Shown piece after piece: positions 1-64,000 of a DNA stretch of 64,000 bases. Origin of the DNA: Alphaproteobacteria bacterium (lineage in GTDB: Bacteria > Pseudomonadota > Alphaproteobacteria > Bin95); the NCBI GenBank assembly GCA_963665325.3, contig CAXXWS020000002.1:224001-288000 (forward strand). The letters are read 5' to 3'. The notes below the pieces were generated by a model, which saw only the letters and a list, made by a program, of their open reading frames with translations, was not told where the DNA came from and did no database searches. Position numbers and translations under genes: made by a program. How positions within the stretch are numbered: the first letter of the stretch is position 1; every line of letters begins with the position of its first letter.

Positions 1-70
1 TGCGGCGCTCCTTCGGCGGGGTTGCGGCGGTTGGCGGTAGGGACGATTCTACAACAGTGGGGGAAAACTT

Positions 71-85
71 GGGACAACGGGTCGC
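71..85 (+). promoter_or_regulatory. possible RegA/RegR/PrrA-type box upstream of cox operon
   Basis: GGGAC-AACGG-GTCGC resembles the RegR-type GNG(A/G)C-N5-GNCGC box. A CATAAT -10-like hexamer (85-90) follows. Weak match. Confidence 0.25.
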
Positions 86-188
86 ATAATATGCACGGCC
101 TGCGGCTCTTATTGTCGAGGCGGTCTCTACAAGGCCCGCATTCCGGGCTATGACAGGCCCAGTCGAGGACGTTCGAGGACCATCGACC

Positions 189-2683
<2,495 letters not shown>

Positions 2684-2728
2684 CGCCCGTTCCCGATTCC
2701 CCGCAGCGCCGGAGGTTCTTCCGTCCCC

Positions 2729-3631
2729 GTGAGCGACGCATCCACAGCAGGAACCGCCGGCTTTACGCCGACCGCCAGCGTCGGCGACTATCTTGCGCTG
2801 CTGAAGCCGCGGGTCATGTCGCTGGTCGTATTCACCGGGCTGGTGGGCATGGCCATCGCGCCGGGCTCGCTGCATCCGCTGCTGGCGGCCGTCGCCGTGC
2901 TGTGCATCGCTGCCGGGGCCGGGGCCTCGGGCGCGGTGAACATGTGGTACGACCGCGACATCGACGCCGTGATGGAGCGCACGCGCGCGCGGCCTCTGCC
3001 GCAGGGCCTCATCGAGCCGGACGATGCGCTCGCCTTCGGCATCCTGTTGTCGGTGGGCGCGGTCGGCATGATGGGCCTGGCCGTCAACTGGCTTGCCGCC
3101 GGGCTGCTGGCGCTCACCATCGCCTTCTATGTCTTCGTCTATACCATCTGGCTGAAGCGCCGCACGCCGCAGAACATTGTGATCGGCGGCGCGGCCGGCG
3201 CGTTCCCGCCGGTCATCGGCTGGGCCGCGGTCACGGGCGATCTTGCGCTGACGCCGCTCTGCCTGTTCGCGATCGTGTTCATCTGGACGCCGCCGCATTT
3301 CTGGGCGCTCGCGCTCACCCGCTCGGGCGACTACGCCGCCGCGGGCGTGCCGATGCTGCCGGTGACAGCCGGCGCCAGAGAGACCCGGCGGCAGATCGTG
3401 ATCTACAGTGCGGTGCTGGCGCCGCTCGGCCTCGCGCCCGTGCTTGCGGGCGGACTCGGCTGGCTTTACGGCGCAGCGGCGGCCCTGCTCGGCGTCGAGT
3501 TCCTGCGCCGCGCGGTTGCAGTGTGGCGGCGCGCCGACGATGCAAGCGCGCGGTCGCTGTTCGGCTTCTCGCTCGTCTATCTGGCGGCGCTCTTTTTCGC
3601 CATGCTCGCCGACCGGGCCCTGGGGCTATGA
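2729..3631 (+). CDS. ctaB: protoheme IX farnesyltransferase (heme o synthase)
   Basis: [34 protein letters not shown] and [10 protein letters not shown]; GTG start. Confidence 0.96.
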
Positions 3632-3754
3632 ATGGCGGACCTTTCCGAAAGAGAACGCCGCCGGCGCTTCAAGAACCGGGTATTGCTGGCCGTGCTGCTC
3701 GCCTTCGCCGTCATCGTCTATGCGGTGAGCGTGGTGCGGATGGGAGGCGGCTGA
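3632..3754 (+). CDS. small CoxF-like membrane protein (40 aa)
   Basis: Hand-translated MADLSERERRRRFKNRVLLAVLLAFAVIVYAVSVVRMGGG: basic stretch plus one TM helix. Fills the gap between ctaB and ctaG, as in other alphaproteobacterial cox operons. Confidence 0.75.
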   Translation: MADLSERERRRRFKNRVLLAVLLAFAVIVYAVSVVRMGGG

Positions 3755-3757
3755 GCC

Positions 3758-4405
3758 ATGGCTGACCGCCGCCGCAACCGGCGCATCGCCGCCGCCCTCG
3801 TGGCGGTGCCGATGGCAATGGGCGCGCTCGCCTGGGCGTCGGCCCCGCTCTACCGGCTGTTCTGCCAGGTCACCGGCTTCGGTGGCACGCCCGGCATAGC
3901 GGCGGAAGCGCCGCAGGCGGCTGCGGACGCGCCCAGCATCGAGATTCGGTTCAACGCCGACATCGCGCCCGACCTCGACTGGCGTTTCGGCCCGGTCGAG
4001 CGCGCGGTCACGGTCCGGCTCGGCGAGCCGGCGCTCGCCTTCTACCGGGCGGAGAACCTCGGCGAGGAGCCCGTGACCGGCGCGGCGACCTTCAATGTCA
4101 CGCCGCTCAAGGCGGGCGCCTATTTCAGCAAGATCGACTGCTTCTGCTTCACCGAGCAGCGCCTGGGCCCCGGCGAGAGCGCGGACATGCCGGTCTCGTT
4201 CTTCGTCGATCCGGAGATCGCGGACGACCCGAATGTCCGCGATGTCGGGACGATCACGCTGTCCTACACGTTCTTCAGGTCGGAAGAAGAGCCGGAGCCG
4301 AGCCGACAAGAGGCCGACGCCGCCGCGTCAAACGCGGCGAATGTTACGAATGGCGGCGTAAGCGCCGCCGCCCTGACCAACCGGGAGCAGACCCATGGCG
4401 GATAG
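3758..4405 (+). CDS. ctaG: cytochrome c oxidase assembly protein CtaG/Cox11
   Basis: PLYRLFCQVTGFGGT, YFSKIDCFCF copper motif and ITLSYTF. Confidence 0.96.
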   Translation: MADRRRNRRIAAALVAVPMAMGALAWASAPLYRLFCQVTGFGGTPGIAAEAPQAAADAPSIEIRFNADIAPDLDWRFGPVERAVTVRLGEPALAFYRAENLGEEPVTGAATFNVTPLKAGAYFSKIDCFCFTEQRLGPGESADMPVSFFVDPEIADDPNVRDVGTITLSYTFFRSEEEPEPSRQEADAAASNAANVTNGGVSAAALTNREQTHGG

Positions 4406-5213
4406 CCACGTCCAGAAGCACCCCTACCATCTGGTCGATCCGAGCCCCTGGCCGTTAGTCGGCTCCGTCGCGGCCTTCCTCGCGACCATGGGTGGGGTGC
4501 TCTTCATGCATGACGGAGTGGTGTGGGTCATGGCGCTCGGCCTGGTCCTCATCCTTGCCACCATGGCCGTGTGGTGGCGCGACGTGATCCGCGAGGCCGA
4601 GCATGAGGGCCACCACACCCCGCCCGTGCAGATCGGGCTGCGCTTCGGCATGGCGTTGTTCATCGCCTCAGAGGTGATGTTCTTCTCGGCATTCTTCTGG
4701 GCGTTCTTCGACGGCGCGCTGTTCTTCGGCGCGGAGGAGATGCCGGGCCGCATCGAGGCGACGGGCGGCGTCTGGCCGCCGACCGGCATCGTTCCGTTCG
4801 AGGCGTTCGGGCTGCCGTTCCTGAACACGCTGATCCTGCTGCTTTCCGGCGTCACCGTTACCTGGGCGCACCACTCGCTGCTGCATGGCGACCGGGCGGG
4901 GCTGATCCAGGGGCTTGCGTGCACCGTCGCGCTCGGCGTGCTGTTCACGGGCTGCCAGGTCTTCGAGTACAGCCATGCCGCCTTCGGCTTCCGCGAGGGC
5001 ATCTATCCCTCGGCCTTCTTCATGGCGACGGGCTTCCACGGCTTCCATGTCATCATCGGCACCTGCTTCCTGACGGTCTGCCTGTTCCGGGCGATCAAGG
5101 GCCATTTCCGGACCGACCACCATTTCGGCTTCGAGGCGGCGGCCTGGTACTGGCATTTCGTCGATGTCGTCTGGCTGTTCCTGTTCTCGGTCGTCTATAT
5201 CTGGGGCAGCTAG
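4395..5213 (+). CDS. coxC: cytochrome c oxidase subunit III
   Basis: HPYHLVDPSPWP, ATGFHGFHVIIG and AAWYWHFVDVVW. Confidence 0.98.
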   Translation: MADSHVQKHPYHLVDPSPWPLVGSVAAFLATMGGVLFMHDGVVWVMALGLVLILATMAVWWRDVIREAEHEGHHTPPVQIGLRFGMALFIASEVMFFSAFFWAFFDGALFFGAEEMPGRIEATGGVWPPTGIVPFEAFGLPFLNTLILLLSGVTVTWAHHSLLHGDRAGLIQGLACTVALGVLFTGCQVFEYSHAAFGFREGIYPSAFFMATGFHGFHVIIGTCFLTVCLFRAIKGHFRTDHHFGFEAAAWYWHFVDVVWLFLFSVVYIWGS

Positions 5214-5216
5214 GCC

Positions 5217-5888
5217 ATTCGGCGGCGCATCCCGTTCATCCTGTTCGTCCTGCCGGCGCTCGCGGTCCTGATCGGCCTCGGCGTCTGGCAACTCGACCGG
5301 CGGGAGTGGAAGCGGGAGCTGATCGACAGGGCGGCCGCGCGCCTCGCCGAACCTCCGCTCACCGCGCTCGCCGGCATCGGCACCGGCGATGCCTGGCGGC
5401 GCGTCAGGCTGGAAGGCTCCTGGGAAGGGCCTGAACTGCTGCTCCAGAGCCGGACATGGCACGGGCGCGCGGGCTTTGACGTGCTGGCGACCTTCCGGCC
5501 CTCGGAAGCGGCGGTGTCGGTGCTGGTCAACCGGGGATGGGTGGAGCCCGCCCGCAGCGCGCCGGACTCGCGTGCGCCGCCGTCGGCAGCGCTTGAAGGG
5601 GCGGTGCGGTTTCCGAGCGAGCCCGGCAGTCTCGCCGTCGATAACGACCCGGAGCGCGGGATCTGGTTCCATATCGACCCCCAGGCCGTCGCGGCGCATC
5701 TCGGCCGCCCGCTCGTGCCCTTCTACATCCAAGCCGTGCCCGCCGCCGGCGGACCGGACTGGCCGCGTGCCCGTCCGCCGGAGCCGCGCTTCCGCAACGA
5801 CCATCTGCAATATGCGCTTACCTGGTTTGCGCTCGCCGGGGCGCTGGCTATCCTCTACCTGGTCTGGCGCCGCCGGGCGGGAAGGTAA
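5217..5888 (+). CDS. SURF1/Surf1-family cytochrome oxidase assembly protein (start uncertain, probably non-canonical)
   Basis: LGVWQLDRREWK, VLVNRGWV and NDHLQYALTWFALA SURF1 motifs. The frame is open from 5214 but has no ATG/GTG/TTG before 5481; ATT 5217 is proposed. Confidence 0.85.
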   Translation: MRRRIPFILFVLPALAVLIGLGVWQLDRREWKRELIDRAAARLAEPPLTALAGIGTGDAWRRVRLEGSWEGPELLLQSRTWHGRAGFDVLATFRPSEAAVSVLVNRGWVEPARSAPDSRAPPSAALEGAVRFPSEPGSLAVDNDPERGIWFHIDPQAVAAHLGRPLVPFYIQAVPAAGGPDWPRARPPEPRFRNDHLQYALTWFALAGALAILYLVWRRRAGR

Positions 5889-5909
5889 GGACCGAGATGA
5901 GAGAACGGG

Positions 5910-7250
5910 ATGTCCCGCCAGCTTCGCCTTAACCTGTTCGTCCACAGCCGCGGCCATCACGAGGCGTCCTGGCGCCATCCCGAGGCCTCGCCGCTTGCGC
6001 TGACGGACTTCGAATTCCATCGGGAACTTGCCTGCAAGGCGGAAGACGCGGCGTTCGACTCGATCTTCCTGGCGGACAGCCTCTCCATGTCCAGCGAGGT
6101 GACGCACACGGCGCGCAGCTGGCTGGAGCCGGTCACGCTCCTGGGCGCGCTCGCCGCGGCGACCTCGAAGATCGGACTGATCGCGACGGCCTCGACCACC
6201 TATACCGAGCCTTTCAACCTCGCCCGCCAATTCGCCTCGCTTGACCACATCAGCAACGGGCGCATCGGCTGGAACATCGTGACCTCCTGGTCGGTCGCCG
6301 CGGCGCACAATTACGGCGACGACATCCAGGTGAGCCACGCCGACCGCTATGCCCGCGCCGAGGAATATATGACGGTCGCCAAGGCGCTCTGGGACAGCTG
6401 GGCCGACGACGCCGTGCTCGACGACCGGCCGGCGGGCCGCTATGCGAAGCCCGGTAGCATCCATGCGACCGACCACGCCGGGGAGCATTACAGGGTCGCC
6501 GGGCCGTTGAATGTGCCCCGGTGTCCGCAGGGGCGACCGGTCTTCGTGCAGGCGGGCTCGTCGGAGACAGGGCGCGATTTCGCCGCCCGCCACGCCGAGG
6601 TGGTGTTCACCGCGCAGCTGGAGAAGGCGACGGCGCAGGCCTTCTATGCCGACCTGAAGGCGCGGGCGGCGAGGGCCGGGCGCGATCCCGACCGGGTGGC
6701 GATCCTGCCGGGGTTCAGCCCCCTCATTGCGGACACCCAGGAGGAGGCGGAGCGCCTCGTTCTGGAGTTGAACGGCCTGGCCGACCCGGAGGTCGGCAGG
6801 CGGCGGCTTTCCGGACGCTTCGGCGGCTTCGATTTCAGCCATCTCGAATTGGACCGGGCGCTGACGGCGGCGGACTTCCCCGACCCCGATACGGTCGAGG
6901 CGGCGCGAAGCCGGGCGGCGACGATCGTGGGCCTGGTCGAGCGCGAACGCCCGACCTTGCGCCAATTGCTGGCGAAGCTCGCCGGCGCGCGCGGCCACTA
7001 CACTTTCGCCGGCACGCCGGAGCAGACGGCGGACTTCATGGAGGAGTGGCTGGGCGACGGCGCTGCGGACGGCTTCAACCTGATGCCGCCCGTGCTGCCC
7101 TGGATGCTGGACGCCTTCATCGAGCGGGTCCTGCCGATTCTGCGCGAACGGGGCCTCTTCCGCGAGGCATATTCAGGCGACACGCTCCGCGCTCATTACG
7201 GCCTCGCCCGGCCTGCAGCCGAAGTTCCGCCGGCCGCCCGGCCGATCTAG
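5910..7250 (+). CDS. NtaA/DmoA/SoxA-family FMN-dependent luciferase-like monooxygenase
   Basis: FDSIFLAD, IGLIATASTTYTEPFNLARQFASLDHISNGRIGWNIVTS, QGRPVFVQAGSS and DGFNL. Confidence 0.92.
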   Translation: MSRQLRLNLFVHSRGHHEASWRHPEASPLALTDFEFHRELACKAEDAAFDSIFLADSLSMSSEVTHTARSWLEPVTLLGALAAATSKIGLIATASTTYTEPFNLARQFASLDHISNGRIGWNIVTSWSVAAAHNYGDDIQVSHADRYARAEEYMTVAKALWDSWADDAVLDDRPAGRYAKPGSIHATDHAGEHYRVAGPLNVPRCPQGRPVFVQAGSSETGRDFAARHAEVVFTAQLEKATAQAFYADLKARAARAGRDPDRVAILPGFSPLIADTQEEAERLVLELNGLADPEVGRRRLSGRFGGFDFSHLELDRALTAADFPDPDTVEAARSRAATIVGLVERERPTLRQLLAKLAGARGHYTFAGTPEQTADFMEEWLGDGAADGFNLMPPVLPWMLDAFIERVLPILRERGLFREAYSGDTLRAHYGLARPAAEVPPAARPI

Positions 7251-7273
7251 CCCGAAGCAGGAGGAGCAACGCC

Positions 7274-8164
7274 ATGAGCGTCACCCCCATCGCCTTCTAC
7301 TCCGAGGGCTTCAAGCTGATGGGTGACCTTTACCGCCCGGACGGCCTCGCGCCGGGAGAGCGGCGGGCGGGCATCGTGCTTTGCCACGGCTATACCGGGG
7401 TGAAGGACCTTTACCTGCCGGACAATGCCCGTGTGCTCAACGAGGCCGGCTATGTCGTGCTCGCTTTCGACTACAAGGGCTGGGGCGAGAGCGAGGGGCC
7501 GCGCACGCGCCTGGCGCCCTACAGCCGGGTGGCGGACGTGCAGGCGGCGCTGACCTTCCTCGGCGCGCAGGAGGAAGTGGACGAGGCGCGGCTCGGCATC
7601 TACGGCACCAGCTACGGAGGCGCCACGGTGGTGTGGACCGGCGCGGTGGACCGGCGGGTGAAGTGCGTCGTCAGCGTGGTCGGCATCGGCCACGGCGAGC
7701 GGTGGATGCGCAGCGTGCGCCGGCCGGATGAGTGGTTCGACCTGCTGGAACGCTCCGCCGGGGACCGGGTGAAGCGCGCCATTGAGGGCGAGTCGGAGTG
7801 GGTCGAGCGGAGCGAGGTGCTGCTGCCGGACCGGCAGTCGGCGGAGCTCGCCGCCGCCGCGCGCCGCGATATTCCCTCGGCCCTCAACACGCTGCCGCTC
7901 GAATATGTGGACGAGACGCTGGGCTTCCATCCGGAATGGATCGTGGACAGGATCGCGCCCCGCCCGGTGCTCTTCATCGCCACCGACGACGACCGGCTGG
8001 TGCCGCCGGAGGAGTCGCAGGCGCTCTACGAGAAGGCCGGCGAGCCGAAGAAACTGGTCGTGCTCAAGGGCTACGGCCACTACGAGGTCTATGTGGACCC
8101 CGCCTTCACCGAGGTCATGGACGAAACCGTTGCCTGGTTCCGGGAGCACCTGCCGGCGGAGTAG
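7274..8164 (+). CDS. alpha/beta hydrolase (FrsA/S9-S15-like)
   Basis: LCHGYTG, FDYKGWGESEG, nucleophile elbow GTSYGG, D in TDDDRLVP and H in GHYEVY; RBS GGAGGAG upstream. Confidence 0.88.
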   Translation: MSVTPIAFYSEGFKLMGDLYRPDGLAPGERRAGIVLCHGYTGVKDLYLPDNARVLNEAGYVVLAFDYKGWGESEGPRTRLAPYSRVADVQAALTFLGAQEEVDEARLGIYGTSYGGATVVWTGAVDRRVKCVVSVVGIGHGERWMRSVRRPDEWFDLLERSAGDRVKRAIEGESEWVERSEVLLPDRQSAELAAAARRDIPSALNTLPLEYVDETLGFHPEWIVDRIAPRPVLFIATDDDRLVPPEESQALYEKAGEPKKLVVLKGYGHYEVYVDPAFTEVMDETVAWFREHLPAE

Positions 8165-8273
8165 GGGGCGGTTGCCGACCTTACCTTTCGGCTTGGAGGG
8201 TGCAAAAGGACCGCGTTACCTTTATGTCTGCGGATCGCACCAGGGAGAACGGGCGTTTGGCAGGAGCCCTGCG

Positions 8274-8747
8274 ATGACCGATGTTCCGATATCGGATGGA
8301 GAGCTCGACGCCATGCGTTCGGAGCCCAAGCGGGTTACGAATCCACAGGCGCGTTGGCACGAAAAGCCGGGGGGCAACCAGCAGAAGAATTTCAATCTGG
8401 TTGCCGGGCATGACGATGCGAAGAGGTTTCGTCTCTATCTCCGGCAGAACCTTGATGACGAACAGGACTTCTCATGCGGTCTTGCGCTGGTCCAACCGGG
8501 CGGAAAGCCGGTCAGCCTTGTCCGGTATAACGGTTCCAGCCATCGGCATGGCGATATCCTGTTTCATTGCCATATCCATCGAGCTACGGAAGAAGCGAAT
8601 ATGGCGGGGAAAAAGATCGACAGCCATGCTGAAGCGACGGACGGTTACAAGACCTTGGACGGTGCATTGGCCTGCCTGATCGACGACTGCGGCGTTGAAG
8701 GAATCTTGGCTTCGCACGACACACGGGACTTGTTCGATGACCATTGA
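8274..8747 (+). CDS. hypothetical protein, DUF6978-like (His-rich motif LVRYNGSSH...HCHIH)
   Basis: 157-aa ORF with AGGAG RBS and AT-richer codons; overlaps the next gene. Its layout resembles the small proteins usually found upstream of DUF1828 genes. Confidence 0.7.
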   Translation: MTDVPISDGELDAMRSEPKRVTNPQARWHEKPGGNQQKNFNLVAGHDDAKRFRLYLRQNLDDEQDFSCGLALVQPGGKPVSLVRYNGSSHRHGDILFHCHIHRATEEANMAGKKIDSHAEATDGYKTLDGALACLIDDCGVEGILASHDTRDLFDDH

Positions 8748-9519
8748 CGCCCTGTTGCTGGAGAAGTCCCTGTGCGAACGCCTGTGCGCGACTGTGACCG
8801 TTCATGAGCGCCCGGACGGAACCATCATGATCGATACTCCGTTCACATTTCCAGACGGAGACAGTTATCCGATTTATCTTTCCGGAACGCGCTATGGCAA
8901 AGTGGTCCTCAGTGATCGGGGCCATACCATGTTGCACATCAGCTACGAAAACGATGTGGATATGTTTTACGAGGGCCAGCGATCCGTTCTGCGGGAAAAG
9001 ATTGTAAAGGAAGCTGGAATCGATGAGGATAGAGGGATTTTTTCTGTTGAAACCACGCCCGACCGAATTGCCGACTCCTTGTTCGATCTCGGGCAGGCGC
9101 TGACGCGAATATACGACTTGACATTTCTCAACAGGGAACGTGTCAACTCGACTTTCTATGAAGACTTGAAGTCCTTGTTGTTCACTATAGTCGACGAAGA
9201 TGGTGCAGAGAGGGATTACATTCCTTCAGACGTGCCCGATGGAAGCAACTATCCGGTGGATTACCGGATCGAAGGCAAGGATGGGATACCGATTTTCCTA
9301 TACGGTGTGCCGAACAGGGACAAGGCGCGACTGACAACCATTACGCTGTCGCATTTCCTGCTCAATGATCTGCATTTCAGTTCAGTTATCGTATTCCGGG
9401 ACCAGAGGGAGATTCCGTCATTCGACCTCGCTCGTTTGACCAATGTCTCGGATACTGCCGTAGCGTCGCTTGAGGCGGAACGGGATTTTCGGCGGAAGAT
9501 CGAACGAATCGCCGCGTAG
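8737..9519 (+). CDS. DUF1828-domain protein (C-terminal DUF1829-like region)
   Basis: N-terminal IDTPFTFPDGDSYPIYL...VVLSDRGHTM matches the DUF1828 pattern; C-terminal YPVDYRIE segment; lower GC. Confidence 0.75.
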   Translation: MTIDALLLEKSLCERLCATVTVHERPDGTIMIDTPFTFPDGDSYPIYLSGTRYGKVVLSDRGHTMLHISYENDVDMFYEGQRSVLREKIVKEAGIDEDRGIFSVETTPDRIADSLFDLGQALTRIYDLTFLNRERVNSTFYEDLKSLLFTIVDEDGAERDYIPSDVPDGSNYPVDYRIEGKDGIPIFLYGVPNRDKARLTTITLSHFLLNDLHFSSVIVFRDQREIPSFDLARLTNVSDTAVASLEAERDFRRKIERIAA

Positions 9520-9595
9520 TGCGTAAACCAGGGAAGACGGCGATGAACGGCGGTTTTGCAGCCCGGCGCGGCGGCGGGCGGGGCGAGGGGTGACG

Positions 9596-10978
9596 ATGCG
9601 CTATCTCAGCACGCGCGGCGAGGCGGCGGCGCGGGACTTTTCCGGCGTCCTGCTGAGCGGCCTCGCGGAGGATGGCGGCCTCTGGCAGCCGGCGGAATGG
9701 CCCCGGCTGGACGAGGCCGCGCGTGCGCCGGGCGCGGGCTATGCGGAGCGGGCCTTTGCGGTCACCCACCCGTTCGCGGCGGGTGCGCTGGAGGCGGCGG
9801 ACTGGCGGGTCCTGATGGGCGATGTCTATGCCGGCTTTCGCCACCGCGCGGTCGCGCCGCTCGTGCAGCTCGACACAAATCTGTGGCTGATGGAGCTCTT
9901 CCACGGGCCGACATTCGCCTTCAAGGACCTGGCGATGCAGGCGCTTGGGCGACTGTTCGATCTTGTGCTGAAGGCGCGCGGCGAGCGCATCACCATTATC
10001 GGCGCGACCTCGGGCGACACGGGTGCGGCGGCGGTCGAGGCTGTTCGCGGGCTGGAGACCATCGACCTCGTCATGCTCTATCCGCACGGGCGCATCTCGG
10101 ATGTGCAGCGCCGGCAGATGACAACGGTCGAGGCGCCCAACATCCACACGGTGGCGCTCGAAGGCACGTTCGACGACTGCCAGGATCTGGTGAAGGCGCT
10201 GTTCGCCGACACCCGGCTCAGCGAGGAATGGCGCTTCGCCGCCGTAAACTCGATCAACTGGGCCCGCGTCATGGTCCAGACGGTCTATTACGTCCATGCG
10301 GCGGCCCAACTGGGCGGCGGGCCGGTGGCCTTCGCCGTGCCGAGCGGCAATTTCGGCAATGTCTATGCGGGCTATGCCGCGCGCGAAATGGGCCTCGACG
10401 CGCCGCGCTTCATCGTGGGCTCGAACAGCAATGACATCCTCGCGCGCTTCTTCGAGGCGGGCGACATGTCCACCCGACCGGTGACGCCAAGTTGGTCGCC
10501 CTCCATGGACATCCAGGTGTCCAGCAATTTCGAGCGCCTGCTGCACGACCTGCTGGGCCGCGACGGCCGGGCCGTCGCCCGGCATATGGCCGCCTTCCGG
10601 CAGAGCGGGCGGCTGCCGCTCGACGAAGCGCGCTGGCAGGCGGCGCAGGGGCTGTTCCGGGGCCATGCGGTGGACGACGAGGGCACGCTCGCGCAGATCG
10701 CCCGCACCCACGCCGAGACCGGCATGACCGTCGATCCGCACACGGCCGTCGGCATTGCGGCGGCGCTAGCATTGCGCCAGCCCGATATACCGACGGTTGC
10801 GCTGGCGACTGCCCATCCGGCCAAGTTTCCCGACGCCGTGGAACGCGCCATCGGCCGCCGCCCGCCGCTGCCCGATGCGCTCGCCGAACAGGCTGGACGC
10901 CCCGAGCGGGCGGAGCGGATGGCGAACGACCTCGGCCTTCTCAAGACCTTCATTCGCGAAAGGGTGCGCCGGCCATGA
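9596..10978 (+). CDS. thrC: threonine synthase
   Basis: MRYLSTRG, GLAEDGGL, ELFHGPTFAFKD (PLP Lys), ATSGDTG, NSINWARV and ATAHPAKFP. Confidence 0.97.
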   Translation: MRYLSTRGEAAARDFSGVLLSGLAEDGGLWQPAEWPRLDEAARAPGAGYAERAFAVTHPFAAGALEAADWRVLMGDVYAGFRHRAVAPLVQLDTNLWLMELFHGPTFAFKDLAMQALGRLFDLVLKARGERITIIGATSGDTGAAAVEAVRGLETIDLVMLYPHGRISDVQRRQMTTVEAPNIHTVALEGTFDDCQDLVKALFADTRLSEEWRFAAVNSINWARVMVQTVYYVHAAAQLGGGPVAFAVPSGNFGNVYAGYAAREMGLDAPRFIVGSNSNDILARFFEAGDMSTRPVTPSWSPSMDIQVSSNFERLLHDLLGRDGRAVARHMAAFRQSGRLPLDEARWQAAQGLFRGHAVDDEGTLAQIARTHAETGMTVDPHTAVGIAAALALRQPDIPTVALATAHPAKFPDAVERAIGRRPPLPDALAEQAGRPERAERMANDLGLLKTFIRERVRRP

Positions 10979-12189
10979 GCGTCACCGTCTCCACCTTGCC
11001 GAACGGCCTCAGGGTCGCCACCGACACCATGACCACCGTCGAGACCGTCTCGCTCGGCATGTGGGTTGGCGTCGGGGCGCGCCATGAGCGCGAGGCCGAG
11101 AACGGCGTCTCGCACCTGCTGGAGCACATGGCCTTCAAGGGCACGGAACGACGCACGGCCGGCGACATCGCCCGCGAGATCGAGGCGGTGGGCGGGTTCC
11201 TGAACGCCTATACGGCGCGGGAGGTCACGGCCTATTACGCCAAGGTGCTGAAGGAGGATGCGGCGCTGGCGGTCGATATCCTGGCCGACATCCTGACCGG
11301 CTCCGTCTTCGACGCGGCGGAACTGGAGCGCGAGCGCACCGTCATCCTGCAGGAGATCGGGCAGGCGCAGGACTTTCCGGAAGACGTAGCCTTCGACCTG
11401 TTCCAGGAGACTGCCTATCCCGCGCAGGCCATGGGGCGCAGCATTCTCGGTCGCCCGGAAGTGGTGCGCTCGCTGCCGCGGGAGGCCGTGGCGGGCTGGA
11501 TGGGGGAGCGCTACCGGGCGCCGGCCATGGTGCTGGCGGCGGCGGGGCATATCGAGCACGAGGAGCTGCTCGGCCTGGCGGAGCGCTATTTCGCGGACCT
11601 GCCGACGGCGCCGGCGCCCGTGCCGGAGGCTGCGCACTATGCGGGCGGCGACGTGCGCGAGCGCCGCGACATCGAGCAGAGCCACCTGGTGCTGGGGTTC
11701 GAGGGGCCGAGTTTCCGCGAGGCCGGGTTCTACCCCGCGCAGGTCTTCTCCACGCTCTACGGAGGCGGCATGTCCTCGCGGCTCTTCCAGGAGGTGCGGG
11801 AGAAGCGCGGGCTGGTCTATTCGATCTATTCCTTCGCCTCGTCGGCCGCCGACACCGGGATCGTCGGCGTCTATGCCGGCACGGCGAGCGAGAGCGTGGA
11901 CGAAGTGCTCGCCATCGTGCGCGGCGAACTGGAGGACCTGGCGGGCGGCGGGCCGGACGAGGACGAGCTTGCCTGCGCCCGCGCCCAGCTTCGCGCCAGC
12001 CTGCTGATGGCGCGCGAAAGCACCTCCTCGCGCTGCGAGCAGCTTGCCCAGCAACTCCTGGTCCACAACCGCCCGATCCCGCCGGAAGAGCTGACCGAGC
12101 GCGTCGAGGCGGTGGGTGCAGCCGATGTCACGGACATCGCTGCCCGCTGCGCCGCCGCGCCCTCAAGCCTCGTTGTGCTCGGGCCCTGA
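10975..12189 (+). CDS. M16 family zinc peptidase (pitrilysin/MPP-like)
   Basis: Inverted zinc motif HLLEH...FKGT, NAYT and GGMSSRLFQEVREKRGLVY; ATGA overlap with thrC. Confidence 0.95.
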   Translation: MSVTVSTLPNGLRVATDTMTTVETVSLGMWVGVGARHEREAENGVSHLLEHMAFKGTERRTAGDIAREIEAVGGFLNAYTAREVTAYYAKVLKEDAALAVDILADILTGSVFDAAELERERTVILQEIGQAQDFPEDVAFDLFQETAYPAQAMGRSILGRPEVVRSLPREAVAGWMGERYRAPAMVLAAAGHIEHEELLGLAERYFADLPTAPAPVPEAAHYAGGDVRERRDIEQSHLVLGFEGPSFREAGFYPAQVFSTLYGGGMSSRLFQEVREKRGLVYSIYSFASSAADTGIVGVYAGTASESVDEVLAIVRGELEDLAGGGPDEDELACARAQLRASLLMARESTSSRCEQLAQQLLVHNRPIPPEELTERVEAVGAADVTDIAARCAAAPSSLVVLGP

Positions 12190-12207
12190 GCGAAGGAAAA
12201 CACGGAC

Positions 12208-12945
12208 ATGGCGAAGACGGCAATTGTAACGGGCGGGAGCCGGGGGATCGGGGCTTCGGTTTGCCGGCTGCTGGGGGCGGACGGCTGGAATGTCGTCGTG
12301 AACTACGCCGGCAGGGCCGATGCCGCGGAGGCGGTTGTGCGCGAGGTGGAGGCGGCCGGCGGGCGCGCGCTTGCCGCGCAGGCGGATGTGGCGCTGAAGG
12401 CCGACGTGGACCGGCTGTTCGCGGCGGGCGACGAGGCGTTCGGAGGGCTCGACGCGCTGGTCAACAATGCGGGCGTGATCGGGCGGCGGGGCCGGTTCGA
12501 GGCGCTCGACGGGCCGGTGATGGAGGAGGTACTGGCCGTCAATGTGCTCGGCTGCATGCTGTGCGCCCTGGCCGCGATCCCGCGCCTCTCTACCCGCCAC
12601 GGAGGGCGCGGCGGCTCTATCGTCAACATTTCCTCGGGCAATGCCGTATCCGGCGGTCCGGGCGAGTCCGTCCTTTACAGTGTGTCCAAGGGCGCGGTGA
12701 ACTCGCTCACCATCGGCCTCTCGCAGGAGCTTGCCGGCGAGGGCGTGCGCGTCAACACGGTCAGCCCCGGCTTGACCGCCACCGACATGCCGGGACCGGA
12801 AAAGCTCACCGCCATCGGGCCCACCATCCCGATGGGCCGCGTCGCCCATCCCGACGAGATCGCCGAGGGCGTGGTTTGGCTGCTGTCCAACAAGGCCTCC
12901 TATGTCGCGGGCGCCAATCTCCGCATAGGCGGCGGGCGACCCTGA
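12208..12945 (+). CDS. short-chain dehydrogenase/reductase
   Basis: TGGSRGIG, NNAG, YSVSKG (YxxxK) and VNTVSPG. Confidence 0.93.
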   Translation: MAKTAIVTGGSRGIGASVCRLLGADGWNVVVNYAGRADAAEAVVREVEAAGGRALAAQADVALKADVDRLFAAGDEAFGGLDALVNNAGVIGRRGRFEALDGPVMEEVLAVNVLGCMLCALAAIPRLSTRHGGRGGSIVNISSGNAVSGGPGESVLYSVSKGAVNSLTIGLSQELAGEGVRVNTVSPGLTATDMPGPEKLTAIGPTIPMGRVAHPDEIAEGVVWLLSNKASYVAGANLRIGGGRP

Positions 12946-12973
12946 ACCGAACTCCCGCCCGGCGGATGCGTCC

Positions 12974-13918
12974 ATGAGACCGTTGGACAATCGGGCGCCG
13001 CCGGGGCAGCCTGCCGGCATCATGATGGACCGATTCCCCTATGTTCCGCTGCCGGAGCGCCCGAAGCTGGTCTGGCCCGACGGCAAGCGGCTCGCCGTCT
13101 GGGTGCTGCCCAATATCGAGCATTACGAATACCGCCCGGAATTCGTGAACCAGCGCAATGCCTGGCCGCGTATGCCGGCCCCGGATGTGGTCGGCTACGG
13201 CGTGCGCGACTACGGCAACCGCGTCGGCGTGTGGCGGATGCTCGATGTGTTCGCGCGGCACGGCATCAAGGCCACGGTCTCGCTGAATTTCGGCGTGATC
13301 GAGCACTACCCCGAGGTCTGGCAAGCCTTGCGCGAGCGCGGCGACGACATCCTCTGCCACGGCTTCTACAACACGAGATATCTCTGGGGGCTCCCGGAAG
13401 AAGAGGAGCGCGCGGTCATCCGCGACTGCGTCGAGACCTACGCGCGTGCCACAGGCGGCGAGATGCTGCCGGGCTGGTTCGGCCCCGCGGTCTCCGGCAC
13501 CTTCAACACGGCCGACATCGTGAAGGAGCTCGGCATCCGATATACGGCCGACTACTACCATGACGACCAGCCGACCCTGGTGCACACGAAACACGGGCCG
13601 CTGCCCTGTGTGCCCTATTCGATGGATATCAACGATGCGCAGGTCTATCGCTGGCAAAGCGAGGGCGTGGAGTTCGCGCGTATGATCCGCGACGCCTTCG
13701 ACACCCTTTACGAGGAAAGTGCGGAGACCGGGCGGGTGCTGGCGATCTGCCTGCACCCCTTCCTCTACGGCCAGCCGCACCGGCTCAAATATCTCGACGA
13801 GGCGCTGGCCTATGTGATGAGCCACGAGGGCGTGTGGCAGGCGACCGGCTCCGAGATTACCGACTGGGCGATGCGGGAATGGCTGCCCTCATGGGCCATG
13901 CCGGAGGCGGAGGCATGA
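12974..13918 (+). CDS. polysaccharide deacetylase family protein (PuuE/allantoinase-like)
   Basis: RPKLVWPDGKRLAV, DYGNRVGVWR, DDQP and ICLHPFLYGQPHR. Alternative starts at 13022/13025. Confidence 0.88.
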   Translation: MRPLDNRAPPGQPAGIMMDRFPYVPLPERPKLVWPDGKRLAVWVLPNIEHYEYRPEFVNQRNAWPRMPAPDVVGYGVRDYGNRVGVWRMLDVFARHGIKATVSLNFGVIEHYPEVWQALRERGDDILCHGFYNTRYLWGLPEEEERAVIRDCVETYARATGGEMLPGWFGPAVSGTFNTADIVKELGIRYTADYYHDDQPTLVHTKHGPLPCVPYSMDINDAQVYRWQSEGVEFARMIRDAFDTLYEESAETGRVLAICLHPFLYGQPHRLKYLDEALAYVMSHEGVWQATGSEITDWAMREWLPSWAMPEAEA

Positions 13919-14823
13919 GCGAGCAGACGCGCCGCTTCCGCGACGGCCCAGGCTACGACCACCCCTGGTTCGACTGGCCGCCGCCGGAGGCCCCGCCCGC
14001 CTGGCCCGGCGGCGCGCGGCTTGCGGTGATGCCGCTCATCCATGTCGAGCATTTCGAGCTGGACCCCGACCCGGATGCGTTTGCCGACCCGCGCTTTGCC
14101 GGCGCGCTCGGCAGCTACCGCCCGGACTACAACAATTTCACCCGCCGCCTTTACGGCCTGCGCGTCGGCGTCTGGCGCATTTTCGACATCCTGAAGGCGC
14201 ACGGGCTTCGGGCGACCGTCGCGCTCGGCGCCGCCGCCGCCGAGGAGTGCCCGCAGATTGTTGAGCGCGCGCTCAAGGACGGCCATGGCATTGCCGCGCA
14301 TGGAACGGTCGCCAACCGGATGATTTCCGAGCGTATGAGCGAGGCGGAGGAGCGCGCCTTCATCGCCGAGTCGGCTGCGCGGCTCGAAGCCTGCCTGGGC
14401 AACCGGCCGCGCGGCTGGGTCGGGCAGGACCACGGCGAAAGCTCGCGCACGCCGGGCCTGCTGGCGGAGGCCGGCTTCGACCATGTCATCGACTGGCCGA
14501 ACGACGAATGTCCGGTACCCATGCTGACGGTGCCGACAATGCTCTCGATCCCGGCCCACACGGAATGGGACGACGCGGAGCTGTTCGCCGTGCGCAAGGT
14601 CGATGCCTGGCGCTATCCGGAACTCATCGCGGATGCCGCCGAATGCCTGCACGGCGAGGGCGGGCGCATGATGACGCTCGGCATCCACAGCTGGATCTTC
14701 GGCCAGCCGCACCGCAGCCGCCATCTCGACGCGGCGCTCGGCCGGCTGCTCGAACTGGACGGCCTCTGGAATGCGACCTCGGACGAGATCGCCGATACCA
14801 TGTTGGAGACTGCACAGCCATGA
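13915..14823 (+). CDS. polysaccharide deacetylase family protein, second paralog
   Basis: WPGGARLAV, YGLRVGVWR, PRGW, WPNDECP and GIHSWIFGQPHR; ATGA overlap. Confidence 0.85.
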   Translation: MSEQTRRFRDGPGYDHPWFDWPPPEAPPAWPGGARLAVMPLIHVEHFELDPDPDAFADPRFAGALGSYRPDYNNFTRRLYGLRVGVWRIFDILKAHGLRATVALGAAAAEECPQIVERALKDGHGIAAHGTVANRMISERMSEAEERAFIAESAARLEACLGNRPRGWVGQDHGESSRTPGLLAEAGFDHVIDWPNDECPVPMLTVPTMLSIPAHTEWDDAELFAVRKVDAWRYPELIADAAECLHGEGGRMMTLGIHSWIFGQPHRSRHLDAALGRLLELDGLWNATSDEIADTMLETAQP

Positions 14824-16358
14824 ACGGCGCGGAAAGCCTTGTCACGACGCTTGTGGGCGGCGGGGTCGATGTCTGCTTCACCAATCCCGGCACCTCGGAA
14901 ATGCATTTCGTGGCGGCGCTCGACCGCGTGGACGGGATGCGCTCCGTGCTCTGCCTGTTCGAAGGCGTGGTGTCGGGCGCGGCCGACGGCTACTGGCGCA
15001 TGGCCCGGCGTCCGTCGGCGACCCTGCTGCATCTGGGGCCGGGGCTCGGCAATGCGGTTGCCAACCTGCACAATGCGAAGAAGGCGCATTCCGGCATCGT
15101 CAACATTGTCGGCGAGCACGCCACCTTCCACATCGAGCACGACGCGCCGCTGACCGCCGACATCGAAGGCATCGCCCGGCCGGTGTCGCACTGGGTCCAC
15201 ACTTCGCGCGATTCCACCACGGTCGCCGAAGACGGAGCGCGGGCCATCGCGGAGGCGAAAGCGGCGCCGGGGCGCATCGCCACCCTGATCCTGCCGGGCG
15301 ACACGGCCTGGAATGCCGCGAACGGTGTGGCCTCCGTGCCCGATGTCGCGCCGCCCGCCAAGGTGAATGAAGAGGCCGTCGCGGAGGCGGCGGAGGCCGC
15401 GGGCGAGGGCTGCATGCTGTTGCTCAGCGGCGACGCGCTGACGGAACGGGGCCTCGCGCTCGCCGGGGCGATTGCAGCGAAGACGGGCTCGGCCTTGCTA
15501 GCGCAGACCTCCAACGCGGTGCTGCAGCGCGGGGCGGGGCGGGTCCCGGTCGGGCGCGTGCCGTTCCCGGTGCTCCAGGCCGTGGAGCAACTCAAGGACA
15601 TGCATACGGTCGTGCTCGTCGGGGCGAAGGCCCCGGTGGCGTTCTTCGGCTATCCGGACCGTCCGAGCGTCGTGACCTCCGAGGGTTGCGAGATCCGCTG
15701 CCTTGCGGCAATCGAGGAGGATCAACTGGACGCCCTGGAACGGCTCGCCGACCGCGTTGGCGCGCGTATCGAGGATGCGCCGGTGCAGAAGCCCTTCAAG
15801 CCGGACCTGCCGACGGGCGCGTTCGACCTCGACAAGCTGGCCGCCATTCTCGGCAACACGATCCCCGAGAACGCGATCTGCATCGATGAGTCCGTGACCA
15901 CCGGGCGCGGCTTCTATCCGCTGACGGCCGGTGCGCCGCCGCATGACTGGCTGCAGAACATGGGCGGCTCCATCGGCTATGGCGGCCCCTGCGCGGTGGG
16001 CGCGGCCATTGCCTGCCCGGACCGCAAGGTGCTGGCGATGATCGGCGACGGCAGCGCGATGTACACGATCCAGGCGCTGTGGACGATGGCCCGCGAGAAC
16101 CTCGACATCACCGTCGTGATCTGGGCCAATCGCACCTACCAGATCCTCAAGGGCGAACTCGCCAACGTCGGCGCCGGCAATCCGGGCCGCAAGGCGCTGG
16201 ACATGCTCGATATCGGCAGGCCCGATATGAACTTCGTCGAAATGGCCCGCGGCATGGGCGTGGACGGCGAGCGCGCCGAAAACTGCGAGGGGCTGATACG
16301 TGCGCTGGGACGCGCGAATGCCGAGCGCGGCCCCTACCTGATCGAGGCGGTTCTCTGA
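14820..16358 (+). CDS. ThDP-dependent enzyme (acetolactate synthase-like, function unknown)
   Basis: MNGAESLV, FTNPGTSE, LLHLGPG and ThDP motif GDGSAMYT...N; ATGA overlap. Confidence 0.9.
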   Translation: MNGAESLVTTLVGGGVDVCFTNPGTSEMHFVAALDRVDGMRSVLCLFEGVVSGAADGYWRMARRPSATLLHLGPGLGNAVANLHNAKKAHSGIVNIVGEHATFHIEHDAPLTADIEGIARPVSHWVHTSRDSTTVAEDGARAIAEAKAAPGRIATLILPGDTAWNAANGVASVPDVAPPAKVNEEAVAEAAEAAGEGCMLLLSGDALTERGLALAGAIAAKTGSALLAQTSNAVLQRGAGRVPVGRVPFPVLQAVEQLKDMHTVVLVGAKAPVAFFGYPDRPSVVTSEGCEIRCLAAIEEDQLDALERLADRVGARIEDAPVQKPFKPDLPTGAFDLDKLAAILGNTIPENAICIDESVTTGRGFYPLTAGAPPHDWLQNMGGSIGYGGPCAVGAAIACPDRKVLAMIGDGSAMYTIQALWTMARENLDITVVIWANRTYQILKGELANVGAGNPGRKALDMLDIGRPDMNFVEMARGMGVDGERAENCEGLIRALGRANAERGPYLIEAVL

Positions 16359-16370
16359 CAGAACTGTAAC

Positions 16371-16399
16371 TGGACCGCCTCGGGGCCGGGCCGCATAAT
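16371..16399 (+). promoter_or_regulatory. putative sigma70 promoter of yejABEF (leaderless)
   Basis: TGGACC-N17-CATAAT, 7 nt before ATG 16407; no Shine-Dalgarno sequence. Confidence 0.4.
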
Positions 16400-16406
16400 C
16401 GCCGCT

Positions 16407-18224
16407 ATGCGTATATTTTTCCTGCTTATGCTCTGCGCGATTCTCGTCCCGGTGGACGGCCGTGCGGAGACGATCCATCGCGCCCATGCCATCGCCATGC
16501 ATGGCGAGCCGAAATATCCGGCCGGATTCCCGCATTTTGACTATGTGAACCCGGAGGCTCCGAAGGGCGGCGCCGTCCGGTTCGGCGTTCAGGGCAGTTT
16601 CGACACCTTCAACCCCTATAACGGCAAGGGCAATGCCGCCGGGATGGCCAACCCCGTCGAGACCCTCTTGACCGGCAGCGATGACGAGCCGTTCACCGCA
16701 TACGGCCTGATCGCGGAAAGCGTCGAGTGGCCGGAAGACCGGTCCTGGGTCGTCTTCCATCTGCGTGAGGAGGCGCGCTGGCACGACGGCAAGCCGATCA
16801 CGGTCGAGGATGTGATCTTCTCGCTGGAGTTGTTGAAGACTCAGGGCGAGCCCTTCTTCCGACATTATTACCGAGATGTCGACAAGGGCGAGAAGATCGG
16901 TCCGCGAAGCATCCGGTTCCGGTTTTCGAGCGGCTCCAACCGAGAACTGCCGCTGATCGTCGGCCAGATTCCGGTCCTACCGAAACATTACTGGGAGGGG
17001 CGGGACTTCCAGGAGACGACCCTCGATCCGCCGCTCGGCAGCGGCCCCTACCGGGTCTCGTCCTTCGAGACGGGACGCTATCTCGAACTGGAGCGCGTCG
17101 GGGACTATTGGGGCCGCGACCTGCCGGTGCGGCGCGGCACGGGTAATTTTGACCGCCTCCGCTACGAGTATTTCCGCGACACGACGGCCATTCGCGAGGC
17201 GCTCAAATCCGGCGACCTGGATTACCGGGAAGAGAACATCTCCAAGTCCTGGGCCACGGAATACGACATCGAGGCGGTGAAAAAAGGATGGCTGAAAAAG
17301 GAGAGCATCGAGCACGGACGGGTTGCGGGGATGCAGGCCTTTGTCTTCAACACCCGGCGCGACATCTTCAAGGACCGGCGGGTGCGCCGCGCGCTCGGTT
17401 ACGCCTTTGATTTCGAGTGGTCGAACCGGACCCTCTTCTACGGCATCTACAACAGGACGGAGAGCTATTTCGACAACTCGGAGCTTGCCTCCTCCGGGTT
17501 GCCGGAGGGCCGCGAACTGGAGCTTCTGGAGCCCTACCGCGACCGCCTGCCGCCGGAGGTCTTCACCGAGCCTTTCGAACTGCCGAAGACCGACGGGCAG
17601 GGCTGGCCGCGCGAGAATTACCGCGCTGCGCTGCGCCTGTTGAAGGCGGCGGGCTGGGAACTCCGCGACCTGAAGCTGGTCCATATCGAGTCAGGCAAGC
17701 CGATGGCCTTCGAAGTGCTGCTGCGCAATCCGGCCTTCGAGCGCGTCTTCCTGCCCTTTGCGCGCAACCTCAAGCGGCTGGGCGTCGAAGCCCGCATTCG
17801 CCTGGTGGACCCCTCGCAATATTCGCAGCGCGTGCGGGGGCGCGATTTCGACATGATCGTCGGAGGTTGGGGCCAGAGCCATTCGCCGGGCAACGAACAG
17901 CGGGACTATTGGGGCTCCGCCGCCGCCGACCAGTTCGCCAGCCGCAATCCGGCCGGCATAGTCGATCCCGCGGTCGACGCCCTTGTGGAGAGCCTGATCG
18001 CCGCTCCCGACCGGCAGGAATTGGTCTACCGCACCAGGGCCCTCGACCGGGTGCTGCTGCACGGCTACTGGATTATCCCGAACTGGCACACCTCTGCCGA
18101 CCGCGTCCTCTACTGGGACAGGTTCGGGCGTCCGCCAACCGTGCCGATGGACGGCGTAAACACGAACCGCTGGTGGTTCAACCCCGCGAAGGCCGCCGCA
18201 CTGGAAGCGGCGCGCGGCGGCTGA
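16407..18224 (+). CDS. yejA: ABC transporter peptide-binding protein YejA
   Basis: HAIAMHGEPKY..FPHFDYVNPEAPKGG, YGLIAESVE, PPLGSGPY and ALDRVLLHG. Confidence 0.92.
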   Translation: MRIFFLLMLCAILVPVDGRAETIHRAHAIAMHGEPKYPAGFPHFDYVNPEAPKGGAVRFGVQGSFDTFNPYNGKGNAAGMANPVETLLTGSDDEPFTAYGLIAESVEWPEDRSWVVFHLREEARWHDGKPITVEDVIFSLELLKTQGEPFFRHYYRDVDKGEKIGPRSIRFRFSSGSNRELPLIVGQIPVLPKHYWEGRDFQETTLDPPLGSGPYRVSSFETGRYLELERVGDYWGRDLPVRRGTGNFDRLRYEYFRDTTAIREALKSGDLDYREENISKSWATEYDIEAVKKGWLKKESIEHGRVAGMQAFVFNTRRDIFKDRRVRRALGYAFDFEWSNRTLFYGIYNRTESYFDNSELASSGLPEGRELELLEPYRDRLPPEVFTEPFELPKTDGQGWPRENYRAALRLLKAAGWELRDLKLVHIESGKPMAFEVLLRNPAFERVFLPFARNLKRLGVEARIRLVDPSQYSQRVRGRDFDMIVGGWGQSHSPGNEQRDYWGSAAADQFASRNPAGIVDPAVDALVESLIAAPDRQELVYRTRALDRVLLHGYWIIPNWHTSADRVLYWDRFGRPPTVPMDGVNTNRWWFNPAKAAALEAARGG

Positions 18225-18255
18225 CAGCCCGCCGGCAGCGCTCACAAGCCGGCCG

Positions 18256-19344
18256 ATGGCAGCCTATATCCTGCGCCGCCTGGCGCTGATGGCGCCGACC
18301 TTTCTCGGCATCATCCTCATCAATTTCGTCGTCATCCAGTTCGCCCCCGGCGGACCGGTCGATCAGGCGATCGCGCAGCTGGAGGGCTATGGCGACGCGG
18401 CGATCGAACGTGTGACCCGCGGCGGCGCGGAGATCGTGCGCAGCGCGGAGAGTTCCGACAGCCGCTACCGGGGCGCGCAGGGCCTCGACCCCGCCTATAT
18501 CGCCGAACTGGAGAAGCGTTTCGGCTTCGACAGGCCGGTGCATGAGCGCTTCTTCAAGATGGTCGGCGACTATCTGAGCTTCGATTTCGGCGAAAGCTAT
18601 TTCCGCGATGAGCGCGTCGTGGACCTCGTGCTCGAAAAGATGCCGGTCTCGATCTCGCTCGGCCTGTGGACGACCTTGCTGGTCTATCTCATCTCGATCC
18701 CGCTCGGCGTCGCCAAGGCGGTGCGCGACGGCTCGCGCTTCGACATCTGGACGAGCGCGCTCGTGGTGGTGGGTAACGCGATTCCCTCCTTCATCTTCGC
18801 GGTCATGCTGCTCGTGCTGTTCGCCGGCGGCAGCTATTTCGACTGGTTCCCGCTTAAGGGCCTGAGTTCCGAAGGGGCGGAGGGCTGGCCGTGGTATTCG
18901 CAGGTCGCCGACTATTTCTGGCATCTGGCGCTGCCGATAACGGCCATGGTCGTCGGCGGCTTCGCGACGCTCACCCTGCTCACCAAGAACTCGTTCCTCG
19001 ACCAGATAAGTCAGCAATATGTGCTGACGGCGAGGGCGAAGGGGCTGACCGAGCGCCGGGTGCTCTACGGCCATGTCTTCCGCAACGCCATGCTGATCGT
19101 CATTGCCGGCTTCCCGGCGGCCTTCGTCGGGGTCCTGTTCACTGGCGCGGTGTTGATCGAGACGATCTTTTCGCTGGACGGCCTCGGACTGCTCGGCTTC
19201 GAGGCGGCGCTCAACCGCGACTATCCGATCATGTTCGCCTCGCTCTGGTTCTTCACCCTGCTCGGCCTCGTCATGCAGCTCATCGGAGACCTCACCTACA
19301 TGCTGGTGGACCCGCGCATCGACTTCGAGACACGGCAGGTCTGA
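18256..19344 (+). CDS. yejB: ABC transporter permease YejB
   Basis: IQFAPGGPV, YRGAQGLDP, FDFGESYF, LTKNSFLD and TARAKGL. Confidence 0.94.
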   Translation: MAAYILRRLALMAPTFLGIILINFVVIQFAPGGPVDQAIAQLEGYGDAAIERVTRGGAEIVRSAESSDSRYRGAQGLDPAYIAELEKRFGFDRPVHERFFKMVGDYLSFDFGESYFRDERVVDLVLEKMPVSISLGLWTTLLVYLISIPLGVAKAVRDGSRFDIWTSALVVVGNAIPSFIFAVMLLVLFAGGSYFDWFPLKGLSSEGAEGWPWYSQVADYFWHLALPITAMVVGGFATLTLLTKNSFLDQISQQYVLTARAKGLTERRVLYGHVFRNAMLIVIAGFPAAFVGVLFTGAVLIETIFSLDGLGLLGFEAALNRDYPIMFASLWFFTLLGLVMQLIGDLTYMLVDPRIDFETRQV

Positions 19345-19347
19345 GGC

Positions 19348-20376
19348 GTGTCCCTGAGCCCGCTTGCACGCCGGCGCCTCGCCAATTTCCGCGCCAACCG
19401 GCGGGGCTGGTGGTCGCTCTGGATTTTCCTCGCGCTCTTCCTGCTCTCGCTCGGCGCGGAGTTCATCGCCAACGACAAGCCCTTCGTCGTCTTCTATGAC
19501 GGCGGGCTCTATCTGCCGGTCTTCGAGCGCTATCCGGAGACCGTCTTCGGCGGCGAGTTCGAGGTCGAGGCCGACTACCGCGACCCTTATGTCCGCGAAC
19601 TGATTGCGGAGAAGGGCTGGATGCTGAACCCGATCATCGCATACGACTACCGCACGGTCGCCTGGGACCTGCCGACGCCGGCCCCGTCTGCGCCCGACGC
19701 GGAGCATTGGCTCGGCACGGACGACCAGGCCCGCGATGTCGTGGCGCGCCTCATCTACGGGTTCCGCGTCTCGGTGCTGTTCGGCCTCACGCTCACGCTC
19801 TTCAGCAGTATCGTCGGCGTGGCGGCCGGCGCCGTGCAGGGCTATTTCGGCGGCTGGACCGATCTCATCGGCCAGCGCATGATCGAAATCTGGGGCAGCA
19901 TGCCGACGCTCTACCTGCTCATCATTCTCGCCAGCACGATCACGCCGACCTTCTGGTGGCTGCTCGGGCTGCTGCTGCTGTTCTCCTGGATCGCGCTGGT
20001 CGGGCTGGTGCGCGCCGAGTTCCTGCGGGCGCGCAATTTCGACTATGTGCGCGCCGCCCGCGCTCTCGGCGTCTCCAACCCGGTGGTCATCTTCCGCCAT
20101 GTGCTGCCGAATGCGCTGGTGGCGACGATCACCTTCCTGCCCTTCGTGCTGATCGGCGCCATCACCTCGCTGACGGGCCTGGACTTCCTCGGCTTCGGCC
20201 TGCCGGTCGGCTCCGCCTCGCTCGGCGAACTGCTGGCGCAGGGCAAGGCCAACCTGCAGGCGCCCTGGCTCGGCCTCACCGCCTTCTTCTCGCTTGCCGT
20301 GCTGCTCTCGCTGCTGGTGTTCATCGGCGAGGCGGTGCGCGACGCCTTCGACCCGCGCAAGGGCCTCTCGGCATGA
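19348..20376 (+). CDS. yejE: ABC transporter permease YejE
   Basis: FRANRRGWWSL, EFIANDKP, YPETVFGG and WLGTDDQARDV; GTG start. Confidence 0.94.
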   Translation: MSLSPLARRRLANFRANRRGWWSLWIFLALFLLSLGAEFIANDKPFVVFYDGGLYLPVFERYPETVFGGEFEVEADYRDPYVRELIAEKGWMLNPIIAYDYRTVAWDLPTPAPSAPDAEHWLGTDDQARDVVARLIYGFRVSVLFGLTLTLFSSIVGVAAGAVQGYFGGWTDLIGQRMIEIWGSMPTLYLLIILASTITPTFWWLLGLLLLFSWIALVGLVRAEFLRARNFDYVRAARALGVSNPVVIFRHVLPNALVATITFLPFVLIGAITSLTGLDFLGFGLPVGSASLGELLAQGKANLQAPWLGLTAFFSLAVLLSLLVFIGEAVRDAFDPRKGLSA

Positions 20377-21986
20377 CCGCGCTGCTGACCGTCGATGACC
20401 TCCGGGTCGATTTCCAGAGCCACGAGACGCAAGTCCACGCCGTGCGCGGCGTGTCCTTCGACATCGAGCGCGGCGAGACCTTGGCGCTGGTCGGCGAAAG
20501 CGGTTCCGGCAAGTCGGTGACCGCGCTCTCGCTGCTTCAGCTTCTGCCCTATCCGGCCGCCTCGCACCCCTCGGGGCGCATCCGTTTCGACGGCAGCGAC
20601 CTCATGGGCGCGGACGAGGCGGTCATGCGCCAAGTGCGCGGCGACCGCATCGCCATGATCTTCCAGGAGCCGATGACGTCCCTCAACCCGCTGCACACGG
20701 TCTCGCGGCAGGTGAGCGAGACGCTGTTCCTGCACAAGGGCTTCTCGCGCGAGCGGGCGCGGGCCGAGACGCTGAAGCTGCTGCGCGAGGTCGGCCTGCG
20801 GGACCCCGAGCAGCGCCTCGACAGCTATCCGCACCAGCTTTCCGGCGGCCAGCGCCAGCGGGTGATGATCGCCATGGCGCTCGCCAACGAGCCGGACCTG
20901 CTGATCGCCGACGAGCCGACCACCGCGCTCGACGTGACGATCCAGGCCCAGATCCTCGACCTGCTGAAGCGCCTTCAGGCAGAGCGCGGCATGGCGCTGC
21001 TGCTCATCACCCACAATCTCGCCATCGTGCGCAAGATGGCCGACCGTGTGTGCGTGATGACGGAGGGCGAGATCGTCGAGCGCGGCAGCCGGGACGATAT
21101 TTTCGAGCGCGCCGGCCATCCCTACACGCAGCGCCTGCTCGCGGCCGAACCGAAGGGCGAGCCGCCGCGGGCCCCGGAAGGCGCGCAGGAGATCGTTCGC
21201 GCGGAGGACGTGCGGGTCTGGTTCCCGGTCAAGCGCGGCGCGCTGCGGCGAACGGTTGGCCATATCAAGGCGGTGGACGGCATATCCTGCATGGTTCGCG
21301 AAGGCCGCACGGTCGGCGTGGTCGGCGAGAGCGGGTCCGGCAAGACGACCCTCGGGCTGGCGCTCCTGCGCCTCGAACGCTCGCGCGGCGCCATCGTCTT
21401 CGGCGGCAGGCCGATCCACGGGGAAGGCTGGAAGGCGCTCCGGCCGCTGCGGCGCGAAATGCAGATCGTCTTCCAGGACCCCTATGGCTCGCTCTCGCCG
21501 AGGCTCACGGTCGGCCAGATCGTCGGCGAGGGGCTGGCCGTCCACGATATCGGCGGCAGTGCCGACGCGCGCAGGCAGGCGGTCGAAGAGGCGTTGGAGG
21601 AGGTGGGCCTCGAAGCTGTAATGACGGACCGCTACCCGCACGAGTTCTCCGGCGGCCAGCGCCAGCGCATCGCGATTGCGCGCGCCATGGTGCTGAAACC
21701 GCGCTTCGTGGTGCTGGACGAGCCGACCTCGGCGCTCGACATGTCGGTGCAGGCGCAGATCGTGGACCTGCTCCGCGACCTCCAGCTTCGCCACCGGTTG
21801 GCCTACCTGTTCATCAGCCACGACCTCAAGGTCGTACGCGCGCTCGCCGACGAGCTGATCGTGATGCGCGAGGGCAGGGTGGTGGAGCAGGGCCCGGCCC
21901 GCACCGTCTTCGAGGCCCCCCGCGACGACTACACCAAGGCCCTCCTAGCCGCCGCCTTCGACCTTGAGGCGCGGGAACCCGGATAG
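20373..21986 (+). CDS. yejF: ABC transporter double ATPase YejF
   Basis: Two Walker A motifs GESGSGKS/T; LSGGQRQR and FSGGQRQR signatures. Confidence 0.93.
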
Positions 21987-22016
21987 GTTGGAGCGTCTCG
22001 CCTTTTCCCTTCGCAG

Positions 22017-22037
22017 GGTTATCGGAAAATGATAACC
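22017..22037. promoter_or_regulatory. palindromic operator upstream of TA module
   Basis: GGTTATC-GGAAAAT-GATAACC perfect 7-bp inverted repeat, 7 nt before ATG 22045. Confidence 0.6.
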
Positions 22038-22044
22038 TGAAGAA

Positions 22045-22416
22045 ATGACAGCGCCCGACGCCGATCCCGGGCTTGAGACATTGCTGGACCTTCACGGCCA
22101 GACTCTGTTCGTCGATGATTCGGGATGCTGGGTCAAATTCGTCGTGCGGCGAACCGGGGTCACGACCGAGCGGCCCCACGGCCTTAGCTATTCGTTGACG
22201 CTGCACGGGCCGGACGGCGCAAGGCTGGTGGGATTCGACAATGCACACCCTGTCAGGAATCGTCGTGGAGCGGGGAAGCGGGAACGCAGCGGACACGACC
22301 ATCGGCACCGCCTCAGGACAATCGGACCGTACGACTACAAGGATGCCGCCACGCTTCTCGAAGATTTCTGGAAGGAAGTAGACGCGGTCCTGAAGGAGCG
22401 AGGGTCGATCCCATGA
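22045..22416 (+). CDS. DUF6516 / TumE-family putative toxin
   Basis: RPHGLSYSLTLHGPDGARLVGFDNAH...HDHRH...YDYKDAATLLEDFW, typical of DUF6516. Confidence 0.8.
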   Translation: MTAPDADPGLETLLDLHGQTLFVDDSGCWVKFVVRRTGVTTERPHGLSYSLTLHGPDGARLVGFDNAHPVRNRRGAGKRERSGHDHRHRLRTIGPYDYKDAATLLEDFWKEVDAVLKERGSIP

Positions 22417-22793
22417 CGACATTGAAGATCGGTATCGCCGGGTACGACCGGATGAAGGAGCGGACAATGGCGATCGCACGGGGAGAGCACAAGCCTTCCG
22501 GGGACGAGCCAACGGTCTGGTTCACGTCCGTCGAGAGCTTCGCCAGGGTGCTCTCCGGGCACAATCGCGAGCTGTTGGCGACGATAGTGCGGGAGCAACC
22601 GGGTTCGCTGACGGAGTTGGCGGCGCTGGCCGGGCGAAGCAAGTCGAACCTGTCACGCACTCTCAAGACGATGTCGCGCTACGGTCTAGTGGAGTTGGCG
22701 GCGGGACGGCGCGGTGCGGTCGTTCCCCGCGTTCCCTACGACCGGGTAAGCCTGGACCTGCCGCTGACGACTTCGCCGCGCGAGGCCGCATAA
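22413..22793 (+). CDS. HTH antitoxin-like regulator (HVO_A0114/MarR-like)
   Basis: VWFTSVESFARVLS, SLTELAALAGRSKSNLSRTLKTMSRYGLVEL winged HTH; ATGA overlap with the toxin gene. Confidence 0.82.
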   Translation: MTTLKIGIAGYDRMKERTMAIARGEHKPSGDEPTVWFTSVESFARVLSGHNRELLATIVREQPGSLTELAALAGRSKSNLSRTLKTMSRYGLVELAAGRRGAVVPRVPYDRVSLDLPLTTSPREAA

Positions 22794-22811
22794 GGCAGCC
22801 GGCAGCGGCGC

Positions 22812-23612
22812 CTACTGCTCCGCGCCGACCGCGACGTCGGCGGCGAGGGATTCCGTGCTTTCGCCGTGCATGTGGCCGCGGATGGGGGCGGCGTCGAAGG
22901 CGTCGAGGCCGGAGCCGAGGCGGACATAGGCGTCGGTCGGGCTCTGGCGGTGGGTGGGGTCGAAGCCGACCCAGCCGAGCCCCTCCACCCAGGCCTCCGC
23001 CCAGGCGTGGGTGTCGCCGAGCGGGGCGTTCGGGTCGTGCAGGTAGCCGACGACATAGCGCGCCGGGATTTCCAGGGTCCGGCAGGCGGCGGCGAAGAGA
23101 TGCGCATGGTCCTGGCAGACACCCGCCCCGCGCTCGAGCGCCTCGGCGGCCGTGACGCTGCTGTCGGTCGCGCCCGGACGGTATTCGACCGCGTCGGCGA
23201 CCGCCTCGTTCAGGTTGTGGAGCATCGGAAGCAGGCCGTCGCTCGCTTCGGCGACTTTCTCCGCAAACCCGGGGATGCCGCCCTCTGGCCCGGTGAGCGG
23301 CGAATAGCGCAGGAAGACGGCCGGGCGGTGCGGCGGCCAGCGGCCCAGCATCCCGGCCCTGTCCTCGGTCTCGACCGTGCCCTCGACCGAGACCTCCACG
23401 CGCTCCGGCGGCTCCGGCGCCCGCCAGAGCGCCTCCCTGTCGCCGAAGGAGTTGGTCAGCAGGGGCGAGACCTCGGCCCCGTTCACCCGGACCGACCAGG
23501 CCTCGATGCGCTGCATGGCGTGGTCGGGGGCGAACAGGCGCAGGCGCAGCGTCAATTGCGAGGGCGGCGGGTCGTAGCGGTAAACCGTCTCGTGGCGGAT
23601 GGAGAGGCGCAC
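22812..23612 (-). CDS. transglutaminase-like protein with Bact_transglu_N domain
   Basis: N-terminal RLSIRHETVYRY; catalytic GVCQDHAH, HAWAE and GFDPT; GTG start at 23612. Confidence 0.92.
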   Translation of the reverse strand: MRLSIRHETVYRYDPPPSQLTLRLRLFAPDHAMQRIEAWSVRVNGAEVSPLLTNSFGDREALWRAPEPPERVEVSVEGTVETEDRAGMLGRWPPHRPAVFLRYSPLTGPEGGIPGFAEKVAEASDGLLPMLHNLNEAVADAVEYRPGATDSSVTAAEALERGAGVCQDHAHLFAAACRTLEIPARYVVGYLHDPNAPLGDTHAWAEAWVEGLGWVGFDPTHRQSPTDAYVRLGSGLDAFDAAPIRGHMHGESTESLAADVAVGAEQ

Positions 23613-23623
23613 GGGGTCCCCCC

Positions 23624-24553
23624 TCAGAAATGGTAGGCGCGGGAGAGCTCGCCGGAGAGGCGGCCGTTCAGATGGATCGCCTCCAGCAGGAACTCGTGCA
23701 GCCCTTCGTCGAAGATGTCGTCCATCTCCCGGTCGCGCAGTTGGCTCACGGCTTCCTCGACGGTGGCGTGGCAGCCGTGGCGCGCGCCGTAGCGGTCCGC
23801 CAGGCGGCCGAGCGCTGCGCGCAGGCCGGAATAGCAGAAGGCCAGCGAGCAGGGGAAATCGCGGTTCAGGATCATGAAATGGGCGATCTTCGACGGGCTG
23901 AAATCGCCCCGATAGACATAGTGGAAGGCGCGGACCGCCGATGTGGCCTGCAGCAGGCTGATCCAGCGGTAGCGGTCGCGGCTGTCGAGCACCAGGCCAG
24001 TCTCCGGCAGCAGCACGAAATATTTCACGTCGAGGAGGCGCAAGGTCATGTCGGCGCGTTCGATGAAGGCGCCCGCGGAGAGGAAGTCGTAGCGCTCGCC
24101 GCGCAGCATGGTCGTCTGCGCCGCGCCCCGGAACAGCGCCGAGAGGCTCCGGATGCGCTCGAGCGTGGCCGGCAGGTCGCGTTGGATGGTGGCCGCCTCG
24201 ACGCCGCCGAGCCAGCGCCAGCCGTCGTTCAGCCCCTCCCACATCTCGGCGGTGAGCGCGGTGCGCACGGCGCGGGCATTGTTCCTTGCGCGGTCGAGGC
24301 AGGCCCGGATCGAGGAGGGATTATTCTCGTCCAGAATCAGGCTGCGGCAGACTTCCGCCTCGCCGATCCGTTCGCCGGGGTAGAACGCGGCGCCCGCCCC
24401 GGCCGCGGCCACCACGGAACGCCACTCCTCCTGTCCGTAGGCGCCGGGCAGCATCGCCATGCGCCGGCCCATCTCGACCAGCCGCGCCGTCGCCTCCGCG
24501 CGCTCGATATAGCGCGCCATCCAGAAGAGGCTCTCCGCCGTCCGGCTCAGCAT
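23624..24553 (-). CDS. alpha-E domain protein (DUF403)
   Basis: MLSRTAESLFWMARYIERAE and second ER motif FIERADMTLRLLDVKY. Confidence 0.92.
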   Translation of the reverse strand: MLSRTAESLFWMARYIERAEATARLVEMGRRMAMLPGAYGQEEWRSVVAAAGAGAAFYPGERIGEAEVCRSLILDENNPSSIRACLDRARNNARAVRTALTAEMWEGLNDGWRWLGGVEAATIQRDLPATLERIRSLSALFRGAAQTTMLRGERYDFLSAGAFIERADMTLRLLDVKYFVLLPETGLVLDSRDRYRWISLLQATSAVRAFHYVYRGDFSPSKIAHFMILNRDFPCSLAFCYSGLRAALGRLADRYGARHGCHATVEEAVSQLRDREMDDIFDEGLHEFLLEAIHLNGRLSGELSRAYHF

Positions 24554-24623
24554 GGGTACAGCCCCGTCGGGTTCCGGGTGCAGTATAGGCGGGTTTCGCC
24601 CGGCCTGTCCCGCTGGGAGAAGG

Positions 24624-26030
24624 CTAATCCGCCAGCACCCAGGTGTCCTTGACGCCGCCGCCCTGGCTGGAATTGACCACCAGCGAGCCTTCGCGCAGCG
24701 CGACGCGGGTGAGGCCGCCGGGGACGAGGCGGATGGTGCGGCCAATCAGGCAGTAGGGCCGGAAATCGACATGTCGGCCGGCAATGCCCGCCTCGGCAAG
24801 CGAGGGCGATGAGGACAGCTCCAGCGTCGGCTGGGCGATATAGCGCTCCGGGTCGCGCTTGATCTTCTCCGTGAACTCCGCGCGCTCGTCGGTGGTGGAA
24901 TGCGGCCCGATCAGCATGCCGTAGCCACCCGAGCCATGCACTTCCTTCACCACCAGCTCGCTCAACCGCTCCAGCACATAAGCGCGCTCCTCGTCGTGCG
25001 AGCAGCGCCAGGTCGGCACGTTTTCGAGGATCGGCTCCTGCCCGAGATAGAAGCGGATCATCTCCGGCACATAGACATAGACTTCCTTGTCGTCCGCAAT
25101 GCCCGTTCCCGGCGCGGAACAGAGCGTCACGCCGCCCGCGCGGTAGGCGTTGAACAGGCCCGGCACGCCGAGCAGGCTGTCCGGGCTGAAGGAGAGCGGA
25201 TCGAGGTAGGCGTCGTCGATGCGCCGGTAGAGCACATCCACGCGCTGGGGCCCCTGCGTCGTGCGCATCCAGCACAGGCCTTGATCGACGAACAGGTCCT
25301 GCGGTTCGACCAGCTCGATGCCCATCAGGTCGGCGAGGAAGGAATGCTCGTAATAGGCGGAGTTGAACGGCCCCGGCGTCAGCAGCGCGATTACGGGATC
25401 ACCGGTGCAGGCCGGCGGCGCCACCTCCTCCAGCGTGCGGCGCAGCTCCTCCGGATAGACATCGACCGGCTCGACATTGCCGGAGCGGAAGAGTTCCGGG
25501 CAGGTCCGCATCATGCACTCGCGGTTTTCCAGCATGTAGCTGACCCCGGAGGGCGTGCGGCAATTGTCCTCCAGCACCTGGAACTCCTGCTCGCCGGTTC
25601 GCACGATGTCGATGCCGACCACGTGGGAATAGACGCGGCCCGGCGGATCGACGCCGACCATCGCCGGCTCGAAGGCCGGATTTCGATAGACCAGCCGCTC
25701 CGGCACGATGCCGGCGCGCAGGATTTCGCCCCGGTGATAGATATCCTGGAGGAAGGCGTTGAGCGCGAGCGCGCGCTGGCGGATGCCGCGCTCCAGCCGG
25801 CGCCACTCGGCCGCGGCGAACACCCTCGGGATGAGGTCGAAGGGGATCAGCCGCTCCGGGTCCCCGCCCTCGCCATAGACGGCGAAGGTGATGCCGATGC
25901 GGCGGAAGACCGCCTCGGCCTCCGCCGTGTGCCGGCGCAGCGTGTCGAGGCCGCTCGCCTCGATCCAGGCGGCAATATCGTTGTAGGGCGCCCTTAGTCC
26001 GGTGCCGTCGCCGGTCATCTCGTCGAACAT
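24624..26030 (-). CDS. circularly permuted type 2 ATP-grasp protein (DUF404/407)
   Basis: MFDEM, GITFAVY, LEDNCRTPSGVSYMLENR, NSAYYEHSFLA, VDVLYRRIDD and VVNSSQGGGVKDTWVL. Confidence 0.94.
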   Translation of the reverse strand: MFDEMTGDGTGLRAPYNDIAAWIEASGLDTLRRHTAEAEAVFRRIGITFAVYGEGGDPERLIPFDLIPRVFAAAEWRRLERGIRQRALALNAFLQDIYHRGEILRAGIVPERLVYRNPAFEPAMVGVDPPGRVYSHVVGIDIVRTGEQEFQVLEDNCRTPSGVSYMLENRECMMRTCPELFRSGNVEPVDVYPEELRRTLEEVAPPACTGDPVIALLTPGPFNSAYYEHSFLADLMGIELVEPQDLFVDQGLCWMRTTQGPQRVDVLYRRIDDAYLDPLSFSPDSLLGVPGLFNAYRAGGVTLCSAPGTGIADDKEVYVYVPEMIRFYLGQEPILENVPTWRCSHDEERAYVLERLSELVVKEVHGSGGYGMLIGPHSTTDERAEFTEKIKRDPERYIAQPTLELSSSPSLAEAGIAGRHVDFRPYCLIGRTIRLVPGGLTRVALREGSLVVNSSQGGGVKDTWVLAD

Positions 26031-26079
26031 GCCGGCTCCCTTCCCAACCGGTTCCGCGGAGCGGGGTCGCCGTCTCCCG

Positions 26080-26991
26080 TCAGACCGGGTCCCAGTAGAA
26101 TACATCGCCGTCCCGGTCGAGCGGGGAGAACGCCGCCGTCAGGGCCGGCATGGCGTGTTCGTGGATGGCGGCGGGCGTCCAGCCCTCGCCCCGATGCACG
26201 GACCGCGCCGGGCGGTGCTGGTTGAAGATGAACTGCTCATTGCGGCGCGACGCGAAGATCTGGCCCGTGACGCCGCTCGCGAGGTCGGACAGCAGATACA
26301 CCACCATCGGCGCGATCTGCGCGGGCTGCAGCGTCTTCAGCTTCTCGATGCGCTCCAGCTCCTGCGGTGTGTTGGCGGGAATTGTCTCGATCATGCGTGT
26401 CCAGGCGAAGGGCGACATGCAGTTGGAGCGCACATTGAAACGCTGCATGTCGAGTGCAATCGACTTCGACAGCCCGACGATACCCATCTTCGCCGCGGCA
26501 TAGTTCGCCTGGCCGAAATTGCCGACCAGCCCCGAGGTCGAGGTGAAATGCACCATCGCGCCCGATTCCTGCGCCCGGAAATGGTCCGCCGCATTGCGCG
26601 CCACATTGAACGAGCCCTTGAGGTGCACCGAAATCACCGCATCCCAGTCCGCCTCGCTCATCTTGTGGAAGATCACGTCGCGCAGGATGCCGGCCACATT
26701 CACCACCCCGTCGATGCGCCCGAAGGTCTCCACCGCCAGGCCTACCATCCGGCCCGCCGCCTCGTAGTCGGCAACACTGTCGCCGTTGACGACCGCCTCG
26801 CCGCCAGCGCCCTCGATCATGGCGACGGTCTCCTGCGCCGGGCTCGCATCCACCCCCGCGCCGCCGACATCGCCGCCGAGATCGTTCACGACCACCTGCG
26901 CGCCCTCGCGCGCCGCCAGCACCGCGATCTCGCGCCCGATGCCGCGGCCCGCCCCCGTCACCAGCACAACCTTGCCTTCCAAAACGCCCAT
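26080..26991 (-). CDS. short-chain dehydrogenase (3-hydroxyacyl-CoA dehydrogenase/MFE-like)
   Basis: TGAGRGIG, VVVNDLG, NVAGILRD and GNFGQANYAAAK. Confidence 0.92.
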   Translation of the reverse strand: MGVLEGKVVLVTGAGRGIGREIAVLAAREGAQVVVNDLGGDVGGAGVDASPAQETVAMIEGAGGEAVVNGDSVADYEAAGRMVGLAVETFGRIDGVVNVAGILRDVIFHKMSEADWDAVISVHLKGSFNVARNAADHFRAQESGAMVHFTSTSGLVGNFGQANYAAAKMGIVGLSKSIALDMQRFNVRSNCMSPFAWTRMIETIPANTPQELERIEKLKTLQPAQIAPMVVYLLSDLASGVTGQIFASRRNEQFIFNQHRPARSVHRGEGWTPAAIHEHAMPALTAAFSPLDRDGDVFYWDPV

Positions 26992-27400
26992 CTATGCGGC
27001 TCCCCAATGTCTCCGGCGGCCAGCATAGATTGCCGCGTCTGCATTCGCGAGCATCGAGAAAGCCCGCGCCCGCCGCCTCGGCCGCAGGCGACGAAACTGC
27101 GTCGGAAGCCCCGCTCGCGCCTACTTTCCGGCCTGTTTTCCGCCTCGGCCAAGGCCCCCGGAACGAGCCTCTGATTTGACGCGTCGACCTGTTACCGGCA
27201 TAACGGCCGGGCCAGTAGCCCGGCGACCAGCGGGGCTAAGACATAGCGGCGGCAGGTCCGGAGCTGTCACGACCATCGATGCTCCTGCGCCGCGCCGCTG
27301 CAGAGAGATCGACAAACTTCACATCTGGCCTGGTGGGAGTTTCTGTATCGGACCGCATTGCCCATAACACGACCGGGTGGACAACAGGGAGGACACTAGA

Positions 27401-28981
27401 ATGAAAGACATCAAGAAGTTCCAGCAGATGGTTCGCGACGGCCGGATGGACCGGCGCGATTTCCTCGCGGCCATGGGCGCACTTGGCGTCAGCACTGCCG
27501 CCGCGACAGGCTTCCTGCACTCGTCCAGCGCGCTCGCCGCAACACCGCGCAAAGGCGGCACCGCGCGTTTCGCGAGCAATCTCCACGGGCCGGACGACCA
27601 GATGGACCCGATCGTCTTCACCTCGGGCATCGACTACACGCGCGGCAGGGCCACCTATAACGGCCTCGTCCAGATGCGCGATAACATGGCGCTCGCGCCC
27701 GAGCTGGCCGAGGAATGGTCTGCCAACAGCGACGCCACCGAATACACCTTCAAGATCCGCAAGGGTGTGGAGTTTCACGACGGGTCGCCGCTGACTGCGG
27801 ACGACATCGTCTGGAGCATGAACCGCCATCTCGGCGAGGACACCCCGTCGGTCGCCAAGGCGCTCTTCCAGTCGGTGCAGGAGTGGAAGAAGGTGGACGG
27901 GCACACCGTCCGGGCCATCCTGAAAACGCCCGACTCCGACCTTCCCGCGAAGCTGACCGAGAAGCAGGCCAAGATCGCGAAGATGGGCACGGAGGACTTC
28001 AAGAAGGGCAACGGCACCGGCCCGTTCGTCCTCGAGTCCTTCGAGCCCGGCGTGCGGTCCACCCACACCCGCAACCCGAACTACTGGCGGGACGGGGCGA
28101 GTTTCGAGGCGCTGGAGATCACCGCCATCACCGACCCGCTGTCGCGGGCCAACGCGCTCATCGCCGGCGATGTGGACCTCATTGCCCAGGTCGATTCCAA
28201 GAGCATCTCCCGGGTCGAAGAAGCCGACGGCGTGCGCGTCATCTCGACGCCGACCAGCGCCTACACGGGCATCTGCATCCTGAAGAACACTGCGCCCGGC
28301 CAGAACGACGACTTCGTGAAGGCCATGCAATATATCCAGGACCGCGACCGCATTGTGCGTTCCATCCTCAAGGGGCACGGCACGGTCGGCAACGACCACC
28401 CGGTCGGGCCCGCCTTCGGTCCGGACCATTGCGCCGAGATGGAGCAGCGCGCGTTCGACCCAGACAAGGCCAAGTTCCACCTTGAGAAGTCCGGCGTCAC
28501 CTCGGCCGAACTCTATGTCGCGCCGGTGCGCCTCGGCATCGAGGAAATCTGCCTCCTGATGCAGGCCAATCTCAAGAAGATCGGCTTCGACCTCAGGATC
28601 AAGAAGGTGCCGACGGACGGTTACTGGGGCGCGGTGTGGATGAAGGAGCCGATTAACGTGGTCTCCTGGAACATGCGTCCGACCGCAAATGCGCAAATGG
28701 CCATCCAGTTCGCGCCGGGCGCGGCCTGGAACGACACCTTCTGGAACAATGAGCGGATGGGCGAGCTGCTGACGGCCCAGCTCGCCGAGACCGACGAAGC
28801 CAAGCGCCACGGCATGCTCTGCGAGATGCAGACCCTCATCCACAATGGCAGCGGCATGGTGATCCCCTGCCATGTGAACGAGGTGGACGGCGCCAGCAAC
28901 AAGATCCAGGGCATCCCGAATGTGCCGTTCGGCGCGCTCGGCGCCTATGAGTGGGTCGAGTTCTCATGGATGGACGAGTGA
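27401..28981 (+). CDS. ABC transporter substrate-binding protein, family 5 (Tat signal)
   Basis: Twin-arginine DRRDFL, PELAEEW, FHDGSPLTADD and GTGPF; RBS GGAGG upstream. Confidence 0.92.
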   Translation: MKDIKKFQQMVRDGRMDRRDFLAAMGALGVSTAAATGFLHSSSALAATPRKGGTARFASNLHGPDDQMDPIVFTSGIDYTRGRATYNGLVQMRDNMALAPELAEEWSANSDATEYTFKIRKGVEFHDGSPLTADDIVWSMNRHLGEDTPSVAKALFQSVQEWKKVDGHTVRAILKTPDSDLPAKLTEKQAKIAKMGTEDFKKGNGTGPFVLESFEPGVRSTHTRNPNYWRDGASFEALEITAITDPLSRANALIAGDVDLIAQVDSKSISRVEEADGVRVISTPTSAYTGICILKNTAPGQNDDFVKAMQYIQDRDRIVRSILKGHGTVGNDHPVGPAFGPDHCAEMEQRAFDPDKAKFHLEKSGVTSAELYVAPVRLGIEEICLLMQANLKKIGFDLRIKKVPTDGYWGAVWMKEPINVVSWNMRPTANAQMAIQFAPGAAWNDTFWNNERMGELLTAQLAETDEAKRHGMLCEMQTLIHNGSGMVIPCHVNEVDGASNKIQGIPNVPFGALGAYEWVEFSWMDE

Positions 28982-29011
28982 GTCCGTCCGTGCCGTCGAC
29001 CGGATGAAATT

Positions 29012-29047
29012 GGCCCGCGCGGTTTCGGCCGCGCGGGCCTTTCTTTT
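29012..29047 (+). terminator. intrinsic terminator-like hairpin after SBP gene
   Basis: GGCCCGCGCGGT-TTCG-GCCGCGCGGGCC followed by TTTCTTTT. Confidence 0.75.
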
Positions 29048-29100
29048 CGACCGCCTCCGTCCGGCCGACGCATGGCGACCCGTTCGGGATCGTCCATAAT

Positions 29101-30072
29101 ATGGCACTGCTAAACGCGATACTGCGCCGGACCGCGCTCGGCATCGCGACGCTGTTCGTGGTGTCGGTGCTGATCTTCATCGGCACCGCCATTCTGCCGG
29201 GGGACGTCGCCAATATCATTCTCGGCCAGATGGCGACGCCGGAATCCCTGGCGGCGCTGCGCGCCAAGCTCGGCCTGGATGAGCCGGCGCATGTCCGGTA
29301 TTTCATCTGGTTGAGCGACCTGCTGACCGGGGATCTCGGTTTCTCGAAGGCCGGCGCCGGCGCCGGAACCATCGGCACCCCGATTTCCGACATGCTCATG
29401 CCGCGCCTGGCCAACACGCTCAGGCTGGCCACCGCCGTTGCGGTGGTCGCTGTCCCGTTCGCGGTGACGGTGGGTCTGCTGGCCGCGATGTATCCCGGCA
29501 CAAAGCTCGACCGCGCCGTCACCTTCACGACGCTCGGGCTCATCTCCGTGCCGGAATTCCTGGTCGCGACCGTGCTGGTCCTGATCGTGGCGGTCCAGCT
29601 GGGCTGGTTGCCCGCCACCGCCTATATCAGCGGGCAGGAAACCGGCATGAAGCTGGTGCGCGCGCTGGCGATGCCGGCGCTCACCCTGATTATCGTCGCC
29701 TCCTCGCAGATCATGCGCATGACGCGGGCCACGGTGCTCAATGTGATGAGCTCCCCCTATATCGAGATGGCGATCCTCAAGGGCGTGCCGCGCAAGCGGA
29801 TCATCCTCCGCCATGCGCTGCTCAACGCCATCGGGCCCATCGCCAATGTCATCGCGCTCAACCTCGCCTATCTCGTGAGCGGCGTTGTCATCGTCGAGAC
29901 CGTCTTCGCCTATCCGGGGCTGGCGAAGCTGATGATCGACGCCGTGCAGACCCGTGACCTGCCGCTGGTCCAGGCCTGCGCCATGATCTTCTGCGCGACC
30001 TATATCGTACTGATCTTCATCGCGGACATGGTTTCGATCCTGTCGAACCCGAGACTCCGGCATCCGAAATAG
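29101..30072 (+). CDS. peptide/nickel ABC transporter permease (DppB-like)
   Basis: LPGDVA, LGLDEP, YIEMAILKG, HALLNA and VETVFAYPGL. Confidence 0.92.
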   Translation: MALLNAILRRTALGIATLFVVSVLIFIGTAILPGDVANIILGQMATPESLAALRAKLGLDEPAHVRYFIWLSDLLTGDLGFSKAGAGAGTIGTPISDMLMPRLANTLRLATAVAVVAVPFAVTVGLLAAMYPGTKLDRAVTFTTLGLISVPEFLVATVLVLIVAVQLGWLPATAYISGQETGMKLVRALAMPALTLIIVASSQIMRMTRATVLNVMSSPYIEMAILKGVPRKRIILRHALLNAIGPIANVIALNLAYLVSGVVIVETVFAYPGLAKLMIDAVQTRDLPLVQACAMIFCATYIVLIFIADMVSILSNPRLRHPK

Positions 30073-30083
30073 AGGTATCGCTC

Positions 30084-31017
30084 ATGGCCGAGAAAATCGA
30101 CACGACCGATACCGAAGTCAGGTTCGAGGAACTGCCGGACGCGCCGCCCCGGCGGCGGCTGCGGCTCTCCTGGAGCGGTAAACTCGGGGTCTGCGTCGTC
30201 GCTTTCTGGATGGCGATCGTGTTCGTCGGTCCGTCGATCTCGCCCTATCACGAGGCGGACATTCTGGATGAGGCGTTATTCATCGTGCCGGGCAGCGACA
30301 ATCCCTATCCCGAGACCGACTACCAGCCGCCGAGCGGTATCGCGTGGCTCGGCACCGACTATCTCGGACGCGACATACTCTCCCGGACGCTATACGGCGC
30401 GCGCACGACCATCGGTATCTCTCTGGCATCTACCCTGCTCGCCTATCTCGTCGGGTCACGCTCGGAATCGCGGCGGCGGTCGGCGGGACCGTCATGGATT
30501 CCACGCTGAGCCGCTTCAACGACGCCATCCTGTCGATCCCGAGCATCATGCTCGCGCTGGTGATGATCGCCGCCATAGGCAGCACCATCCCGATCCTGAT
30601 CGTGCTGACCGGCCTCATATACGCCGCCACCGTGTTCCGGATAGCCCGGTCGCTCGGGCTGGACGTGAAGGTCAGCGACTTCGTCGAGGCGGCGCGGGTG
30701 CGCGGCGAGGGCCTGTGGTGGATCATCACCCGGGAGATCCTGCCCAATGTCGCCATGCCGATGGCGACCGATTTCGGACTGCGTTTCGTCTATGTCATCC
30801 TTTTCATCTCGAGCCTGAGCTTCCTCGGTCTCGGCGTGCAGCCGCCGCAGTCGGACTGGGGCAGCATGGTCCGGGAGAACCTCTCCGGGCTGCCCTACGG
30901 CGCCGTCGCGCCGCTGGTGCCGGCGCTCGCGATCGCGACCCTTACAATCGCCATCAACCTCATCGTGGACGATGTTTCCGCCCATGCCGGGGGCCGGCTG
31001 GCGAAAAGGATGATCTG

Positions 31018-31018
<1 letters not shown>
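30084..31018 (+). pseudogene. DppC-like permease split by a single-base frameshift (or sequencing error)
   Basis: First half (WLGTDYLGRDILSR) is in the frame of 30084. Second half (FVEAARVRGE, SLSFLGLGVQPP..DWG) is in another frame. The break is at GGG 30453-30455. Confidence 0.8.
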
Positions 31019-32847
<1,829 letters not shown>

Positions 32848-32874
32848 CCGGCCCCGGCGAGTCGGAGGGGAAGA

Positions 32875-33999
32875 ATGTACCCCGTGCTGGACTTGTTGCT
32901 TCGCTCCCGGCGACAGCCGCCAAGGCGGCTGCCCAACTCGGACATCGCCGCCGCCCGACGGGGGTTGGCGGCGCTGGGCGTATATCTGGTCGCCATAACG
33001 GCGAGCCATACGCTCGCCATGATGGCATTCGAGGGGCTGGGTCTCGGCGACGCCGCCTGGCTGACGGCAACCACGATGACGACGGTCGGCTATGGCGACC
33101 TGTCTGCATCGACGGCAGCGGGGCGGTGGTCCACCGTCCTGCTGGTGTATGTCGGCGGCGTGTTTGCGCTGGGAAAAGGCGCGGCCGACTATTTCGAATA
33201 TCGGGCGAACCGGCTCGCGCTCAGGAGGCGCGGCCTCTGGAGGTGGCGGTTGAAGGACCATGTGCTGATCGTCAATGCGCCGACTGCGGGCGCCGATCCC
33301 TATTTCGAAACGCTGCTGCGACAGTTCCGGGAGACCGCATGGGGGCGGAACAGGGATGTTCTTATCCTCTCCACCTGCTGGCCGGAGGGGCTTCCCGACA
33401 GCCTCGCCCGTCTCGGCGTGGTCCATGTCCACGGCGGATCCGCCTCGGACGAAAAACTGCTGGACTCGGGGGCGGTGGACGCGGCGGCCGTGGTCGTGCT
33501 TGCCAGCGACGAGAAAGATACGGCATCGGACGGGACGGCTTTCGACCTGGTGCACCGGCTGGTCGGCATGGGCGCGAAGGGGCGGATTGCCGTGGAATGC
33601 GTGAACGACCGGAACCGGGACCGGCTGCGCGACGCCGGCGCCTCGACGGTCATGCGGCCCATGCGCGGCTATCCGGAAATGCTGGTCCGGGCGCTGATTG
33701 CGCCGGGCTCGGAATCGATCATCGAAGACCTCTTCACGCGGCACGGCGATGAGTGCGTTCGATTTGAGGTGCCGGTCGCAGGAATCGTCTGGGGACCGCT
33801 GGCCGCCCGCCTGATCTCCGCCGGCGCGGGGACGGCGCTGGCATATGCCGATGCAGCCGACGGGAAGGTGGTCGTCAATCCGCGCCCCGGGCAGCGCATA
33901 TCCGCCTCGGCGCTCTTCCTGGTGGTCAAGGAAGGGTACGAGCCGACCGCGGACATGGTGGCCCGGTTGATCCGGGAGGAAAGTGAAGTCGCGGCGTGA
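32875..33999 (+). CDS. two-TM potassium channel with RCK (TrkA-N-like) domain
   Basis: Selectivity filter TTVGYGD between two TM helices, followed by a cytoplasmic RCK-like domain. Confidence 0.88.
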   Translation: MYPVLDLLLRSRRQPPRRLPNSDIAAARRGLAALGVYLVAITASHTLAMMAFEGLGLGDAAWLTATTMTTVGYGDLSASTAAGRWSTVLLVYVGGVFALGKGAADYFEYRANRLALRRRGLWRWRLKDHVLIVNAPTAGADPYFETLLRQFRETAWGRNRDVLILSTCWPEGLPDSLARLGVVHVHGGSASDEKLLDSGAVDAAAVVVLASDEKDTASDGTAFDLVHRLVGMGAKGRIAVECVNDRNRDRLRDAGASTVMRPMRGYPEMLVRALIAPGSESIIEDLFTRHGDECVRFEVPVAGIVWGPLAARLISAGAGTALAYADAADGKVVVNPRPGQRISASALFLVVKEGYEPTADMVARLIREESEVAA

Positions 34000-34026
34000 C
34001 GAGATCCGGGACCGCGCTCCCGGGCC

Positions 34027-35589
34027 TCATGCCCCCGTCCGGTCGGGCCGGGACGGTAGCAGCCGGCGCACTTCCCCCGCCCTGACGGCGCCGAGGCCGA
34101 GCGCAGCCAGAACGAAGACCGCGAGGCCGCCGCCGCAGAGCGCCGCCAGCGCGGCGATCCGCCGGGCCTCCCCGCCGTCGAGCCAGGAGCCGGCCGCTTC
34201 GAGCCCGGCGACAAGCGCTGCAGCCATGATGAGCGCCGCCCCGGCCGCGCGCGGCAACCGGGAGAGCAGGCGCTTGTCCGCCCGGCAATGATCGCGCCGC
34301 CGGAGCGCGGCCCAGAGCAGCGCCGTGTTCGCCCAGGCTGCCGCGCTCGTTGCCGCAGCGATGCCGACATGGCCGATGACGCGGTAGAGCGCCAGGCTGA
34401 GGCCCGTGTTGAGCACCACGACGACGACCGTGATCCGGAACGGGGTGCGCATGTCCTCGCGAGCGAAGAATCCCGGCTGCAATATCCGCACCAGCACGAA
34501 GGCGGGCAGGCCGGCCGCGAAGGCGGCGATCGCCGCTGCCGTCGCTTCCGTGTCCGCCGCGGAGAAGGCGCCGCGCTCGAACAGCACACGGGCAACCGCC
34601 TCGGGCATGGCGATGAGCGCGGCGGCGGCCGGCAGCGCGAGCAGCATCGCGACCTCGATGGCCCGGTTCATCTCGTTGGCGGCCCCCGCGCTGTCGCCGG
34701 TCTGCAGCGTGCGGGTGAGGCGCGGAAGCAGCGCCGTGCCGAGCGCGATGCCAACCACGCCGAGCGGCAGCTGGTAGATGCGGTCGGCGTAGTGCAGCCA
34801 GGCGACGGCCCCGGTCGGCAGCAGCGAGGCGATCACCGTGCCGATCAACAGGTTGATCTGGAGCGCGCCCGCGGACAGCGTGCCCGGCACCAGCTGGCGC
34901 AGCAGCCGGCGGACGCCGCGCGTGAGCCGGGGGAAGCGCAGACGGAGCCTGAGCCGCGCCCGGCGCATGTCCCAGAGGATCAACGCCAGCTGCCCGAACC
35001 CGGCAATGCTGACGCCGATGGCGAGCGCGAGCCCCGGCGCGCCGGTCCAGAGCGCCGATACGGCGAGCGCGGCGATCAGCACGACATTGAGCAGGATCGG
35101 CGCGGCGGACGGGACCGCGAAGCGGTAGAAGCTGTTCAGTATGCCGGCGAAGAATGCCAGCAGCGCCATGCAGAGCAGATAGGGGAAGGTGAGCCGCGAG
35201 AACAGCACCGCGGGCCCGAAGCGTTCCGGCTGGTCGAGGAAGCCCGGCGCTAGGATCGTCACCAGGATCGGCATGAAGGCTTCGGCAAGCGCGGTGAACA
35301 CAAGCAGCGCCGCGAACAGCACCGCCATTACTTCCTCGGCGAAGGCGAGCGCGGCTTTCCTTCCGTCCTGCTGGAGCCGGCCCGAGAACATCGGCACGAA
35401 GGCTGCAGCGAAAGCGCCCTCGGCAAACAGCCGGCGGAACAGGTTGGGCAGCCGGAAGGCAACCAGGAAGGCGTCTGCGATGGGACCGGCACCGAGCAAG
35501 GCGGCGAAGGTGAGGTCGCGCACGAAGCCCAGCACCCGGCTTGCCATCGTGTAGCCGCCGACGGTCGCGGCGGCGCGCAGAAGCGCCAT
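34027..35589 (-). CDS. murJ: lipid II flippase MurJ
   Basis: SRVLGFVRD, AFRLPNLFRRLFAEGAF, YADRIYQLPLG and FFAREDMRTP. Confidence 0.96.
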   Translation of the reverse strand: MALLRAAATVGGYTMASRVLGFVRDLTFAALLGAGPIADAFLVAFRLPNLFRRLFAEGAFAAAFVPMFSGRLQQDGRKAALAFAEEVMAVLFAALLVFTALAEAFMPILVTILAPGFLDQPERFGPAVLFSRLTFPYLLCMALLAFFAGILNSFYRFAVPSAAPILLNVVLIAALAVSALWTGAPGLALAIGVSIAGFGQLALILWDMRRARLRLRLRFPRLTRGVRRLLRQLVPGTLSAGALQINLLIGTVIASLLPTGAVAWLHYADRIYQLPLGVVGIALGTALLPRLTRTLQTGDSAGAANEMNRAIEVAMLLALPAAAALIAMPEAVARVLFERGAFSAADTEATAAAIAAFAAGLPAFVLVRILQPGFFAREDMRTPFRITVVVVVLNTGLSLALYRVIGHVGIAAATSAAAWANTALLWAALRRRDHCRADKRLLSRLPRAAGAALIMAAALVAGLEAAGSWLDGGEARRIAALAALCGGGLAVFVLAALGLGAVRAGEVRRLLPSRPDRTGA

Positions 35590-35598
35590 TGCCTGCCC

Positions 35599-38340
35599 TC
35601 AGCCGGTTTCGTCGGGGCCCGCTATCGCTTGGAGCAGTATCTCATGCACGCGGGCGAGCTTGCCGTCATGGACGACTTTCAGCCCGAACACGTCCTTCAC
35701 ATAGAACACATCGACCACCCGTTCGCCATAGGTGGCGATGCGCGCCGTGGTAATCCGGAGGCTGAGGTCCGACAGCGCGCGCGCCACATCGAACAGAAAG
35801 CCCGGGCGGTCGCGTCCGTTGACCTCGATCACGGTGTGGGTGGCCGACGCGCGGTTGTCGATCAGCACGCGCGGCGGCACGGTGAACACGGCGGTGCGCG
35901 AGGGCCAGCCGCGCCGGCGGCGGACCTCCTGCCTGAGGTCGATCTCGCCGCTGAGGGCCTCGCGCACCCGGCGTTCCAGCGCCTGCAACTGGCGCGTGCC
36001 GGTCACCGCGTGGGCTTCGGCATCCTGGACCTGGAAGGTGTCGATGGCGATTCCGTTCGCAAAGGTGAAGACCCTGGCCTCGACAACGCTCATTCCCGAC
36101 GCGGCAAGCGCGCCTGCGAAACGCGAGAACAGGCCCGGATGGTCCTGCGCGCAGAATACGACCTCAGTGACCGCGCGGCTCTCGTCGATACGCGCCTTCA
36201 CCGAGAGCGCCGAGGGATCGTCCCGGACCTCCGCGATCATGTCGGCGTGATGCACCAGGGTGTCGCGGTCCCAGGCGAGCCAGTAACTGGCGGGCGCGGC
36301 GTCGGCGAATTCGGCGAAGACCTCGTCCGGCCAGCCGGGCAGGGCGGCGCGAAGCTCATCCTGCGCCTCGCTGACCCGTTCGGCGGCGGCGAGGCGGATA
36401 TCGCCGCCGGTCAGCAATTCCTCGGTCTTGAAATAGAGCTCGCGCAGGAGCGCGGCCTTCCAGGCGTTCCAGACATTGGGGCCGACCGCGCGGATGTCGG
36501 CGACGGTCAGCACCAGCAGCAGGCGCAGCCGCTCCGGCGACTGCACCAGGTCGGCGAAATCGGCAATGGCGCTTGCATCGTTCAGGTCCAGCTTGAAGGC
36601 GGCGGCACTCATCGCAAGATGGTGGCGCACCAGCCAGGACACCGTTTCGGTCTCCTCCGCGCTCAGGCCGAGCTCCGGCCCGAGCCTGAGCGCGTCCTCC
36701 GCTCCCAGGATCGAATGGTCGCCGCCGCGCCCCTTGGCGATGTCGTGCATGAAGACGGCGAGATAGAGCGCCCGGCGCGAGAGCACCTTGTGGACGACTT
36801 CGGAGGCGACCGGGGCCTCTTCCCGGAGCTCGCCCTGCTCAATGCGGTACAGGATGCCGATGGCCCGGATCGTGTGCTCGTCCACGGTGTAGGTATGGTA
36901 CATGTCGTATTGCATCTGCGCCACGACCCGCCCGAACACCGGAATCAGGCGGCCGAGCACGCCGGCCTCGTTCATCCGCCGGAGCGTGACGTCGGGCGCC
37001 ATGGTCGAGGTCATCATGTCCAGGAACAGTCCGGCGGCTTCCGGCCGGCGGTGGAAGCCGGAGTCGATCCGGTGCAGGTTCCGCGTCACCTGGCGCAGCG
37101 CCGCCGGGTGGATGTCCAGCTCGTGGTGCTGCGCCTCGTGGAACAGCCGCAGCATGGCGGTCGGGTCTTCGGCGAAGGCATCCTCGTGCGCAAGGTTGAG
37201 CCAGCCGCTCTCGGCGGAGAACGGCCCCATCTGCCTGTCGCGGGTCAGAAGCCGGGAGATGGAGAACAAAGGCTTGCGGCGGTGCTCGTCCTCCAGCGCG
37301 GCGCAGAAGATGCGCGTCAGGTCGCCGACCTTCTTCGCCTCCAGATAATAGTGCTTCATGAAGCGCTCGACCGGGCGCGCGCCGGCGCGGCTGCGGTAGC
37401 CCAGGCGGGAGGCGATCTCCTGCTGGAGGTCGAAAGTCAGCCGTTCCTCGGCCCGTCCGGCCAGGTAGTGCAGATGGCAGCGCACGGTGGACAGGAAGCG
37501 CTCCGCCTTGACGAAGGCCGCAAGCTCGGCGTTCGAGAACACGCCTTTCGCCGCCAGCTCGCCCACCTCGTCCACCCGGTAGAGATATTTGGCGATCCAG
37601 TAGAGGGTGTGGAGGTCGCGCAGCCCGCCCTTGCCTTCCTTGACGTTCGGCTCAACGACATAGCGGCTGTCGCCGAAGCGCAGATGCCGTTCGTCCCGCT
37701 CGGCCAGTTTTCGCTCGGCGAATTCCGGGCCGGTCTTCCTGACCAGCTCGTCGGCGAAGCGGGTGCGAAACTCCTCGTAAAGCCCGGCTTCGCCCCAGAG
37801 AAAGCGCGTCTCCAGCAGGCTCGTGCAGATCGTCGTGTCCCGGCCGGCAAGCCGGAGGCACTCCTCGGCCGAGCGCGTGGCGTGGCCGACTTTGAGGCCC
37901 GTGTCCCAGAGCAGCAGCAACACATATTCGACGATCTGCTCGACCCTGGGCGTCACCTTCCAGGGCAGCAGGAACAGCAGGTCGAGGTCCGAATAAGGGG
38001 CGAGGCTGCCGCGTCCGTAGCCGCCCTGGGCGACGAGCGCGAAGCGGTCGCCGGTGGTGGGGTTGGCGGCCGGGAACACCGTTCCGGCGACGAAGTCGAA
38101 CAGGCCGCCGGCGATCCTGTCCATGGACGAGGAGAGGCCGTGCATTGCGACATCTGCCGGTTGCCCGGCCTCGAAGGCCGCGCGCACGGCCCCGCGCGTC
38201 TCCTCCACCCCTTCTTTCAGGATTGCGAGTACCCGCTCCCGGTCGGGGCGCGTCTCGGAGCCCAGCGCATCGAGCCGGGCGACCGTCCGCGCCGCCTGCC
38301 GGGCGCTCTCCCCGGCAAATTGCAGGCCGGTTCCGTCCAC
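35599..38340 (-). CDS. glnD: [protein-PII] uridylyltransferase
   Basis: GGYGRG..APYSDLDL NTase motif, NVKEGKGGLRD, HTYTVDEH/HDIAKG HD domain and two C-terminal ACT domains. Confidence 0.97.
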   Translation of the reverse strand: MDGTGLQFAGESARQAARTVARLDALGSETRPDRERVLAILKEGVEETRGAVRAAFEAGQPADVAMHGLSSSMDRIAGGLFDFVAGTVFPAANPTTGDRFALVAQGGYGRGSLAPYSDLDLLFLLPWKVTPRVEQIVEYVLLLLWDTGLKVGHATRSAEECLRLAGRDTTICTSLLETRFLWGEAGLYEEFRTRFADELVRKTGPEFAERKLAERDERHLRFGDSRYVVEPNVKEGKGGLRDLHTLYWIAKYLYRVDEVGELAAKGVFSNAELAAFVKAERFLSTVRCHLHYLAGRAEERLTFDLQQEIASRLGYRSRAGARPVERFMKHYYLEAKKVGDLTRIFCAALEDEHRRKPLFSISRLLTRDRQMGPFSAESGWLNLAHEDAFAEDPTAMLRLFHEAQHHELDIHPAALRQVTRNLHRIDSGFHRRPEAAGLFLDMMTSTMAPDVTLRRMNEAGVLGRLIPVFGRVVAQMQYDMYHTYTVDEHTIRAIGILYRIEQGELREEAPVASEVVHKVLSRRALYLAVFMHDIAKGRGGDHSILGAEDALRLGPELGLSAEETETVSWLVRHHLAMSAAAFKLDLNDASAIADFADLVQSPERLRLLLVLTVADIRAVGPNVWNAWKAALLRELYFKTEELLTGGDIRLAAAERVSEAQDELRAALPGWPDEVFAEFADAAPASYWLAWDRDTLVHHADMIAEVRDDPSALSVKARIDESRAVTEVVFCAQDHPGLFSRFAGALAASGMSVVEARVFTFANGIAIDTFQVQDAEAHAVTGTRQLQALERRVREALSGEIDLRQEVRRRRGWPSRTAVFTVPPRVLIDNRASATHTVIEVNGRDRPGFLFDVARALSDLSLRITTARIATYGERVVDVFYVKDVFGLKVVHDGKLARVHEILLQAIAGPDETG

Positions 38341-38437
38341 GCGCCTTGCCCCCGCTGCCGTCAGGCGCGACCATGGGCGGCAGAGGGCAGCCCGTCAAGG
38401 CGGCGGGCGGCGCCGGTTGCAGCTATGGGGGCGACTT

Positions 38438-39058
38438 ATGGGTAACGGAATCCTGGCGGTGTGGACGGACTGCGCCGCGGACGGCGAAGCGGATTTCAAC
38501 GAGTGGTACAACCGCGAGCACCTGCCGGAGCGGGTGGGCGTGCCGGGTTTCCTCAAGGGCGTGCGCTACCGCGCGGTCGAGGCCGACCGGGGCTATTTCA
38601 CCTGGTACCGGACGGAGGATGTGGGCGTGCTGGCGTCGCAACCCTATCGCGACCGGCTGAACGACCCGACCGAGTGGACGCAGCGCGTGATGCACGTCTT
38701 CCGCAACACCATCCGCTCGGCGATGACGGTCGAGGCTGAGACGGGGGAAGCGTCCATAGGCGCCTGGGCGGCAGTGCTGCGGACGGACGAGGAGCTGGGC
38801 GCGGTCGATCTGGAAGGCCTTGCCGGGGCCGGGGAGGCCTTGAGCGCGATGCGTTGGCACCTCGACATGGGGGCGACGGGCAGTCCGACCGTGGAAGCCT
38901 CGATCCGCGGGCCGGACACGCAAGCGGCGCGGGCGGTGCTGGTCCAGACAACGACGGAAGCAGCGGCCCGCCGCGCGGCGGCGGCGCTCGCAGGGCAGGG
39001 CGAAGTGGGCGTCTATGCGCTGATGGCGGTGCTGATGAGCGAAGACCTGGCCGGTTGA
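38438..39058 (+). CDS. hypothetical protein with EthD/DUF4286-like dimeric alpha-beta barrel domain
   Basis: EADFNEWYNREHLPERVGVPGF...RY pattern typical of this fold; coding-like codon usage. Confidence 0.7.
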   Translation: MGNGILAVWTDCAADGEADFNEWYNREHLPERVGVPGFLKGVRYRAVEADRGYFTWYRTEDVGVLASQPYRDRLNDPTEWTQRVMHVFRNTIRSAMTVEAETGEASIGAWAAVLRTDEELGAVDLEGLAGAGEALSAMRWHLDMGATGSPTVEASIRGPDTQAARAVLVQTTTEAAARRAAAALAGQGEVGVYALMAVLMSEDLAG

Positions 39059-39101
39059 GCGGTCGCGGCCGTTGCAGGGATGACAAGGGAGTGTGCAGTG
39101 G

Positions 39102-39177
<76 letters not shown>

Positions 39178-39221
39178 ACACATCGCAAGCTGTCGCCTCT
39201 AGGCGGCAGCCGGGAAGCGGG

Positions 39222-39251
39222 GTTATGTTGCAGGCTGCGGGAACCTGTCAA
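39222..39251 (-). promoter_or_regulatory. putative sigma70 promoter of tRNA-Ala
   Basis: Minus strand TTGACA-N18-CATAAC followed by a GC-rich discriminator. Confidence 0.5.
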
Positions 39252-39296
39252 GGCCCCGCGCGACCTGCATCCATCCACCGGAGGCGTCCGGGGCCC

Positions 39297-39596
39297 ATGA
39301 ATGTCATCCTGATCCCGCTGCTCCAGCTTCTCGACATCGTGCTGGAGCTCTACCAGATCGTCCTGATCGTCTGGGTGGTGCTGAGCTGGCTGGTCTCCTT
39401 CAATGTGGTCAACACGGCCAACGGCTTCGTGCGCGGGGCCATGAACGTGCTTTGGCGGCTGACCGAACCGACGCTCCGCCCGATCCGGCGCTTCGTGCCC
39501 ATGGTCTCCGGGCTCGATTTCTCGCCGCTGATCCTGCTGCTCGCGATCTACTTCCTGCGCGGCGTGGTCGGCCGCATGATCTTCTCCATGGCCTGA
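39297..39596 (+). CDS. yggT: YggT family membrane protein
   Basis: [26 protein letters not shown] and GLDFSPLI. Confidence 0.92.
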
Positions 39597-39612
39597 GGGG
39601 GGAGGAACTTCC

Positions 39613-40500
39613 ATGAGCAGTGCCCGAATCATCGATGGCAAGGAGCTTGCGGCGAAGCTGCGCGAGCGTGTGGCGGCGCAGGTCGCAGCGCTCGACGGAT
39701 CGGTCCGGCCCGGCCTCGCCGTGGTGCTGGTCGGCGAGGACCCGGCGAGCGCCGTCTATGTCCGCAACAAGAACCGCGAGACGCAGGCCGCCGGCATGGC
39801 CTCCTTCGAGCACAACCTGCCCGCCGACACGGGCGAGGCGGAACTGCTGGCGCTGGTGGCGAGCCTGAACCGCGACCCGGCGGTGCATGGCATCCTGGTG
39901 CAATTGCCGCTGCCGGACAGCATCGATTCCGCCAAGGTGCTGCGCGCCATCGACCCCGCCAAGGACGTGGACGGCTTCCATCCCGAGAATGTGGGCGCGC
40001 TTTGGACCGGCGCCCCGGCGCTCGCGCCCTGCACGCCGCGCGGCTGCATGACCATGCTGGCCGAGGTCCACCCCGCCGGGCTTGTCGGCAAGCGCGCGGT
40101 CGTCGTCGGCCGGTCCAATATCGTCGGCAAGCCGATGGCCGCTCTGCTTCTCGCGCAGCATTGCACGGTGACGCTCGCCCATTCCCGCACGCAGGACCTG
40201 CCGGGCGTCTGCCGGGGGGCGGACATCCTGGTGGCGGCCGTTGGGCGGGCGCGCATGATCGAGGGCGATTGGGTCCGGCCGGGCGCGACGGTGATCGATG
40301 TCGGCATCAACCGCATACCGGCGGAGCAGGAGGGCAAGACGCGGCTCGTCGGCGATGTCGATTTTGCAGGCGCCTCCGAGGTCGCGGGCGCCATCACGCC
40401 GGTGCCCGGCGGCGTCGGCCCGATGACGATCGCCTGCCTGCTCGCCAACACCGTGACTGCCGCCTGCCGTCTGGCGGGCGTGGCGGAACCGGAGGTCTGA
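39613..40500 (+). CDS. folD: methylenetetrahydrofolate dehydrogenase/cyclohydrolase
   Basis: [37 protein letters not shown] and [11 protein letters not shown]. Confidence 0.98.
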
Positions 40501-40508
40501 GCGCAGCG

Positions 40509-41906
40509 ATGACCGACATTGGCGAGGGGGCGGGCGGCGCCCGCGAGGGCGCACTCGACCGCGTCCGCGACCACTATGACAGCGGCGCCTTCATAGAGGT
40601 GCTGGCGCGCCGCGTGGCGGTGCCGTCCACCAGCCAGGACCCGGCCTTCGCGCCCCATCTCTGGCGCTATCTGGAAGACGAGATCGCGCCCGCCGCCAGC
40701 GACATGGGCTTCGAGGTCCGGGTCGAGCCGAATCCGGAGGAGGGTGGCGGGCCCCTGCTGACGGCGGTGCGCCATGAGGGCGACGCGCTGCCGACCGTGC
40801 TGGTCTATGGCCATGGCGACACGGTGCTCGGCCATGAAGGCCAGTGGCGCGAGGGCCGCGACCCCTGGACCCTCGACCGGGATGGCGAGAAGCTCTACGG
40901 GCGCGGCACGGTGGACAACAAGGGCCAGCACGGCATCGCGCTCGCCGCGCTGGAGGCGGTGCTGGCGGAGCGCGGGCAGCTCGGCTTCAACGCGAAGCTG
41001 CTGGTCGAGACCAGCGAGGAGACCGGCTCGAAGGGCCTGCGCGCTTTCGCCGAGGGCAACCGGGAGCGGCTCGCCGCAGATGTGCTGATCGCGTCCGACG
41101 GGCCGCGCGTCGCGCCCGACAGGCCGACCGTCTATCTCGGCTCGCGCGGCGTCATCAACTATGCGCTGGAGATCGACGCCCGTGAGGGCGGGCACCATTC
41201 CGGCAATTGGGGCGGGCTGCTCTCCAACCCCGCAACCCGGCTCGCTAGCGCGGTCGCCAGCATGGTGGACGCGCGCGGACGCATCCTGGTCGAGGGCCTG
41301 AGGCCGCCGCCCATGTCCAATGCCGTGCGCACCGCGATTGCCGACTGCGCCGTGGACGGCGGGCCGGGCGCGCCGGAGATCGACCCCGACTGGGGCGAGC
41401 CGGGCCTCACGCCCTGGGAGCGTGTCTTCGGCTGGAACGCGCTCGAAGTGCTGGCCCTGGGCGCGGGCGATGCCGAGCGGCCGGTGAACGCCATTCCGCC
41501 GAGCGCCCGGGCCGTCATCCAGATGCGGTTCGTTGCGGGCTCGGACGATGAGGGCTTCCTGCCGGCGATCCGCGCGCATCTCGACGCAAATGGCTTCGAG
41601 GACGTGCAGGCCGCGCCCATGCGCACCACCATGAAGGCGACCCGCACGCCGCTCGACGATCCCTGGGTGCGCCGCGTCATGACCTCGGTCGAGAAGACGC
41701 TGGGTCGCCCCCCGGCGCTGCTCCCCAATCTCGGCGGCTCCATCCCGAACGACGTGTTCACCGACGTGCTCGCCATGCCGACCATCTGGGTGCCCCACTC
41801 CTTCGCCGGCTGCTCCCAACACGCCCCCAACGAACACGCCCTCGCCCCCCTGCTGCGCGAAGGCCTCGAAATGATGACCGGCATCTTCTGGGACATCGGC
41901 GCGTAG
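40509..41906 (+). CDS. M20 family metallopeptidase
   Basis: YGHGD, YGRGTVDNKGQH, EE, HSGNWGG and QHAPNE. Confidence 0.92.
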   Translation: MTDIGEGAGGAREGALDRVRDHYDSGAFIEVLARRVAVPSTSQDPAFAPHLWRYLEDEIAPAASDMGFEVRVEPNPEEGGGPLLTAVRHEGDALPTVLVYGHGDTVLGHEGQWREGRDPWTLDRDGEKLYGRGTVDNKGQHGIALAALEAVLAERGQLGFNAKLLVETSEETGSKGLRAFAEGNRERLAADVLIASDGPRVAPDRPTVYLGSRGVINYALEIDAREGGHHSGNWGGLLSNPATRLASAVASMVDARGRILVEGLRPPPMSNAVRTAIADCAVDGGPGAPEIDPDWGEPGLTPWERVFGWNALEVLALGAGDAERPVNAIPPSARAVIQMRFVAGSDDEGFLPAIRAHLDANGFEDVQAAPMRTTMKATRTPLDDPWVRRVMTSVEKTLGRPPALLPNLGGSIPNDVFTDVLAMPTIWVPHSFAGCSQHAPNEHALAPLLREGLEMMTGIFWDIGA

Positions 41907-41996
41907 GGGACGCTGGCGTGCTACCTTCCGGTTCGGGCAAAAGGGGGTTCGAGCACGGTCCCAAGGTCTTCAACCGGGGCGAACAGGGAGGCTTAC

Positions 41997-42401
41997 ATGG
42001 CGAAACTTCGACATATCGCGGTCACGGTTCCGGACCTGGAGGCGGCGGCTCAGTTCTATGAGAACACCTTCGGCATGACGCGGCAGCAGCAGTCCGACAT
42101 CGCGATCCTGCTTTCCGACGGCACGGTCAGCCTGGCGATCCTGAAGTTCAGGACCGACGAGCAGGCGGGCGATGAGCGCGGCAAGGACTTTCACGGCCTG
42201 CACCATATGGGCTTCGTGGTCGATGACATCGACGCGATGAGCAAAGAGATCGAGGCCAATGGCGGGCGCTACCATATGCGGCTCCCGGACTCGGCCGACG
42301 GCGCGACCGAGATCAAGTTCTACGACCCCAACGGCGTCGTCTTCGACATCGTCACCGCCGACTACGCCACCAATGCCTGGGGCGCCAAGGTCTCGGACTG
42401 A
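41997..42401 (+). CDS. VOC/glyoxalase family protein
   Basis: LRHIAVTVPDL...FY, GLHHMGFVVDD and DPNG; RBS GGAGG. Confidence 0.88.
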   Translation: MAKLRHIAVTVPDLEAAAQFYENTFGMTRQQQSDIAILLSDGTVSLAILKFRTDEQAGDERGKDFHGLHHMGFVVDDIDAMSKEIEANGGRYHMRLPDSADGATEIKFYDPNGVVFDIVTADYATNAWGAKVSD

Positions 42402-42471
42402 CCGCGCCACTTGCCGCCGCGCGGGGCGGGCGGCTACAAGGCGGCGTTCGTTCCGAACGAAGGGACAGTCC

Positions 42472-43347
42472 ATGACCGAGGCGGCGCTCGTTCCGCTGCT
42501 TGTCCGCATTGCCGATGCGCTGGAACGGCTGGCTCCCGAGCCGGGGGCGGCGCCGGACCTCGCTTCGGCCGACGCCTTCGTCTGGCATGCCGAGGGCGGG
42601 CGGCTCGCGGCGGTGGCGGAGGTGAGCCACGTGGCGCTGCCGCTGCTGCGCGGCATCGACCATGTGACGAACATCCTGCTGGAGAACACGCGGCGTTTCG
42701 CAGACGGTCTGCCCGCCAACAACGCCCTGCTCTGGGGCGCGCGCGGCATGGGCAAGTCCTCGCTGGTCAAGGCCATCCACGCCCATATCGCGGCCGAGCG
42801 GCCGGGGGCGCTGGCGCTGGTGGAAATCCACCGCGAGGACATCGGCTCGCTGCCGGGCCTGCTGGCGCTGCTCCGCGATGCCGGGCGGCGCTTCGTGCTG
42901 TTCTGCGACGACCTCTCCTTCGACGGCAGCGACACCACCTACAAGTCGCTGAAGGCCGTGCTCGAAGGCGGGCTGGAGGGCCGGCCGGAGAATGTCGTGT
43001 TCTACGCGACCTCCAACCGCCGTCACCTGATGCCGCGCGACATGATCGAGAACGAGCGCTCGACGGCGATCAGCCCCGCGGAGGCGGTCGAGGAGAAGGT
43101 GTCGCTGTCGGACCGCTTCGGCCTCTGGCTCGGCTTCCACAATTGCGACCAGGCAACCTATTTTGAGATGGTCGAGGGCTATGCCGCGCATTTCGACCTG
43201 GAGGTGGAGAGCGGGGCGCTGCGCCGGCAGGCGAACGAATGGGCCATAACGCGGGGCGGGCGCTCCGGCCGCGTCGCCTGGCAGTTCGTGCAGGACCTGG
43301 CGGGCGGGCTCGGCCGGAAGCTGAACGGGAAGGGCGGCGCCCAATGA
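42472..43347 (+). CDS. DUF815 AAA+ family ATPase
   Basis: PANNALLWGARGMGKSS, FCDDLSF, YATSNRRHL and EEKVSLSDRFGLWLGF. Confidence 0.92.
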   Translation: MTEAALVPLLVRIADALERLAPEPGAAPDLASADAFVWHAEGGRLAAVAEVSHVALPLLRGIDHVTNILLENTRRFADGLPANNALLWGARGMGKSSLVKAIHAHIAAERPGALALVEIHREDIGSLPGLLALLRDAGRRFVLFCDDLSFDGSDTTYKSLKAVLEGGLEGRPENVVFYATSNRRHLMPRDMIENERSTAISPAEAVEEKVSLSDRFGLWLGFHNCDQATYFEMVEGYAAHFDLEVESGALRRQANEWAITRGGRSGRVAWQFVQDLAGGLGRKLNGKGGAQ

Positions 43348-43970
43348 TCCTGCTGATCGATAACTATGACAGCTTCGTCTACAACCTGATGCACTTCCTG
43401 GGCGAACTCGGGGCGGAAATCGAGGTCCGGCGCAACGATGCGCTGAGTGCCGACGAGGCGCTGGCGATGCAGCCGGAAGCGATCGTGATCTCGCCCGGCC
43501 CCTGCGACCCCGACAAGGCCGGCATCTGCCTGGAACTGGTGGAGAAGGCCGCCGGACGGGTACCGCTCTTCGGCGTCTGCCTCGGCCACCAGTGCATCGG
43601 CCAGAGCTTCGGCGGCGATGTCCGGCGCGCGCCGGTCTGCATGCATGGCAAGCTCTCGCGCATCCACCATGACGGCACGGGCGTGTTCGCCGGCCTGCCG
43701 TCCCCCTTCGAGGCGACGCGCTACCACTCGCTGACCGTGGAGCGGGACAATCTGCCGGAGGACATGGCGGTAAATGCTTGGACCGAGGACGGTATCGTCA
43801 TGGGCCTGCGTCACCGCACGCAGGAGGTCCACGGCGTGCAGTTCCACCCCGAGAGCATCGCTTCCGAGCACGGCCACCGGTTGCTCGCCAACTTCCTGAC
43901 TTCGGTATCGGGGCAGGCGCCGGAAGGGGCGCCGAAGCCGCTGCCGGAGCGGCGGGTGTTCGCGGCATGA
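43344..43970 (+). CDS. trpG: anthranilate synthase component II
   Basis: IDNYDSF, SPGP, GVCLGHQ and GVQFHPES. Confidence 0.95.
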   Translation: MILLIDNYDSFVYNLMHFLGELGAEIEVRRNDALSADEALAMQPEAIVISPGPCDPDKAGICLELVEKAAGRVPLFGVCLGHQCIGQSFGGDVRRAPVCMHGKLSRIHHDGTGVFAGLPSPFEATRYHSLTVERDNLPEDMAVNAWTEDGIVMGLRHRTQEVHGVQFHPESIASEHGHRLLANFLTSVSGQAPEGAPKPLPERRVFAA

Positions 43971-44986
43971 GCGGCGACTTGAGGGCCATTCTGGCGCGCG
44001 TGGCCGACGGCGCGATGCTCGGCGAGGCGGAGGCGGAGGCCGCCTTCGAGATATTGATGTCCGGCGACGCCACGCCCTCCCAGGCGGGCGCCTTCCTGAT
44101 GGCGCTGCGCGTGCGCGGCGAGACCATCGACGAGATCACGGGCGCGGCGCGGATCATGCGCGAGAAGGTGCTCGGCATCGAGGCGCCGGCGGACGCCATC
44201 GACACCGCCGGCACGGGCGGCGACGACAAGGGAACGCTCAACATTTCCACCGCCGCCGCGCTCCTGCTGGCCGGCGCGGGCGTTCCCGTGGTCAAGCACG
44301 GCAACCGGGCGCTCTCTTCGCGGGCGGGCTCCTCCGATGTGCTGGCGGCGCTCGGCGTCGATATCGACTGCGACATGGCGCTCGTCTCGAAGGCGCTCGA
44401 AGAGGCGGGCATCTGCTTCCTCATGGCGCCCCGCCATCACGGCGCCATGCGCCATGTCGCCGGCACGCGGGTCGAGCTCGGCACGCGCACGATCTTCAAC
44501 CTGCTGGGGCCGCTCTCCAACCCCGCGGGCGCGCGCCGCCAGCTTGTCGGCGTGTTCGCGGAGCGCTGGATCGAGCCGCTCGCCCATGTGCTCGGCAATC
44601 TCGGCGGCGAGCGCGCCTGGGTCGTCCACGGCTCGGACGGCATGGACGAGCTTACGACCACGGGCATCAGCCATGTGGCGGAGTTGAAGGGGGGCGCCGT
44701 CAGGCGGTTCGAGGTCGATCCGCGCGAGATCGGCCTGCCGCTTGCTGCGCCGGAGGACCTGCTGGGCGGCGATCCGGAATACAATGCCGGCGCGATGCGG
44801 ACCCTGCTGGACGGGGGGGCCGGCCCGTATCGCGACATCGTGGTGCTGAACACCGCTGCCGCCCTCGTGGTGGCGGAACGTGCCGGGACGCTGGCCGAAG
44901 GCAGGGCGCTGGCCGAAGACGTCATAGACAGCGGCGCAGCGCAGGACCGCCTCGCGGCGCTGGTGCGCGTCACCAATGGCGGCTGA
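43967..44986 (+). CDS. trpD: anthranilate phosphoribosyltransferase
   Basis: [17 protein letters not shown] and [13 protein letters not shown]. Confidence 0.97.
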
Positions 44987-45005
44987 GGCGCCCGGAAGAG
45001 GAGGC

Positions 45006-45803
45006 ATGTCGGACACTCTCGCCAGGATCGTCGCCGAGAAGCGCGGGCATGTGGCGCGGATGAAGCGCGAGCGGCCGCGCTCATGGTTCGACGCGGCGGA
45101 CGGCGGCGGGCCGCGCGGCTTCGCGGCGGCGCTGGCCCGCGCGGACGGCTACGGCCTGATAGCGGAGATCAAGAAGGCCTCGCCCAGCAAGGGCTTGATT
45201 CGCGCCGATTTCGACCCCGCGACGCTCGCGCGGGCCTATCTCGACGGCGGCGCCACCTGCCTGTCGGTGCTGACCGACACGCCATATTTCCAGGGCGAGG
45301 ACCGCTACCTGGCCGAAGCGCGGGACACCGCGCCGCTGCCGGCGCTGCGCAAGGATTTCATGGTCGATCCCTGGCAGGTCGCGGAAGCCCGCGCGCTCGG
45401 GGCGGACTGCATCCTCATCATCCTTGCCGCCGTGGACGACGCGCTCGCTGGAGAACTGGAAGCAGCGGCGTTCGAACTCGGCATGGACGCGCTGGTCGAG
45501 GTGCATGACGAGGCGGAACTGGAACGCGCGCTCCGCCTTTCCTCGCCGCTCATCGGCATCAACAACCGCAACCTCAAGACGCTGGAAGTCGATCTGGCCA
45601 CCGCCGAGCGCCTGGCGCCGATGGTTCCGGGGGACCGCATCGTTATCGGCGAAAGCGGGCTTGCGGCCACCGCCGACCTGGAGCGGCTGGCGAAGGTCGG
45701 CGTCACTCGTTTCCTGGTTGGCGAGTCGCTGATGCGCGAGGCGGATGTGGCGGCCGCGACGCGCGCCCTGCTCGGACTCGACATGCTGCGGCAGGCGGTA
45801 TGA
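45006..45803 (+). CDS. trpC: indole-3-glycerol phosphate synthase
   Basis: [22 protein letters not shown] and GINNRNL; RBS GAGG. Confidence 0.97.
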
Positions 45804-46282
45804 GCGCGCGCCTCACTCATTTCGACGAGGAAGGCCGTGCGGCCATGGTGGATGTATCCGCCAAGGCTGAGACCGAGCGCGTCGCCGTTGCCGGGGGCCG
45901 GGTCGCCATGGCCCCGGAAACGCTGGCGCTGATCCGGGCGGGCGAAATCGGCAAGGGCGACGTGCTGGGCGTTGCGCGCCTCGCCGGCATCATGGCCGCC
46001 AAGCGCACGGCGGACCTGATCCCGCTCTGCCACCCGCTGGGGCTGACCTCCGTCGCTGTCGACCTGGTTGCCAACGAGGCCGCTTCGGCCGTGGAGATCA
46101 CCGCGACCTGCCGGCTGAAGGGCCGGACCGGCGTCGAGATGGAAGCGCTGACCGCCGTCTCGGTGGCGGCGCTCACCGTCTATGACATGTGCAAGGCGGT
46201 GGACCGCGGCATGACGGTCAAGGCCGTGCGCCTGCTGCGCAAGGAAGGCGGGAAGTCCGGCACCTGGATCGCGCCGGCGTGA
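45800..46282 (+). CDS. moaC: cyclic pyranopterin monophosphate synthase
   Basis: [23 protein letters not shown] and YDMCKA. Confidence 0.97.
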
Positions 46283-47472
46283 TTCCGGTCGCCGAAGCGA
46301 TAGCCCGCGTCCTCGCGGAGGCGCAGCCCCTGCCCGCGGAAATGGTTTCGCTCGGCGACGGGCTCGGCCGGGTGCTGGCGGAAGACCTGGCGTCCCGGCG
46401 CACCCAGCCGCCGGCGGCGGTTTCCGCCATGGACGGCTATGCGGTCCGCGCGGAAGACGTGGCCCGGACCCCGGCGGAATTGCGCATCGTGGCGGAGATC
46501 GCCGCCGGGGCGGCCTGGACGGGCGAGGTCGGGCAGGGTGAGGCGGCGCGAATCTTCACCGGCGCGCCCGTGCCCGACGGAGCCGACGCCATCGTCATTC
46601 AGGAGGATTGCGAGCGGTCTGGAGACCTTGTGTCGGTGCGCGAAGCGGCGAAGGCTGGCGGCTTTGTCCGCCCGGCGGGGCTCGACTTCGCGGAGGGCGA
46701 CGTGCTGTTGCGAGCCGGGCGGCGGCTCAACTCGCGCGATATCGGCCTCGCCGCGGCGATGAACCGGCCGTGGCTGCCGGTAGCGCGCCGCCCGCGCGTG
46801 GCCCTGCTGGCGACGGGGGACGAGATCGCCTTGCCGGGAGAGCCGCTCGGACCCCAGCAGATCGTCAGCTCCAGCGGGCCGGGTCTGGGGGCGCTCGTCG
46901 CGGAAGCAGGCGGGGTGCCGATCTCGCTCGGCGTGGCGGAGGACAGTGTGGATTCGCTCCGCGCGCGCGCTGCGGGGGCCGAAGGGGCGGACATCCTCGT
47001 GACCATGGGCGGGGCGTCAGTCGGCGAGCACGATCTTGTGCAGGAGGCGCTGGCCGCAGACGGCCTCGAAGTCGATTTCTGGCGCATCGCCATGCGGCCG
47101 GGAAAGCCGCTCATGTTCGGTCGCATGGGCGGGTCACTGGTATTGGGGCTGCCCGGCAACCCGGTCTCGGCCTTTGTCTGTGCGCTGCTGTTCCTGCGGC
47201 CCCTGATCGACGCAATGCTGGGCCTGCCGGCCGGGCCGCCCGCGCGCGAGCCGGCCCGGCTCGGGACGGACTTGGCCGCGAATGACAGGCGCGAGGACTA
47301 TCTGCGCGCCCGGCTCGCCCCGGATGGCGAGGGCCTGCCCGTGGCGACGCCCTTCGCGCGCCAGGACAGTTCCATGCTGGCGCGATTCGTGGAGGCCGAC
47401 GCGCTTCTGGTCCGCGCGCCCCACGCCCCGCCGGCCAGCGCCGGCGACCTCGTCGACATCATCCGCCTGTGA
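46279..47472 (+). CDS. moeA: molybdopterin molybdotransferase
   Basis: [31 protein letters not shown] and LPGNP; GTGA overlap with moaC. Confidence 0.96.
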
Positions 47473-47488
47473 GGCGTTTGAGGCAGCG

Positions 47489-47989
47489 CTAACGGCCGCT
47501 GCGCAGTTCTGGGGGCGGGTATTCCCGGAGCGCGAAGTCGAGGCTGTCACGGCCGCAGTTCATCCGCTTCATGTTGAAGCGCAGGTGGCCCGCCTTGCGT
47601 CTGCGCCAGAACCCGCCGAAGGCGACCACGATCCAGGGGAAGGATGGCGCCGGCGGCGCGAAATGGATGAGAAGCTCGTTGCGGCTGAGCAGCGACTGCT
47701 GGCGGATTGTGCGGATGCCGGACCAGTCCCGGTGGGGAATGTCGAAAATCGGGAAGGCGATCCCGCTCCGGTCGAAGACGACCGCGGGCAGATGGGCGCG
47801 GCGGACGATCCAGGCCGCATAGCAGGCAATGCCGCCCAGCAGCGCCGCCAGCAGCGCCGCCATAGCAAGCGGCGGACCCTGCTTGCCGGCCATCAGGCCG
47901 TTGACCAGCAGCGCCAGCAGGCCGATCGACACGAGCCCGGCGGCGACCGCCAGCATGACATAGGTGGGCCGGTAGTAGTAGATCGTCAT
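47489..47989 (-). CDS. hypothetical membrane protein
   Basis: Two N-terminal hydrophobic helices followed by a PH-like soluble segment. Fills the moeA-lexA gap on the opposite strand; start uncertain (ORF open to 48025). Confidence 0.6.
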   Translation of the reverse strand: MTIYYYRPTYVMLAVAAGLVSIGLLALLVNGLMAGKQGPPLAMAALLAALLGGIACYAAWIVRRAHLPAVVFDRSGIAFPIFDIPHRDWSGIRTIRQQSLLSRNELLIHFAPPAPSFPWIVVAFGGFWRRRKAGHLRFNMKRMNCGRDSLDFALREYPPPELRSGR

Positions 47990-48144
47990 GGGCTGGCCTA
48001 TAGCCGGGCGGGTGTTCCGGAGCAAGCAGGGGTTGCCCTCGCGGGCGTGAGCTGTCGCTCGGGTCCGAAGGTATCAGAACCTATGCCCCTGGTTTATTGC
48101 GTCCCCTTTCCCATTACTCACTCCGTTGGCGCATACTCTTTCGC

Positions 48145-48173
48145 TTGACGCCTGCTTCGAACTAATGTAGAAC
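48145..48173 (+). promoter_or_regulatory. lexA promoter overlapped by alphaproteobacterial SOS box
   Basis: -35 TTGACG (48145-50), N17, -10 TAGAAC. Direct repeat GAAC-TAATGTA-GAAC (48159-48173) matches the alpha LexA box GAAC-N7-GAAC. Confidence 0.85.
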
Positions 48174-48226
48174 AACGATACCGGTGTCCGGTTCGTATAA
48201 GGAACATTGCTGGAGGGAACGGCAGC

Positions 48227-48904
48227 ATGTTGACCAGGAAGCAGAACGAATTGCTGCTGTACATCTCGCAGCAGATTTCCAAGGACGGTGTGTCGCCTTC
48301 CTTCGACGAGATGAAGGACGCGCTTGGCCTCAAGTCGAAATCGGGCGTCCACCGGCTGGTGACAGCGCTGGAGGAACGGGGATTCATCCGCCGGTTCGCG
48401 AACCGCGCCCGCGCGCTCGAGATCGCGCGCTTGCCGGAAGCCGAGGCGTATGAGGGCCGGGGCCGCACGGGGCGGCCGGCTTTTCGCGGCTTCCGCCGGC
48501 GTCTCGATCCGGCCGACACGGTGCAGAACGAACTGCCTCTCTACGGGCGCATCGCCGCCGGCACGCCGATCGAGGCGCTGCGCGACCCGGACAGCACGGT
48601 GGCCGTGCCGCAGGGCATGATCGGCAGCGGGCGCCACTATGCGCTCGAGATCGCAGGCGACTCGATGGTCGATGCCGGGATCATGGATGGCGACACGGTC
48701 ATCATCCAGGAGTGCGAGGAAGTGGAAAGCGGCGCCATCGTGGTGGCGCTGGTCGATTCCGAGGAGGCCACGCTGAAAATCTGGCGCCCGGCGAACGGTC
48801 GCGTGGTGCTGGAAGCCGCCAACGACGCCCATCCGGCACAGGATTACGATCCGGAACAGGTCCAGGTCCAGGGCCGGCTTGTCGGGCTGCTTCGGGACTA
48901 CTAG
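48227..48904 (+). CDS. lexA: SOS repressor LexA
   Basis: PSFDEMKDALGLKSKSGVHRL alpha-type HTH, RIAAG cleavage site, GDSM Ser and EATLK Lys. Confidence 0.98.
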   Translation: MLTRKQNELLLYISQQISKDGVSPSFDEMKDALGLKSKSGVHRLVTALEERGFIRRFANRARALEIARLPEAEAYEGRGRTGRPAFRGFRRRLDPADTVQNELPLYGRIAAGTPIEALRDPDSTVAVPQGMIGSGRHYALEIAGDSMVDAGIMDGDTVIIQECEEVESGAIVVALVDSEEATLKIWRPANGRVVLEAANDAHPAQDYDPEQVQVQGRLVGLLRDY

Positions 48905-50916
48905 TCCGCGGGCCGGGGCCCGGCGAGCGCGACCCAGGGCCGCCGGCCGCGGCGGTCCCAGTCGGTCTCTACAACCGGGCCCTCGGACGTGAAGCGGATT
49001 GAATGCGAGCCCAGCCGGCGCAGGCGTTGCCGGTCCACGATCAACACGTTGTCCGCGCAGTAGCGCCGCCGGGCCCGGCGGGAGACCGTCACCGCCGACA
49101 GCACGATTCCGACGCGCCGGCAGTCCTCCTCCAGTGCTTCGTGACGCAGGATGATCGCGAGTCCGTCAGCCGCACAGCCGAGCGGGTCGCAGGAAAGGCC
49201 GGGGCTGCCGGGCGCAGTGGAGCCCGGTTCTTCGGCGCCTGCAGCTTCCATCCACACCCGGCCGAGGAAGCCGGCGCGTGTCTTCGAAAGGTATAGCCGG
49301 CCGTCCGCATGGCGGGCGAAAAGGCGGGCGTCGCTGTCGGCCATGAGGTCGGGCGGATGCGCGCCGGCATGGATTGCAAGCGCTGCGGCGAGGCCGGCAA
49401 CGCCGAGGAGCCGCCATCGGGTTTGCCATAAGCAGAGCCAGAGGCCGCCGGCCGCGGCCGCGATCGCGCCCGCCACCGGCATGGGCGGAAAGCGGCGCAC
49501 TGCGCCGGGCAAGGCGGAAACCGTTTCGGCTGTCCAAAGCACTGCATCGATGCCGGCCTCCATGACCGCAAGCGGCCAGGCTTCGAGGCCGAGGGGCATG
49601 GCAAGCGTGCCGAGGATTGCCGCCGGCATGATCCAGAAGGCCGCGGCCGGGACGGCAATAAGGTTCGCAGCAAGGCCGTAGGCGGCGATGCGGCCGAAGT
49701 GGTGCGCTGCAAACGGCGCCGTCGCGAGCGTTGCTACGATGGTGGTGAGCAGGGTTGCGGCCAGAAAGAACGGTGCGCGCCCCAGCCGGGAGCGGGCCTC
49801 GGAAAGAGAGGGGGCCAGCCATTCGTAAACGGCGACCAGCGCCGCGACGGCCGCAAAGGAGAGCTGGAAGCTCGCTGTGGTCAGCGCATACGGCTCCAGG
49901 ATCAACACGGCGAAGGCAGCCAGCGCCACCAGCCGCATGCCGATTTCCAGACGGTCCACCATGACTGCAAGCAAGGCGAGCGAGACCATGACGAAGGCCC
50001 GCTGGGTCGGCACGGTTGCGCCCGCGAGCAGCATGTAGAAGAAGGCGGCGGCGATGGCTGTCGCCGCCGCCCATTTCTTGACCGGGTAGCGGAGCGCCAC
50101 GCCCGGCCACAAGGCGAGTGCGGCCCTGACCGCAGCGAAGACGAGGCCCGCCACGAGGCCCAGATGCAGGCCGGAGATCGCGAGCAGATGGGCGAGGCCT
50201 GCATCGCGGATCGCCTGATGTGCCGCCCTGGGCAGGTCGCCGCGAAGGCCCGTCGTGAGTGCGATGGCGACGCCGGCCGCTGCTGGATCGGCGATGGCCT
50301 TGCCGATGCGTGTAGCGATCCCGTGGCGCAGCCGCTCGATGCCCCGGTCTTCGGCGGCTTCCAGAAGGCGCGGATGGCCGAGCCCGAAGCCCGCTGCGCC
50401 GATACCCTGGTAGAAGGCCCGCCTCGCCGGGTCGTAACCGCCGGGCATAGCGGGCTGGGGCACGGGCTCCAGCCGGGCGAGCACGGAGATGCGCGCGCCG
50501 GGGCCAGCGCCCGGCGGCAGCGACGCGAGGCGCAGGCGCAGGCGTTCAGGCGTCCGTTCCGGGGGGAGCCGCGAGACGGTTGCATCCTCCAGCACCACTC
50601 GAACCGGGCCTTCGATCCGGTCCTGGCGGAGAATCCTGCCGCTCACCTCGGTCGGGCCGATGGAACGCTCCAGCACCGGTGCGCGGGCGAGCTCGGTATG
50701 GAAGCCGGCCCAGAAAAGCCCGGCAATGGCCAGGGCGGCAGCGAGGCCTGCCGGGAAGAGCGCCGACCGGCGGAGATAGACGGCAAGCAGAGCCGCCAGG
50801 CCGGCTGCCGAGGCCGTGATATGGATCGGCGGCTCGAAATCGAGCGAGAAATAGACGCCGATGCCGAGCGCGAAGAAAACCGGCAGCCAGAGCGCCCACC
50901 GGTCCCGCTCGCGCAT
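48901..50916 (-). CDS. comEC: ComEC/Rec2 family competence protein
   Basis: [25 protein letters not shown] and an N-terminal DUF4131-like region. The start may be upstream at 50997. Confidence 0.92.
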
Positions 50917-50995
50917 CGGCAGCGTGCCAGCGGCCTTGACCTCTTGGCGCAGCCTTTCGATAAACGCGCGCCGCTTCCCGGAAGTATTGCCGCCC

Positions 50996-52384
50996 ATGAC
51001 CGTCGTTACCCGGTTCGCTCCTTCGCCCACCGGCCTCCTGCATATCGGGGGCGCACGCACGGCGCTATTCAATTGGCTCTTCGCGCGCCGCCATGGCGGG
51101 CGGTTCCTGCTGCGCATCGAGGACACGGACCGCCGGCGCTCGACGGAGGAGGCGGTCGCCGCGATCCTTGACGGGCTCGCCTGGCTCGGCCTCGACCCCG
51201 ACGAGCCCCCGAGCTACCAGTTCGCCCATCGGGCGCGTCATGCGGAGGTCGCCGGGGCGATGCTGGCGGCCGGGACGGCCTATCGTTGCTACGCCACGCC
51301 GGATGAGTTGCAGGCGATGCGCGAGGCAGCCGCCGCGCGCGGCGAGCGCTTTCGCTACAACGGGCTCTGGCGGGACCGGGACCCTGCGGAGGCGCCCGAG
51401 GATGCCCCCTTCGCGATCCGCCTCAAGGCGCCGCAGGAGGGCGAGACGGCCATCCGCGACCTTGTGCAGGGCGAGGTGCGGGTCGCCAATGCCGAACTCG
51501 ACGACATGGTGCTGCTGCGCGCCGATGGCACGCCCACTTACATGCTTTCCGTAGTGGTGGACGACCATGACACGGGCGTGACCCATGTCATCCGCGGCGA
51601 TGACCATCTGAACAACGCCTTCCGCCAGGCCCAGGTGTTCGAGGCGATGGGCTGGCCGCTGCCCGCCTTCGCCCATATCCCGCTGATCCACGGACCCGAT
51701 GGCGCGAAGCTGTCCAAGCGCCACGGCGCGCTCGGCGTCGATGCCTACCGCGAGATGGGGCTGCTGCCGGAAGCGGTGCGCAACTACCTGCTGCGTCTCG
51801 GTTGGAGCCACGGCGACGCCGAATTCGTCTCGACGGAAGAGGCCGTCGCCTGGTTCGGACTGGACGCGGTGGGCCGGTCGCCGGCGCGTTTCGACCGGGA
51901 GAAGCTGGAAAGCGTCAACGCCCACTACTTGCGCTCTGCCGAGGAGGACCGACTGCTTGGTCTGGTGGAACCGTTCCTCGCCGCGCCGCCAGACGAGGCC
52001 GGCCGGACGCGCCTCCGGGCCGGCCTGGGCGCGCTCCTCCCGCGAGCGAAGACCTTGATCGAGCTGGCCGACGCCGGTGCGATCTACACGGCGGCGCGGC
52101 CGCTGGAGCCGGATGCAAAGGCCGCGCGCCTGCTGGCGGACGAGGCGGCCCGTTCGCTGCTTGCGCGTTATGCGGCGGCGTTGGAAGGAGCGGAGTGGAC
52201 GGAGGCCGCGCTGGACTCCACGACGCGGGCTTTCGCGGAAGCCGAAGGGTTGGGCCTCGGGCGGATCGCCCAGCCGGCGCGCGCCGCACTTACCGGACGG
52301 ACCGCGTCGCCGGGCCTTTTCGAGGTGCTGGCGGCACTGGGCCGTGACGAGGCGCTGGGCCGCCTCGGCGACGCCGCACTGTGA
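50996..52384 (+). CDS. gltX: glutamate--tRNA ligase
   Basis: [14 protein letters not shown] (HIGH), LRIEDTD, IRGDDH and KLSKR (KMSKS). Confidence 0.97.
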
Positions 52385-52413
52385 TTGCCAAGGCGGCCGT
52401 GCCGCCATATGGT
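52385..52413 (+). promoter_or_regulatory. putative sigma70 promoter of gltA
   Basis: TTGCCA-N17-TATGGT in the gltX-gltA gap. Confidence 0.5.
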
Positions 52414-52445
52414 GGCGCCCTAAGTCAGGGAGGATGAAGGGCGCG

Positions 52446-53741
52446 ATGACCAGCCGCACCGTTTCCATTGTAGATCGGGCGAACAACAAGACCGTTGAAC
52501 TGCCGATCATGAGCGGGACTTTGGGAACGGACGTCATCGACATCCGCTCCCTCTACAAGGAACTCGGCTATTTCACCTTCGACCCGGGCTACACCGCTAC
52601 CGGGAGCTGCCAGTCCAAGGTCACCTACATCGACGGCGACGAGGGCGTCCTGCTCTATCGCGGCTATCCCATCGAGCAGCTGGCCGAGCACTCCGACTAT
52701 ATGGAGACCTGCTACCTCATCCTGTTCGGGGAGCTGCCGAACGCGGAACAGAAGACGAAATTCGTTTACGACATCACGCATCACACGATGCTGCACGACC
52801 AGATCAACAATATCTATCGGGGCTTCCGGCGGGACGCTCACCCGATGGCAGTCATGTGCGGCGTGGTCGGCGCGCTGTCGGCCTTTTATCACGACAGCAT
52901 CGACATCGAGGATCCCTGGCACCGGACCGTCGCCTCCTACCGGATGATTGCCAAGATGCCGACCATCGCGGGCTGGGCGTACAAATATTCCATGGGCCAG
53001 CCCTTCACGTATCCACGCAACGACCTCGACTACGCCTCCAACTTTCTCCGGCTCTGCTTCGCGGTGCCGACGGAAGACTTCGAGGTCAACCCGGTGCTCG
53101 CCAAGGCGATGGACCTGATCTTCATCCTCCACGCCGACCACGAACAGAACGCGTCTGCCTCGACGGTGCGTCTGGCGGGCTCCACCGGCGCCAATCCGTT
53201 CGCTTGCATCGCCGCCGGCTGCGCGGCGCTCTGGGGGCCGAGCCATGGCGGGGCGAATGAAGAAGTGCTCAAGATGCTTGGCGAGATCGGCTCGGCCGAC
53301 AAGGTGGGCGACTGGGTGCTGAAGGCCAAGGATCCCGACGATCCCTTCCGTCTCTTCGGTTTCGGCCACCGGGTCTACAAGAACCATGACCCCCGGGCGC
53401 GGGTGATCCAGAAAGCCTGCTACGACGTGCTGAACGAGCTCGGCCTGCACGACCCGTTGCTGGAGGTCGCGCTTGAGCTGGAGAAGGTGGCGCTGGAGGA
53501 CGACTTTTTCGTCGAACGCCGCCTCTATCCGAATGTGGACTTCTATTCGGGTATCATCCTGAAGGCGATGGGCTTCCCGGTCTCCATGTTCACGGCGCTG
53601 TTCGCGGTGGGTCGTACGGTCGGCTGGATCGCCCAGTGGAACGAGTTGATCGAGGACCCCTCGCAGAAGATTAACCGACCCCGCCAGCTCTATACCGGCC
53701 CGCCCCAGAGAGACTACGTCCCCCTCGCCGACCGGGGCTAA
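52446..53741 (+). CDS. gltA: citrate synthase (type II)
   Basis: [33 protein letters not shown] and YPNVDFYSG. Alternative start at 52434. Confidence 0.98.
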
Positions 53742-53783
53742 AGCGCCGACGGTAGTCGCCTCTTGTCGGGGGAAACACCGCTT

Positions 53784-54866
53784 ATGGAGGTCTGGACCGG
53801 TTGCATGCCTGCGCCGCGCCGCATCGTTCATGAGGCGCGGGAGCTGGAGGAAAGCGGCTGGGATGGCATAAACGTCGTCGATTCCCAGAACCTCGCCGCG
53901 GATTCCTTTGTCGCGCTGGCCATGGCGGCGACCTCGACAGAGCGGCTGAAGCTCGGCACCGGCGTCTCCAATCCGGTCACGCGAACCGCTGCAGTCCTGG
54001 CCTCGGCGACGGCCACCGTGCACAGCGTCTCGCGCGGGCGGATGACGCTTGGCATCGGCCGCGGCGACTCCGCACTCGCGCATCTGGGCAGGGCGCCGGC
54101 GCGGCTTGGGCAATTCGAGCGCTATCTTCGCCATCTCCAGGCCTATCTTTCCGGCGGCAACGTGCCGTTCGACGAACTCGTCGATATTCCTGCTGCTTCC
54201 GCGCCGCCGGTAGAAACCCTTGGGCTTGCAGAGACCCCGGACGTGAGCGGGATCCGATGGATTGCCGGCACGACGGCGAGGGACGGCAAGCCGCTTGTCG
54301 AGGTCGCGGCGACAGGGCCGAAGGTCATCGCCATCGCGGCGCGGCTGGCCGACAGGGTGATGTTCGCCCTTGGTGCCTCGCCGGAGCGGATCGGCTGGGG
54401 CATCGGCATTGCCCGCGCCGCGCGGGAGGCGGCGGGCCTCGATCCGGAGGGCCTGCGCTTCGGCGCCTATGTCTCCTGCGGCTGCCATCCTGACATGGAA
54501 ACGGCCCGGGACATGGTGCGCGGCAACCTGACGGTCTTTGCGCGCTTCGCCATCATGCACGGCAGGACGAGCGGCCCACTCTCCGACCGGAGCCGGGACG
54601 TGATGCGGAAATTGCGCAGCGCCTATGACATGCACAGGCACACGCAGGGAGACTCAGCCCAGGCAGCGGTGCTCACGCCCGAGTTCATTGAGGAATATGC
54701 CGCCGTCGGATCGCCGGAGCAGGTTCTGGAACGGCTAGCCGGGCTGCGGGAGCTGGGACTGGATAAAGTCGTCATCAACGGCAAGTGGCGCAGCGCCAGA
54801 GGCGGTTCCGGCGCCGCCGCCAGACAGTTGATCGAGACAGAGGTCCTTCCCGCGCTGCGCGCTTGA
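53784..54866 (+). CDS. LLM-class flavin/F420-dependent oxidoreductase (Mer-like)
   Basis: VVDSQN, LGTGVSNPVTR, LGIGRGDS and ATGPK. Start is 53763 (TTG) or 53784 (ATG). Confidence 0.88.
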   Translation: MEVWTGCMPAPRRIVHEARELEESGWDGINVVDSQNLAADSFVALAMAATSTERLKLGTGVSNPVTRTAAVLASATATVHSVSRGRMTLGIGRGDSALAHLGRAPARLGQFERYLRHLQAYLSGGNVPFDELVDIPAASAPPVETLGLAETPDVSGIRWIAGTTARDGKPLVEVAATGPKVIAIAARLADRVMFALGASPERIGWGIGIARAAREAAGLDPEGLRFGAYVSCGCHPDMETARDMVRGNLTVFARFAIMHGRTSGPLSDRSRDVMRKLRSAYDMHRHTQGDSAQAAVLTPEFIEEYAAVGSPEQVLERLAGLRELGLDKVVINGKWRSARGGSGAAARQLIETEVLPALRA

Positions 54867-54869
54867 CCG

Positions 54870-55811
54870 CTATCCCCAGGCCAGTTCGGCGAAGCCCTCG
54901 AGGCGGCGTGTGCAGGTGTCCTCGTCCGGGCTCTCATAGCCGACGATGAGCGTTTCCAGGCCGGCTTCGGCGAAGGCCGCGAGGTCGTCGCGGATGGCGG
55001 CACGGTCGCCGGTGAAGGGGCGGCGGTTGCCCTCGTCGTCGAGAACCGTCTCGCCGGGCATCACCCAGATGGCGTAGAGGCTGCCGGAAGGCGCCGGTCG
55101 CCCGGCTTCTTCGGCCGTTTCCCTCACCTGGGCGAGGCCGGCGGCGTAGCGTTCCGGCGTGTTGAACCGCCAGCGGGGATGGTTGCCGAGCGGATACCAG
55201 GCGTCGCCCAGCCGCCCCGCGCGGCGCCGGGCCGCCGGGCTCTCGCCGCCGACCCAGATTGGGGGATGCGGCTTCTGCGCGGGCTTCGGCGAGAACAGCA
55301 ATCCGTCGAAGGCCACATGCTGCCCCGCATAGGCCGGCGCTGGCTCCGTCCAGAGACTGCGGAAGGCTTCCAGCGTCTCGTTGGCCACCGCGCCCCGGCG
55401 TTCGAAGTCCGGCGCGTCCAGCAGGTCGAACTCTTCGCGCAGCCAGCCGACGCCGACGCCGAGCGTCAGCCTGCCGGCCGAGAGTATGTCCGCCGTTGCG
55501 AGCATCTTTGCGGCAAGCAGGGGCGGGCGGTGGCCCAGCACCATGACAGAGGTAAGCAGCCGGATGCGCTCGGTTGCAGCCGCGAGGAAGCCGACCGTCG
55601 TCACCTGCTCCAGGCATTCGCCCGTGTCCTCCGCGAACCAGCGCCCGTCCTTCGTATAGGGATAGGTCGTGGCGGAGGCGCGGGCGATCACCACATGGTC
55701 GCTGACGCCGAGATAGCCGTAGCCGGCGGCCTCGGCGCGCTGCGCCATTCGGCGCAGGGAATCCGGCTGTCCCGCGGGGCCTCGCAGGCCGAGATGAAGT
55801 CCGAATTGCAT
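54870..55811 (-). CDS. LLM-class probable F420-dependent oxidoreductase (TIGR03619/Rv2161c-like)
   Basis: VSDHVV, YPY, GRLTLGVGVGWLREEF and PKPAQKPHPPIWVGGES. Confidence 0.88.
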   Translation of the reverse strand: MQFGLHLGLRGPAGQPDSLRRMAQRAEAAGYGYLGVSDHVVIARASATTYPYTKDGRWFAEDTGECLEQVTTVGFLAAATERIRLLTSVMVLGHRPPLLAAKMLATADILSAGRLTLGVGVGWLREEFDLLDAPDFERRGAVANETLEAFRSLWTEPAPAYAGQHVAFDGLLFSPKPAQKPHPPIWVGGESPAARRRAGRLGDAWYPLGNHPRWRFNTPERYAAGLAQVRETAEEAGRPAPSGSLYAIWVMPGETVLDDEGNRRPFTGDRAAIRDDLAAFAEAGLETLIVGYESPDEDTCTRRLEGFAELAWG

Positions 55812-55856
55812 GGTGCTCGGTCTCCCTTGGGCTGTTCCGGGACCTGCCTCCAGCGC

Positions 55857-57116
55857 TCAGATGCTCCTGAGCGTTAGCCAGGCGCGGAACGCGGTCTCGA
55901 ACGCGGCGGCGCGAACCGGGCGCAGGCGATCGGCGCTGACCTTGTGTGCCGGCAGCGGCGGCGGATCGCCCCCGAGTGCGGCGTCGGCGAGCCAGTGGCC
56001 GAGCACCGTGCCGGGCCCGATGCCGCGGCCGTTATAGCCCATCACGGCCCAGAGGCCGCGCGCCGGGGTGAGCAGGCGGGGCAGGTGGTCGCGGGTAAGT
56101 GCGATGCGCCCGTGCCACGCGCACTCCCAGTCCAGCTTACCGAGCGCTGGAAACAGCCTGCGGGCGGTCCTATCCGCCCAGCGCTCGGACAGCCGGCCGG
56201 CAAGGCGGCCCATGCTACCGAGGATCAGCCGTCCGGCGCGATCCCGCCTTGCCGAGGTCATCACCGGCGCCGTATCCCACACGCCCTGGCGGCCCGGCAC
56301 GATGTCCGCGCCCGCTTCGCCGAGCGGCTTGCTGGCAATCTGGAAATAGTGGATCGGTGTGTAGGCCGCATCCGCGCCGAGGCCGCCGCCATAGGCATTG
56401 GTCGCCAGCAACACCTGCCCCGCACGAACGCGGCCGTGCGGCGTCTCGACGACCCAGCCGTTTCCGGCGCCGGAGACGCCGGAAACGGGCGTGCCGGCGA
56501 ATATGCGGGCGCCCGCATTGCGCCCGCCCGCGTCGATGGCGGCGGCGGCGAGGCCGCGTGCATAGCCGAGCGGGTTGATGGTGCCGGCCCGCCGATCCAG
56601 CAAGCCGCCGTGAAAGGCGCGGGTGCCGATGGCCTTTGCAGCGGCGTCGCGGTCCAGCAGTTCCACGGGTGCGCCCAGTGCTGACCAGGCTGCGCAGCGC
56701 TCTTCGAGCTCCCGCTGTCCCGATGGGCTGTGGGCGGCGTGGATCGTGCCCGTGCGGGTGGCCTCGCAGTCGATACCGTGCCGGTCGATCAGCGTGAACA
56801 CCCGGTCCGGCGCCTCGGAAAGCGCCGAGACCAGCTGTTCGCCGTTCTCCTTGCCAAGCGCCGCTTCGATGCGGTCTGGCGGTAGCCAGAGGCCGGCATT
56901 GACGAGGCCGACATTGCGCCCGGAGCCGCCATAGCCGATCTCGTTCGCCTCCAGCACGCAGCAGGTAACGCCGCGCTCGGAGAGGTGCAATGCGGCGGAG
57001 AGGCCGGTGAAGCCAGCACCGACAATGGCGACTTCGGTCTCGGTATCGCCGTCTAATGGCGGGCAGTCGGGTCCGGCCGGCGCTGTCCGGGCCCAGAGAG
57101 AGTCCAGCCTAGACAA
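55857..57116 (-). CDS. FAD-dependent oxidoreductase (DAO/PuuB-like)
   Basis: IVGAGFTGLSAA, GGSGRNVG, ATNAY and GYNGRGIGPGT; TTG start. Confidence 0.9.
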   Translation of the reverse strand: MSRLDSLWARTAPAGPDCPPLDGDTETEVAIVGAGFTGLSAALHLSERGVTCCVLEANEIGYGGSGRNVGLVNAGLWLPPDRIEAALGKENGEQLVSALSEAPDRVFTLIDRHGIDCEATRTGTIHAAHSPSGQRELEERCAAWSALGAPVELLDRDAAAKAIGTRAFHGGLLDRRAGTINPLGYARGLAAAAIDAGGRNAGARIFAGTPVSGVSGAGNGWVVETPHGRVRAGQVLLATNAYGGGLGADAAYTPIHYFQIASKPLGEAGADIVPGRQGVWDTAPVMTSARRDRAGRLILGSMGRLAGRLSERWADRTARRLFPALGKLDWECAWHGRIALTRDHLPRLLTPARGLWAVMGYNGRGIGPGTVLGHWLADAALGGDPPPLPAHKVSADRLRPVRAAAFETAFRAWLTLRSI

Positions 57117-58275
57117 CCGACAAATCGGCCGGGTGGCCCATCAGGAAGGCCCCTACGGTGCGAAAATGCGACTTGCGGCCCTGGAGTTGCTGCGTGACGG
57201 AATGGAGGTCGCGGAAGCGGCGCTCAAACTCCGCTTCGGCGAAGATCGCGCTCGCACCAGCCGCGTCGTAGAGCAGGTCGGCGGCCGTCTTCGCTTCGTG
57301 TATGGCGAAGGTGGAGGCGAGGCGGATGCGGATCCGGTCCGCAATTTCCAGCCGGCCCGATTTCTGGGTTGCCGCCCAGATGTCCTCGACCTCGGAGAGT
57401 ACGAAGGCGCGCGCCGAGCGGATGCGCGCAACGGCCTGCGCGGTGTCGTACTGGACGAGGTCGTTGTCCGCGAGGCGCGACTTGTGGAGGCGGGGCGTCT
57501 TGTCCTGTGCCAGCGCCATGAAGGCGTCCAGCACGCCCTGTGCGATGCCGAGCGCCGTGCCGGCAAAGCCCATAGCGTACATGTTCATGCTGAGGAACAG
57601 GTAGAGCGGCGCCTCATATTGGCGGTAGTCCGCCTCGTCCCGGACCGTGGTAAAGGCCGCCGGCACGAAGCGGTCCTTCAGCGTGTAGCCATCGCTCGCT
57701 GTGCCGCGCAGGCCGATGGTGTTCCAGATGTCCTCGATCTCGATGCTCGAAGCCGGCATCAGGAAAGACCGGATGAGCGGCGAGCCGTTGGGCATCCGCT
57801 GGCGCTCGCCGCTTTCGTCCACGACCGGCATATGCGCGCCGAGCCAGGTCGCGTGGCGGGCTCCGCTGGCGAAGGCGATCTTCGCATCGATCCGGTATCC
57901 GCCCTCGACTTCGCGGGCTTCGGCCGGTCCCGGCCCCCAGGCGAGCACGGCGGCCGGGTCGCCGCCCCACATTTCCTCCGCGACTTCCGGCGCGAGATAG
58001 GCGGCGGCCATGGCGCAGCCGTTCGCCTGACAGAGGCACCAGGCGGTGCTGCCGTCGTGGCGCGCAATTTCGGAGATCGTCTTGAAGAACAGCGGCGGCG
58101 GCGTCTCCAGCCCACCATAAGGCTTCGGCAGCAGCATCCGGAACAATTTGTGCTCGTGCAGCGCTTCGAGCAGGTCGGGCGTCAGCCGCCGCTGTCGGTC
58201 GATCTCCAGCGCGGCCGCCTCTATCTCGGAGCCGATGCCGCGCACGGCATCGAGCACATTGTCCGGGCGGGACAT
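57109..58275 (-). CDS. acyl-CoA dehydrogenase-fold flavin-dependent monooxygenase (HsaA/C2-like)
   Basis: LFRMLLPKPYGG, DGSTAW, FASG, WNTIGLRGTAS and ERRFRDLH. Confidence 0.88.
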   Translation of the reverse strand: MSRPDNVLDAVRGIGSEIEAAALEIDRQRRLTPDLLEALHEHKLFRMLLPKPYGGLETPPPLFFKTISEIARHDGSTAWCLCQANGCAMAAAYLAPEVAEEMWGGDPAAVLAWGPGPAEAREVEGGYRIDAKIAFASGARHATWLGAHMPVVDESGERQRMPNGSPLIRSFLMPASSIEIEDIWNTIGLRGTASDGYTLKDRFVPAAFTTVRDEADYRQYEAPLYLFLSMNMYAMGFAGTALGIAQGVLDAFMALAQDKTPRLHKSRLADNDLVQYDTAQAVARIRSARAFVLSEVEDIWAATQKSGRLEIADRIRIRLASTFAIHEAKTAADLLYDAAGASAIFAEAEFERRFRDLHSVTQQLQGRKSHFRTVGAFLMGHPADLSVV

Positions 58276-59354
58276 CAGAACATGATGACGCTGCGCGCCA
58301 CGCTGCCTGATTTCATATCGTCGAAAGCCTGGTTGATATCCTTGAGCTCGATGCGTTGCGAGATCATCTCGTCGAGGCGCAGCTTGCCGTTCAGGTAGAA
58401 ATCGACGAGGCGGGGCATGTCCACCCGGAACCGGTTCGAGCCCATGGTCGAGCCCTGGATGCGCTTCTCGCGCAGGAACTCCGGCCCGTGCAGCTCGATC
58501 TTGGTGCCGACCGGCACCATACCAACGATGGTCGCCGTGCCGCCCGGACGGATCATGCGGAAGGCGTTCTCAGACGTGGCCTTGAGGCCAATGCACTCGA
58601 TGGCGTGGTGGACGCCGCCACCGGTGATCTCCCGCACCTCGCCGACCATGTCCTGCTCTGTCGCGTCGATCACATGCGTTGCGCCGAACTCCTTGGCGAG
58701 GTTGAGCTTGGAGCCGACCGTGTCGATGGCGATGATCCGCCCGGCCCCGGCTATGGCCGCACCGTTGACGGCCGAGAGCCCCACGCCGCCGCAGCCGATG
58801 ATCGCCACGTCCATGCCGGGCTCGACCTTGGCCGTGTGGAAGACGGCGCCCACGCCCGTCATCACGCCGCAGCCGATGAGCGCGGCGCGGTCGAGCGGCA
58901 TGTCCTCGCGCACCTTCACCAGCGCGTGCTCATGCACCAGCATCATCTCGGCATAGGAGGAGAGGTTGGCGAACTGCGTCATCGGCGCGCCGCCCTTGGC
59001 CAGCCGCGGCTCGTCCTCCGGGCCACGCTGCAGGTCCGGGTTATCGCAGAGCGACATATGCCCGGTCAGGCAGTATTCGCACTCGCCGCAAAAGGCGGAG
59101 AGGCAGGTGATGATGTGGTCGCCCTTCTTGACATAGGTGACCTGCTCGCCGACCTCCTCGACGATGCCGGCGCTCTCGTGGCCCAGCACGATGGGCAGCT
59201 TCGCCGGGTAGAGGCCCTCGACGAAATGCAGGTCCGAGTGGCAGACGCCGGCCGCCACAGTGCGCACCAGCACTTCGCGCGGGCCGGGCTTCGATATCTC
59301 CACATCCTCGATTTCGAGCGGCGTGCCGACTTCGCGGAATACGGCGGCTTTCAT
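58275..59354 (-). CDS. Zn-dependent alcohol dehydrogenase (class III-like)
   Basis: GVCHSD, GHESAG, structural Zn CGECEYC...C and GCGGVG. Confidence 0.93.
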   Translation of the reverse strand: MKAAVFREVGTPLEIEDVEISKPGPREVLVRTVAAGVCHSDLHFVEGLYPAKLPIVLGHESAGIVEEVGEQVTYVKKGDHIITCLSAFCGECEYCLTGHMSLCDNPDLQRGPEDEPRLAKGGAPMTQFANLSSYAEMMLVHEHALVKVREDMPLDRAALIGCGVMTGVGAVFHTAKVEPGMDVAIIGCGGVGLSAVNGAAIAGAGRIIAIDTVGSKLNLAKEFGATHVIDATEQDMVGEVREITGGGVHHAIECIGLKATSENAFRMIRPGGTATIVGMVPVGTKIELHGPEFLREKRIQGSTMGSNRFRVDMPRLVDFYLNGKLRLDEMISQRIELKDINQAFDDMKSGSVARSVIMF

Positions 59355-59424
59355 GGGCGTCGTCCTCTCCCGGTATCTTGCTGTCCTCAGGGGCGATGAT
59401 GCCCCAAGCCGGCCACTGGCGGAA

Positions 59425-60444
59425 TCAGTTCTTGGACCGGTCCACCAGCGCGTTTTCGCCGATCCACGGCATCATGCCGCGCAAGCGTGCGCCGACTTCC
59501 TCCACCGGATGCTCCGCCGCGCGCCGGCGCATGGCCTTGAAGCTCGCCTGCCCGGCGGCGTTCTCCAGCACCCATTCGCGTGCGAAGGCGCCCGACTGGA
59601 TTTCGCCCAGAATGGTTTTCATCCGCTCCTTCACGCCAGCGTCCACAATGCGCGGGCCGCGGCTGTAATCGCCGTATTCCGCCGTGTTGGAAACCGAATA
59701 GCGCATCTGCGCGAGGCCGCCCTCATAGATGAGGTCCACGATCAGCTTTACTTCGTGGACGCACTCGAAATAGGCCATTTCCGGGGCGTAGCCGGCTTCG
59801 CAGAGCGTCTCGTAGCCGGCCTGGATCAGCGACGTGATGCCGCCGCAAAGCACGGTCTGCTCGCCGAACAGGTCGGTCTCGCACTCTTCCTTCATGGTTG
59901 TCTCGATGACGCCGGCCCGGCCCGCGCCGAGGGCGCATGCATAGGAGAGGCCGAGTTCCTGGCAGTTGCCGGAGGCGTCCGCATGGACTGCCAGCAGGCT
60001 CGGCACGCCCGCGCCGCGCACATATTCGGAGCGCACCAGGTGGCCCGGGCCCTTGGGCGCGACCATGAACACGTCGAGGTCGGAACGCGGCTCGATGAGG
60101 TTGAAATGGATCGAGAGGCCGTGCGCGACGGCGAGCGCGGCGCCTTCCTTCATGTTGCCGGCAAGGTCGCCGGAATAGAGCGCCGAATGGCCCTCGTCGG
60201 GGGTGAGCATCATCACCACATCGGCAGTCCGCGCCGCCGCATCGGGCGTCATCACGGTGAAGCCGGCGCCCTCGGCCTTCGGCCGGCTGCCGGAGCCTTC
60301 GCGCAGGCCGACGATGACGTTCTCGACGCCGCTCTCCCGCAGGTTGTTGGCATGGGCATGGCCCTGGCTGCCATAGCCCAGTATGGCGACGGTCCGCGAC
60401 TTGATGAGGTTGAGATCGGCGTCGCGATCGTAATAGACGCGCAT
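59425..60444 (-). CDS. ilvC: ketol-acid reductoisomerase
   Basis: [32 protein letters not shown] and SNTAEYG. Confidence 0.98.
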
Positions 60445-60486
60445 GGGGCAGGCTTCCTTTCTATCGTCGTGTCTGTTCGCAGGCGT

Positions 60487-61044
60487 TCACATGCCTTCGG
60501 CGCCGCGGGCGATGGCCACGACGCCGGTCCGCGCCAGGTCCGTCAGGCCGAGCGGGCGCATCAGGTCGATGAAGGCGTCAATCTTTTCCGTCGAGCCGGT
60601 CACCTCGAACACGAAGGACCGATGCGTGCTGTCCACGGCGCGCGCCCGGAAGATGTCGGCAATGCGCAGCGCCTCGATCCGCCGCGGGCCGCCGCCGACC
60701 ACCTTCACGAGCACCAGTTCGCGCTCGATATGCGGGCCTTCGCTGCTGAGGTCGGACACGCGGTGGACGGGCACCAGTCTCGCAAGCTGTGCCTTGATCT
60801 GCTCCAGCACCATGAGCGTGCCGGAGGTGACGACGGTTATGCGGGAGAGATGGCCGGTCGGATCGATCTCCGCGACCGTGAGGCTCTCGATATTGTAGCC
60901 GCGGCCCGAGAACAGGCCGATGACGCGCGCCAGCACGCCGGGTTCGTTGTCCACGACAACGGCGAAGATACGCCTTTCCTGCGATTGCTCGGTGGCGGCC
61001 AAGTAGGTCTCTCCTCGCGCCGGGCGGCCAGAATTCAGGGCCAA
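60487..61044 (-). CDS. ilvH: acetolactate synthase small (regulatory) subunit
   Basis: VDNEPGVLARVIGLFSGRGYNIESL ACT domain and ERELVLVKV; TTG start. Confidence 0.96.
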   Translation of the reverse strand: MALNSGRPARGETYLAATEQSQERRIFAVVVDNEPGVLARVIGLFSGRGYNIESLTVAEIDPTGHLSRITVVTSGTLMVLEQIKAQLARLVPVHRVSDLSSEGPHIERELVLVKVVGGGPRRIEALRIADIFRARAVDSTHRSFVFEVTGSTEKIDAFIDLMRPLGLTDLARTGVVAIARGAEGM

Positions 61045-61046
61045 TC

Positions 61047-62810
61047 CTAGACGAGGACCATGCCTTCGGCGTCGATCTCCGCCTCCGGGTCTTCCATGCC
61101 GCCCAGGATCATCTCGTTATGCGCCTTGCCGGAGGGAATCATCGGGAAGCAATTTTCCTTCTGCGCGACACGCACGTCGGCGATGACCGGGCCGTCGGCG
61201 GCGATCATCGCGTCAATCAGGCCGTCCATCTCGTCCGGCCGCTCTGCACGCAGTCCCGTCCAGCCGAAGGCTTCGGCGAGGCGCACGAAGTCGGGCAGGC
61301 TGTCGGTGTAGCTCTCGGAATAGCGCTCGCCGTGCAGCAGCTCCTGCCACTGGCGCACCATGCCCATCCACTGGTTGTTCAGGATGAAGAGCTTGACCGG
61401 CAACCGGTATTGCGAGGCGGTGGAGAGTTCCTGGATGTTCATCAGGATCGAGGCCTCGCCGGCCACATCGATCACAAGGGCGTCCGGATGCGCGACCTGC
61501 ACGCCGATGGCCGCCGGCAATCCATAGCCCATCGTCCCGAGTCCGCCCGATGTCATCCAGTGGTTGGGCCGCTCGAAGCGCAGGAACTGCGCTGCCCACA
61601 TCTGGTGCTGGCCGACCTCGGTGGTCACGAACACATCGTCGCGGCCGGCGATCTTCGCCTGGAGGCGCTCAAGGGCGTATTGCGGCTTGATGACCGTGTC
61701 GTCCTGCTCGTATTTCAAGCAATCGCGCTGGCGCCACTTTGCGATCTGGCGCCACCATTTTTCGATGGCACGGTGGTCCGTGTGCCCGCCGCGCGACGAC
61801 CACAGCCGCCGGATCGCATCGACCGCCTTGCCTGCGTCCGCCACGACCGGCACATCGACCATAACGTTCTTGTTGATCGAGGACGGGTCGATGTCGATAT
61901 GCACTTTCTTGGCGTTGGGCGCGAAGCCGCTCAGCAGGCCGGTTACCCGGTCGTCGAAGCGCGCGCCGACAGCAAGGATCAGGTCGGCGCCGTGCATGGC
62001 GAGATTGGCCTCGTAAAGGCCGTGCATGCCGAGCATGCCGACGGATTGCGGATGTGAGGCCGGGAAGGCACCGAGACCCATCAGCGTTTGGGTGCAGGGA
62101 AAGCCTGTGGCCTCGATCAGGCGGCGGAGCACGCGGCACGCAGCCGGTCCCGAATTGATGACGCCGCCCCCGACATAGATCACCGGCCGTTTCGCTTTCT
62201 CGATCAGCGCCACGGCTCTTTCCACCGCCTGCGGCTCGGGCCGCGTGCGGGGCTTGTAGCTCCTGTGCTTTACCTCCTCCGGCGGCTTGTAGGCGCCAGT
62301 GGCGAACTGCACGTCCTTGGGGATGTCCACCACCACCGGTCCGGGACGGCCGCTGCGTGCAACATAGAATGCCTCGTGAATAGTGCCGGCGACATCGTCC
62401 GCGCTGCGGATGAGGTAGTTGTGCTTGGTGCAGGGCCGGGTGATCCCGGTCGTGTCCGCCTCCTGGAAGGCGTCGTTGCCAATCAGGTGGGTCGGCACCT
62501 GGCCGGTCAGGCAGACGACCGGCACGCTGTCCATGAGCGCATCGGTGAGGCCGGTCACCGCGTTGGTCGCGCCGGGTCCCGAGGTCACGAGCACGACGCC
62601 GACCTTGCCGGTCGAGCGGGCATAGCCTTCCGCCGCGTGGACGGCGCCGCCTTCCTGGCGGACAAGGAAATGGCGCAGCTGGTTCTGCTTGAAGATCTCG
62701 TCATAGATCGGCAGCACGGCGCCGCCCGGATAGCCGAAGACCGCCTCGACACCCTGATCGACGAGGGCTTTGACGATCATTTCGGCGCCGGTCATGGTCC
62801 TGACGGTCAT
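61047..62810 (-). CDS. ilvI: acetolactate synthase large subunit
   Basis: FGYPGGAVLP, TSGPGATN, DAFQEAD, GMHG, VGQHQMW, SGGLGTMG and GMVRQWQ. Confidence 0.97.
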   Translation of the reverse strand: MTVRTMTGAEMIVKALVDQGVEAVFGYPGGAVLPIYDEIFKQNQLRHFLVRQEGGAVHAAEGYARSTGKVGVVLVTSGPGATNAVTGLTDALMDSVPVVCLTGQVPTHLIGNDAFQEADTTGITRPCTKHNYLIRSADDVAGTIHEAFYVARSGRPGPVVVDIPKDVQFATGAYKPPEEVKHRSYKPRTRPEPQAVERAVALIEKAKRPVIYVGGGVINSGPAACRVLRRLIEATGFPCTQTLMGLGAFPASHPQSVGMLGMHGLYEANLAMHGADLILAVGARFDDRVTGLLSGFAPNAKKVHIDIDPSSINKNVMVDVPVVADAGKAVDAIRRLWSSRGGHTDHRAIEKWWRQIAKWRQRDCLKYEQDDTVIKPQYALERLQAKIAGRDDVFVTTEVGQHQMWAAQFLRFERPNHWMTSGGLGTMGYGLPAAIGVQVAHPDALVIDVAGEASILMNIQELSTASQYRLPVKLFILNNQWMGMVRQWQELLHGERYSESYTDSLPDFVRLAEAFGWTGLRAERPDEMDGLIDAMIAADGPVIADVRVAQKENCFPMIPSGKAHNEMILGGMEDPEAEIDAEGMVLV

Positions 62811-62843
62811 GGGCCTGTCTTCCGAATTCCGGGAGAGTGCGCG

Positions 62844-62872
62844 AACCTAAACACCGCTAAACCGCTGGTCAA
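62844..62872 (-). promoter_or_regulatory. putative sigma70 promoter of ilvIH
   Basis: Minus strand TTGACC-N17-TAGGTT. Confidence 0.5.
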
Positions 62873-62923
62873 CAGGCAGAACGGCATGTCCGGGGCTCCG
62901 TGGAAACCGCTCCCGGCGGCCTG

Positions 62924-63856
62924 TCACGGGCTGCGAACCGCCTCCGGCAGGCCGGCCATTGCGGCGGCGAACAGGGCAGGAGAATAGTCCTCCCGGAATC
63001 CTGCGTCGGCGCGAAGGCGGTTGCGGAACCAGGTGCGCTGGCGCTTGGCGAAGCGACGGGTGGCGAAGACCGCCCGCCTTTTGGCCTCGTCAAGCGCGAT
63101 CTTCCCGGCGAGACAGGCATGAAGCTCGGGCAGCCCCAGCGCCTTCATGGCGGGCAGGTCGGGATCGAGGCCCCGAAGGCGTTCCGCTTCCTCGACTGCG
63201 CCACTGGTGAGCATGGCGTGGAAGCGCTCTTCGATGCGCGCGTGCAGCCGTTCGCGCGGCGGGTCCAGCAGCACCGTCCAGGCCCGCAGCGGTTCGGGGC
63301 GCGGCCCTGCCTGCCAGTCCGTGAGCGGCGTCCCGGTCGCCTCGAACACCGCCCAGGCCCTGAGCAGCCGCTGGCGGTCGCCGGGCGGCACTCGCCGGGC
63401 GAGGTCCGGATCGCGCGCAGCGACCTCGCGGTGGAAGCCCTCAGCGCCCAGCGTTTCGTGGCGGGAACGGGCCATGGCCTCGAACCCGGGCGCGACCTCC
63501 GGCATGTCGGAAAGGCCGTGCAGCAGTGCCTCGACATAGAAGCCGGTGCCGCCGCAGAAGATCGCCGGCCCCCCATCCGGCTCGCGGAGTGTCCTGAGCG
63601 CCATCTCGCGCCAGCGCGCAGCGGAACACCGTTCCCAAGCGGACAGGACGCCGTAGAGACGGTGCGGCACCCGCGCCTCGTCGTCCCGCCCTGGCCGCGC
63701 ATTCAACACCCGGAGCTCGCGATAGACCTGCATGCTGTCGGCATTGACCACCCTGCCGCCGAGCGCGGCCGCCATTTCCAGCGCCAGCTTCGATTTGCCG
63801 CTCGCCGTGGGGCCCGCAATGACGATGATGGGCGGCGTGTCGCAGGAGGATGGCAT
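62924..63856 (-). CDS. miaA: tRNA dimethylallyltransferase
   Basis: IAGPTASGKS, NADSMQVY, GGTGFY and TRRFAKRQRTWF. Confidence 0.96.
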   Translation of the reverse strand: MPSSCDTPPIIVIAGPTASGKSKLALEMAAALGGRVVNADSMQVYRELRVLNARPGRDDEARVPHRLYGVLSAWERCSAARWREMALRTLREPDGGPAIFCGGTGFYVEALLHGLSDMPEVAPGFEAMARSRHETLGAEGFHREVAARDPDLARRVPPGDRQRLLRAWAVFEATGTPLTDWQAGPRPEPLRAWTVLLDPPRERLHARIEERFHAMLTSGAVEEAERLRGLDPDLPAMKALGLPELHACLAGKIALDEAKRRAVFATRRFAKRQRTWFRNRLRADAGFREDYSPALFAAAMAGLPEAVRSP

Positions 63857-64000
63857 GGGCTGGGTGGCCGTGGCGTTGGCGCCGGAAGGCGAGGCGTTGG
63901 ACGACGCGATTGTCGCGCGCCTCGCAGGGCGGCTCAAGGCGGATTCCGTGCGCCGGCTCGGGCCGGACGCGGCGGAGATGGCGGTGGCCTCGCCCGGCGC
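63855..64000 (+). CDS. 5' end of a gene divergent from miaA (possibly phosphoserine phosphatase SerB), truncated by window edge
   Basis: Open frame MGWVAVALAPEGEALDDAIVARL... runs to the window end. serB is commonly divergent from miaA in Alphaproteobacteria; this is a synteny inference only. Confidence 0.4.
   Translation, partial: MGWVAVALAPEGEALDDAIVARLAGRLKADSVRRLGPDAAEMAVASPG

Follow-up and report, generated by a model that had tools for sequence, protein, structure and literature searches.

A putative two-protein anti-phage cassette related to PDC-M24 inserted upstream of thrC in an alphaproteobacterial genome

Results

Genes and composition of the locus

The window, meaning the whole stretch of 64,000 nucleotides that was analyzed, contains two overlapping genes, here called A and B, located between an alpha/beta hydrolase gene and the threonine synthase gene thrC. 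The features of the locus are listed in Table 1. A sequence-only reading of this DNA had described two overlapping open reading frames of 157 and 260 amino acids just upstream of thrC, with codons richer in AT than those of their neighbors and with no mobility gene, and all of these points were confirmed. The genes overlap by 11 nt, with the ATG of B at 8737 and the stop codon of A at 8745–8747. The windowed GC content is 0.50–0.57 over the A-B pair compared with 0.67–0.72 in both flanks, and the GC content at third codon positions is 0.64 for A and 0.62 for B compared with 0.86–0.92 for five neighboring genes. The open reading frame list for positions 4000–14000 contains no integrase or transposase, with four of the neighbors covered by the Pfam check. 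Comparison with the copy in congener G016 resulted in dN/dS values of 0.13 for A and 0.09 for B, indicating that both are real genes under purifying selection.

Table 1. Coordinates of the cassette, its parts and its flanking genes in the window
Feature	Position	Strand	Description
Gene A	8274-8747	+	157 aa, DUF6978-related; motifs RYNG-xx-H-x-H and H-I-H invariant
Gene B	8737-9519	+	260 aa; two domains
Gene B, N-terminal domain	8737..9132	+	Residues 1-132; DUF1828, type-III-secretion-chaperone/YbjN-like; predicted docking surface for A
Gene B, C-terminal domain and stop	9133..9519	+	Residues 133-260; DUF1829-like, restriction-endonuclease-like alpha/beta (predicted)
Inserted segment	8172..9536	+	~1.37 kb, from hydrolase stop codon to conserved thrC leader
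Cassette leader	8165..8273	+	Shine-Dalgarno-like AGGAG (8260-8264), 9 nt upstream of A start codon
Left flank: alpha/beta hydrolase gene	7274-8164	+	Pfam Hydrolase_4/Abhydrolase_1; core genome, outside cassette
Right flank: threonine synthase gene thrC	9596-10978	+	Pfam Thr_synth_N, PALP, THR4_C; core genome, outside cassette

A consensus scan of the cassette region found no sigma-70-type promoter, and the terminator scan gave one terminator-like site, which lies on the minus strand and is at chance level. In four RNA runs, RNA-library contigs that are 95–99% alike cover the cassette alone; one of them spans the A/B junction and one begins at 8250, with the hydrolase gene and thrC uncovered in all four runs. 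As these contigs were assembled from relatives, the missing coverage of the flanks says nothing about expression here. The contigs, for which DNA carry-over is possible, hint at transcription of the cassette but are no proof of it.

Insertion site

To place the borders of the cassette, positions 7300–10900 were compared with 16 congeners by BLAST. The hydrolase gene is present in all 16 (83–94% nucleotide identity), as is thrC (82–91%); the hydrolase alignments stop at ~8157–8171 and the thrC alignments start at ~9537. The distance from the hydrolase stop codon to the equivalent of the thrC ATG (9596) is 23–96 nt in five congeners compared with 1432 nt here, and the junction is empty in G009, G010, G004, G013, and G014. 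The same cassette occupies the junction in G016, and other genes are found in this chromosomal slot elsewhere: HEC-01 in G012, an HTH-Xre antitoxin-like gene in G007 and G008, accompanied in G008 by a weak Gp49/HigB-like match, and pyruvate carboxylase in G005 and G011, the last identified by length and left-end sequence alone. A view of the slot as a pure defense hotspot is true only in part, given the pyruvate carboxylase in G005 and G011. In G001, G002, G003, G006, and G015 the hydrolase gene and thrC lie on separate contigs or far apart, and these junctions were left unread.

B-like genes occur in 5 of the 16 congeners and in 6 of 40 other relatives. Three genomes of the genus have an intact A-B pair, a fourth has a frameshifted one, and a fifth retains an internal-deletion remnant. 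Across 80 genomic loci collected for the pair, its GC content is below that of its own flanks in 71. The anomalous composition, the five empty congener sites, and the patchy distribution support the horizontal acquisition of the A-B pair as an insertion, as had been proposed. A 14-nt repeat with 2 mismatches that flanks the cassette (8239–8252 and 9527–9540) was considered as a target-site duplication and rejected: it is not kept in G016, which carries the same insertion, and its right copy belongs to the conserved thrC leader, so that the repeat is no insertion scar. Ten comparable short repeats are present within the 2-kb region.

Protein A

Residues 82–102 of A contain the histidine-rich LVRYNGSSH...HCHIH motif pointed out earlier, and the histidine cluster is invariant across the superfamily, with His-90, His-92, His-100, and His-102 unchanged in 30 close and 15 diverse sequences. 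It is from this conservation that we infer a possible metal site in A. The protein matches phrog_27326 (E = 1.3e-40) and no PADLOC family at E ≤ 1. The proposed likeness to DUF6978 holds through homologs and not through a direct match: the Pfam family (PF22398, gathering threshold 29.6 bits) is not matched by A itself at E ≤ 1, whereas among three ~52% identical homologs P0103 passes the threshold with 31.7 bits and P0112 and P0101 fall short of it with 26.4 and 25.9 bits. Since these homologs reach or approach the cut-off, "DUF6978-like" is a fair description of A. In the ESM Atlas clusters nearest to A, 12–25% of the members carry DUF6978. NCBIfam holds no family for A or B, searches of Pfam and NCBIfam assigned neither protein to a known toxin or antitoxin family and gave no HTH or RHH domain, and the profiles of A and B retrieved no solved relative at E ≤ 0.5.

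The AlphaFold2 model of A has a pLDDT of 90.4. A Foldseek search of this model against the PDB gave nothing at E ≤ 0.001, and the best match in a wide VIA-align search (Z 5.7, rmsd 3.9, 94 aligned residues) is under the usual noise level; in BFVD one uncharacterized siphovirus protein was matched (E = 3.1e-4). The predicted fold of A is confident, with no solved relative in these searches and no recognizable catalytic motif. The family is large, as the A profile retrieved 1166 clusters at 50% identity. Fused A-B proteins were also sought, and none was convincing; there were two longer matches of 320 and 348 amino acids, and the longest protein among the best 150 of the 1166 clusters has 342.

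Protein B

The N-terminal domain of B matches Pfam DUF1828 (PF08861) with residues 34–125 over the entire profile (positions 1–91 of 91; E = 2.5e-17, 63.4 bits compared with a cut-off of 22), in agreement with the DUF1828-type N terminus previously assigned. Two PADLOC models of PDC-M24B are matched as well, PDLC04540 with E = 1.7e-15 (B residues 27–148) and PDLC04539 with E = 8.1e-15, and the matches to these models are confined to B residues 16–148. Structural comparison of the predicted domain with VIA-align gave 3cxj_A (Z 10.4, rmsd 2.7, 115 aligned residues) and Spa15 (2xga_A; Z 9.6, rmsd 2.8, 109 aligned residues).

For the C-terminal domain, Pfam gave no match to DUF1829 (PF08862), with nothing at E ≤ 1 in B beyond DUF1828; the DUF1829 link is a feature-based lead, provided by DUF1829 clusters in the ESM Atlas at 0.91–0.93. 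The predicted domain superposes on PspGI (3bm3_B; Z 9.9, rmsd 2.8, 119 aligned residues), Cdn1 (8z4i_A; Z 9.7, rmsd 3.2, 112 aligned residues), and Can2 (7bdv_A; Z 9.3, rmsd 3.3, 112 aligned residues), and restriction enzymes together with the nuclease domains of Can2, Card1, and Cdn1 are among its top matches (Z 8.3–9.9). Flavodoxin-like, cobalamin-binding, and CheY-like domains appear in the same list at Z 8–8.7, and Foldseek matched Can2 (8q44_B) with a probability of 0.99 but an E-value of just 2.3e-3. The YPVDYRIE...FLYGV segment, in which a PD-(D/E)XK-like fold had been suspected, corresponds to residues 172–191. The conserved polar residues of the domain, Asp-143, Tyr-172, Asp-175, and Lys-196, form a non-canonical set. 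From the sequence and the predicted strands, the invariant Asp-175 is positioned at the start of the second strand, within a P-V-D motif, and the third strand (residues 185–191) has no acidic-x-Lys motif. The invariant Lys-196 follows in the turn after the third strand and is preceded by Asp-195, which is nearly invariant among 32 close homologs only. The suspected restriction-endonuclease-like fold is retained as a prediction, whereas nuclease chemistry is not established because the third core strand is without the canonical (D/E)xK. Given this and the nearly equal scores of flavodoxin-like folds, the domain may be no nuclease, and a role as nuclease effector is less likely than not.

Predicted A-B complex

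Complex prediction for A with B gave a score of 0.87, and the best of three controls scored 0.00. In calibration, 116 of 157 solved complexes attained this level, as did 2 of 215 mismatched pairs. The A-B runs have at least 92% of their contacts in common, and the pLDDT of the partner is at least 86. The predicted interface on B comprises residues 21–101, including the invariant Asp-40, Gly-41, and Asp-42, and it falls on residues that are invariant in A and in B. This controlled prediction supports binding of A to the N-terminal domain of B. A more far-reaching reading of the model is that A and B constitute a new two-protein immune effector with a composite catalytic or sensing center, in which His-90, His-92, His-100, and His-102 of A and the Asp-Gly-Asp loop of B, meeting at the predicted interface and possibly sharing a metal site, would control the diverged nuclease-like domain. 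We regard this reading as unlikely; if true, it would be a mechanism unseen in characterized defense or toxin-antitoxin systems.

Genomic neighborhoods and phage copies

The coupling of the two genes that had been suggested is found throughout, with A directly followed by B in 80 of 80 genomic loci, which are labeled with more than 10 higher taxa, and in 15 of 15 viral contigs. Seventy-six of the genomic loci are essentially full length and four are truncated, one of these by the contig end. An association with defense or prophage genes, proposed earlier as a point to check, was also seen. In 38 of the 80 loci, restriction-modification genes are located on the strand of the pair and no more than 10 kb away from it; adjacency and shared orientation were the sole measures of this enrichment. 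Eighteen loci, from several phyla, have a ResIII helicase as well as a type III methyltransferase; these usually border the pair directly, mostly in a co-oriented res-A-B-mod arrangement. A DrmMI/type IIG gene is located upstream of the pair in seven loci, and type I hsdM, hsdS, or hsdR genes are present in seven, with hsd genes flanking the pair in L062, L069, and L072; three further loci have Eco57I, MmeI, or N6_Mtase neighbors. IetAS, PDC-S01, MNT/HepT, and UvrD/NERD genes also neighbor the pair in some loci. In about half of the 80 loci the pair is inserted alone, with housekeeping genes around it, and the window copy is likewise solo, with no defense gene adjoining it.

Both proteins have PHROG families. 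In 13 of the 15 IMG/VR loci a phrog_4 CI-like repressor gene with the same orientation lies just upstream of the pair, which is also located directly behind cI in Pseudomonas phage 5399. The locus of phage PACT201 was set aside, as its annotation is too fragmentary. Among 70 extra neighbors scanned there was one terminase. No match for B was found by tblastn on 72,556 plasmids.

Discussion

Function of the pair

The gene pair usually either forms part of a restriction-modification locus or follows a phage repressor, and this makes an anti-phage role probable. We therefore favor, with a probability of roughly 0.55, the view that A and B are a horizontally moving two-protein anti-phage module, acting in defense or in superinfection exclusion. 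In such a module A and B would be co-expressed through their overlapping stop and start codons, and the chaperone-like N-terminal domain of B would clamp the conserved histidine-rich face of A. The restriction-endonuclease-like C-terminal domain of B would be the output and would cleave or bind nucleic acid, with A restraining or aiming it until infection. We infer the defense function and any nuclease activity, as well as which partner senses and which acts. The position of the window copy on its own, the roughly one-half of loci that are solo, and the lack of a PDC-M24A or DUF6978 match for A were counted against defense.

The pair could instead be a toxin-antitoxin-like addiction module, with one protein, most plausibly B because of its nuclease-like domain, being toxic and A neutralizing it by binding, so that the pair would stabilize its own DNA with no dedicated anti-phage role. 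The small size and overlap of the two genes and the tight complex predicted for their products would suit such a module, as would the fast gain, loss, and decay of the pair inside one genus, the frequent presence of MNT/HepT, PIN, and Xre/MbcA toxin-antitoxin genes next to it, and the HTH-Xre antitoxin-like gene in the slot of G007 and G008. However, Pfam and NCBIfam gave neither A nor B an HTH or RHH DNA-binding domain or a known toxin or antitoxin family, and B was absent from the 72,556 plasmids searched, replicons that typically carry addiction modules often. The position in restriction-modification operons and phage repressor operons is also better suited to defense, and we consider an addiction module improbable, although addiction and abortive-infection defense are modes that can coexist.

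Less probable again is a role as a restriction-modification accessory, in which the pair would supply a nuclease or regulatory subunit to the ResIII-type helicase and type III methyltransferase, or to type I enzymes, and the window copy would be an orphan. The 18 loci with helicase and methyltransferase beside the pair point in this direction, as does congener G005, which has the exact res-A-B-mod layout. With E = 6e-6, the helicase upstream of the pair is a weak match to the type III restriction enzyme model, and a separate nuclease-like protein could therefore serve it. A dedicated subunit is, however, difficult to reconcile with the occurrence of the pair beside three restriction-modification classes (type I, type III-like, and type IIG/DrmMI), with MNT/HepT pairs that occupy the same slot, as cargo does, and with the lack of any restriction-modification gene near the window copy or about half of the loci. 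The pair is also present in phage repressor operons, and purifying selection continues to act on the solo copy.

The lowest probability is given to a pair that benefits the phage, in lysogeny control or as counter-defense for a prophage, with the chromosomal copies as prophage remnants: the PHROG families and the position downstream of CI-like repressors, also in phage 5399, would fit, but most chromosomal copies have no surrounding phage genes, as reflected in the single terminase, many sit inside restriction-modification operons, no other phage DNA accompanies the 1.37-kb window insert, whose junctions are clean, and the repressor operons of temperate phages classically carry exclusion genes, for example lambda rexAB.

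The A-B cassettes form a large family that is also present in temperate phages and sits where defense genes sit. The window offers a clean natural experiment, as an intact solo copy here is matched by sister species with isogenic-like empty sites. Protection against phage by the pair would validate a catalogued candidate and give bacterial immunity a new fold and an unusual domain combination. If the pair gives no protection, a limit of "guilt by embedding" would be flagged.

Comparison with known systems

On sequence comparison, the A-B cassette is a divergent relative of the PADLOC candidate PDC-M24, and the earlier description of the system as undescribed has to be withdrawn, as this type of cassette is already catalogued in PADLOC-DB. 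As presented in the preprint of Payne et al., PDC systems are "guilt-by-embedding" candidates, and PDC-M24 was nominated for its embedding in BREX, DISARM, or type I restriction-modification loci (Payne et al. 2024, bioRxiv 10.1101/2024.01.29.577857). The likeness consists of a DUF6978-type gene of ~150 amino acids followed by an adjacent, co-directional DUF1828-bearing gene of ~255 amino acids, of the match of B to PDC-M24B, and of the embedding of related copies of the pair, although not of the solo window copy, in restriction-modification-type loci. The window B differs in matching PDC-M24B in its N-terminal domain only (profile positions 22–142 of 256), whereas the B protein of L084 covers positions 23–253 of 256. 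The phage and viral A homologs ph5399, L122, L134, and L129, which are 37–42% identical to the window A, match PDC-M24A over nearly the whole model with E-values of 1e-8 to 1e-5 and one marginal value of 9e-3, whereas six closer homologs gave no match at E ≤ 0.01. As the window A itself has no PDC-M24A match, its link to that family runs by a chain of homology only, and the PADLOC rules would probably not call the window locus. No functional literature on the pair was found for PDC-M24, DUF6978, DUF1828, or DUF1829.

Like lambda rexAB, the phage copies are a two-gene module that closely follows a cI-like repressor gene in the same orientation. Genes at the repressor-operon position are expressed in the lysogen. 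In contrast to rexAB, A and B drew no membrane-protein match in the searches run.

The C-terminal domain of B superposes, as a model, on the nuclease domains of Can2, Card1, Cdn1, and PspGI, and as in Can2 and Card1 this nuclease-like domain follows a non-catalytic N-terminal domain. That N-terminal domain is chaperone/YbjN-like in B and not a CARF domain, and B is set apart from PD-(D/E)xK nucleases by the lack of a canonical (D/E)xK and by identities of 8–13%. A further resemblance is to DS-6B/HipAD, whose DUF1829 domain the C-terminal domain of B resembles via the language-model features. In DS-6B the partner is a HipA kinase and the N-terminal domain of the DUF1829 protein is DUF3037, whereas here the partner is of the DUF6978 type and the N-terminal domain is DUF1828. 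That DUF3037 and DUF1829 protein is described there as the non-kinase half of a validated two-protein defense system and is predicted to bind both its partner and DNA (DefensePredictor, Science 2026, PMC13092281).

Insertion of the A+B cassette upstream of thrC

Genes A and B lie on the same strand and overlap by 11 nt (see table). In a GC scan of the window, GC content over the two genes is 0.50–0.57 compared with 0.67–0.72 on both sides, and the GC3 values of 0.64 for A and 0.62 for B compare with 0.86–0.92 for five neighboring genes. The coordinates, the overlap, and the drop in GC and GC3 confirm that the AT-richer overlapping ORF pair proposed upstream of thrC from the sequence alone is real. 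ARAGORN calls a tRNA-Gly(CCC), unusually long for tRNA-Gly, at a position where long ORFs occupy both strands.

Features of the window and domains of protein B
Feature	Position	Strand	Description
tRNA-Gly(CCC) call	5361–5454	−	94 nt
Alpha/beta hydrolase gene	7274–8164		left flank
Gene A	8274–8747	+	157 aa, ORF read from sequence
Gene B	8737–9519	+	260 aa, ORF read from sequence
Upstream ORF	9543–9593		16 codons
thrC (threonine synthase)	9596–10978		right flank
B N-domain	residues 1–132		resembles type-III-secretion chaperones and YbjN-like proteins
B C-domain	residues 133–260		resembles restriction-enzyme and Can2, Card1, and Cdn1 nuclease domains

Positions 7300–10900 of the window were compared with 16 congeneric genomes (G001–G016; G000 is the window's own genome). 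The hydrolase gene and thrC are both present in 16 of 16, and their junction is readable in 11; in the remaining five the two genes are far apart or on different contigs. With the hydrolase stop codon as its left end and the position aligned to the thrC ATG of the window (9596) as its right end, the gap is empty in G009 (96 nt), G010 (83 nt), G004 (86 nt), G013 (83 nt), and G014 (23 nt), but spans 1432 nt in the window and 1579 nt in G016, which holds the same cassette at 88% nucleotide identity. The A+B cassette is an insertion. Other occupants are HEC-01B (E 4.9e-76) with HEC-01A as two ORFs in G012 (2104 nt), an HTH-Xre antitoxin-like gene beside a small ORF in G007 (679 nt) and G008 (950 nt), the small ORF of G008 alone showing a weak Gp49/HigB-like match, and a 1151-aa pyruvate carboxylase gene in G005 (3641 nt). 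The gap in G011 (3676 nt) apparently holds pyruvate carboxylase too, judging only from the size of the insert and the sequence at its left end, and the slot therefore varies by a housekeeping gene and not by mobile cargo alone. Every insert is bounded by the hydrolase stop on one side and, on the other, by a thrC leader of about 80 nt that is conserved. The HEC-01 candidate defense system in G012 occupies positions 928–2761 of the extracted locus L031 (G012:C1:4489600-4494000); its ATPase gene, HEC-01A, is broken into two ORFs (228 and 201 aa) that correspond to the two halves of a single model, and this copy looks frameshifted and is probably decaying.

The pair is intact in three genomes of the genus, G000, G016, and G005, the last at a locus other than the hydrolase–thrC slot; in G001 A is frameshifted, and G006 retains only a deletion remnant. 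Relative to the G016 copy (locus L040), dN/dS is 0.13 for A and 0.09 for B, indicating purifying selection on both. Between G000 and G016 the cassette shows a synonymous divergence of 0.53–0.58 and four flanking genes one of 0.28–0.40, which fits a single insertion predating the split of the two species. The same cassette divergence suggests long residence, with a low GC3 of about 0.62–0.64 conspicuously retained, without amelioration, inside a genome whose GC3 is about 0.9. Four RNA libraries yielded assembled contigs, 95–99% alike to the window and identical between two of the libraries, that span 8250–8994, 8730–8894, and 8918–9467, with zero coverage of the flanks; one contig of 576 nt begins at 8250 and spans the A/B junction. 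As the contigs come from relatives and may contain DNA, they give only a hint of transcription of the cassette.

The thrC leader, conserved in the genus over about 80 nt, surrounds an upstream ORF that has a GGAG-type ribosome-binding site of its own and stops 2 nt short of the thrC start codon. An upstream ORF of the same length is readable in G009, and in G010 its frame appears to continue into thrC. A classical attenuator is ruled out because the ORF is not threonine-rich.

Linkage and genomic neighborhoods of the pair

A matches phrog_27326 (E 1.3e-40) and B matches phrog_5059 (E 1.4e-37). B carries Pfam DUF1828; A has no Pfam match, and its homologues at ~52% identity reach DUF6978. A profile search with A against 1.84 billion representatives gave 1166 clusters at E<=0.001, the best 150 of which are nearly all stand-alone proteins of about 150–170 aa. 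Scanning one genome per species gave 167 relatives, and the best 80 (at least 48% identity) were examined as loci; labeled taxa among them include Alpha- and Gammaproteobacteria, Acidobacteriota, Chloroflexota, Acidimicrobiia, Binatia, Nitrospirales, Spirochaetia, Rhodothermales, and a cyanobacterium. A B homologue follows A in 80 of these 80 loci, starting −4 to +70 nt from the end of the A match except in locus L067, where B is fragmented and its first piece lies 360 nt downstream. Of the 80 B copies, 76 are essentially complete and four are truncated, one of these at a contig end. The same order is found in 15 of 15 IMG/VR contigs and in four Pseudomonas phages. A phrog_4 CI-like repressor precedes the pair in 13 of the 15 viral contigs, and in phage 5399 the pair directly follows cI (S24 and HTH domains). 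The GC content of the pair is below that of its own 5-kb flanks in 71 of the 80 loci.

From the 80 loci, 1105 neighbor proteins were clustered and the representatives scanned against Pfam and PADLOC. A ResIII-type helicase (about 1030 aa) occurs in 21 loci, and so does a type III methyltransferase (about 950 aa; PDLC03632, 1335 bits); 18 loci hold both, mostly in the co-oriented order res-A-B-mod, the genes being separated by tens to hundreds of nt. A DrmMI/type IIG gene (1360 aa) lies directly upstream of the pair in seven loci; also nearby are hsdM (6), hsdS (3), hsdR (4), IetA (5), IetS (4), PDC-S01 (5), MNT (8), HepT (6), and UvrD/NERD helicases (6). As raw counts, a restriction-modification-type neighbor is present in 38 of 80 loci, and at least one of the listed defense or toxin-antitoxin clusters in 45. 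Scanning the 70 nearest unannotated neighbors added three methylase/type IIG genes, two transposases, one terminase, and two toxin-antitoxin genes, and revealed many solo pairs among housekeeping genes, like the window copy. The res-A-B-mod layout recurs in L061, L076, L092, L094, L097, L105, L109, and other loci, with IetAS or UvrD/NERD genes downstream and, in some cases, MNT/HepT pairs inserted in the same gap; its helicase scores only weakly against the type III REase model (E 6e-6).

Predicted structures and predicted A-B complex

The fold of A, predicted with confidence (pLDDT 90.4, pTM 0.85), comprises a beta-meander and three helices, and structure searches returned no relative. Residues of A invariant over 15 diverse pairs include Lys-19, Arg-57, Ser-67, Arg-84–Tyr-85–Asn-86–Gly-87, His-90, His-92, His-100, and His-102. 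B is predicted as two domains (pLDDT 84.8), with invariant residues including Asp-40–Gly-41–Asp-42, Asp-60, Tyr-172, Asp-175, and Lys-196. The N-domain best matches 3cxj_A (Z 10.4, rmsd 2.7, 115 aligned). The C-domain matches PspGI (Z 9.9, rmsd 2.8, 119 aligned), with flavodoxin-like domains scoring nearly equally (Z 8–8.7).

The A+B complex prediction scored 0.87, compared with 0.00 for the best of three controls. Among solved complexes, 116 of 157 attain this mark, as do 2 of 215 mismatched pairs; these counts are approximate because analysis-built alignments were used for A+B. At least 92% of contacts are common to the runs, and the partner pLDDT is at least 86. The predicted interface involves B residues 21–101, including the Asp-Gly-Asp loop, and A residues 31–37, 55–71, 78–97, 102, and 113–119, including His-90–Gly-93 and His-102. 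The prediction supports, but does not show, binding of A to B. Anti-phage defense by the predicted complex is the most likely function, in which the chaperone-like domain of B would clamp its histidine-rich partner A, and this clamp would control the diverged nuclease-like domain of B.

Comparison with known systems

B matches PADLOC PDC-M24B over its N-domain. PDC-M24A matches neither the window's A nor six closer homologues, and does match four phage or viral homologues of A (E 1.2e-8 to 9e-3). The cassette type is already catalogued, as candidate PDC-M24; the context-based part of the sequence-only reading, a candidate undescribed defense or toxin-antitoxin system, largely stands, and the word "undescribed" does not. 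According to Payne et al. (2024), PDC systems are untested candidates nominated through "guilt by embedding", and no functional study of the A+B pair was found in a text search of the literature on PDC-M24, DUF6978, DUF1828, and DUF1829. The predicted fold of the C-domain of B matches the nuclease domains of PspGI, Can2, Card1, and Cdn1, with flavodoxin-like domains scoring nearly as high, and has no (D/E)xK on its third strand. DUF1829 is reported to be newly implicated in defense via DS-6B/HipAD, a system that contains DUF1829 itself; the C-terminal part of B is similar to DUF1829 clusters in language-model features alone.
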